A stretch of DNA of 38,955 bases from the sequence record SRR2962707_868; one strand, 5' to 3'. The translations under genes were made by a program, and so were the position numbers. Shown piece by piece: positions 1 through 38,955 of this stretch. The notes beneath the pieces were generated by a model that was given only the letters and a program-made list of their open reading frames with translations, did no database searches and was not told where the DNA came from. Positions within the stretch are counted from its first letter, which is position 1, and the number at the start of each line of letters is the position of its first letter.

Positions 1-1
1 T

Positions 2-1795
2 GCCATCATCGCACACGTTGACCATGGCAAAACCACGCTCGTTGACAAGATCATCTACGCAACTCAAGAGTTCAGAGAAAATCAGGAAAAGGGCGAACTC
101 ATCCTGGATAACAATGACCTGGAGAGAGAAAGAGGAATTACCATTCTTTCAAAAAACGTATCTGCCGAATATAAAGAGGTAAAAATCAACATCATCGACA
201 CACCAGGTCACGCCGACTTTGGTGGTGAAGTGGAGCGAGTGCTAAAAATGGCTGATGGAGTGATCTTACTCGTTGACGCATTTGAAGGACCAATGCCACA
301 AACTCGATTTGTACTTGGCAAAGCACTTGGGCTTGGCTTGAAACCAATTGTTGTAGTAAACAAAGTAGATAAGGAAAACTGTCGCCCTGACGAGGTACAT
401 GAGCAGGTATTTGACTTGATGTTCTCTTTGGATGCCACTGAAGAACAGCTTGATTTTCACACCCTTTATGGATCAAGTAAGCATGGATGGTTTGGGGAAG
501 ACTGGCAAAAGCCAACTGACAATATTCTTCCGCTTTTGGACAAGATCATCGAAGTGATCCCTCCTGCACCATTCAATGAAGGTGTCCCGGCAATGCAGAT
601 CACCTCGTTAGACTTCTCCTCATTTACCGGTCGTATCGCTATCGGTCGGGTATGGCAAGGAACGCTGAAAGAAGGCGCTCAGCTTGGAATCAGCAAGCGA
701 GATGGATCGATGAAGAAAGTCAAGATCAAAGAACTGCACGTTTTTGAAGGGTTGGGAAAACGTAAAGTAACTGAAGTTAGAGCTGGAGACATCTGTGCCA
801 TTACAGGAATTGAAGATTTTGAGATCGGTGATACCATCACAGATTATGAAAATCCTCATGTAATGCCACGAATTGCCATTGATGAGCCTACTATGAGTAT
901 GATGTTTGCCATCAATGACTCCCCATTCTTTGGAAAAGAAGGAAAATTTGTAACCTCCAGGCACCTTAGAGACCGACTCATGAAAGAATTGGAGAAAAAT
1001 CTTGCTTTAAGAGTTGAAGAGACGGGTTCTGAAGATAAATTCCTGGTATACGGCCGGGGTGTTCTTCACTTGTCTGTATTGATAGAAACCATGAGACGTG
1101 AGGGATATGAACTACAGGTTGGTCAGCCTCAGGTGCTTTTCAAGCATGATGAAAACGGTCAGAAGCTGGAGCCCATTGAAAGCCTGGTAATTGATGTTCC
1201 TGAGGAATTCTCCGGAAAAGTCATTGAAATGGTGACTCAACGTAAAGGTGAATTAAAGGTGATGGAGCCGAAAGGCAATGTACAGCACCTTGAATTTGAG
1301 ATTCCTTCCAGGGGATTGATCGGTTTAAGAAATAACATGCTCACCGCAACCGCGGGCGAAGCAGTGATGACCCATAGACTTAAGGAATACCAGCCATTCA
1401 AAGGCAAAATTCCTGGACGTATCAATGGCTCTTTGATTTCAATGGAAAATGGTCCGGGCACACCTTACACGATCGACAAACTTCAGGATCGTGGTGTATT
1501 TTTCGTAGATCCTGGTGTTGATGTTTATACCGGACAGGTAATTGGTGAGCATAGCCGAGATAATGACTTGGTGGTGAACATTCAAAAAGGAAAGAAGCTT
1601 ACAAACATGCGAGCTTCCGGGTCAGACAACAATGCGAAGATTGCTCCGGCTAAAAAGTTTAGCCTTGAGGAAGCATTGGAGTACATCCAGAAAGATGAAT
1701 ACGTAGAAGTAACGCCCAAGTCGATCCGTATGAGAAAAATCTATCTTGACGAAAATCAACGCAAGCGAGTGGCGAATGCAGAAGCTAAGGTTTAA
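2..1795 (+). CDS. typA: Translational GTPase TypA/BipA (5' end outside window)
   Basis: The frame from base 2 reads AIIAHVDHGKTTLVD (G1), then ERERGITI, DTPGHADF (G3) and NKVD (G4). The C-terminus has the BipA-type motifs KGKKLTNMRASGSD and EYVEVTPKSIRMRK. The ORF is open from the window start. Confidence 0.98.
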   Translation, partial: AIIAHVDHGKTTLVDKIIYATQEFRENQEKGELILDNNDLERERGITILSKNVSAEYKEVKINIIDTPGHADFGGEVERVLKMADGVILLVDAFEGPMPQTRFVLGKALGLGLKPIVVVNKVDKENCRPDEVHEQVFDLMFSLDATEEQLDFHTLYGSSKHGWFGEDWQKPTDNILPLLDKIIEVIPPAPFNEGVPAMQITSLDFSSFTGRIAIGRVWQGTLKEGAQLGISKRDGSMKKVKIKELHVFEGLGKRKVTEVRAGDICAITGIEDFEIGDTITDYENPHVMPRIAIDEPTMSMMFAINDSPFFGKEGKFVTSRHLRDRLMKELEKNLALRVEETGSEDKFLVYGRGVLHLSVLIETMRREGYELQVGQPQVLFKHDENGQKLEPIESLVIDVPEEFSGKVIEMVTQRKGELKVMEPKGNVQHLEFEIPSRGLIGLRNNMLTATAGEAVMTHRLKEYQPFKGKIPGRINGSLISMENGPGTPYTIDKLQDRGVFFVDPGVDVYTGQVIGEHSRDNDLVVNIQKGKKLTNMRASGSDNNAKIAPAKKFSLEEALEYIQKDEYVEVTPKSIRMRKIYLDENQRKRVANAEAKV

Positions 1796-1820
1796 TTAAT
1801 AGTGAATTTAGAAAATTAAA

Positions 1821-1846
1821 GGGCCAACATCAGTTGGCCTTTTTTT
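1821..1846 (+). terminator. Intrinsic terminator after typA
   Basis: Hairpin GGCCAAC-ATCA-GTTGGCC followed by a T run. Confidence 0.85.
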
Positions 1847-1961
1847 GGTTGACTAAAACCATAAAACAGTCAACGCTACCATTCATATAATTTAACCACA
1901 GTTAACGAACTAAAAGATGGTTTTAATAGTAGAATTGCACACCATTTGATTTAAAGCTCAT

Positions 1962-3806
1962 ATGAAAAAAATACTCTCTCTCATACTTATTACCTCAAGC
2001 ATTTTTGTGGCTTCTCAAGAAGCTTATCAAGTCAGTATCGACCTGACCAAAGCAAAAAATGATCGTCTTCCGGTAGAAATAAAGCTACCACCCATTGAAG
2101 AAGAAATGGTTGAATATCATTTACCTAAAATCGTTCCGGGAACCTATAGTATTTCAGATTTTGGACGGTTTGTAGCTGAATTTAAAGCTTTTGATAAAAG
2201 TGGAAACCTTTTAGAGTCGGAAAACATCTCCACTAATAAGTGGATAATAAAAGACGCAACTAAATTGGATAAGATCACCTACTGGATGGAAGATTCTTTT
2301 GACGAGTTTGATGGTTATGGAAGTAACAAACTCTTCGAACCCGGAGGAATGAGTATTGAGGCAGAAAATGATGTTTATGTCATGAATACATTCGGGTTCG
2401 TGGGCTATGTAGACGGCTACAAATTCAACCCATATACCCTCACAATTATCCATGATCAAGAAATTCAGGGAGCAACATCACTTAAGAAAGAAGCGTTCTC
2501 AGATACTTCAGACACGTATACAGCAGCTAACTATAATTTCCTGGCTGATGCCCCAATCATGTACAGCAAGCCTGACATAGTATCCAAAAAGATTGCCGGT
2601 GCGGATATACTGGTTTCCGTTTACTCGCCGAATAAAGTATTATCTGCCGCGGATGTGATGGACAATATTGATGAATTGATGGAGGCTCAGGCCAAGTATC
2701 TTGGTGGTCAACTACCTGTTGACAGATATGCATACCTCATTTACCTATTTGACAGTCCAACCATTTCGGGCTCTTATGGAGCACTTGAACATTCATACTC
2801 TTCATTGTATACCCTACCTGAAATGGATCCCGAGCGAATCAGTCAAACAGTAAAAGATGTAGCAGCACATGAATTTTTTCATATCGTGACTCCATTGAAT
2901 ATTCATTCAGAGGAAATCCATAATTTCAACTATATCGAGCCGGAAATGAGCCAGCACTTGTGGCTATACGAAGGGGTTACTGAATATGCTTCTCAGCACG
3001 TTCAAATCAAATACGACTTGTATGATATGGAAGATTTCCTTTCGGAAATGCGAAATAAATTGAATCAGCAGGAGCAATACAATGTTGACATACCATATAC
3101 AGAGTTTAGTGCGAACATACTCGAACCAAAAAATGAGCGCAGATATGGAGATGTGTATGCAGGTGGTGCATTAATCGCCTGGTGTCTGGATTTGACAATA
3201 ATCAAGTCAACCAATGGCCAAAAAGACCTTCAAACTGTATTGAGAGAGCTTTCCAAGCAATACGGACCGATGAAGGCTTTCAAAGATGAGGAGTTATTTG
3301 GTGAGATTGAGAGAATTACCACCCCTGAAGTTGGAGATTTTTTAAGGACTTATGTAGGGGGAGATGAGAAATTACCGTACACCGAAATACTTGGTTGGGC
3401 CGGAATTCGATATCTGTCAGAGAGTGATGAAAAAGTAATCACCGCTGGGAAGTTTGCTCCAGCGGTCAACGAAAATCAAGAGATTTATATCGCCGATACC
3501 GACGAAATGAATGACTTTGGAAAAGATTTAGGCTTAAAAGAAGGAGACATTCTACTCGAATGGAATGACAATGAAGTAACGATTCAATCGTTTCAGGATA
3601 TCATTCAGTCATTCTACAGTGAAACAGAGGCCGGAGATAAAATTACTGTTTTGGTGAGAAGAGATGTAAAAGGAAAATCCAAAGAGGTAAAACTGAAAGC
3701 GAAAGCAAAAAAAGTGAAGTCCTCGCAAAAACATCTGCTAGAGGTTATCGAAAACCCGTCTCCTGAACAACAGAAAATCAAAGCTATTTGGCTGGGTAAA
3801 TCGTAA
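1962..3806 (+). CDS. M61 family glycyl aminopeptidase with C-terminal PDZ domain, exported
   Basis: Signal peptide. M61 motifs PKIVPGTYS, GALEHSYS, AAHEFFH (HExxH) and LWLYEGVTEY. PDZ-like GLKEGDILLEWN. Confidence 0.92.
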   Translation: MKKILSLILITSSIFVASQEAYQVSIDLTKAKNDRLPVEIKLPPIEEEMVEYHLPKIVPGTYSISDFGRFVAEFKAFDKSGNLLESENISTNKWIIKDATKLDKITYWMEDSFDEFDGYGSNKLFEPGGMSIEAENDVYVMNTFGFVGYVDGYKFNPYTLTIIHDQEIQGATSLKKEAFSDTSDTYTAANYNFLADAPIMYSKPDIVSKKIAGADILVSVYSPNKVLSAADVMDNIDELMEAQAKYLGGQLPVDRYAYLIYLFDSPTISGSYGALEHSYSSLYTLPEMDPERISQTVKDVAAHEFFHIVTPLNIHSEEIHNFNYIEPEMSQHLWLYEGVTEYASQHVQIKYDLYDMEDFLSEMRNKLNQQEQYNVDIPYTEFSANILEPKNERRYGDVYAGGALIAWCLDLTIIKSTNGQKDLQTVLRELSKQYGPMKAFKDEELFGEIERITTPEVGDFLRTYVGGDEKLPYTEILGWAGIRYLSESDEKVITAGKFAPAVNENQEIYIADTDEMNDFGKDLGLKEGDILLEWNDNEVTIQSFQDIIQSFYSETEAGDKITVLVRRDVKGKSKEVKLKAKAKKVKSSQKHLLEVIENPSPEQQKIKAIWLGKS

Positions 3807-3849
3807 CCATTATCAATTATTCGGGTTTAACTAACAGACCTAATTAAGT

Positions 3850-5196
3850 ATGAAAAGAAATAATAAATTAATCATTTTTGGTGGCGCCATTTTGGCGGTC
3901 ATACTCGTCTTCGCCTTTAGTGGAGGTTCTTCAGACTCTACCCCTGAAATAATCGTTGAGGTGGAGCAAGGAGAGTTCGTAGTGGACATCACCACCTCCG
4001 GATCCCTGGACGCCAAAAATTCGGTACCTATCAAGGGCCCTACCGGCCTTAGAAATTATCGAATCTGGAACGTGACCATCCAGGATATAATAGATGAGGG
4101 AACTGAGGTTGAAAAAGGTCAATATGTTGCCAGATTGGATCCATCGGAATTGACTGGCAGGATAAAAGACGCTCAACTCGAAGTGGATGAGACCCAATCA
4201 CAGTTTACACAGACCAGGTTAGACACGGCATTAACAATGCGTCAAGCTCGGGATGAGTTGATCAACCTTGAATACACCGTTCGAGAAAAGCAACTTACGC
4301 TTGATCAATCACAATTTGAGCCGCCTGCAACCATTCAAAAAGCAGAAATCGATCTCGAAAAAGCAAAGAGAGCCCTTCAGCAGGCTAAGGAAAATTATGA
4401 AATCAAGCGTCAGCAAAATGTGGCTAAAATGCAGGAAGCATCCGCAGAGCTAAGAGGAGATAAAAATGAACTTGAAGGATTAATGGCTCTTTCCAAAGAT
4501 TTTACCATCCTGGCCCCACAAGACGGGATGTTGATATATGAAAGAAGTTGGGACGGCAAACCGGTAAAAGCAGGTTCACAAGTCAGTGCGTGGGATCCTG
4601 TGGTAGCTACCTTGCCTGACCTAAGTAAGATGATTTCAAAGACCTATGTGAATGAGGTTGACATTAGAAAAGTGAAACCCGGTCAAAGCGCAGAAATTGG
4701 TTTCGATGCATTTCCTGATAAAAAACTCAAGGGTCGGGTGACAAAAGTCGCTAACGTAGGTGAGCAAAGACCAAATTCTGATGCCAAAGTATTCGAAGTG
4801 GAAATCGAAGTGTTTGGTACAGATCCTCTTCTAAAACCCGGTATGACCACCAGCAATAAAATCATAACGAAAACGGTAGATGAAGCGCTTTACATTCCAT
4901 TGGAGTGTTTGCACTCACAATATGATTCGATCACTTATGTATTTAAGAAGTCAGGAGCCTCGACCATAAAACAGGAAGTGATGATTGGTGATGCAAACGC
5001 AGAGAGCGTGCACATAAAAGCCGGATTAGAAGCTAGTGACCGGGTTCATTTATCGTCAGTTCAGGGAATGGAGAGTCAGGATATTGAGTTGATTCCTGAA
5101 ATGGACGGTAAAAGAAACACCAAAGAAGAAGAGGTGGCTGAAGAGCCGGTACAAACCAAACCTCAATTCCCACAAGGACGAAGAAGAAAAAACTAA
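3850..5196 (+). CDS. Efflux periplasmic adaptor (membrane fusion protein, MacA/HlyD-like)
   Basis: N-terminal TM anchor, lipoyl half-motifs (EGTEVEKGQ; ILAPQDG), long coiled coil, VNEVDIRKVKPGQ and LKPGMT. Confidence 0.92.
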   Translation: MKRNNKLIIFGGAILAVILVFAFSGGSSDSTPEIIVEVEQGEFVVDITTSGSLDAKNSVPIKGPTGLRNYRIWNVTIQDIIDEGTEVEKGQYVARLDPSELTGRIKDAQLEVDETQSQFTQTRLDTALTMRQARDELINLEYTVREKQLTLDQSQFEPPATIQKAEIDLEKAKRALQQAKENYEIKRQQNVAKMQEASAELRGDKNELEGLMALSKDFTILAPQDGMLIYERSWDGKPVKAGSQVSAWDPVVATLPDLSKMISKTYVNEVDIRKVKPGQSAEIGFDAFPDKKLKGRVTKVANVGEQRPNSDAKVFEVEIEVFGTDPLLKPGMTTSNKIITKTVDEALYIPLECLHSQYDSITYVFKKSGASTIKQEVMIGDANAESVHIKAGLEASDRVHLSSVQGMESQDIELIPEMDGKRNTKEEEVAEEPVQTKPQFPQGRRRKN

Positions 5197-5197
5197 G

Positions 5198-6571
5198 ATG
5201 AACAAAGAGCGAGTCTTAGCCAATCTTGGGATTGCTATCGAAGCAGTTCTTGCCAACCGTATGCGATCGGTGCTTACAGCCCTTGGAATCATCTTTGGTG
5301 TGGCTGCTGTAATCGCCATGCTAGCGATTGGTAATGGAGCTCAGCAGGAGATACTTGAGCAAATCAAACTGGTTGGTGTTAACAACATCATCATTGAGCC
5401 GGTAGTAGAGCAAACCGAAGAAACCCTTGCAGAGGAGGGTGAAGGCAAGGAAAAGAAAAAGTTCTCCCCCGGACTAACACTGGAAGACAAAGAGTCAATC
5501 ATGAAGACAATTCCGGGAGTGGAAACCATCAGCCCGGAAATTCTCCTTGAGACATACATCATCAAAAACGGTATTCGAAGGTCCGCAAAACTGGTTGGTG
5601 TGGAACCCTCCTACTTTGACATTTTCAATTTCTCTCTGGCTGAGGGTAAAATGTTCAATGAAACACAGCTGGAAAAAGGGGAAGCCGTTTGCATTATCGG
5701 GAAGTCAATACGAGCAAAATTCTTTCCCTCTGAAAACCCGGTGGGTAAAATGCTGAAGTGCGGACCTAACTGGCTAAAAGTAGTTGGCGTTTTAGATGAG
5801 CGATACATCAGCGAAAGCAGTATCAGCAAATTGGGTATCAGAGACTATAATATGGATGTATACACCCCATTACAAACGGTCCTTGTTCGCTATAAGAATC
5901 GGTCCATGCTGACTCAGGAAATGATCCAGGGAGCCAATCGAGGATCATCAGGTAACGTGATCATTATCGGTGGTGGTGGAAGTAATGGTTCTAATAATGA
6001 ATCCCAACAGTCTGTCAATTACCACCAACTTGACCGTTTGGTTGTACAGGTTGCAGAGACTGAAAAGCTGAATCCTACGGCGGATGTCATCGTACGAATG
6101 CTCGAACGAAAGCACAATCAGGTAGTTGATTATGAAATAGAAATTCCTGAGCTCTTACTCAAACAACAGCAGCGAACAAATGATATCTTCAGCTATGTGC
6201 TTGGAGCCATCGCCGGTATTTCATTAATTGTGGGTGGTATTGGTATCATGAACATCATGCTGGCATCCGTTTTGGAACGTATTAAAGAAATTGGTCTTAG
6301 ACTTTCCATTGGAGCCAAGAAAGCCGACATCATCAATCAGTTTATGTTCGAATCCATGATGATCAGCATCAGCGGTGGATTTATTGGTATTTTGTTGGGT
6401 GTCATTATGGCATCAGCAGTTAGCCGGTTTGCAGACATTCCTACCGTTATTTCATTTGGTTCCATACTTATTTCATTCGGTGTTGCTACCGCGATCGGGC
6501 TCATCTTCGGAATTGCCCCGGCACGAAAAGCAGCCATGCAAGATCCTATTACCTCACTTAGATATGAATAG
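5198..6571 (+). CDS. ABC transporter permease, MacB/FtsX family (no fused ATPase)
   Basis: RSVLTALGIIFGVAAVIAM, a periplasmic domain, GGIGIMNIMLASVLERIKEIGLR and C-terminal PARKAAMQDPITSLRYE. Confidence 0.93.
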   Translation: MNKERVLANLGIAIEAVLANRMRSVLTALGIIFGVAAVIAMLAIGNGAQQEILEQIKLVGVNNIIIEPVVEQTEETLAEEGEGKEKKKFSPGLTLEDKESIMKTIPGVETISPEILLETYIIKNGIRRSAKLVGVEPSYFDIFNFSLAEGKMFNETQLEKGEAVCIIGKSIRAKFFPSENPVGKMLKCGPNWLKVVGVLDERYISESSISKLGIRDYNMDVYTPLQTVLVRYKNRSMLTQEMIQGANRGSSGNVIIIGGGGSNGSNNESQQSVNYHQLDRLVVQVAETEKLNPTADVIVRMLERKHNQVVDYEIEIPELLLKQQQRTNDIFSYVLGAIAGISLIVGGIGIMNIMLASVLERIKEIGLRLSIGAKKADIINQFMFESMMISISGGFIGILLGVIMASAVSRFADIPTVISFGSILISFGVATAIGLIFGIAPARKAAMQDPITSLRYE

Positions 6572-8012
6572 AATAATTGCCATCATTTGCTTGTTGATCG
6601 TAAGCGCATCAGCAAATGCACAAATCGAATATACGCTTGATAATATCATTGATTTGGCTCAAGGTCAGTCGCCCCAAGCCAAACAGGCTGAGACCAGAAA
6701 AGAAAACAGGTATTGGCAGTATCGTTTTTTCAGGTCAAACTATAACCCTCAGCTTGCTTTGAGTGGAAACTTGCCAGCCTACAGCAACCAGTTTATTCCG
6801 GTTGTTCAGGAAGATGGTTCCACGCAGTTTAGACCGGTAGAGCAAACAAACTCATCACTTGCACTCGGCCTTTTCCAGCCGATCTCCCCTACTGGAGGAA
6901 GTGTTTCAGTAAACACCAGGGCTAGCCAGTTTCAGGATTTAGTCATTGATGATACCCGATGGAGAAGTACTATTGTTGATCTGACCATCAATCAGCCCAT
7001 TTTTGCTTTCAATGAATTGAAGTGGGATAAAAAAACAGAACCAATTCGATACGAGGAGTCCAAAAGAAGCTATGTGGAAGAAATGGAGTTTGTATCCAGA
7101 ACAGCAGTGCAGCGGTTTTTTGACTATCTGGATGCTCAGGTAAACTACCAAATTGCCGAATTCAACCTTTCAAACAATGACACCATTTACAACATTGAAA
7201 AAGGACGATATAATATTGGAACCACGTCGGAAGACAAACTATTGCAAGTAGAACTTCAGCTGCTTCGATCCAAACAAGATCTTGCAAATGCAGAGTTAGA
7301 TCTTCAAACATCACGTCTCGCACTACGCACATTTATTGGATTAAACGAAGGGCAAAACTTTAACCTTGCACTTCCAGAAGATATTCCCATATTTCCCGTA
7401 GATGAGGATTTAGCATTGCAATATGCTAAGGACAATCGTTCAGATTTCATTGCTTTTGAAAGAAGACGTATAGAAGCCGATGCACAAGTGGCACAAGCTA
7501 AAGGTCAGCGCTTTCAAATGAATCTAAATGCCTCTTTTGGACTTAACAGTGCCGGACAAACGTTTGACCAGTCGTATCAGGACGGACAAACGCAGCAGTT
7601 CGCTAACCTCACATTGAATATCCCAATTGTAAACTGGGGTAGAAATGAAGCCAGAATGAAAACAGCTTTGGCTAACAAGCAGCTGACTGATTACGTCATT
7701 GCGCAGGAAGAGCAAAACTTCGAACAGGAGATCATCACGCAGGTACGACAGTTAGATGTACTACAGCAGCAAATTGAGATCTCAAAGAAATCGGATGAGG
7801 TAGCTCAGAAGCGATACGAGGTGGCACAAAATCGCTACCTGATTGGAAAGATTGATATTACTAACCTTAACATCGCATTGACAGAAAAAGACAATGCGCG
7901 TAGAAGCTACATCAATGCACTCCGCGCTTACTGGATCGCTTATTATGATCTAAGAAGATTAACACTGTATGATTTTGCGAATAATGAGCTGTTGTATACG
8001 GTGAATGATTAG
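6564..8012 (+). CDS. TolC family outer-membrane efflux protein
   Basis: The probable start is the ATG at 6564, overlapping the permease stop, which gives signal peptide MNRIIAIICLLIVSASANA|Q. Two OEP-like repeats (RYNIGTTS; RYLIGKID). Third gene of an MFP-permease-OMF operon. Confidence 0.9.
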   Translation: MNRIIAIICLLIVSASANAQIEYTLDNIIDLAQGQSPQAKQAETRKENRYWQYRFFRSNYNPQLALSGNLPAYSNQFIPVVQEDGSTQFRPVEQTNSSLALGLFQPISPTGGSVSVNTRASQFQDLVIDDTRWRSTIVDLTINQPIFAFNELKWDKKTEPIRYEESKRSYVEEMEFVSRTAVQRFFDYLDAQVNYQIAEFNLSNNDTIYNIEKGRYNIGTTSEDKLLQVELQLLRSKQDLANAELDLQTSRLALRTFIGLNEGQNFNLALPEDIPIFPVDEDLALQYAKDNRSDFIAFERRRIEADAQVAQAKGQRFQMNLNASFGLNSAGQTFDQSYQDGQTQQFANLTLNIPIVNWGRNEARMKTALANKQLTDYVIAQEEQNFEQEIITQVRQLDVLQQQIEISKKSDEVAQKRYEVAQNRYLIGKIDITNLNIALTEKDNARRSYINALRAYWIAYYDLRRLTLYDFANNELLYTVND

Positions 8013-8026
8013 ACCTCTTTTATTTA

Positions 8027-8746
8027 TTATGTATTTTTTTTAGGCAGTACCATCAAAATTCTTTCCTTTAACAATTGAAGATCTTCAATATCATTCCCTA
8101 AATCAATGTTCTCATTCAATTCATGATAAAATTCAAGAGAGTGACTCTGTAAATTGTAAATACATAAAAACGCTCTTAAATACGGTATTTCATCAATAGT
8201 TTTTCCTGAATTATTTCTTAGAAATTCTAAGATTTTATCTTCAAAATTCTGATTAGCATTATAAACGTTGATTACATAGAGAAAAAATACTCTATCGTAT
8301 GAAGTATTATCCATATCCTCAATCTGCTGAATTTCTCTAGATGTATATCTTGGAAAATACCTTGGAGTATTTTGATTAAAGTTTAGTGACTTGGGGTACT
8401 TACTCTTAACTTCATTATATATTGTTAGATGAAGTAGCTTCAAAGAATTTGAATCAATTTCAACATGATTTAAATATTCATTTTTAATTTTTGAGGAATT
8501 AAAGAAACTAACTAAAGAATCGGTGACCGACTTTTCTAATTGAACATTGTGTTTATAAATGTCCACATCTAAATAACCCAACCAATCTTTGTCGACATAC
8601 CTTATATCTACAAATGGTTGAATATATACATTTGGCACTATAATATCTTCCTTGTTTATTAAGTATCTAGGATTAACATTACATCCAAATAACAAGAATA
8701 AACCTGCTATGAACGATGTATGCAAGAAGGAATTTATAGTTTTCAT
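8027..8746 (-). CDS. Hypothetical lipoprotein, AT-rich
   Basis: 239-aa ORF with a lipobox-like FLLFG|C at residue 22. The DNA is visibly more AT-rich than its neighbours. No family recognised. Confidence 0.7.
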   Translation of the reverse strand: MKTINSFLHTSFIAGLFLLFGCNVNPRYLINKEDIIVPNVYIQPFVDIRYVDKDWLGYLDVDIYKHNVQLEKSVTDSLVSFFNSSKIKNEYLNHVEIDSNSLKLLHLTIYNEVKSKYPKSLNFNQNTPRYFPRYTSREIQQIEDMDNTSYDRVFFLYVINVYNANQNFEDKILEFLRNNSGKTIDEIPYLRAFLCIYNLQSHSLEFYHELNENIDLGNDIEDLQLLKERILMVLPKKNT

Positions 8747-8795
8747 TTCGAGATTTATTTTATAAAACTCAAACCATACTAATGGAAAAATTTTA

Positions 8796-9722
8796 TTAAA
8801 TCTTCAACTTCCTCATCCCTTTAAAATACAGCCACATCATTTTAAGCTTGGAGCCGCCTTTCTTTCGGCCCATCTCCATGGCATCCCAGAGCTCTTCCGG
8901 TATCGCTTCTAATCCGTTAAACTCACCAGCGCCCATCAGCCATTCTCCTCCATCGATGGTGATGACCTCTCCGTTGATGTAGGCTGAATAATCAGAAACC
9001 AGATAGGCCGCCAGGTTGGCGAGCTCCTGATGATCTCCTACCCGCTGTAAGGGTACCTTCTTCGCGGGATCATATTTCTTTTGCAAATTTCCGGGCAATA
9101 GTCGATCCCATGCTCCTTCGGTTGGGAATGGTCCAGGTGCAATGGCATTGCTTCGAATGCCATATTTTGCCCATTCTACAGCCAGTGATCGGGTCATTGC
9201 CAGCACACCGCTTTTGGCACACGCAGAAGGAACTACATAACCAGAACCTGTCCACGCATAGGTGGTGACAATGTTCAGGATATTCCCCTTTTGCTTGTTT
9301 TCAATCCAGTCCTTACCCATCGCGAGCGTGAAATTGTAGCTGCCTCGCAATACAATATCTACCACTGTATCAAATGCGCGGTGGGAAAGCCGCTCGGTGG
9401 GGCTAATGAAGTTTCCGGCTGCATTGTTTAGCAACACATCCACCTTTCCAAACTTCTCTTTCGCCTCTTTAATCACTCGCTCCACCTGCTCATATTCTCG
9501 CACATCACACGCCACACAATGAACAGGATAACCGGTCTTTTCTGTAATTTCTTTGGCGGTCTCTTCGAGCACCTCCATCTTCCGGCTGGTGATAACCAGA
9601 TTTGCTCCTAATTCTGAAAAATAGGCTCCCATGGACTTACCTAGTCCGGTTCCTCCTCCTGTTACAATGATCGTTTTGCCCTTTAGTGATTCGGGGCTAA
9701 GCATGCCTTGCGTGTGACTCAT
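8796..9722 (-). CDS. SDR family oxidoreductase, 2,4-dienoyl-CoA reductase-like
   Basis: TGGGTGLG, NNAAGNF, TRSLAVEW, NAIAPGP and DGGEW. The likely start is the ATG at 9722 (MSHTQGML). Confidence 0.9.
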   Translation of the reverse strand: MSHTQGMLSPESLKGKTIIVTGGGTGLGKSMGAYFSELGANLVITSRKMEVLEETAKEITEKTGYPVHCVACDVREYEQVERVIKEAKEKFGKVDVLLNNAAGNFISPTERLSHRAFDTVVDIVLRGSYNFTLAMGKDWIENKQKGNILNIVTTYAWTGSGYVVPSACAKSGVLAMTRSLAVEWAKYGIRSNAIAPGPFPTEGAWDRLLPGNLQKKYDPAKKVPLQRVGDHQELANLAAYLVSDYSAYINGEVITIDGGEWLMGAGEFNGLEAIPEELWDAMEMGRKKGGSKLKMMWLYFKGMRKLKI

Positions 9723-9765
9723 AAAATTAAATTTTGTTTGTACTGGCAAGATAGCTAATGGATAT

Positions 9766-9802
9766 AAAAAAGTCGTCCCACCACTCTGAGTGGTGGGACG
9801 AC
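9766..9802 (-). terminator. Strong intrinsic terminator-like hairpin (minus strand)
   Basis: Perfect 15-bp inverted repeat GTCGTCCCACCACTC-T-GAGTGGTGGGACGAC (9772-9802). An A6 tract on the left reads as U6 on the minus strand. Confidence 0.8.
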
Positions 9803-9828
9803 CGGCACTAAATAATTATAACAGGCAT

Positions 9829-9859
9829 AAAAAAAGAAGAGGCCCATAAAGGAGCCTCT
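9829..9859 (-). terminator. Second terminator-like hairpin (minus strand)
   Basis: Minus strand reads AGAGGCTCC-TTTAT-GGGCCTCT followed by TCTTTTTTT. Confidence 0.65.
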
Positions 9860-9964
9860 ACATTTGGCAGTGAATAGAGCGGTAAGTATCTGAGATCAAA
9901 GTACTCAACTTATCAATTGATAAACAATACCCACTTTAGGGTATTTTTCATTTTTCTTCATTAG

Positions 9965-11716
9965 TTAGCTTTTCCACCATTTGATGATCAAATACACTGA
10001 TAATGCAAAGGCCAAAAACATCACAAATGCGAAAAGAAGGTTTCCGTAGAGTAGATTTCCAATTGCAAACAAAGCCGAGTAGATGCCAATAGTCCCGACA
10101 AACACAGAAAGTAAGTGATATCCCAGGTTAGACGTTCCTCTGTTTTCAAAACGGTTCCAACCAATCCCAGGCTTTACCCTTGAAACAAAAGAGGCTAGTT
10201 TTTCTTCGTCCTCCGGCTTGGTTAGAAGTGTTGTGAGAACCCAAACCGTGGTGGTAATTCCTGTCGCAATCAATAACCGCATGGTGAATGCATCGAGATA
10301 GGAATTAGCCAACATCTCATCTGAGATACCCAATACCAATACAAATGCATTGATGGTCGCCACGATCATCCCCACGATCTCGGTAACTGCATTAATCCGC
10401 CACCAAAACCATCTGAATAAAAAGATGGCACCTGTGCCAGCTCCTGAGAGTAGAAGGATATTAAATGCTTGAGTAGCATTTTCTAAAATAGTGAGGGCGA
10501 GCACACCTGCTATAATCATCAATCCCACTGTCGAGAGGCGACCAATCATTACCAATTCTTTCTCCGTAGCATCCGGCTTGACGAAGCGTTGATAAAAATC
10601 ATTTACTACATAAGATGATCCCCAGTTCAGATGGGTACTGATAGTAGACATATACGCAGCAATCAACGAAGCGACTACCAATCCCAGCCAGCCGGGAGAA
10701 AGTAAAGTGAGCATCACCGGATAGGCAATATCATCTCCCAGATACTGTTCGCTGATATTCGGAAATGCTCTTTGGATAGAATCAAGATCCGGAAAGAGTA
10801 CGATGGATGCCAATGCCACCAAAATCCATGGCCATGGACGAAGTGCGTAATGGGCAAAATTGAAGAACAACGTAGCACCAACAGCGTGTTGTTCATTCTT
10901 AGAGGCAAGCATCCGTTGAGCAATGTAGCCTCCACCTCCCGGCTCTGCGCCCGGATACCACACCGACCACCACTGCACGGCGAGGGGTATGATAAACATC
11001 GAAACAACCAGTGAAGTATTACTAAAATCCGGAATGATATCCAGCTTTCTCTGAATCGACTCATGAGACAGTAGACCTGAAAGTCCGCCAACCTCTGGTT
11101 GTGTAACGGCCACATATGCAGCATAAACAGCACCAAGCAGTGCTATACCAAATTGAAAGAAATCCGTCCAAATCACTCCTTTAATACCACCCAATGCAGA
11201 GTAAGCCGCAACAACAACCGAAGCAATTACAACGGTATGAATCGGCTCCATTCCAAAAAGTATGGAGGAAATTTTAATGGCGGCCAATGTCACTGAACCC
11301 ATGATCAGGCAATTGAAAAAGATGCCGAGGTATAATGCCCGGAATCCACGAAGGAACGATGCTGCTTTTCCCCCATACCTTAATTCATAAAACTCCAGGT
11401 CGGTCAGGATACCTGAACGCCTCCAGAGTCGTGCATAAATAAATACGGTCACCATCCCCGTAATCAGAAAGGACCACCAGGCCCAGTTTTTGGCTACTCC
11501 ACCTTCCCGAACAAACCCTGTTACCAAATTAGGTGTATCTGCCGAGAAAGTGGTGGCCACCATGGAAACGCCCAATAGCCACCACGGCATGGACTTTCCC
11601 GCAAGGAAATATTCCAACGAACTCTTGCCTGCAGTTTTGCTGGCTGCCAGTCCAATTCCTAACACAATGAGAAAGAACGCTCCGATTACGAGCCAGTCGA
11701 GAAGTGATAATGCCAT
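9965..11716 (-). CDS. Sodium:solute symporter (SSS) family transporter
   Basis: YFLAGKSMPWW, SMVATTFSADTP, YSALGGIKGVIWTD, AQRMLASK and AAYMST, with many TM helices. Confidence 0.93.
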   Translation of the reverse strand: MALSLLDWLVIGAFFLIVLGIGLAASKTAGKSSLEYFLAGKSMPWWLLGVSMVATTFSADTPNLVTGFVREGGVAKNWAWWSFLITGMVTVFIYARLWRRSGILTDLEFYELRYGGKAASFLRGFRALYLGIFFNCLIMGSVTLAAIKISSILFGMEPIHTVVIASVVVAAYSALGGIKGVIWTDFFQFGIALLGAVYAAYVAVTQPEVGGLSGLLSHESIQRKLDIIPDFSNTSLVVSMFIIPLAVQWWSVWYPGAEPGGGGYIAQRMLASKNEQHAVGATLFFNFAHYALRPWPWILVALASIVLFPDLDSIQRAFPNISEQYLGDDIAYPVMLTLLSPGWLGLVVASLIAAYMSTISTHLNWGSSYVVNDFYQRFVKPDATEKELVMIGRLSTVGLMIIAGVLALTILENATQAFNILLLSGAGTGAIFLFRWFWWRINAVTEIVGMIVATINAFVLVLGISDEMLANSYLDAFTMRLLIATGITTTVWVLTTLLTKPEDEEKLASFVSRVKPGIGWNRFENRGTSNLGYHLLSVFVGTIGIYSALFAIGNLLYGNLLFAFVMFLAFALSVYLIIKWWKS

Positions 11717-11847
11717 TTAGTATACGATTTCAGGCCATGAAAATAACACGATGGATGTAACGATTGCACACAAGCTGAGTATTTCTTTCAATTGTGCAAC
11801 TATTTAGGGCACCTGCAAATCATTAAATCAACTCAACTCAAAGGACT

Positions 11848-14214
11848 ATGCTCAAAAATTTTTTCCTCGTTTCTATTCGAAACCTTCGAAAAAACGGACT
11901 CTATTCTGCCATAAACATCAGCGGACTCTCCATCGGAATAGTCTGTAGCGTACTCATTCTACTTTGGGTAGCTGATGAAGTATCCTATGACAAATTTCTT
12001 CCCAAGTATGACAGAATCTATCAGGTCTGGGTAAGTTCTGATTATGACAACCGAATCAACAATTGGCGTTCGGTTCCCCTGCCAACTTACGAAGCACTAA
12101 AAACGGAAGACAGCAACATTACCAATACGGTAGTCACCGGTTGGGGCAGTGAACGTCTTTTGACAGTTGGTGATACCCGAATCCTGAAGGATGGGTACTA
12201 TGTGAGTGAGGAATTTCTGGAAATGTTTGAGTTTCCACTCGTTTCAGGCACTCACAAGGATGCCCTGAAGGATCCTATGTCGATAGTCCTTTCCGAGTCA
12301 TTGGCTAAGATTTTATTTGGAGATGAGGATCCAATCGGCAAACAAGTAAAACTCGAAGATAAAGGCACTTTGCAGGTTACGGCCATCGTCAAGGATGTAC
12401 CGGAGAATTCCAGCTTCCAATTTGATTACCTGGCCACATGGAAATATCGTGAATCGGTGAATGAATGGGTCAGGGATAATAAAACCAATTGGGGAAACTA
12501 CTCTTTCCAGGTTTTCATTGAATTGAATGATGCAAAAAGAGCAGAGGACGTGCAGGAAAATATTGCCGGCCTGATCATGGAAAAAGACGAAGATGATATT
12601 GATAAGCACTTCTTTCTTCACCCAATGGCTCAGTGGCGCTTATATTCCAACTGGGACGATGAAGGCAAACAGGCCGGTGGACGCAGTGACTATGTTCAGC
12701 TTTTTACTGCCATTGCTATTGTCATCCTGATCATCGCATGCATCAACTTTATGAACCTGGCCACTGCTCGATCTGAAAAACGGGCAAAAGAAGTAGGCAT
12801 ACGCAAAAGCCTGGGTACCAGTCGATCCAAGCTGATCTTCCAATTCATAGGTGAATCTGTGTTCATCACTTTTCTCGCTTTTGTTGTGGCCGTTCTTTTA
12901 ACAGAATTAGCCTTGCCTGCCTACAATAGTCTGGTGGAAAAGGAGCTTTTCATCGATTACACCTCTCCTGTTTTCTGGATGGCCTCAGTGGGAATCATCT
13001 TTGTGTTGGGAATCATTGCCGGAAGCTATCCAGCTTTTTACCTCTCCTCTTTCCGACCGGTGCAAACGCTGAAAGGAACGATCAAAGTAGGCAAAGGAGC
13101 AACTACTCCAAGGAAGGTGCTCGTGATCATGCAGTTTGCCTTTTCAATCATCCTCATGATTAGTACCATTGTCATTTTTCAGCAAATCAACCTGGTGAAA
13201 AACCGGGATCTGGGCTATGAGCAGGAACGTCTAATTGCCGTCGAAATGTCTGAGGACCTTCGAGAGAATTATGAGGTGTTGAAACAGGAGCTGGAATCAT
13301 CCGGATTAGTAGAGTCGGTAACAAGATCAAACTCCCAAATCACTCAGATCAACTCCAATAACTTTCTCGGCTGGCCGGGCAAACCGGAAGATCGACGGGT
13401 CATCTTCACCACGATCACGACCACCTATGATTATGCAAAAACCATGGGCATTGACATGTTGATGGGAAGGGATTTCTCTAAGGAATATGGAAGTGACTCC
13501 AGTGCCATTGTAATAAACAAAGCAGCCCTGGATATCATGGGATTGGAAAACCCTATCGGTACCAATCTGGATTTATGGGGAGAAAAGCGAAAGCTAATCG
13601 GAGTGATCGACAATGTGCTGATGGGATCTCCGTACGATCCGGTCAAGCCTATGTTTATGATCCTGAACGACTGGGGCGGTTATGCTTCCGTCCGGTTAAA
13701 GAAAACCAATGACCTGCAAGAAACATTGGCAGGCGTGGAGGAAATTTTCAATAAGCACAATCCTGCCTACCCATTTGATTACAACTTTGCCGATGTTGAG
13801 TTCCAGCGAAAGTTCACCACCATCAACCTGACGAGAAAGCTGGCCATGCTCTTTGCGACCTTAGCGATGATTATTACGGGACTTGGACTATTTGGTCTCG
13901 CCTCTTACATGGCAGAACAGCGCATCAAAGAAATTGGAATACGAAAAGTACTGGGAGCTACGATCTCCAGCCTGATGGCACTGATGTCTAAAGACTTTGC
14001 TAAACTGGTCGTGTTCTCCTTTTTGCTGGCTGCTCCTTTGGCTTACTACTGGCTGGACAAATACCTGGATAGATACACCATTCGTGTGGATGTCACCTGG
14101 TGGATTTTCCCGATCGTTGGGATCATCGTGTTAGGGTTTGCAATATTGATTGTGTCTGATCAGGCGAGACGTGCAGCTAAGGCTAATCCGGTGCAGTCGT
14201 TGAGGAATGAGTGA
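11848..14214 (+). CDS. ABC transporter permease, duplicated MacB_PCD/FtsX (Bacteroidota ~800-aa type)
   Basis: SAINISGLSIG, IACINFMNLATARSEKRAKEVGIRK, a second AEQRIKEIGIRKVLGA and C-terminal ANPVQSLRNE. Confidence 0.93.
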   Translation: MLKNFFLVSIRNLRKNGLYSAINISGLSIGIVCSVLILLWVADEVSYDKFLPKYDRIYQVWVSSDYDNRINNWRSVPLPTYEALKTEDSNITNTVVTGWGSERLLTVGDTRILKDGYYVSEEFLEMFEFPLVSGTHKDALKDPMSIVLSESLAKILFGDEDPIGKQVKLEDKGTLQVTAIVKDVPENSSFQFDYLATWKYRESVNEWVRDNKTNWGNYSFQVFIELNDAKRAEDVQENIAGLIMEKDEDDIDKHFFLHPMAQWRLYSNWDDEGKQAGGRSDYVQLFTAIAIVILIIACINFMNLATARSEKRAKEVGIRKSLGTSRSKLIFQFIGESVFITFLAFVVAVLLTELALPAYNSLVEKELFIDYTSPVFWMASVGIIFVLGIIAGSYPAFYLSSFRPVQTLKGTIKVGKGATTPRKVLVIMQFAFSIILMISTIVIFQQINLVKNRDLGYEQERLIAVEMSEDLRENYEVLKQELESSGLVESVTRSNSQITQINSNNFLGWPGKPEDRRVIFTTITTTYDYAKTMGIDMLMGRDFSKEYGSDSSAIVINKAALDIMGLENPIGTNLDLWGEKRKLIGVIDNVLMGSPYDPVKPMFMILNDWGGYASVRLKKTNDLQETLAGVEEIFNKHNPAYPFDYNFADVEFQRKFTTINLTRKLAMLFATLAMIITGLGLFGLASYMAEQRIKEIGIRKVLGATISSLMALMSKDFAKLVVFSFLLAAPLAYYWLDKYLDRYTIRVDVTWWIFPIVGIIVLGFAILIVSDQARRAAKANPVQSLRNE

Positions 14215-14215
14215 C

Positions 14216-14244
14216 ATCCCCCTAGCCCCCTTCAAAGGGGGAAT
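14216..14244. repeat. C-rich/G-rich short hairpin element between convergent genes (REP-like; may also terminate)
   Basis: ATCCCCCTAGCCCCCTTCAAAGGGGGAAT: two C5 runs and one G5 run. Only one copy in this window. Confidence 0.5.
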
Positions 14245-14259
14245 ACCTCTTAATACAGT

Positions 14260-15621
14260 TTATTTAACATAAACCGTCTTCACGTTCACAAACTCTTTGA
14301 TGCCATGATGCGATAGTTCACGACCAAATCCGCTCTCGTTAATACCTCCGAAAGGTAGACGAGGGTCGGATTGAACCATCGCATTGACAAAGCATGATCC
14401 TGCTTCCAGCCTTGTTGCAGCTAGTTTTTCCGCTCGCTCTGTATCTCTTGAAAAGATGGCCCCACCCAATCCGTAGTAGGTATCATTGGCCACCTGTAGC
14501 GCTTCCTCTTCATCTTTCACCGTAATGACAGTAGCCACGGGACCAAATAACTCTTCCTCATATGCGGGCATTCCCTTCCTCACATCGGTCAGAATTGTCG
14601 GTGGATAGTAATAGCCTTTCATATCCGGTACCTCACCTCCTAAAATACACCTGGCTCCTGCGTCTATGCTTCGGGTAACCTGATCATGTAACTGATCCCT
14701 GTATTTCTTTCCAACCATCGGACCAAGATCGTTTTTCTCATCAGTAGGATCTCCAAACCGATAGGATTTCATTTCCTCAACCAGTTTTTCCTCAAACGTT
14801 TCCTTAATGGATTCGGGCACGATGAAGCGTTTGGCGCTGATGCAGCTTTGGCCGTTGTTTTTCAGCCGACTGGCAACAGTCGTTTCTATAGCCAGGTCAA
14901 GATCCGCATCTTCCATGATAATATATGGGTCGCTTCCACCGAGCTCAAGTACACATCTCTTTAAGACCGCTCCTGCCTGTTTAGCAACTTCCTTTCCAGC
15001 TCTCGTACTTCCGGTTAGCGTAACAGCCTTCACGTGTTTGTGAGCAATTACATCCGATGCTTGTTCATTGCTGATAAACAGATTACTAAAAACGCCCTTT
15101 GGAAATCCGGCTTTTTCAAAAACAGAAAGAATCGCCTCTGCACAACCAGGTACATTGGGAGCATGCTTCAGGATGGCCACATTTCCCGCCATGAGACTGG
15201 GTGCCGCAAAACGAAAAACTTGCCAGAACGGATAGTTCCACGGCATGATCGCGAATACAATTCCAAGTGGACGATGGCTCACATAGCTTTTCGAAGCATC
15301 CGTTTCGATTAGTTCATCCTTAAGGAACTCCTTCGCTTTGTCAGCATAAAACTCACATACCCAGGCACATTTCTCTACCTCAGCCTCACTCTCCTTTAAG
15401 GTTTTACCCATCTCTTCCGTCATCACTTTAGCAAAAGCCTTCTGTTCTGACCTCAATACATCGGCTGCTTTTTTCATGAGATTTGACCGATGAGAAAAGG
15501 AGGTATTCTTCCAATCATTAAAAGCACTTTGAGCCTCTTCAATGGTACCTCTCACTTCCTCATCGGAATGATTTGGATAATCTTTTAAGGGTCGTTCGTT
15601 AGCAGGGTTTATCGCTTGCAT
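14260..15621 (-). CDS. NAD(P)-dependent aldehyde dehydrogenase, succinate-semialdehyde dehydrogenase (Sad/GabD1-like)
   Basis: IMPWNYPFWQ, TLTGS, LELGGSDP, NGQSC (catalytic Cys), EELFGP and PFGGINESGFGRE. The likely start is the ATG at 15621 (MQAINP). Confidence 0.92.
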   Translation of the reverse strand: MQAINPANERPLKDYPNHSDEEVRGTIEEAQSAFNDWKNTSFSHRSNLMKKAADVLRSEQKAFAKVMTEEMGKTLKESEAEVEKCAWVCEFYADKAKEFLKDELIETDASKSYVSHRPLGIVFAIMPWNYPFWQVFRFAAPSLMAGNVAILKHAPNVPGCAEAILSVFEKAGFPKGVFSNLFISNEQASDVIAHKHVKAVTLTGSTRAGKEVAKQAGAVLKRCVLELGGSDPYIIMEDADLDLAIETTVASRLKNNGQSCISAKRFIVPESIKETFEEKLVEEMKSYRFGDPTDEKNDLGPMVGKKYRDQLHDQVTRSIDAGARCILGGEVPDMKGYYYPPTILTDVRKGMPAYEEELFGPVATVITVKDEEEALQVANDTYYGLGGAIFSRDTERAEKLAATRLEAGSCFVNAMVQSDPRLPFGGINESGFGRELSHHGIKEFVNVKTVYVK

Positions 15622-15681
15622 CGTATTCACTTTTACAATTTTCAAGAGTTTCTAATTATCTTCTGCTCAGATTTTGAATTC

Positions 15682-16815
15682 ATGGATACCACAAAACATG
15701 TTGACAGTCGAAGAGGTTTCATCAAAAAGCTGGGAGCGGCAGGATTGTATGCATCAGCGATTGGAATGCCCGGATTTTCCTATGCATTTGATAAAAGTAC
15801 TCCTTCCTTTTCCAGGTTAAACCCGGTCAACGTTTCAAGAGAAAGAATCATCCGGCAGGTAGCGGGTTTGCGTCCCTATCGTCCGACTGGCTTCAACCTC
15901 AGCGTACAGCAAACAGAAAACAAAACCATCATTCACAACTATGGACATGGAGGCGGTGGTATTTCTCTGTCATGGGGTACTGCATCGCTGGCCATAGATA
16001 AAATCAACCAACCCAAATACACGCCTGTTGCTGTCCTGGGAGCAGGGGTCATCGGTCTCTCAACCGCTATTCTTTTACTGAAACGCGGAACCCCGGTCAC
16101 TATTTACACTGAAAATCTTCCTCCTAACACCACATCCAATGTAGCTGCTGCTTTCTGGGCTCCTGTTTCTGTTTACGACCCTGCACAGGTAGATATACCA
16201 TTTATTAACACCTTTAATCAGGCCTCACAAATATCTCAGCGTGTGTTTCAGGATCTGGTGGGTGAACGTTATGGCATATGGTGGATAAAGACATTTTTCA
16301 TGCAGGTACCCTTTGACTTTCCGGGCGGAAAAAATCTCTATCCGGATTTTAAAAAGCACAATGCTGATACCTCACCTTTTGATCATATTTCTGATCCGGA
16401 ACAGCTTCATTCACTTATGATAGAACCTCCTATCTATTTAAAGGAACTTCTGGATGACTTTTTTCAACTAGGTGGTAAACTGGTAATCAGAAAAATGCAA
16501 CAGCCTTCAGATGTTCTGGAGTTAGATGAATTAACAATTATGAACTGTACGGGGCTGGGTTCGAACAAATTATTTGGTGATAAAACGCTCATACCTGTGA
16601 AGGGACAACTAAGCGTGCTTCTACCCCAGCCTGAGATCGATTACGGTTATGTCAACCTAACTCCGGGTGGATTGTTATACATGTTTCCTCGCAAAGATGG
16701 AGTCATATTGGGGGGAACATCTGAAAAAGGGGACGAGTCCCTCATCTCCGACCCTCAGGAGACCGAACGCATTTTAAAAGGCCATCAATACATTTCGCAA
16801 AACCTTAAAGGTTAA
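15682..16815 (+). CDS. FAD-dependent D-amino acid oxidase family protein with Tat signal (permuted motif order)
   Basis: The ATG at 15682 gives MDTTKHVDSRRGFIK (twin-arginine). Motifs are VAGLRPYR, IHNYGHGGGG, VAVLGAGVIG, TTSNVAAA, NCTGLG, PVKGQ and YMFPRKDGVILGGT. Confidence 0.85.
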   Translation: MDTTKHVDSRRGFIKKLGAAGLYASAIGMPGFSYAFDKSTPSFSRLNPVNVSRERIIRQVAGLRPYRPTGFNLSVQQTENKTIIHNYGHGGGGISLSWGTASLAIDKINQPKYTPVAVLGAGVIGLSTAILLLKRGTPVTIYTENLPPNTTSNVAAAFWAPVSVYDPAQVDIPFINTFNQASQISQRVFQDLVGERYGIWWIKTFFMQVPFDFPGGKNLYPDFKKHNADTSPFDHISDPEQLHSLMIEPPIYLKELLDDFFQLGGKLVIRKMQQPSDVLELDELTIMNCTGLGSNKLFGDKTLIPVKGQLSVLLPQPEIDYGYVNLTPGGLLYMFPRKDGVILGGTSEKGDESLISDPQETERILKGHQYISQNLKG

Positions 16816-16828
16816 GCTTTACGTACAA

Positions 16829-16861
16829 TTTGGAAGGGAAACAATTAAACCTTTAACTTTG
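16829..16861 (+). promoter_or_regulatory. Bacteroidota housekeeping promoter of hppD (-33 TTTG / -7 TAnnTTTG)
   Basis: TTTG at 16829-16832, a 21-nt spacer, then TAACTTTG at 16854-16861. Confidence 0.65.
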
Positions 16862-16895
16862 TTGTTGAAACAACTAATATAAAACCACATAGATC

Positions 16896-18020
16896 ATGGA
16901 ACGCACTGCACTAGCACCCGATGCACAGGAAACCGACTTCATGCCGATCAATGGCACAGATTATTTAGAACTGTATGTGAGTAATGCTAAGCAAGCCGCT
17001 CACTTTTACAAGTCTGCATTTGGCTTCCAGTCACTGGCGTATGCCGGATTAGAAACCGGGATCAAGGATCGTGAATCGTATGTGGTTGTTCAGGATAAAA
17101 TCAGATTGGTATTGACCTCCCCTCTTCGCAGCGGTACGGTCATCGGCCAGCACATCGATAAGCACGGGGATGGTGTGAAAGTGACAGCTCTCTGGGTAGA
17201 CGATGCTACAGTCGCCTACAATGAAGCGATGAAACGAGGAGCCAAATCGTTCATGGAGCCAAACACCACTGAAGACAAGCACGGTAAAGTGGTGCAGTCT
17301 GGAATACATACGTATGGTGAGGTTGTGCACATCTTCATTGAACGAAAAGATTATAATGGCATTTTCCTTCCGGGCTATCGTGAATGGAAAACCGAATACA
17401 ACCCCGGGCCGGTTGGATTGAAATATGTAGACCACATGGTAGGTAATGTGGAGCTTGGCGACATGGATAAATATGTGAAGTTCTACGAAGAAGTGATGGG
17501 ATTCAAGCAAATCATGTCATTCGATGACAAAGACATTTCCACCAAATACACGGCTCTTATGAGTAAGGTGATGAGTAATGGGAATGGCCGTATCAAATTT
17601 CCAATCAATGAGCCGGCTGCCGGACTGAAGAAATCACAAGTGGATGAATATCTGGAGTTTTACGAGGGAGCAGGCGTACAGCACATTGCTGTGGCCACTG
17701 ACAACATCATCCAGACCGTAACCGATCTGAAGAACCGAGGCGTAGAATTTCTGAAGGTGCCTGATACGTACTATGATGTGCTAACGGAACGTGTGGGCGA
17801 AATCGATGAAGACATTGATGCTTTGCGACCACTGGGTATCCTGGTAGATCGTGACGATGAGGGCTATTTGTTACAAATCTTTACCAAAACGGTCCAGGCA
17901 CGACCGACGATGTTCTTTGAGATCATTCAGCGAAAAGGTGCTACCTCTTTCGGAAAAGGAAACTTCAAAGCTCTGTTTGAAGCGCTGGAGCGTGAGCAAG
18001 AGCTGCGGGGCACACTATAA
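16896..18020 (+). CDS. hppD: 4-hydroxyphenylpyruvate dioxygenase
   Basis: HGDGVK, VDHMVGNV, KFPINEP, GVQHIA, GYLLQIFT, FFEIIQR and FGKGNFKALFE. Confidence 0.97.
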   Translation: MERTALAPDAQETDFMPINGTDYLELYVSNAKQAAHFYKSAFGFQSLAYAGLETGIKDRESYVVVQDKIRLVLTSPLRSGTVIGQHIDKHGDGVKVTALWVDDATVAYNEAMKRGAKSFMEPNTTEDKHGKVVQSGIHTYGEVVHIFIERKDYNGIFLPGYREWKTEYNPGPVGLKYVDHMVGNVELGDMDKYVKFYEEVMGFKQIMSFDDKDISTKYTALMSKVMSNGNGRIKFPINEPAAGLKKSQVDEYLEFYEGAGVQHIAVATDNIIQTVTDLKNRGVEFLKVPDTYYDVLTERVGEIDEDIDALRPLGILVDRDDEGYLLQIFTKTVQARPTMFFEIIQRKGATSFGKGNFKALFEALEREQELRGTL

Positions 18021-18045
18021 ATATTCGCCACTAATCACACTGAAG

Positions 18046-18074
18046 AAAGGAACTCGAGAGGGTTCCTTTTTTTT
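18046..18074 (+). terminator. Intrinsic terminator after hppD
   Basis: AAAGGAACTC-GAGA-GGGTTCCTTT stem-loop followed by a T run. Confidence 0.85.
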
Positions 18075-18095
18075 ATGAGTAATACATTAAACAGG

Positions 18096-18131
18096 TATAT
18101 TTGAAAGGTAGATAACAGGAATTCCTGTTAT
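18096..18131 (+). promoter_or_regulatory. -7 promoter element and perfect 20-bp palindrome upstream of mrr
   Basis: TATATTTG at 18096-18103 and ATAACAGGAATTCCTGTTAT at 18112-18131. Confidence 0.55.
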
Positions 18132-18160
18132 AATGATGTTATGCTTAATTAACTGCACCT

Positions 18161-19042
18161 ATGGAAATACCCAAATTTCACGAAACATTTATTCCCATTC
18201 TTAAGGTGCTTGAGAACGGTGAAACTCTCCAAGCTCGAGAGATGTATCAGAAGGTCATTGATCAATTCTATCCTGAACTAACTAAGGAGCAGTTAGAGCA
18301 AACAACCAAGAGTGGTGATCGCCTAATATTTAATCGTATCGCTTGGGGCAAGTCCTATTTGAAAAAAGGCGGTTACATTGAATTTCCGAAAAGAGGATTT
18401 GTAAAGATCACCGAAAAAGGTCTGAAAAATAGTTCCTCCAATCTAACACTTAACCAAGTCGAGAATTCTGAAAACTTTTTGGAATTTTATAATGAAGAGA
18501 ATCCAAAAAGTACTGGAACCCCTACAAAAATTCAGAATGCTTCACCCGAAGATCTCATAGAAGAGGGGTTTAACCTTATTGACGTTCAAGTCAAAGATGA
18601 ACTTCTAGAAAAACTAAAAACCATTGACCCTTTCTACTTCGAAAAAGTAATTCTTATCCTACTAAAAAGGATGGGATACGGAGACTTCATAGAAACATCA
18701 AAAACCGGAGATGGTGGTATTGATGGAATAATCAATGAGGACAAATTAGGTCTTGATAAAATATACATTCAAGCAAAGAGATATGGTGAAAACAAGGTAA
18801 GAGAGAAAGACATTAGGAACTTTATTGGTGCTATGAGTGGTGACACTCAAAAAGGGGTGTTTGTAACAACAACATCATTTGACCCTGGAGCAGAAAAAAA
18901 GGCACATGATGCACATCATACGATTATTCTCATTGATGGTCCAAAACTAGTAGACTTGATGTATCAATTTAATGTTGGTATTCAAATTAAGGACACCTAT
19001 GAGGTGAAGGAATTGGACAATGATTTTTTCGAAGCTGAATAA
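18161..19042 (+). CDS. mrr: Mrr family (type IV, modification-dependent) restriction endonuclease
   Basis: Mrr N-terminal wHTH (PILKVL...FNRIAWGKSYLKKGG...RGFVKITEKG). Catalytic domain DPFYFE...GDGGIDG...YIQAKRY...GVFVTTTSF...LIDG. Confidence 0.93.
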   Translation: MEIPKFHETFIPILKVLENGETLQAREMYQKVIDQFYPELTKEQLEQTTKSGDRLIFNRIAWGKSYLKKGGYIEFPKRGFVKITEKGLKNSSSNLTLNQVENSENFLEFYNEENPKSTGTPTKIQNASPEDLIEEGFNLIDVQVKDELLEKLKTIDPFYFEKVILILLKRMGYGDFIETSKTGDGGIDGIINEDKLGLDKIYIQAKRYGENKVREKDIRNFIGAMSGDTQKGVFVTTTSFDPGAEKKAHDAHHTIILIDGPKLVDLMYQFNVGIQIKDTYEVKELDNDFFEAE

Positions 19043-19079
19043 GTAGTTAACAAGCTAGTGCGCGTTTTCCCCCCTCCTG

Positions 19080-19100
19080 GCGCGGAAGTTACTTCCGTGC
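19080..19100 (+). repeat. Left REP palindrome flanking RAYT
   Basis: GCGCGGAAGTTACTTCCGTGC is an internal hairpin (GCGCGGAAG-TTA-CTTCCGTGC) and the exact reverse complement of 19702-19722. Confidence 0.9.
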
Positions 19101-19146
19101 CATTCCTAAACAGTTTACTTATCTCACGAGGTTTTACATTTGATCT

Positions 19147-19697
19147 ATGAGTGAAAAATATAAGATCAAGAATCAGGATAGGATTTACTTTATTACGTTT
19201 AGTGTAGTGCAATGGATAAACGTTTTTACCAGGACCGAATACAAGGACCTTATATTAGAAAACTTGAAATATTGTCAGCAGAAGAAAGGGTTAGTAATAT
19301 ACGCTTGGTGTATTATGACCAATCATATTCATTTGATCATAGGACGAAATTCAGATCATAAAATCCAAGACATCATTCGTGATTTTAAGAAGTACACATC
19401 TGTAGCGATAACAAAAGCGATTGCTGAAAACCAACAGGAAAGTAGAAAAGAATGGCTTTTGTGGATGTTTAGAAAGCTAGCTGAAAAAAGCAGTAAACAT
19501 CAGAAATATTGTTTTTGGCAAAATGAATACCACCCTATAGAATTATCAGACAACCAAATGATGAGTAGAAATTAGACTATATTCATAATAACCCAATTCT
19601 TGAAGGGATTGTCCGAGAGCCACAGGATTATTTATATTCCAGTGCCCTTGATTATGCCGGAGGAAAAGGGTTGCTTGAAGTAGTTTTCATTGAATGA
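19147..19697 (+). pseudogene. REP-associated tyrosine transposase (RAYT, Y1/HUH), frameshifted
   Basis: YFITFSVVQW, AWCIMTNHIHLI (HUH), IRDFKKYT and FWQ lie in the ORF ending at 19575. The catalytic-Tyr segment KLDYIHNNP...YLYSSALDYAGGKGLL continues in another frame to TGA at 19697, implying one base missing near 19567. Confidence 0.9.
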
Positions 19698-19701
19698 AAA
19701 A

Positions 19702-19722
19702 GCACGGAAGTAACTTCCGCGC
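19702..19722 (-). repeat. Right REP palindrome flanking RAYT
   Basis: GCACGGAAGTAACTTCCGCGC, the inverted copy of 19080-19100. Confidence 0.9.
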
Positions 19723-19767
19723 TAGATTTGTCAATAGCAAGGCGAATAAAACTGACATCATAATCCC

Positions 19768-20136
19768 ATGGCAAAGTTTATCCTTCCAATAATCTTCCTC
19801 TCACTCTTCAACTGCATCCCAAAGAAAAAACCTCTACCCGATCCACTGGAAGCAGGATGGAACGATCAGCCGGTGTGTGAAGTGCTGGAAGAGAATGATA
19901 AAATGCGTGCACTGAGGTGTACCTTCCCGCCGGGCATGGGTCATGAGCGGCACTATCATGCAGAGCATTTCGGATATACCATCAAGGGCAGCACTTTTAG
20001 AATCACAGATGCCTCAGGTACCAGGGAAGTCAATGTTCCCACTGGTAGCAGCTTTTACAACGAAAAGATTGAATGGCATGAAGTTCTGAATATAGGTGAT
20101 AGTACAGCGGTATTCCTGATTCTGGAACCGAAGTAG
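19768..20136 (+). CDS. Cupin-domain lipoprotein
   Basis: Signal peptide ending SLFN|C. Cupin motifs FPPGMGHERHYH...KG and WHEVLNIG. Confidence 0.8.
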   Translation: MAKFILPIIFLSLFNCIPKKKPLPDPLEAGWNDQPVCEVLEENDKMRALRCTFPPGMGHERHYHAEHFGYTIKGSTFRITDASGTREVNVPTGSSFYNEKIEWHEVLNIGDSTAVFLILEPK

Positions 20137-20145
20137 GAGAATAAG

Positions 20146-20577
20146 CTACTCCTTCCCATTATAGTTAACGAAGACTTTATCCAGAATGCTGATCAATGTC
20201 TCGTATTCCTGCTCTGAGAGGTCAGTCCATCCCAGCTTCCTGGATTCTTCTACCGCAGGCGTAGCTTTTCGAATCACATTGTTTCCCTTCGGTGTGATAC
20301 GTACATGATACTTTCTTCCATCGGTTTTGTCACGCACCCGCTCCACCAGCTTTTTCTTTACCAGCAGATCTACGATCCGGGAGACTGTCGGTTTATCCCG
20401 AAAGCTCATATTCGCCAGGTCTGTCTGGTACATGTCCTGCTCCCCTATCTTAGACAAAATCACCCATTGCTCCGGAGTGATATTTACTTTCTTTTCTTTA
20501 AAACGACTGATTAGATCATGTCGAACAACTTTGTAGGTGCGGTCTATAAATGACCCTATTTCTTTGTAGTCTGGCAT
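20146..20577 (-). CDS. MarR family transcriptional regulator
   Basis: ITPEQWVIL, QTDLA...DKPTVSRIVDLL and DGRKYHVRITPKG (winged helix). Confidence 0.93.
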   Translation of the reverse strand: MPDYKEIGSFIDRTYKVVRHDLISRFKEKKVNITPEQWVILSKIGEQDMYQTDLANMSFRDKPTVSRIVDLLVKKKLVERVRDKTDGRKYHVRITPKGNNVIRKATPAVEESRKLGWTDLSEQEYETLISILDKVFVNYNGKE

Positions 20578-20706
20578 GGGGCTCTAAAGATATTTAATTT
20601 ACCGTATGTCCGAAATGACCGTTTATTGAAAAAAATCAAACAAAGGTTGTTATGGGTACTAAAAGCTCAATAACTAAGTTATTTTTGAGTTAATCAACTG
20701 CATAGC

Positions 20707-23400
20707 TTGAAAAAAGTTTTAATCATTATATCCATTTTACTGCTGGTTGGAGCAGGATACTTCACCTATGAGAAATGGGTAAAGCATGCAAACCTCACGA
20801 TTTGGAGCTTTGTACCCGCGGATGCCGCCATGGTGCTGGAAGGTGAGGTCATGAAAGACCTTCAGACGCTTCAGGGGTATACGGCATGGTCGATCGTTGA
20901 ACAATCCACCGGTTTTGAAAACTTTAGAAATGGTCTCTCTTTCCTGGACTCCATCAATGGTGAAGGAGGATTCAGAGCGGTTTTTGAAAAAGCACCTGTT
21001 CTGACGTCTGTTCATAAGGTCTCCAGCGATGACCTTGATTTTTTATTCATAGTCGAACTTCAAAACATCTCACAAAACACATTTGCAAATGCGGCCATTG
21101 GCCGACTTCAAAAACAGGGTTATCGCTTTAAAACCCGAAACTATAATGACTTCAAAATCAGTGAGATCAGCAGTGAAGGAAAGACACTTACCTTCATCTT
21201 CTACAAAAATTTTTTCCTGGCAAGCTTTACCCCTTACCTCATCGAGGACGCTATTCGGGTGATCAGTGATTCAGAGTTGCCTTCATTTAAAGAGAAGTTT
21301 AGTGAATTGAATGATACAGGCACACAAGGGGTCGCTACCATTCATATGAATTATGAAAAAGCCGGTGAACTACTAGGAGCATTCACCCCCCAGGACCAGG
21401 GTTTTTCCATGACAGCCGGTAATTATGAGCTTATGCTGGATTCTTCATTCCTGCAGTTTTCGGGCTTTTCCTATGCAACAAAAAACGGCTGGATGGATAC
21501 GCATGATGAGCAGCCCACCACATTTGATATGGCAGAAGTGATTCCTGAAAACACTGCTCATTTATTACATATCACCTCCTCCAATATGACCGGATGGAAG
21601 GACAAGCAAATTTCCTATGTGAGATCGAAGTACCCCGATGTTAAAAATTTGCAAGACTCGCTGAAGTCTCAATATGATTTTAATGTGGACCAGGTTTTTG
21701 ATCTGATAGATGAGGAGATCGGTGTGGCAACACTGGAATCACCGAGGGCACGAGACAAGCAAAAGCTGATGATTTTGGAAGTTAACAACATACAGGAATC
21801 ATTGGATTTTTTTGGTCAGCTTACACAGCGAATTGCCCTTGCAAGAGGAGATTCTGTCTATTCCGAATCTTATAGCGACAATGAAATTCGATTCCTGGCA
21901 ATTCGGAATTTTCCATCTACCCTGCTCGGAGATATGGCAGATGGCTTTGACCAGTGTTTTTATATTAGCTACAGAAACTACCTGATCTTTTCCAATGATC
22001 TGCAGGAGCTAAAAAACCTCATCGCGTCAGTGCAAGAGGAAGATACCTGGGGTAAATCCATTCAAATGAATGACTTTTTCAGTCGAACGAATAATGCAGC
22101 GAATGTCAGCCTGTTTGTAAATGTGCCTCGTGCCTGGGATAATATTTCCTCTGCCCTGAAGTCCGAATGGCAAGAACATTTCAAGCAAAATACAAACACC
22201 TACAGATCCATTGAACTGGCTGCTTTTCAATACAGCTACGTGGATGGGCAGTATTTTACCAATTACACCTTTACCCAGCCAGTGAGAAGGAGATCAAGCA
22301 TACCTAAAACCAATGCCGAAAATGGCGTTCGATTTGTGAGTACTCTCACCACTAAACCTTACCTCGTTCGAACACATGCGCACAAGGATTTTGACATCAT
22401 TCTACAGGATAGCACCAATACGGTCTATTACATGGATCCGAATCAAAATGCGCTTTGGTCTGAAAACATTGAGGAGCAAATTGTCAGTGAAATCCACGCC
22501 ATAGATTATTATAAAAATGGTAAGATCCAGTATCTCTTCGCGACTGCTTCGAAGGTATTTATGATTGATCGCACCGGAGCAGCCATCCCTGGCTATCCAA
22601 AAGCGCTTCCATCCACACCTACCATTGAACACCTAAATCTGATCGATTATGATCGAAGTAGAAACTACCGACTGGCCATCACCGATGCAAACGGTAATAT
22701 TTATCTCACCGATAAGGATCTGAAATTACTTGATGGCTGGAATCCAAGAAAAATGAATAGAGACGCACTTGTTCCGATGGATCATGCCCGGTTGGGCAGG
22801 ACGGATGTTATGGTATCGCTGCAGCAGAATGGTGTCATCAACCTGATGAACAGACGGGGTGAAAACATGCGAGGATTTCCATTTGAGACAAAGCAGACAA
22901 TCAGCAAAAACTATTTTCTGCGTCAGTCCAGCTCCCTTGGCAATTCGTCACTTACGGTCATATCTGAGGGAGGAGAGCTGACTGAAATCACATTGGAAGG
23001 TGGTGTGATCAAGCGGGATCAATTAATCAAAACCAGTGCAGATACGAAGTTTCAACTGATACCGGATACCGGAAAGGAATCCTTTATCATCATCCGAAAT
23101 GAAGGAAACACGTATGAGGTACTGGATGATACCGGCAATCTCCTTTTCAAGAAAGATTACTTATCCCAGGGGCCTATCCTTGTCCAATACTATCAATTTG
23201 GTGCGGGTAAAGATTTGGTGATCTTCACCGATGTACAGAATAAGGCGCTTTACATCTATGATAAATCCGGCAATCTGATCACTGGTAATCCGCTCAACTC
23301 TGAGCATGAGGTGAGCTTGATCTACTCCAGCGCAAAAAGAGAGTTCCAGGTCTTCACCACCTGGGGTGAAAGCCTGGAACTTTATACATTCAGCTATTGA
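20707..23400 (+). CDS. Large membrane-anchored hypothetical protein (DUF3352-like N-terminal part, probable beta-propeller C-terminal part)
   Basis: 897-aa ORF with TTG start and an N-terminal TM helix. The C-terminal third has beta-rich repeats (IDYYKNGK, PGYPK, IDYDRSRNY, RGFPF). A -7 element TATTTTTG sits at 20680-20687. The DUF label is from recall. Confidence 0.7.
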   Translation: MKKVLIIISILLLVGAGYFTYEKWVKHANLTIWSFVPADAAMVLEGEVMKDLQTLQGYTAWSIVEQSTGFENFRNGLSFLDSINGEGGFRAVFEKAPVLTSVHKVSSDDLDFLFIVELQNISQNTFANAAIGRLQKQGYRFKTRNYNDFKISEISSEGKTLTFIFYKNFFLASFTPYLIEDAIRVISDSELPSFKEKFSELNDTGTQGVATIHMNYEKAGELLGAFTPQDQGFSMTAGNYELMLDSSFLQFSGFSYATKNGWMDTHDEQPTTFDMAEVIPENTAHLLHITSSNMTGWKDKQISYVRSKYPDVKNLQDSLKSQYDFNVDQVFDLIDEEIGVATLESPRARDKQKLMILEVNNIQESLDFFGQLTQRIALARGDSVYSESYSDNEIRFLAIRNFPSTLLGDMADGFDQCFYISYRNYLIFSNDLQELKNLIASVQEEDTWGKSIQMNDFFSRTNNAANVSLFVNVPRAWDNISSALKSEWQEHFKQNTNTYRSIELAAFQYSYVDGQYFTNYTFTQPVRRRSSIPKTNAENGVRFVSTLTTKPYLVRTHAHKDFDIILQDSTNTVYYMDPNQNALWSENIEEQIVSEIHAIDYYKNGKIQYLFATASKVFMIDRTGAAIPGYPKALPSTPTIEHLNLIDYDRSRNYRLAITDANGNIYLTDKDLKLLDGWNPRKMNRDALVPMDHARLGRTDVMVSLQQNGVINLMNRRGENMRGFPFETKQTISKNYFLRQSSSLGNSSLTVISEGGELTEITLEGGVIKRDQLIKTSADTKFQLIPDTGKESFIIIRNEGNTYEVLDDTGNLLFKKDYLSQGPILVQYYQFGAGKDLVIFTDVQNKALYIYDKSGNLITGNPLNSEHEVSLIYSSAKREFQVFTTWGESLELYTFSY

Positions 23401-23926
23401 TCACCTTACTGGTGACCAGCTGAAATCCACCAGGATACGCTTTATTTGATGTTACCTTCAGCTGAGTAGATCCTTCATAATCACCGAAAAGCCGAACGCC
23501 ACCTCCCAGAATAATCGGGTTCACTTTTAACTTAAGTTCATCAATCATTCCATTTTCCATCAGCCATCCGGCAAACATGCCTCCTCCACATAGGTAAATA
23601 TCACTACCTATCTCGCTCTTTAGCTCACGAATGATACCAAGATCCATTGGTACCACTTTCACTTGTCCATGTGCATTTTCCAGTTCGAGTGTATTTGAAA
23701 AGACAAAGTGCTCCATATGAGGATATGCAGGCTGCCCAGGTTCTAAACCATACTGATAGCCAAACTCATACGTATTTCTTCCCATAATGACCGTGTCAAA
23801 ACACTCCAGGTCATATTGGTATTGCTCCAATATCTCACCTTCATTAGCAAACCTGCTAACATCACCTTCTCTTCCGGATATATAACCATCTAAAGAGGTA
23901 GCTACATAGTAAACAATCTTTCTCAT
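23390..23926 (-). CDS. Dihydrofolate reductase/RibD C-terminal family protein
   Basis: YVATSLDGYI, VIMGRNTYE, IYLCGGG and IDEL...PIILGGGVRLF. The start is the ATG at 23926, 10 nt after the MATE stop. Confidence 0.9.
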   Translation of the reverse strand: MRKIVYYVATSLDGYISGREGDVSRFANEGEILEQYQYDLECFDTVIMGRNTYEFGYQYGLEPGQPAYPHMEHFVFSNTLELENAHGQVKVVPMDLGIIRELKSEIGSDIYLCGGGMFAGWLMENGMIDELKLKVNPIILGGGVRLFGDYEGSTQLKVTSNKAYPGGFQLVTSKVINS

Positions 23927-23936
23927 AGTCCCGTGT

Positions 23937-25343
23937 TTAAACTTCAACGGTTTTCCATTTGCCCCTTTTGAAGAGAACAATCGCAATCACCGCATACAGA
24001 CTATGACAGAATGCGATGCAGAAAAAGACTCCATCAGCACCCCAATCGTTTAAGACAGACAGATAGTACGATAGTGGGATTTGAATAGCCCAAAACACTA
24101 CTATATTAATCCACAATGGTGTAAGCGTATCTCCGGCACCATTAAACGCCTGGCCAATGACCATCCCATAGGCAAAGAAAATATAACCGAAGCATATAAT
24201 CCTGAGCGCACTTTTAGCCGTCTCGAGTACAATACCGGATTGGTCAAAGATGCCGAGCACCTGGTCTGCAAAAATGGAAAACACAATTGCCACAGAAACT
24301 AGAAATATCGTATTCCATTTAGCCGTTCGCCAAACCGAGGTTTCTGCACGATCAGGTTTTTTAGCACCTAGATTTTGCCCCACCAGTGTTGCAGCAGCAT
24401 TTGCCATTCCAAATGACGGCAGAAGCGTGAACACGATCACCCGAAACGAGAGTTGATAACCAGCTACCGCTTCAGTGCCAAACTCTGCTACAATTCGTAC
24501 CAGGAAAAGCCAGCTTAAAGTCTCAACCAAGAATTGACCTATTCCGGCTGATCCAATCTTAATGATTTCAACGACTGTTTTGATTCGAATCACAAAGTTT
24601 TTGATTGTAAGCCTGATCAGTGAACTGCCATTGAAAATATGGACAAGCTGGTAAACCACACCTATGGATCGACCTGTGGTCGTGGCGATAGCTGCTCCTT
24701 CCACACCCATGGCAGGAATTGGCCCCAGACCAAAGATGAAGATAGGATCGAGGACAATATTCAGAAGATTGGCTAAAAGCAGTGACTTCATCGCGATGGA
24801 TGCATTGCCAGCACCTCGAAAAACACCATTGATGAGAAATATCAAGATAATGCTCAGATTACCTGCATACATAATCTTCGTATAGCCAACCCCCTCTGCA
24901 ATAAGGTCGAGTTCCCCTCCCATCAGGGTTAGGATTTCCTCTGCGTAAATAAACCCGACTATACCAAATAAAACGCCGATTGTAATGGATATAAGTATCG
25001 CTTGAAAAGCAGCATCAGCAGCTCTAACTAACCTTTTTTCACCTACTCGTCGGGCAACTATAGCCGTGGCAGCCATACTTAGTCCGACAGCTAATGAATA
25101 TATAATCATCAGGGGTGTCTCAGTTAAAGCCACTGTGGCAATCGCGTTGACGCTGATACGGGAAACAAATATCATGTCCACGATGGCAAAAAGTGATTCA
25201 CCAATCATTTCTGCGATCATGGGAATTGATAATAGGATAATTGCACGATTGATACTACCAGTCGTGAATTCAGTTTCATTGCCCTTTAGGGCGGATATAA
25301 AGAGTTTGACAACTCTGGATAGAGAGAATGATTCTTTCGTCAT
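23937..25343 (-). CDS. MATE family efflux transporter
   Basis: LSIPM...VDMIFVSR, VARRVG, FRGAGN, LNIVLDPIFIFG, GAAIAT, LVGQNLGA and FNGAGDT. Confidence 0.95.
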   Translation of the reverse strand: MTKESFSLSRVVKLFISALKGNETEFTTGSINRAIILLSIPMIAEMIGESLFAIVDMIFVSRISVNAIATVALTETPLMIIYSLAVGLSMAATAIVARRVGEKRLVRAADAAFQAILISITIGVLFGIVGFIYAEEILTLMGGELDLIAEGVGYTKIMYAGNLSIILIFLINGVFRGAGNASIAMKSLLLANLLNIVLDPIFIFGLGPIPAMGVEGAAIATTTGRSIGVVYQLVHIFNGSSLIRLTIKNFVIRIKTVVEIIKIGSAGIGQFLVETLSWLFLVRIVAEFGTEAVAGYQLSFRVIVFTLLPSFGMANAAATLVGQNLGAKKPDRAETSVWRTAKWNTIFLVSVAIVFSIFADQVLGIFDQSGIVLETAKSALRIICFGYIFFAYGMVIGQAFNGAGDTLTPLWINIVVFWAIQIPLSYYLSVLNDWGADGVFFCIAFCHSLYAVIAIVLFKRGKWKTVEV

Positions 25344-25444
25344 TTCTAAATGAAATTAGATGTGTTGAACCGTGCACATAGCGTGACGGCCTAATAAATT
25401 GTTAAGAAATAAAAACGGATAGTTTGAGATACCCAGCCTTGGGG

Positions 25445-25498
25445 TTACCCTCGGATGCGTGAGGGTGTGGTATTTACAATCTCAGCGAATAGAATCAT
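25445..25498 (-). CDS. Putative 17-aa leader peptide MILFAEIVNTTPSRIRG upstream of MATE
   Basis: ATG 25498 to TAA 25445. It lies 7 nt downstream of a -7-like TACTATTG (25513-25506) and overlaps hairpins. Confidence 0.6.
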   Translation of the reverse strand: MILFAEIVNTTPSRIRG

Positions 25499-25781
25499 AA
25501 GGATGCAATAGTAGTGATTTTTTTCATTTTAATGGCACAAATCGGATAGGAAAATTTCAGAATTCAGTTGGATTTCTTTGTTTCCTTCAAAACTGTCTAC
25601 CTGCATACGTATCTCAAGTAAATTGGATTTTAAATAGGATTACTTAAAAAAACAGACCTCAATCCCCCGTTTTTCTAGTGATTAACCACGCAAAGAGGTT
25701 GATCCAATTTAAGTCCTCTCTCAACGATAATCTTCTTAAAATACAATTCATATCTATATAATTGATTATTTTGGCACCTTA

Positions 25782-26786
25782 ATGAAACACGACTACAGCC
25801 TGTTAGTAGAAAACCTAAAAGGAAGAAGGTACGATGAAGCCTTGCGCGAACCTGTGCTTTCAGATGCATTTCACCAATCCGGTTATTCGGATTGTCTGTT
25901 ATATGCATTGGAGTCGATGGTGGAAATAGATGCTTCCTACGCATATAAGGTCTATGCCAACTCCCGTCGTATTCATGAAATAGTAGCCAAATCACTTAAG
26001 CAAAGAGGCTATGATGTAGACTACCGGTATCAGGGTGCGCTAAAGACCTATTCCAATATTTTGTTGTACGGGGATGTGGAGATTATCGTGATCAAGAAGA
26101 ACCTATCGGAAAAGCCACATCAGGACATGCAAACGCTGGCTATGGATTTATTGGAGATTCTCAGGAAAGACCCAACGTTTAAGTCTGTGGATTACAGTGA
26201 CAAGACAAGAATCAGAATCACGGCTCAGAAACCAACTTGTGAGATTGACTTGCTTCCTTCCATGTGGATCAATAGCGCCGAATACCTAAAGACAAAGAAT
26301 GAAATCTATCGGGGAATTGCTGAGTTTGACTTTAAAAATAAAAAAGTAAAGAAGTACCTCCCCTTCCTGAATATTGCTCGAATCAATTCACGAGATCAAC
26401 ACACAAATGGAAACCTGAAGGCCATGTCACGGTTGCTAATGACTTTACGTGCGGACTCGGAAGAAAAAATAAACCTTCGTGATTCTGAGATAAACGCCAT
26501 TCTTTACAATATGCCGTTAGAAGAGCTTTCAGCACCAATGAATAAGATATTGATGCTTTTGCCTAAAGTTTCTGCGAGACTGGAAAAGCTTTCGACTGAT
26601 ACTGCATATTTCAGCCAGATGCTCTCTCCTGCAGAAAAGGATCGCGTATTTGCAGGGCGGCCTGAAAAGCAACAGGAAATACGTAAGTTAAACTCCTCAC
26701 TTTCCCTGCTGATATCTGACTTGAAAAATGACCTCAGTGCTCAGAACAAAGCATTAAGTTCTGAAATTCCGTATCTGGAAGCTTAA
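25782..26786 (+). CDS. Pol-beta superfamily nucleotidyltransferase, cGAS/DncV-like (CD-NTase/SMODS), degenerate active-site motif
   Basis: YRYQGALKTYSNILLYGDVEIIVI resembles the CD-NTase hQGS-x(n)-SDhD motif. A third acidic residue lies in EIDLLP, and the helical C-terminal lobe begins INSRD...GNLKAMSRLL. Confidence 0.65.
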   Translation: MKHDYSLLVENLKGRRYDEALREPVLSDAFHQSGYSDCLLYALESMVEIDASYAYKVYANSRRIHEIVAKSLKQRGYDVDYRYQGALKTYSNILLYGDVEIIVIKKNLSEKPHQDMQTLAMDLLEILRKDPTFKSVDYSDKTRIRITAQKPTCEIDLLPSMWINSAEYLKTKNEIYRGIAEFDFKNKKVKKYLPFLNIARINSRDQHTNGNLKAMSRLLMTLRADSEEKINLRDSEINAILYNMPLEELSAPMNKILMLLPKVSARLEKLSTDTAYFSQMLSPAEKDRVFAGRPEKQQEIRKLNSSLSLLISDLKNDLSAQNKALSSEIPYLEA

Positions 26787-28825
26787 ATCAAGCCGGCACG
26801 CTTCAGTAGTGCTTCCGGTGTTGGCTCCTGCCCTCTAAATCTCTTGTAAAGTTCCATCGGATGTTCTGTCCCTCCTTTGCTCAGGATATTTTCTTTGAGG
26901 GAAGTAGCGGTTTCCTTATCAAAAACACCATTCTTCTGAAACAACGAAAAAGCATCAGCATCCAATACCTCTGCCCACTTGTAGCTATAGTAGCCAGCCG
27001 CATATCCACCCGCAAAGATGTGCCCAAATTGAGCACTCATATTTGTTCCTTCCACTTTAGAAAATAGCTCTGTAGGTGCGAAAGCTTTGTCCTCAAAGGC
27101 TCCCACATCTGTAATTTTATTTGCCTCTTCAGGAGAAAGACTATGCCATGCCATATCAAGCAGTCCGAAACTAAGCTGACGGACCGTCGCATAAGCCTCA
27201 TGGTAAGTGGCTGATTTTTTTATTCGGTCGACCAAATCCTCCGGTATCAACTCTCCGGTTTTATAGTGTCTGGCAAACAAATCAAGGCATTCCTTTTCAT
27301 AGCACCAGTTTTCCATGATCTGCGATGGTAGTTCCACAAAATCCCAATAAACACTTGTTCCTGATAAACTCTGGTATGTTGTATCTGCCAACATACCGTG
27401 TAGCGCATGGCCAAATTCATGAAATAATGTGCTCACCTCGTCAAATTTCAGGAGCGATGGATGATTGGCTGACGATGGAGTGAAATTGCATACAATACTA
27501 ACCTGAGGAATCACACGCTTTCCATTCTGAATGTATTGATTTCGATAAGACGTCATCCACGCACCTCCACGCTTACCATCTCTTGGAAAAAAGTCTGCAA
27601 GAAACACAGCAATCACTTCCCCTTTCTCATCCTGAACCTCATAGGCTTTCACATCTTCATGATACACTTCCAGCTCCTCGCTTAGTCTGAATGTGATACC
27701 AAACAGTTTTTCGGCGGTTGTAAACACCCCATCTATCACATTTTCCAACTTAAAGAAGGGTTTTACCAGTTCATCATCCAATTCATACTTTTCCTTCCTC
27801 AGTTTTTCAGAATAGTATGCCCAGTCCCATCGCTGCAACTCAATATCATCACCTTGTGATTTTATAAAATTTCTGATTTCCTCTACCTCTTCTTTAGCTT
27901 TCGGCAAACTTTTTTCCAGCAAATCATTGAGAAACTCAATTACCTTTTCGGGTGATTCTGCCATTCGCTGCTCCAAAATGTAGTGCGCAAAAGTCGGATA
28001 GCCTAGCAAGGATGCCAGCTCTGCCTTCAGTCTGATGGTTTTAAGAATCAACTCCTGATTGTCCCGATCATCTCCTTTAAAACATTTTGTCATGAACGCT
28101 TTATATAGCTGCTCGCGTAACAATCGATTATCTGCATACTCCATGAATGGGATATAACTCGGTGCTTGCAGTGAGAATACCCATGCATCCGGTTTACTCT
28201 TTTTATTCGCCAGGTCTTTTGCCCGATCCTTTACATCATTTGGAAGCCCGGATAAATCATTTTCATCTTCAATAACCAATTCATATCCGTTTGTTTCGGC
28301 AAGGAGGTTCTCAGAAAAGGTTAAAGATATCTTTGACAGTTCAATGCTGATCTCTTTGAACCGTGCCTTTTTTTCACCCTCAAGCTCTACCCCTCTACGC
28401 ACAAAATCCAGATAGGTCTCATCCAGCAATTTTTCCTGCTCCTTCGTCAAATCAAGGGACTCCCGTTGCTGGTAGACAGCTTTAACCCGATCGAACAATT
28501 GCTCATTCTGTTTTACCTCGCTATTGAACGCCGAAAGTTTCGGAGAAATATCCTGTGCTATTTTTTGAAGTTCATCAGTGGTTTCTGCAGAATTCAGATT
28601 GAAAAGAATAGATGAATTGCGTTGGAGCTTTTCACCACTGTAGTCCAATGCTTCTATCGTATTATGAAAGGAAGGTGCCTCTTCATTGTTTATAATCTGA
28701 TTGATCTCCTCTTTCGCCTCCCCCAGTGCTTTCTCTATGGCTTCCGTGTAATCTGTCACAGAAATCCTTGAAAAAGGCGGTAATTCATATTTAGTTTGGA
28801 ATGATGATAAAAGCGGGTTTGACAT
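26783..28825 (-). CDS. M3 family metallopeptidase (peptidyl-dipeptidase Dcp/oligopeptidase A-like)
   Basis: MSNPLL, KRGGAWM, LFHEFGHALH, DFVELPSQIMENW and FGHIFAGGYAAGYYSYKWAEVLDAD. Confidence 0.96.
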   Translation of the reverse strand: MSNPLLSSFQTKYELPPFSRISVTDYTEAIEKALGEAKEEINQIINNEEAPSFHNTIEALDYSGEKLQRNSSILFNLNSAETTDELQKIAQDISPKLSAFNSEVKQNEQLFDRVKAVYQQRESLDLTKEQEKLLDETYLDFVRRGVELEGEKKARFKEISIELSKISLTFSENLLAETNGYELVIEDENDLSGLPNDVKDRAKDLANKKSKPDAWVFSLQAPSYIPFMEYADNRLLREQLYKAFMTKCFKGDDRDNQELILKTIRLKAELASLLGYPTFAHYILEQRMAESPEKVIEFLNDLLEKSLPKAKEEVEEIRNFIKSQGDDIELQRWDWAYYSEKLRKEKYELDDELVKPFFKLENVIDGVFTTAEKLFGITFRLSEELEVYHEDVKAYEVQDEKGEVIAVFLADFFPRDGKRGGAWMTSYRNQYIQNGKRVIPQVSIVCNFTPSSANHPSLLKFDEVSTLFHEFGHALHGMLADTTYQSLSGTSVYWDFVELPSQIMENWCYEKECLDLFARHYKTGELIPEDLVDRIKKSATYHEAYATVRQLSFGLLDMAWHSLSPEEANKITDVGAFEDKAFAPTELFSKVEGTNMSAQFGHIFAGGYAAGYYSYKWAEVLDADAFSLFQKNGVFDKETATSLKENILSKGGTEHPMELYKRFRGQEPTPEALLKRAGLI

Positions 28826-28858
28826 CTGGTTTAATCGTTATATTTCAAAAATGAACGG

Positions 28859-28889
28859 CAAAGGTAATTGCCACTGAGGATTACTTTTG
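28859..28889. promoter_or_regulatory. Back-to-back -7 promoter elements for the M3 peptidase (-) and MscS (+)
   Basis: CAAAGGTA at 28859-28866 (TACCTTTG on the minus strand) and TACTTTTG at 28882-28889. Both are exact TAnnTTTG matches. Confidence 0.65.
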
Positions 28890-28908
28890 CAAAGAAACAA
28901 CCTGACAT

Positions 28909-30507
28909 ATGAGATTCGTTCTATTGGTAGTTATTTTATTTTCCTTTTTGCATGTGCGTGCTCAGGATGAGGCTTTCATTGACCTGACTAGTCCGCATGG
29001 AGCTGTGAAGACTTTCCTGGAAAATTCTCAGCCGGAAAACCGGAATGACTCATTGGCTGCCCTTCCATTTAAGACCGTAGACCGAACATTTCAGCAAGCA
29101 AAAATGTCGGCAATCAAATTCAAAAGGGTGCTGGATGGTAGAGGTATTTTCGTCTATCTCGATGAAATTCCTAAAGTAAATACCTATCAGGACTCAATAA
29201 CCCATAAGAACAAATATGTACTTCTGGAAGACTACCCGAATATCTTTCTACTCAAAGCCACAAACAATAAATGGTACTTTTCTGATGCAAGTATCGATCA
29301 GATCGATGAGATGTATCAGGAGACCTTTAGGTTTGGTACAGGACAATTGCTCAACCTTCTACCTAAACTCGGAACGAAGAAAACTTTCGGGCTCTATACC
29401 TATCAGTATGTCACAATTTTCATACTGGCGCTCATAAGTGCACTAGTCTACAAAATATTTGCATTCTTCACCGAACGTATTTTCAGACGTATTGTCAAGC
29501 GGTTTGGGTATGACGGAGAAACTTCCGAAAAGTATCTATGGCAGATTGCACGTCCTACTAGTGTATTCATTATTGTCTTACTGTTGCTACTGGTTACTCC
29601 AGCTTTGCAACTTCCTATTGAGTATTCGAGATATGTAAATATCATTTTAAGAGTGATGGTACCCTTATTTGGGACAGTAATTGCCTACCGCTTAGTCACA
29701 ATCGCCAGCATTTACCTTGCCCGAATGGCTCAGAGCACGGAAAGCACCCTTGATGATCAATTAGTTCCATTACTTCGAAAAACACTTAAAACATTCGTGA
29801 TCATCACAGGTACGCTGCTTATTCTAGACAACCTGGATGTTCCGATCCTTCCATTATTAACCGGTCTTTCGATAGGTGGTTTAGCTTTTGCTTTGGCCGC
29901 CCAGGACACCATCAAAAACTTTTTTGGATCGGTGATGATTTTTATTGATAAGCCTTTTCAGGTCGGTGACTGGATTACGTCCAATGATGTGGATGGCACT
30001 GTGGAAGAAGTGGGCTTTCGGTCTTCCCGAATCAGAACATTCAGAAATTCAGTAATCTATGTCCCCAATAGTAAATTGGCCGATAATACAATAGACAACC
30101 ATGGTTTAAGGAAATACAGACGTTTCTTCACCCATATTTCCATCACTTATGATACTCCGCCTGAAATGATAGAGGTTTTTGTAAAGGGGCTAAGACAAAT
30201 CGTAGAAGATCATCCTAAAACCTGGAAAGACAATTACCATGTCTATTTCAATGAAATGGCCAGTAGCTCACTAAATATCATGTTCTATATTTTCTTCAAT
30301 GTCCCAACATGGGCGGAAGAACTGCACTGCAGACATGAAATCCTAATGAGTATTATGAGGCTTGGAAAAGAGATTGGAGTCAATTTCGCCTTCCCTACTC
30401 AGACATTGCACATCGAGAATTTGCCCGGTCAACCATCTCTGTCTCCTTCTTACCCGTCAGGGAAAGAGGCTGAAACAAAGCTGCAAACGTTTTTTAAGAG
30501 GGGATAG
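28909..30507 (+). CDS. MscS family mechanosensitive ion channel with periplasmic N-terminal extension
   Basis: Signal peptide, GLAFALAAQDTIKNFFGS, DKPFQVGDWI, GTVEEVGFRSSRIRT, VPNS and FAFPTQT. Confidence 0.95.
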   Translation: MRFVLLVVILFSFLHVRAQDEAFIDLTSPHGAVKTFLENSQPENRNDSLAALPFKTVDRTFQQAKMSAIKFKRVLDGRGIFVYLDEIPKVNTYQDSITHKNKYVLLEDYPNIFLLKATNNKWYFSDASIDQIDEMYQETFRFGTGQLLNLLPKLGTKKTFGLYTYQYVTIFILALISALVYKIFAFFTERIFRRIVKRFGYDGETSEKYLWQIARPTSVFIIVLLLLLVTPALQLPIEYSRYVNIILRVMVPLFGTVIAYRLVTIASIYLARMAQSTESTLDDQLVPLLRKTLKTFVIITGTLLILDNLDVPILPLLTGLSIGGLAFALAAQDTIKNFFGSVMIFIDKPFQVGDWITSNDVDGTVEEVGFRSSRIRTFRNSVIYVPNSKLADNTIDNHGLRKYRRFFTHISITYDTPPEMIEVFVKGLRQIVEDHPKTWKDNYHVYFNEMASSSLNIMFYIFFNVPTWAEELHCRHEILMSIMRLGKEIGVNFAFPTQTLHIENLPGQPSLSPSYPSGKEAETKLQTFFKRG

Positions 30508-30572
30508 AACTCCCCGGAAGTATTAGTAGATTGATAGCAAGCAAATCATTTCTTATTGATATTCATAAACAC

Positions 30573-30599
30573 AAAAAAAGCACTCAATTGAGTGCCTTT
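30573..30599. terminator. Terminator hairpin between convergent mscS-like and T9SS-cargo genes
   Basis: A7-GCACTC-AATT-GAGTGC-CTTT. The U tract is best on the minus strand. Confidence 0.8.
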
Positions 30600-30620
30600 C
30601 TTATCATTTAATTACCTGAA

Positions 30621-33600
30621 TTAGTCCTTCTTAACCCAACGTTGCTTAAACGTCTGATCACCGGACTTTATTTCTACAATATAAATGCCTGCCTTATGGC
30701 TACTCATATCTATTTGTGTATTAAGCGTACCGTTTGCTCGAGATGCCTCATAATGAATCGTTCGTCCATTAAGATCTAACACTTTGATTTCAACATCTCC
30801 AGATAAACTTTCATTGAGCGATATATCCATTATGGTACCACCAGGATTAGGATAAAGTGCCAATCGTTCATCTGTATCATTTAAGCCTAGCGGAACTTCA
30901 TTGACTGTCAGTGTGAAAGCTGCAGTCACAGATTTTCCAAAATCATCTATGGCTTTTACGTTGATATTCAGTTCCGCATCATCGTCAAACTCAATTGGTT
31001 TGATCACAACAAGTTGATCTCCATCAATCACAAACTTTTTATTGTCAGCATCATTCGTGCCGTCACCGGCAGTTAAGAAAATAACGTGTGAATCATCAAG
31101 GTTTGGATCAACAACTGTCAACGTACCAATGGACTCACCGATTGGCGACCCTTCATCAAAGGATTCTATTGACAACTCTATACCTGTTGGAGCCGCATTG
31201 GTATTGAAAAAGACCCTGATATAATCTTTTGGCTCTTCATCATCTAATGTTTCAAAACAACATCCTCCTTCACCACCCTCTACCGGGTACGCGAGGTTAC
31301 TAATTAATAGATCTAAATCATCATCGCTATCCGCATCCATCATCTCAATTTCAATACCTCCGACATCATTCAGGGCTTGCTTTTCTTCAAATGTGCCACT
31401 TCCATCGTTGACGAACGTAAGAGCAGAATAGGTATATGAAGAAGTGGTTTCATCATAAGACGATTTGTAAGTAGCTACTATATCTGGTGAACCATCACCA
31501 TCTATATCTCCCACTTTCATATCTCCATCAACACCTCCTGAAGACTCTCCTCCTAATTCTAATGTTTGAGCTGAACTAAAATTCGCTGCACCATCATTCA
31601 AGTGGATATCAATGGCTACTCCGTTTCCATCTGTATTGTGTAAGATGGCTACATCAATATCTCCGTCTCCGTCAAAATCAGCAGAAACCACTTTATTGAG
31701 GCCATAATCAGCAGATGTTGTCACAGCTGCAGGTGTACCATTCAGAGAACCTTCTCCCCCGTCTGATCCAAAGTAAACGACATCATCGTCATTTGTAAAT
31801 GCAAAAAACACATCGTCTAAGCCATCACCATCAAAATCCCCCACTGCGATATCTCCTTCCGCCCCGTAATTAAATACACTATATGTTTCATCCAATGGAC
31901 TCTCTCCATTTAGATATCTGCTAAAGATGGATAGCTTCACACCTCCGGAGTAGTCAAACAAAGCTGCAATATCATCAGAGCTATCCCCATCAAAATCACC
32001 TACGACAAATTTTTGGGCGAAACCGTAGTAACCCACACCTCTAACATCATCGATTTGTCCATTCTCACGGAAATAAAAGATGTCTATGCTACCATCATTC
32101 TCTCCACCAATCAGATCATTTACTCCATCGTTATTTACATCAAAAAAGATCGCATCATGCATTGCATACTTACTAGGAACACTTGATGGAGTAAAGAAAC
32201 TTTGATTCTGGCTATACAAGGAGTTTGTGAAAACGGCATCTAAAGCCTCACTCCGAACCCTGTAATAACTATCTGAATTTGAAGACTTAAACAAATCATC
32301 ATCCCCGTCTAAATCAAAATCTCCAGAAACAAACGTTGTAGGAGTAGCAGTACCAAATACCGGCTGACCTACTTCTGAAAAGGTCCCATGACCGTCTTCA
32401 GATAAATTACGAAGTTTAATATTTCCTACTTCGCGACTTGTCTTTGTGCCATCACTGATTAAAATTTCAACTGAAAATTCTGAACCATCTTCCTCCCAGT
32501 CAAAAACATCTGCAGTAGAAATCGCCCCAGTTTCAAAATCCAGATTAAAAGAAGCAGCATCGTCACCCTCAAATCCGACAATGGTAACATCATCACCTTG
32601 TACGTCATATAGTGATAGATAACCAAGCAACGTACCTGATGGAGTATTCTCATCAAAAATAACATCGCCTACAAAACCATTCACATAAGGAGCTGCACGG
32701 TCATATACAAAGTACAACCATGGTGAATCATAATCAGCTACAAAATCAGCTACCCCATCGCCATCAATGTCTCCTATCGCTACGTTATACGTATCAAAGT
32801 AGAAACTTCCAACCACTCCCCCAGCAAGACTTCTTCCTTCGAATGTTGTTCCATTTAGAGATGCCAGGTATGCTCCATCATTACCAAATCCAATCAATAG
32901 ATCGTCATCACCATCCAAATCAAAGTCGGCAACACCGGCAGTCTCAACCCTATACGATGAAGTATCCGGAAGATTCGAAAATGACGCAGCTACAAATGTT
33001 CCTGTTGATCCCTCATCATGCTGGTTTAAGCTTCCTCCCAGGTAGGCGAAATCTTCATCATGAAAAAAGACATCATTATCGCCATCTCCATCTGCATCCA
33101 GAATAGTAATGCCAACAAAATCATCACCAAAATAATCAGAGTCTAATACTGTCTCAAAACCTTCTCCACCAAATACCGGATCTTGGCCGGCATCTGCGGT
33201 ATTTTGCATTGCGAATAGGTACCTTCCACCTTCTCCTCCATCGCGATTACTCACCAGATCCATAACGTTATCGCCATCTAAATCAGTGAATTCAAAATCA
33301 GTGATACCGCCGTTTCCTGAAACAGAAATGGTTCCTTTATTATTTTCTCCTCCTGAAATAAATGAGCCAGATTCGTTTTCGAATACAGTTAAGTAGCCAC
33401 TACCTCTGGAAAGTACCAAATCCAAGTCATTATCGGAATCGAAATCAACTAAATCAATATCATATGTTCCGAATTGTCTCCCAAAAGATCCTGGAAAATA
33501 TGAAGCTGAATAGGAGTACTCCTCGTCTATTAAATTGAAATTGCCCTCACCATCATTCAATGCTAGGTAAAAACCATAACCACTTTGGAAAATCACATCA

Positions 33601-34100
33601 TTGTCCAGATCTCCGTCCACATCACCTACCCAAAACTCCCCACGCATGTCGTTTAATCCGTATAGACTCTGTCGTGACCAACTGGTTTCTCCTCCTTCCT
33701 CAACTCGATTAAAAATTTTAGGAGGCCCGCCTGGAACAGAAACTAACAATTCAAGATCGCTATCCGAATCAAAATTCGCCAACTCCATATGCTGTGGACT
33801 CTCTCCTCCCGTATAAACATAAGTCTCAGTTCTAAGAAAAACATTCGGGTCCTGAGCATTTCCAATAGCCGGGATAGCAGCCAATGCTGTAAATGATCCT
33901 GCAACGGCAGCCCCTCTCATGGAGAATCCCATTTTTTCCAGCCGGGTTTTATATTTATCTACTCTGGAAACAAGTTGATTTTTTTTCTTTCGTGGAAGTG
34001 CATCGAACTGACCTGAGGAAATTTTCTTTTCAAGTCTTTGCTTGAACTTATAATATTTCTCTTTAGCAACGTTGAGTGATTGTTGGTAAAAGTTATTCAT
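30621..34100 (-). CDS. T9SS type A CTD protein: extended signal peptide, two FG-GAP/VCBS propeller + cadherin-like units
   Basis: Fourteen D/N-x-D/N-x-D-x-x-x-D/E loops in two groups of seven. Cadherin-like segments (AAP...DENTPSGT...D; NAAP...DEGSPIG...DPN). CTD motifs LYPNP...LDLNGR...GIYIVEI...WVKK. Confidence 0.9.
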   Translation of the reverse strand: MNNFYQQSLNVAKEKYYKFKQRLEKKISSGQFDALPRKKKNQLVSRVDKYKTRLEKMGFSMRGAAVAGSFTALAAIPAIGNAQDPNVFLRTETYVYTGGESPQHMELANFDSDSDLELLVSVPGGPPKIFNRVEEGGETSWSRQSLYGLNDMRGEFWVGDVDGDLDNDVIFQSGYGFYLALNDGEGNFNLIDEEYSYSASYFPGSFGRQFGTYDIDLVDFDSDNDLDLVLSRGSGYLTVFENESGSFISGGENNKGTISVSGNGGITDFEFTDLDGDNVMDLVSNRDGGEGGRYLFAMQNTADAGQDPVFGGEGFETVLDSDYFGDDFVGITILDADGDGDNDVFFHDEDFAYLGGSLNQHDEGSTGTFVAASFSNLPDTSSYRVETAGVADFDLDGDDDLLIGFGNDGAYLASLNGTTFEGRSLAGGVVGSFYFDTYNVAIGDIDGDGVADFVADYDSPWLYFVYDRAAPYVNGFVGDVIFDENTPSGTLLGYLSLYDVQGDDVTIVGFEGDDAASFNLDFETGAISTADVFDWEEDGSEFSVEILISDGTKTSREVGNIKLRNLSEDGHGTFSEVGQPVFGTATPTTFVSGDFDLDGDDDLFKSSNSDSYYRVRSEALDAVFTNSLYSQNQSFFTPSSVPSKYAMHDAIFFDVNNDGVNDLIGGENDGSIDIFYFRENGQIDDVRGVGYYGFAQKFVVGDFDGDSSDDIAALFDYSGGVKLSIFSRYLNGESPLDETYSVFNYGAEGDIAVGDFDGDGLDDVFFAFTNDDDVVYFGSDGGEGSLNGTPAAVTTSADYGLNKVVSADFDGDGDIDVAILHNTDGNGVAIDIHLNDGAANFSSAQTLELGGESSGGVDGDMKVGDIDGDGSPDIVATYKSSYDETTSSYTYSALTFVNDGSGTFEEKQALNDVGGIEIEMMDADSDDDLDLLISNLAYPVEGGEGGCCFETLDDEEPKDYIRVFFNTNAAPTGIELSIESFDEGSPIGESIGTLTVVDPNLDDSHVIFLTAGDGTNDADNKKFVIDGDQLVVIKPIEFDDDAELNINVKAIDDFGKSVTAAFTLTVNEVPLGLNDTDERLALYPNPGGTIMDISLNESLSGDVEIKVLDLNGRTIHYEASRANGTLNTQIDMSSHKAGIYIVEIKSGDQTFKQRWVKKD

Positions 34101-34118
34101 GGTAGTGGACCGGTTTAT

Positions 34119-36272
34119 TTATTTCTTAATTAAAACATTCAAATCAAGAGCAGACCCAACTTCAAAATCTTTTGGCACATTTCCTTTTTTGAATCTTATT
34201 AGCGCTTTTTGGTAGGCTTTTTCCAAGTATCTAACTTGTAATTCCGTATCAAAAAGTGCATTCTTATCAACGGCTTGCAGCTTTTCTTTCATGGCTTCTA
34301 GTTCGGCGGCACTGGTAGCAAGTCGGATTGACTGTGTAATATAGTCAATCTTTGTGAGACAAATAAGGTTTTCCATGCCAGAATATTTTAGTAAGCTGGA
34401 CCCTATTCTACTATTATGATTATTCCCTTTTAGCGTAATAAGTGGAACCCCCATTTGTAAGAATTCTATACCTGTCACGTGTGCATTATAGATGAAATTA
34501 TCAAGAAATAAATCCGCATGATGGAGACGTTCCCAATGCTTTTTGATCTCCATAGGCTGAGCAAACACGATCCGATCATGAGTAACACCAAAATCAGTAG
34601 CCTTTTCCCTAATCAATGAGTCAAAGCCCTGCTGACCTCCATTATAAAGCCATAACACTGAATCGGGCGTGTTTTTTAAGATTTCCATCCATGCACTGAA
34701 TGTCTCTGGATCCAGTTTTTTGGGGTGATTGAAGTTAGCGAAAATGAAAGCATCCGGTAGTCCATGATCTGATGGTGCTGTTCTGTTTTCTTTATCAACC
34801 GGGAATTCACTATTGATCAGCAATGAACATGGAAGAGTGATTACCTTTTCACTGAAATTCTTTCTCAAGCCTTTATCAATCATATACTCATCTGAAAAAA
34901 CGTAATCAATAAAATCAGCACCCGTAGTTTCATGAGAGCCTATGATTACCATTTGAACGGGTGCAGGCCTGAGTGCCATAAGGCCAAATTTCATCGAAGT
35001 GTTATACCCTGCCAACGAAACCAGAACATCAATCCCAGTACGATTGATCAGGTCCGCTATCTCTATGCTTGTCTTTGATGATACGTCATGATAGTAGTCT
35101 ACCGAGTCCCTAATCTCTCTATTAATCCAATCATCCGATTGGACAAGAGAGAATGCATGGATTTCAAATCGCTTACTATCGTGTAAATCAAAGACCTGTC
35201 TAACAAGTGTGCCTCCTGGATGGAGCTTGAAATTTGGAGATAAATACCCCACTTTCACCTTTCCTTCTGATAGGGTATGATCATATTTTACGTCCGGAAA
35301 TTGTTGTTGAATCTCACTTTTGATCTTTGAGGCATACTTCTCAGCTACCATTCTGTATAGCTCAGGATCGACTTTCGAATAACTCAGTGCATATGGCACA
35401 ATCTCGAAGGGCGGATTATTCTCCCCGATATACCATTTTAAAATGTCATTAAGATCAGCTATGTCTGTCTCATATTCTGTCCAGTCTACTATATGCTGAC
35501 GAGCTATGATTTGATAAAAACGTATGCCTTTTCGATAGCTATCATTTCCCTTTATCAACCCATCAGAATATACCTTTAAAGCTTTTTGATAATCATGCTT
35601 TTCCTTGGCAAACAGTTGTCCTAAATTGAAATAAACAATTGATAAGCCTGGAGCAACTGCTAAAGCTTTTTCATAGTACTTTATGGCTTGGTCAAGTTGA
35701 CCAGACTGCTCATATAGGCTACCCAAATTACAATAAGCCATTCCCTCCTCAGGATAATGGTGTATTAGCTTTTGGTACAGGGATTCTGCTTTTTTATGGT
35801 TTTCTCTCTTTTGATACAGGTTTGCCAAATTGTTGAGTGCAGGCTTATAGTCCGGCTTGATCTTCAGACATTTTTCATATAGAGAAATAGCTTTAGGAAA
35901 GTGTCCTTTTACCGTAGCATTCTTTGCATAACAAAACCAAAATTTGGGATTCTTAATTTGTCCAGGGAGCTGCTCTGATTTTTTAAACCAAGGATACGCT
36001 TCATCATACTCACCCAACTGAAACAGAACAATCGCCAAGTTGACTTTCAGAAGCTTTTTTTCACAGTTATCTACTCCTTCTTTAAGCACCTCTGATGCTT
36101 TTACCAACTGATTTTGTTTGACAAGAACCTGAGCTAGAATAAGGTACGCTCCCATTCGCTCCGGATTCGCTTTTTTTAATCCTTGGCATAAATGGGCTGC
36201 TCCAGCCAGGTCATTTCGAGAGAGTAGTTTAGTGGCCTGATTTACGGTCGAAATGTATTCATGTTCATCCAT
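34119..36272 (-). CDS. TPR-containing GT41 (O-GlcNAc transferase/SPINDLY-like) glycosyltransferase
   Basis: TPR repeats (ALNNLANLY, AYCNLGSLY, VYFNLGQLF). Catalytic-half motifs VGYLSPNFKLHP, ALRPAPVQ, FANFNHPKKL and ADLFLDNFIYNAHVT. No signal peptide. Confidence 0.9.
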   Translation of the reverse strand: MDEHEYISTVNQATKLLSRNDLAGAAHLCQGLKKANPERMGAYLILAQVLVKQNQLVKASEVLKEGVDNCEKKLLKVNLAIVLFQLGEYDEAYPWFKKSEQLPGQIKNPKFWFCYAKNATVKGHFPKAISLYEKCLKIKPDYKPALNNLANLYQKRENHKKAESLYQKLIHHYPEEGMAYCNLGSLYEQSGQLDQAIKYYEKALAVAPGLSIVYFNLGQLFAKEKHDYQKALKVYSDGLIKGNDSYRKGIRFYQIIARQHIVDWTEYETDIADLNDILKWYIGENNPPFEIVPYALSYSKVDPELYRMVAEKYASKIKSEIQQQFPDVKYDHTLSEGKVKVGYLSPNFKLHPGGTLVRQVFDLHDSKRFEIHAFSLVQSDDWINREIRDSVDYYHDVSSKTSIEIADLINRTGIDVLVSLAGYNTSMKFGLMALRPAPVQMVIIGSHETTGADFIDYVFSDEYMIDKGLRKNFSEKVITLPCSLLINSEFPVDKENRTAPSDHGLPDAFIFANFNHPKKLDPETFSAWMEILKNTPDSVLWLYNGGQQGFDSLIREKATDFGVTHDRIVFAQPMEIKKHWERLHHADLFLDNFIYNAHVTGIEFLQMGVPLITLKGNNHNSRIGSSLLKYSGMENLICLTKIDYITQSIRLATSAAELEAMKEKLQAVDKNALFDTELQVRYLEKAYQKALIRFKKGNVPKDFEVGSALDLNVLIKK

Positions 36273-38689
36273 CAGCTTATATAGATATCACCTGGCTGTT
36301 CATCTTTTTCATACGTCTCCCACATTTGCTCATAGGCTTTTTCTAAGTTACCGATCAAATGACAAGTATCGAAAAGAGGAGCTTTTTTCTTAGCCTCCAT
36401 CATTGCCTGCTTGAGTTTAGCTAATTGCCCTGCATCGTTTCCTATTGAAACCGCCTTATCCACGTACGCCTCCATGCTGTCAACCACCATGTCATTCATA
36501 CCTATGGCATGTAAGAAAGAACCGCACAGACGTGAACTCACAGACTCCCCTTGCACTGTCAATACGGGCACTTCCATCCACAGTGCCTCCAAACAGGTCG
36601 TATGTCCGTTATAGACAGGAGTATCCAAAAACAGGTCAATCAATTCTATTCTTCGGTAGTGATCACGATAATACTCCTTTCCACAGAAAATCAACCGATC
36701 CGATCCTAGACCTGCATCTTCGGCCATCTTTTTCATGTTGCTTTCTACTATTTTCTGATCGGAATGATAAAGCCAAAGGACTGAATCAGGAACTTGCTTT
36801 AGAATACTAAACCAGGCATTAATCACCCAATGGCTAAGTTTTCTGGGATGATTTAAACAGCCAAATACCAACCCCTTTTCCGGCAACCCATAATCTCCTC
36901 GTTTTACTGTCTTATCCGAAGGGATCATCTCTGCATTCAAGAAATAGCTTGCTGGCAGGTACGCAATTGACTCACTAAAAAAACGCCTGTTATTCTTGGT
37001 GAATGCTACATCGTCACCAAATCCGTAATCAAAAAAATCCGACTGGAGGGTTTCATTGTAACCCATGTATATCGCTTGTATCGGTGCTGGCCTGAGAGCT
37101 GGAATCTCCATCTTCATGCCAAAATTGTACCCTGACAAACTGATCAGGATATTGATACCATCTTCATTGATTCTCTTCGCTGCATCTTCCACTTTCAAAT
37201 CATCCAGATCAATAAAATGATCTGCATTATGACGAATCTCATTACTGATCTCATCGTCCGATTTCCTCAAACTATAGGCATATACTTCAAACCTTTCCCT
37301 ATCGTGATACTTGAATAGATCTTTTGCCAGCATCGCGTCCGGATGTACCCTGAAGTTTGGTGATAAATAAGCTATCTTAATCTTTTCACCACCGGACTTG
37401 TAGTCGAAATCTAGTTTATCTCTTAAAGGCTTAATTCGATTAATCAAACCTGACGTATATTTTTTTGTAACCTGGGATGCTAAGCTCAAGTCAAACGGAT
37501 AGTAGGCCAGATTATATACAGGGATGTCATCGTCTTGTCTATCGCTCTGAATAAATTGCTGGAGCTGTGAGGAGACCTTCGCCAGCATTTCTTCATACTT
37601 ATCAACCCTACCTTGCTTTGAGTAGAGCAGCTGCAAAGTCATGCTAGCCCTTAGAGCAAATTCAGGATGCTTATTGACTTTTAACAGATACTCCTCCGCC
37701 TGCTCAAGTCGATGAACAAAATCTAATACAGCACCCGCTAGAAAAGTAGACTCCCAGGCATATTGATTTTTCTCAATAAATGGAATCATAAGATTAAGGA
37801 ATTTTTCAAATTCAAATTCCCGCATCATGATTCGACCTAATTTAATATACGGCTCTTCACTTCGGGCCCCTCGGTGAATCAGTTGATTTAATATGCCTAA
37901 ACCTTCCCTTTTCTGCCCGTTCCAATAGATAGTGGATGCATAAGTACTTATGTATTTATGATTATCCGGATCTAACTGAACCGACTTCTGTAGTAGCTTT
38001 ATGGCTTTTTCATGATTATGACGAGTACTTTCGATTACTCCTAAATTGTAAAGTGCTAAGGCATTTTGCGGATCTAGTTCAAGGGCTTTTACATATAGCC
38101 GCTCAGCCTCATCTATTTTTCCAAGCTTTTGAATAAGGCCGGCTTTATTGCAATACGCCATTGGAAAAACCGGATCAATAGAAATGATTTTATCATAACA
38201 CTTCAGTGCCTGATCGTAATCGTACAGCTGCTGATACAAATTTCCCAGGTTATTCAGTGCTTGCTTATGATCCGGCTTTAGCTCAATAACTTTTTGATAC
38301 AATTCGGTAGATTCGGTGAATAAGCCTAGCTCTTTCAGATTTCGCGCTGCATGAAACAGTACTTTGACGTTCTCTCCGTGATACTGCACCAAAAAATCAA
38401 AAGCTGATTTGGCTTCCTCCAACTGACCCAGTTTTATAAGTGCTCTGCCTTTCTGTAAGAGTAAGTCTGGATTTTTCGGGTGAACGGAAAGTCCATGATC
38501 ATACATTTCTATTGCTTGATCAAATTTTTTCTCCTGATAAAAGGACTGACCTTTCATGATAATACTCTCCACATGTCTGGGTTGAATTTTTAACACTTCA
38601 TCATAGAGTTTTCTGGCCTCCCTTAATTTCCCAGACTTATGTAGATCAAGAGCAGTATGATAATACGTATTGATGCTGACCCGAGACAT
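36272..38689 (-). CDS. TPR-containing GT41 (O-GlcNAc transferase/SPINDLY-like) glycosyltransferase
   Basis: Long TPR array (ALNNLGNLY, AYCNKAGL, ALYNLGVI). Motifs IAYLSPNFRVHP, ALRPAPIQ, FGCLNHPRKL and DLFLDTPVYNGHTT. The stop overlaps the next start (TGATG). Confidence 0.92.
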   Translation of the reverse strand: MSRVSINTYYHTALDLHKSGKLREARKLYDEVLKIQPRHVESIIMKGQSFYQEKKFDQAIEMYDHGLSVHPKNPDLLLQKGRALIKLGQLEEAKSAFDFLVQYHGENVKVLFHAARNLKELGLFTESTELYQKVIELKPDHKQALNNLGNLYQQLYDYDQALKCYDKIISIDPVFPMAYCNKAGLIQKLGKIDEAERLYVKALELDPQNALALYNLGVIESTRHNHEKAIKLLQKSVQLDPDNHKYISTYASTIYWNGQKREGLGILNQLIHRGARSEEPYIKLGRIMMREFEFEKFLNLMIPFIEKNQYAWESTFLAGAVLDFVHRLEQAEEYLLKVNKHPEFALRASMTLQLLYSKQGRVDKYEEMLAKVSSQLQQFIQSDRQDDDIPVYNLAYYPFDLSLASQVTKKYTSGLINRIKPLRDKLDFDYKSGGEKIKIAYLSPNFRVHPDAMLAKDLFKYHDRERFEVYAYSLRKSDDEISNEIRHNADHFIDLDDLKVEDAAKRINEDGINILISLSGYNFGMKMEIPALRPAPIQAIYMGYNETLQSDFFDYGFGDDVAFTKNNRRFFSESIAYLPASYFLNAEMIPSDKTVKRGDYGLPEKGLVFGCLNHPRKLSHWVINAWFSILKQVPDSVLWLYHSDQKIVESNMKKMAEDAGLGSDRLIFCGKEYYRDHYRRIELIDLFLDTPVYNGHTTCLEALWMEVPVLTVQGESVSSRLCGSFLHAIGMNDMVVDSMEAYVDKAVSIGNDAGQLAKLKQAMMEAKKKAPLFDTCHLIGNLEKAYEQMWETYEKDEQPGDIYIS

Positions 38690-38694
38690 TGAAT

Positions 38695-38955
38695 TTATTC
38701 TGAATCATTTTTGGTGACGGAATTGGTTGCCGTATCTGTATTTGCATACGGGCCTTTTGATTGTTTTTCTTTGGGTGGTTCTTGCCAAAAAATACGTTTC
38801 GGAGTAATAATCGCCCGTGTATGAATTTCATTAATGGTGTTTAGAATGTTTGGACGCATTATCCCTGGTAGAATATGAACATCGTATAATTCTTTCACCG
38901 CATTTTGATACTCAAGAATTCCTTCTACACGTTTGGTTCTAAGATTTACTATTGC
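38695..38955 (-). CDS. C-terminal part of a probable TIGR03032/DUF4915 family protein (5' end outside window)
   Basis: The frame is open to the window edge: AIVNLRTKRVEGILEYQNAVKELYDVHILPGIMRPNILNT...TPKRIFW. The ELYDVxxLPGxxRP pattern matches my recollection of the TIGR03032 C-terminus. The stop lies 5 nt before the GT41 start. Confidence 0.7.
   Translation of the reverse strand, partial: AIVNLRTKRVEGILEYQNAVKELYDVHILPGIMRPNILNTINEIHTRAIITPKRIFWQEPPKEKQSKGPYANTDTATNSVTKNDSE

Follow-up and report, generated by a model that had tools for sequence, protein, structure and literature searches.

A predicted extended Sec signal peptide on FG-GAP type IX secretion cargo and its genomic partner TIGR03032/DUF4915

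Autotransporters and the glycoprotein adhesins of Gram-positive bacteria are known to have extended signal peptides. The accessory-Sec leaders of serine-rich repeat adhesins (KxYKxGKxW motif) and the YSIRK signal peptides are long and basic, and their carriers receive glycans in the cytoplasm prior to export. Another kind of leader is found in RiPPs: it is N-terminal, absent from the product, better conserved than the core, read by dedicated recognition domains, encoded with the tailoring genes and removed by a peptidase. For the ESPR (PF13018), it is described that some of the carrier proteins are glycosylated in the cytoplasm and that the extension is removed along with the signal peptide (PMC8151025). 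Glycosylation of HMW1 by HMW1C is likewise described as cytoplasmic (PMC8151025). Long signal peptides of the NtraC type are described as two domains joined by a turn, the C-terminal one having the targeting function (PMC2447879, PMC2805444). Our literature search for an extended signal peptide on type IX secretion system (T9SS) cargo found nothing specific. Here we analyse such a leader in a stretch of 38,955 nt (record SRR2962707_868, hereafter the window), whose features all lie on the minus strand (Table 1).

The extended leader of the window cargo

Table 1. Position of the leader, its parts and the neighbouring genes in the window
Feature	Position	Strand	Basis or remark
Cargo ORF	30621..34100	-	opens with MNNFYQQSLNVAKEKYYKFKQRLEKKISSGQFDALPRKKKNQLVSRVDKYKTRLEKMGFSMRGAAVAGSFTALAAIPAIGNA, then Q; residue 82 ends at 33855
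Whole extended signal peptide (predicted), cargo residues 1-82	33855..34100	-	translation, family alignment
Basic, putatively cytoplasmic extension, residues 1-60, net +11	33921..34100	-	composition, purifying selection, AF2
Predicted helix 1, residues 3-29	34014..34094	-	AF2 secondary structure, conservation
Repeat copy 1, KFKQRLEK, residues 18-25	34026..34049	-	translation, motif search
Predicted helix 2, residues 37-66, continues into the hydrophobic core	33903..33992	-	AF2
Repeat copy 2, KYKTRLEK, residues 49-56	33933..33956	-	translation, motif search
Ala/Gly-rich hydrophobic core and predicted signal peptidase I site G-N-A/Q, residues 63-82	33855..33914	-	translation
Mature cargo: acidic FG-GAP repeats, cadherin domain, T9SS type-A C-terminal sorting domain	30621..33854	-	Pfam, NCBIfam
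TPR + GT41 glycosyltransferase gene	34119..36272	-	Pfam; stop 18 nt ahead of the cargo ATG
Second TPR + GT41 gene	36272..38689	-	Pfam; 1-nt overlap with the next gene
TIGR03032/DUF4915 gene, 3' end (86 codons), cut by the window end	38695..38955	-	tblastn into ORFs of related loci

The cargo is a secreted calcium-binding surface protein. Its residues 1082-1158 match the T9SS type-A sorting domain with both PF18962 (51.5 bits, cut-off 27) and TIGR04183 (52.2 bits, cut-off 23). Beyond residue 60 the protein is acidic (D/E 19.7%, K/R 4.4%), while its first 60 residues hold 16 K/R and 5 D/E. The initial annotation had pointed to this stretch of about 60 Lys/Arg-rich residues ahead of a hydrophobic segment, with cleavage after residue 82, and to a motif duplicated within it. 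The sequence confirms the first point, and both copies of the motif were found, 31 residues apart and in agreement with K[FY]KxRLEK. AF2 predicts two helices in the extension (3-29 and 37-66), with a pLDDT above 90 at residues 10-50. Conserved residues of the first are K15, Y16, K18, F19, R22 and L23; the invariant G30 comes after it. The predicted cleavage, between G80-N81-A82 and Q83, fits Sec export with signal peptidase I processing as well as the Q-rule of Bacteroidetes, according to which a Gln is found at +1 after cleavage by this peptidase (PMC5837995, PMC10653852). Two other kinds of signal were considered and rejected. There is no twin arginine as expected of a Tat signal, a single R62 being followed by G (family consensus K/R-G), and an uncleaved signal anchor is ruled out by the conserved A/Q site together with the T9SS C-terminal domain.

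The neighbouring genes are as initially described. The TAA of the adjacent GT41 gene (34121-34119) and the cargo ATG (34100-34098) are in the same frame, and these coordinates bear out the claimed gap of 18 nt. The TIGR03032 gene that had been named is real, although the window holds only its last 86 codons, two genes upstream of the leader cargo. Two ORFs from related loci that were scanned (L003 and L007) score 355-369 bits with the TIGR03032 model (cut-off 251.5).

The long start could be an annotation artefact, with initiation at Met61 or Met57 and the 56-60 upstream codons acting as an untranslated spacer or regulatory RNA. Met61 followed by RG and the hydrophobic core might indeed constitute a minimal signal peptide, and four of the 5 close homologues retain this residue, while the other has a Val that possibly corresponds to a GTG start. 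However, codons 2-56 are under purifying selection: dN/dS between the window and L001 is 0.105, and 7 other orthologues keep the amino acids (pN 0.17-0.39) in spite of saturated synonymous differences (pS 0.77-1.08). Moreover, Met57 is replaced by Leu in all 5 close homologues, all 35 aligned members share the position of the initial Met and an open frame after it, with conservative K/R exchanges, and several members of a second subfamily (see below) have no Met near the core. The artefact reading is thus already contradicted by the comparative data, and its probability is close to negligible. It is because of the selection on codons 2-56 and the Leu at position 57 that we take the long start, as first proposed, to be real. 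Residues 1-82 are a translated, putatively cleavable, extended Sec signal peptide.

A leader family of FG-GAP type IX secretion cargo

A phmmer search with the leader against 1.84 billion representatives gave 33 matches, 31 of which align at target residues 1 to about 85. In every match of the family the leader is the N-terminal part of the ORF. Those members that are full-length are acidic proteins with a C-terminal T9SS sorting domain of type A or type B. It had been considered initially that the extension might not be conserved in homologues; the phmmer hits and their alignment indicate the opposite. None of 35 leaders matches a Pfam or NCBIfam model for such a family, and a look-up of the leader in the ESM Atlas gave no usable match. 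The leader family is uncatalogued and always N-terminal on FG-GAP type IX secretion cargo. A single leader sequence used as query retrieved no relative among the genome contigs; the related loci were obtained with a 16-row leader alignment.

Among the 35 members, K18 and G30 are invariant, K15, Y16, R22 and F32 are conserved at 90% or more, and Q occupies position +1 in at least 90% (17 of 17 in the second subfamily). The net charge of the first 58 residues ranges from +9 to +15 in all 35. The strict motif K[YFL][KR]x[RK][LI][ED] occurs twice, with the same 31-residue spacing, in 19 of them. These motif and charge features exceed chance. The window leader has what characterises this new family: the N-terminal position, two predicted basic helices around the invariant Gly turn, the core and the A/Q site. 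One to three copies are present per genome (one or two in each of five whole genomes counted), these numbers coming from relatives and not from the window's own genome.

When paralogues are compared, 9 of 11 pairs show stronger conservation in the leader than in the mature part. In one tandem pair with a single TIGR03032 gene beside it, however, the mature parts are 85% identical and the leaders only 32%. The higher conservation of most leaders, the two helices predicted with high pLDDT and a conserved cleavage site, which would leave the leader anchored in the membrane, are consistent with a function after cleavage. The 82-residue leader would then stay in the inner membrane, its two-helix domain in the cytoplasm serving as a scaffold or signal, for instance by reporting export to TIGR03032 or to gene regulation. 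Cleaved signal peptides are nevertheless normally degraded, and the stability of this one is purely hypothetical. The loci examined share no gene for a regulator or a protease next to the leader/TIGR03032 module. Such a function after cleavage is very unlikely.

A second, diverged leader subfamily is found on FG-GAP genes adjoining TIGR03032 in metagenomes. Profile alignment with hhalign relates it to the first subfamily with 89% probability (E = 2e-6), although identity between the two falls to about 12%. This subfamily bears on the idea that the basic extension offsets a weak Ala/Gly-rich core, helping recognition by the signal recognition particle and co-translational export. The core of the window family does lie under a Kyte-Doolittle threshold that 30 other cargo proteins of the complete genome G001 pass (L143). 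However, the second subfamily has a normal, more hydrophobic core and retains the extension. A few basic residues would suffice for such a compensation, and two predicted helices in a conserved domain of 60 residues, with a Gly turn that never varies, go beyond this need. The restriction to TIGR03032-linked genes would also be left unexplained. We consider this compensation improbable.

The leader tracks TIGR03032/DUF4915 independently of GT41

Among 401 genomes of the order, 32 have the leader and 52 have TIGR03032. Both genes are present in 29, TIGR03032 only in 23 and the leader only in 3, in one of which (G075) the match is at a contig end (Fisher p = 1e-26 for co-occurrence, not corrected for phylogeny). 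The two genes lie within 8 kb of each other in 19 of the 29 genomes, and at least eight different gene orders hold them together. In the other 10 they were not seen close, being on different contigs (8 genomes) or far apart on one contig (2 genomes). At locus L041, a GT41 gene is accompanied by two leader genes, and there is no TIGR03032 within 18 kb.

Of 34 loci, 15 have the leader gene next to TIGR03032 and no GT41. Two genomes, that of Ekhidna lutea and one of Ohtaekwangia, encode both leader and TIGR03032 but give no GT41 match at all; Ekhidna lutea DSM 19307 exhibits the minimal form of two genes, TIGR03032 and cargo. These genomes and loci rule out a dependence of the leader on GT41. The leader therefore tracks TIGR03032/DUF4915 independently of GT41, and is restricted to FG-GAP T9SS cargo genetically partnered with TIGR03032 (leader only in 3 of 32 genomes). 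The initial annotation had tied its distribution to the modifying genes as a whole. This holds for TIGR03032, present in 29 of the 32 leader-positive genomes, but not for GT41.

The same restriction is observed within a genome. G001 has 40 matches to the type-A C-terminal domain, 37 of them with a readable N-terminus. The hydrophobic core begins within 21 residues of the first ATG in 30, the extension is present in only 2, both at the TIGR03032 locus, and 5 are ambiguous. In metagenomes, 28 FG-GAP neighbours of TIGR03032 were collected from 27 loci. The strict test for an extension (core not before residue 45, charge at least +8) is passed by 24, and alignment makes it visible in 2 more; the majority of the leader-bearing neighbours belong to the second subfamily. 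The 37 N-termini of G001, the metagenome neighbours and the survey of 401 genomes support the earlier suggestion that the leader could mark the substrates of the system. Its use as a marker rests on this link between its distribution and the neighbouring genes. It is a simple sequence marker for the clients of TIGR03032, a widespread and unstudied family, among the dozens of T9SS proteins of a genome.

Other FG-GAP/T9SS proteins of the same genomes, some of them larger, have ordinary short signal peptides (e.g. L079:510-4523); size, acidity and fold alone therefore do not call for an extension. This speaks against an ESPR-like export-timing element, which would slow or hold Sec translocation, or retain a large, very acidic, calcium-dependent propeller protein at the inner membrane, without ever touching TIGR03032. 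It is described as established that extended signal peptides of T5SS proteins slow export (PMC8151025), and the two-domain idea for long signal peptides is published (PMC2447879, PMC2805444). The leader diverges much faster than TIGR03032, and the co-occurrence of the two could arise if TIGR03032 acted on the FG-GAP body only, the leader serving for export. However, the conservation of specific residues (K18 and G30; K15, Y16, R22 and F32) goes beyond charge. A further argument comes from a fusion protein (L059:4202-6547) composed of DUF4915 (18-330), a linker, one membrane segment (379-403) and FG-GAP repeats. The propeller there precedes the membrane segment on its cytoplasmic side and, given this order, therefore occupies the position of the leader in the window cargo. 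A role in export timing alone thus appears rather unlikely.

Possible role of the leader and comparison with known systems

TIGR03032, in which no signal peptide was found, is a cytoplasmic six-bladed propeller. Foldseek comparison of its model with the PDB places Kelch and LRP6 on top (TM about 0.48). A wide VIA-align search with the same model gave nidogen YWTD (Z 23.5), lactonases (about 20), arylsulfate sulfotransferase (19.7) and Kelch (19.1). These matches show a generic propeller fold of six blades, one that could belong to an enzyme as well as to an adaptor. We found no paper on TIGR03032 or DUF4915 in the literature searched. The median net charge of the protein is -2; since it is near neutral, it shows no obvious charge complement to the basic leader. 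Outside close relatives, identity to the L003 protein is 33-47%, with 39 invariant columns. Co-folding of TIGR03032 with leader residues 1-60, run twice with alignments unused and no controls, scored 0.00 and counts neither way.

We propose that the basic two-helix domain of about 60 residues would stay in the cytoplasm, ahead of the weak Ala-rich core, and act as a handle bringing the TIGR03032 module to the unfolded preprotein. This engagement would take place before or while the preprotein threads through SecYEG and, in the window, the module may act together with the two TPR-GT41 transferases. Signal peptidase I would remove the leader, exposing the Gln, and the T9SS would then export the mature protein. 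We infer the contact, its timing and the modification of the cargo, and our judgement on this extended signal peptide with a cytoplasmic handle is evenly balanced. The 10 genomes in which the genes are not close and locus L041 count against it. So does the divergence of the leader, as in the tandem pair, while TIGR03032 is conserved, which is unlike what a tight interface would predict. Furthermore, glycosylation of T5SS proteins in the cytoplasm is described as independent of both the ESPR and the signal peptide (PMC8151025).

A wider hypothesis, tentative and somewhat doubtful, is that TIGR03032/DUF4915 is a leader-reading propeller which would dock on the two-helix leader at the translocon and carry interchangeable transferases to the unfolded chain, with leader-like extensions also outside Bacteroidota. 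The transferases would be GT41 in the window and, where such domains are fused to TIGR03032, GT9, sulfotransferase or GNAT. L128 (9108-11174) is one candidate for a leader-like extension outside Bacteroidota. If leader reading is true, the system would represent a RiPP-like, leader-guided tailoring of full-length secreted proteins; if docking is true, large secreted proteins can be marked for tailoring ahead of export by a recognition leader that is afterwards removed. The leader suggests that TIGR03032 acts at the translocon, on its cytoplasmic side. Ekhidna lutea DSM 19307, a cultured strain with the minimal pair, makes a direct test of the idea possible.

Parallels with the ESPR and with KxYKxGKxW leaders had been drawn initially. 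They stand as analogies, but not as membership: no model matched. Like the leader, the ESPR is a conserved N-terminal extension preceding an otherwise canonical Sec signal peptide and is described as limited to a subset of large surface proteins (PMC8151025). However, it has about 25 residues, whereas the extension described here has about 60, with two predicted helices and an internal repeat. None of the 35 leaders matches PF13018, even at E up to 10. The ESPR is found on T5SS proteins, while the leader cargo uses the T9SS and has no autotransporter or TPS domain. Moreover, the leader goes with a single cytoplasmic gene family, TIGR03032, a kind of link that the account of the ESPR in PMC8151025 does not describe in its relevant parts.

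The accessory-Sec leaders resemble the present one as long and basic signal peptides. They are Gram-positive, whereas the hosts here are diderm Bacteroidota. The KxYKxGKxW and YSIRK models of Pfam and NCBIfam match none of the 35 leaders at E up to 10. TIGR04224 (ser_adhes_Nterm) matches one of the 35, at a chance-level E of 0.029. No SecA2 or SecY2 genes were seen in the leader loci examined.

The HMW1/HMW1C system, as described in PMC8151025, resembles the window in that the gene of a large, secreted, adhesin-like protein with an extended signal peptide adjoins one for a GT41 enzyme. The GT41 proteins of the window differ from HMW1C/NGT in their long TPR arrays and in a score of 40.8 bits with the NGT model (cut-off 1000). 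GT41 is also dispensable for the pairing of leader and TIGR03032.

As for RiPP leaders, the leader is better conserved than the remainder of the protein and encoded beside candidate tailoring genes. Its substrate is a Sec/T9SS protein of 400-2400 residues instead of a short peptide. It belongs to a signal peptide, so that its removal would be by signal peptidase I. No RRE-type domain is found at the leader system, where the candidate reader would be a beta-propeller.

Finally, the leader shares with NtraC signals, as these are described, a length exceeding 40 residues and a two-domain layout (PMC2447879, PMC2805444). The NtraC model describes vertebrate and autotransporter signals in general terms, with no sequence family or partner gene, whereas the leader has both.

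Translation and composition of the cargo N-terminus

The cargo gene follows TIGR03032 and two GT41 genes on the same strand (see Table). The gaps along the four genes are 5, -1 and 18 nt, and all four look translationally coupled. Between the TIGR03032 stop and the start of the first GT41 gene there are 5 nt (38689-38695), and the GT41 genes overlap by one base at 36272. The incomplete gene at the window end has counterparts in related loci that score 355-369 bits against TIGR03032/DUF4915 (cut-off 251.5).

The cargo N-terminus is as the initial annotation described it: some 60 residues that include 16 K/R and 5 D/E precede MRGAAVAGSFTALAAIPAIGNA|Q, residue 82 ending at position 33855, and in the remainder acidic residues make up 19.7% and basic residues 4.4%. 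The duplicated motif occupies residues 18-25 (KFKQRLEK) and 49-56 (KYKTRLEK). The first 100 residues match no Pfam or NCBIfam profile. The cargo ATG indeed lies 18 nt past the TAA of the upstream gene, in the same frame.

A start at Met57 is not supported: in five close homologues (two with the source name Ekhidna sp.), whose leaders are 71-85% identical to that of the window, Met57 is replaced by Leu in all five and Met61 by Val in one. Over codons 2-56, comparison with locus L001 gives a dN/dS of 0.105 (21 synonymous differences for 32.8 sites, 18 non-synonymous for 132.2 sites), and in seven further orthologues pS is saturated (0.77-1.08) with pN of 0.17-0.39. Relative to the L002 orthologue, the leader is 71% identical against 36% for the body (1095 residues). 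Synonymous saturation with low pN, the loss of Met57 and a leader conserved above the body together demonstrate that the long start is real and that the extended signal peptide is translated.

Features of the window and DUF4915 fusion genes in related loci
Feature	Location	Strand	Remarks
Cargo ORF	30621..34100	-	1159 residues
FG-GAP_3 x7 and cadherin domain	within cargo ORF		Pfam/NCBIfam
T9SS type-A sorting domain	cargo residues 1082-1158		Pfam/NCBIfam
TPR + GT41 gene	34119..36272	-	upstream of cargo
TPR + GT41 gene	36272..38689	-	farther upstream
TIGR03032/DUF4915 gene	38695..38955	-	beyond both GT41 genes; last 86 codons, runs past window end
DUF4915 + Sulfotransfer_3	L113:7122-9014; L134:2649-4370		fusions
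DUF4915 + TPR + GT9	L136:940-3321		fusion
DUF4915 + one or more GNAT domains	L046:7267-9390; L048:8451-11564
DUF4915 + FG-GAP	L059:4202-6547	+	one ORF: DUF4915 (18-330), 30-residue linker, membrane segment (379-403), FG-GAP repeats

The leader family

A phmmer search of 1.84 billion representatives with residues 1-85 (E <= 0.001) returned 33 proteins, 31 of them matching at target residues 1 to about 85; P0028 and P0029 were dropped as unrelated matches, internal in the target. Complete members are 16-20% acidic and carry C-terminal T9SS type-A or type-B (CHU_C) tails. The extension is conserved in homologues and is a hallmark of the family: 35 aligned leaders (A1) share invariant M1, K18 and G30, at least 90% of them have K15, Y16, R22, F32 and Q83, and each of the 35 carries a net charge of +9 to +15 over its first 58 residues. 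K[YFL][KR]x[RK][LI][ED] occurs twice at a 31-residue spacing in 19 of them. From A1, AlphaFold2 predicts two helices (3-29 and 37-66); block pLDDT is 92-94 across residues 11-50 and falls below 50 in the hydrophobic core. No Pfam or NCBIfam model corresponds to the leader, scans of the 35 members at E <= 10 giving chance-level matches only. Among 11 paralogue pairs the leader is more conserved than the mature part in nine; the exceptions are the tandem cargo pair at L033:66-4057 (+ strand; leader 32%, mature part 85% identity) and the L022 paralogues (53% and 56%).

Scanning metagenomes with the TIGR03032 alignment gave 80 loci, 71 of which have a called TIGR03032 ORF. An FG-GAP protein is the next gene in 27 of these (28 neighbours in all), and 24 of the 28 passed a strict test for the extension (core start at residue 45 or later, charge before the core of at least +8). 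Two others (L073, L085) align with the other leaders and failed only from a hydrophobic stretch inside helix 2. Only two neighbours truly depart from the pattern: L059:1787-4018, whose core starts at 39 after a charge of +3, and L079:510-4523, a T9SS-type FG-GAP protein that has an ordinary signal peptide and is divergent from TIGR03032. ORF starts here are our own calls, the first ATG, GTG or TTG after a stop; these calls are supported by the way the leaders align from the first Met.

A1 misses most metagenome leaders, which make up a second subfamily, A4, in whose 17 sequences R8, K9, R11, Q12, L13 and Q80 are conserved; two members scanned with Pfam carry FG-GAP and Por_Secre_tail. hhalign places A1 and A4 in the same register (89% probability, E = 2e-6) over 60 columns, some of which belong to the signal peptide itself.

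Several other TIGR03032 neighbours deserve mention. The signal peptide of the leader protein at L055:1136-2353 (+) ends in a lipobox-like L-T-I-S-A-C, so some leader proteins may be lipoproteins. In L128:9108-11174 (+; 688 residues) the hydrophobic core is preceded by a basic extension some 65 residues long, and the C-terminus is a hydrophobic stretch and RRKK in place of a T9SS tail; this protein is a possible leader-like case outside Bacteroidota. Three very large neighbours (L124:9214-17029, L130:2919-10777, L133:1-3050) begin with an Arg-rich N-terminus plus an L-E-D-R-type motif and contain few FG-GAP calcium motifs or none; they are a different kind of TIGR03032 client.

Association with TIGR03032, independently of GT41

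Species-representative genomes hold the leader in 14 loci, 13 of Ekhidna type. Most of the latter have the order TIGR03032, GT41, GT41 and then one leader-bearing cargo gene or two; GT41 is present only once in L008-L010, and in L007 (Ekhidna lutea DSM 19307) the cargo directly follows TIGR03032 without GT41. The fourteenth, L014 (an Ohtaekwangia MAG), has TIGR03032, an AMP-binding gene and a P450 before a type-B-tail cargo and its PorP/SprF gene; an APS kinase gene is divergent from TIGR03032 there (L014:3177-9106).

Five of these genomes, searched whole, have one or two leader matches apiece, every one at the TIGR03032 locus, and a single TIGR03032 gene at most about 6 kb from a leader gene. 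In an even sample of 401 genomes from the same order, the leader profile matched 32 and TIGR03032 matched 52: both in 29, leader only in three, TIGR03032 only in 23 (Fisher p = 1e-26, uncorrected for shared ancestry). In one leader-only genome (G075; the others are G351 and G363) the match falls within a 115-residue open frame at a contig end. Where both occur, the genes lie within 8 kb in 19 genomes, on different contigs in eight and far apart on one contig in two. In L051 (4677-8841) and L054 (4642-9339), from genomes with the leader gene far from TIGR03032, the latter stands beside a tandem array of four or five ORFs, each about 186 residues long.

The distribution anticipated by the initial annotation therefore holds for TIGR03032 but not for GT41, which is present in only three of the five whole genomes. 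Maps drawn for 34 loci (14 representative ones and 20 from the 401-genome sample) show the leader gene adjoining TIGR03032 without GT41 in 15 and GT41 within the cluster in 16; in L041 two leader genes adjoin a TPR-GT41 gene of 1310 residues, with no TIGR03032 within 18 kb, L014 has its own arrangement and L040 a leader gene alone. The leader is thus independent of GT41. TIGR03032 precedes the cargo in some loci and follows it in others; divergent pairs and GT41-interrupted forms also occur, so that proximity has outlasted rearrangement. Some "leader-negative" TIGR03032 genomes carry a weaker or diverged extension on the adjacent FG-GAP gene, detected by HMM (L043, L055) or read by eye (L042, L044, L045, L049), and three TIGR03032-GNAT fusion loci have a shorter one of about 35 residues.

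As a control, all 40 N-terminal regions of type-A sorting-domain matches in the complete genome G001 were read. In 30 the hydrophobic core starts at most 21 residues from the first ATG, three frames are too short to judge, and five give no clear reading but show no long basic extension; among the 40, only two cargo genes, both at the TIGR03032 locus, have the extension of about 60 residues. None of the many other FG-GAP ORFs in G001, G003 and G005 was matched by the leader profile. The leader occurs only on cargo with a genetic tie to TIGR03032, and represents a new extended signal peptide family with a specific genomic partner.

The TIGR03032 module and a proposed role of the extension

TIGR03032 proteins have no signal peptide (maximum 15-residue hydropathy 1.6 in the first 75 residues) and a median net charge of -2. 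AF2 models the fold (pLDDT 90.5) as a six-bladed propeller with generic structural neighbours (YWTD, Kelch and NHL binders, lactonases, strictosidine synthase, aryl-sulfotransferases); 35 sequences share 39 invariant columns, among them D-x-C-H-L-N-G and M-P-H-x-P. Its fusions to Sulfotransfer_3, GT9 and GNAT domains show that the propeller recurs beside or inside group-transfer enzymes. In the FG-GAP fusion of L059, an ORF open at the contig end, the membrane segment has an A-x-A site, and the propeller stands where the leader would, cytoplasmic to the export segment.

The initial annotation proposed a leader that delays Sec export or docks on the TPR or TIGR03032 partners; its observation stands, and its interpretation is supported in part. 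We infer that the extension serves the TIGR03032 module as a cytoplasmic handle on the preprotein. The module, with the accompanying transferase if any, would meet the unfolded preprotein via the extension at or before the translocon, and signal peptidase I would then cleave the leader off and expose Gln, for which a Q-rule is described in PMC5837995 and PMC10653852. The literature searched did not mention TIGR03032 or DUF4915, and gave general papers only for extended signal peptides or N-terminal extensions on T9SS (Bacteroidetes) proteins. The mechanism of the leader is testable.

The docking idea calls for caution, since the signal peptide is described as dispensable for glycosylation in ESPR proteins in a review (PMC8151025). 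The main rival to a handle is that the extension might set export timing as the ESPR does, without contact; the same review describes the ESPR as slowing export.
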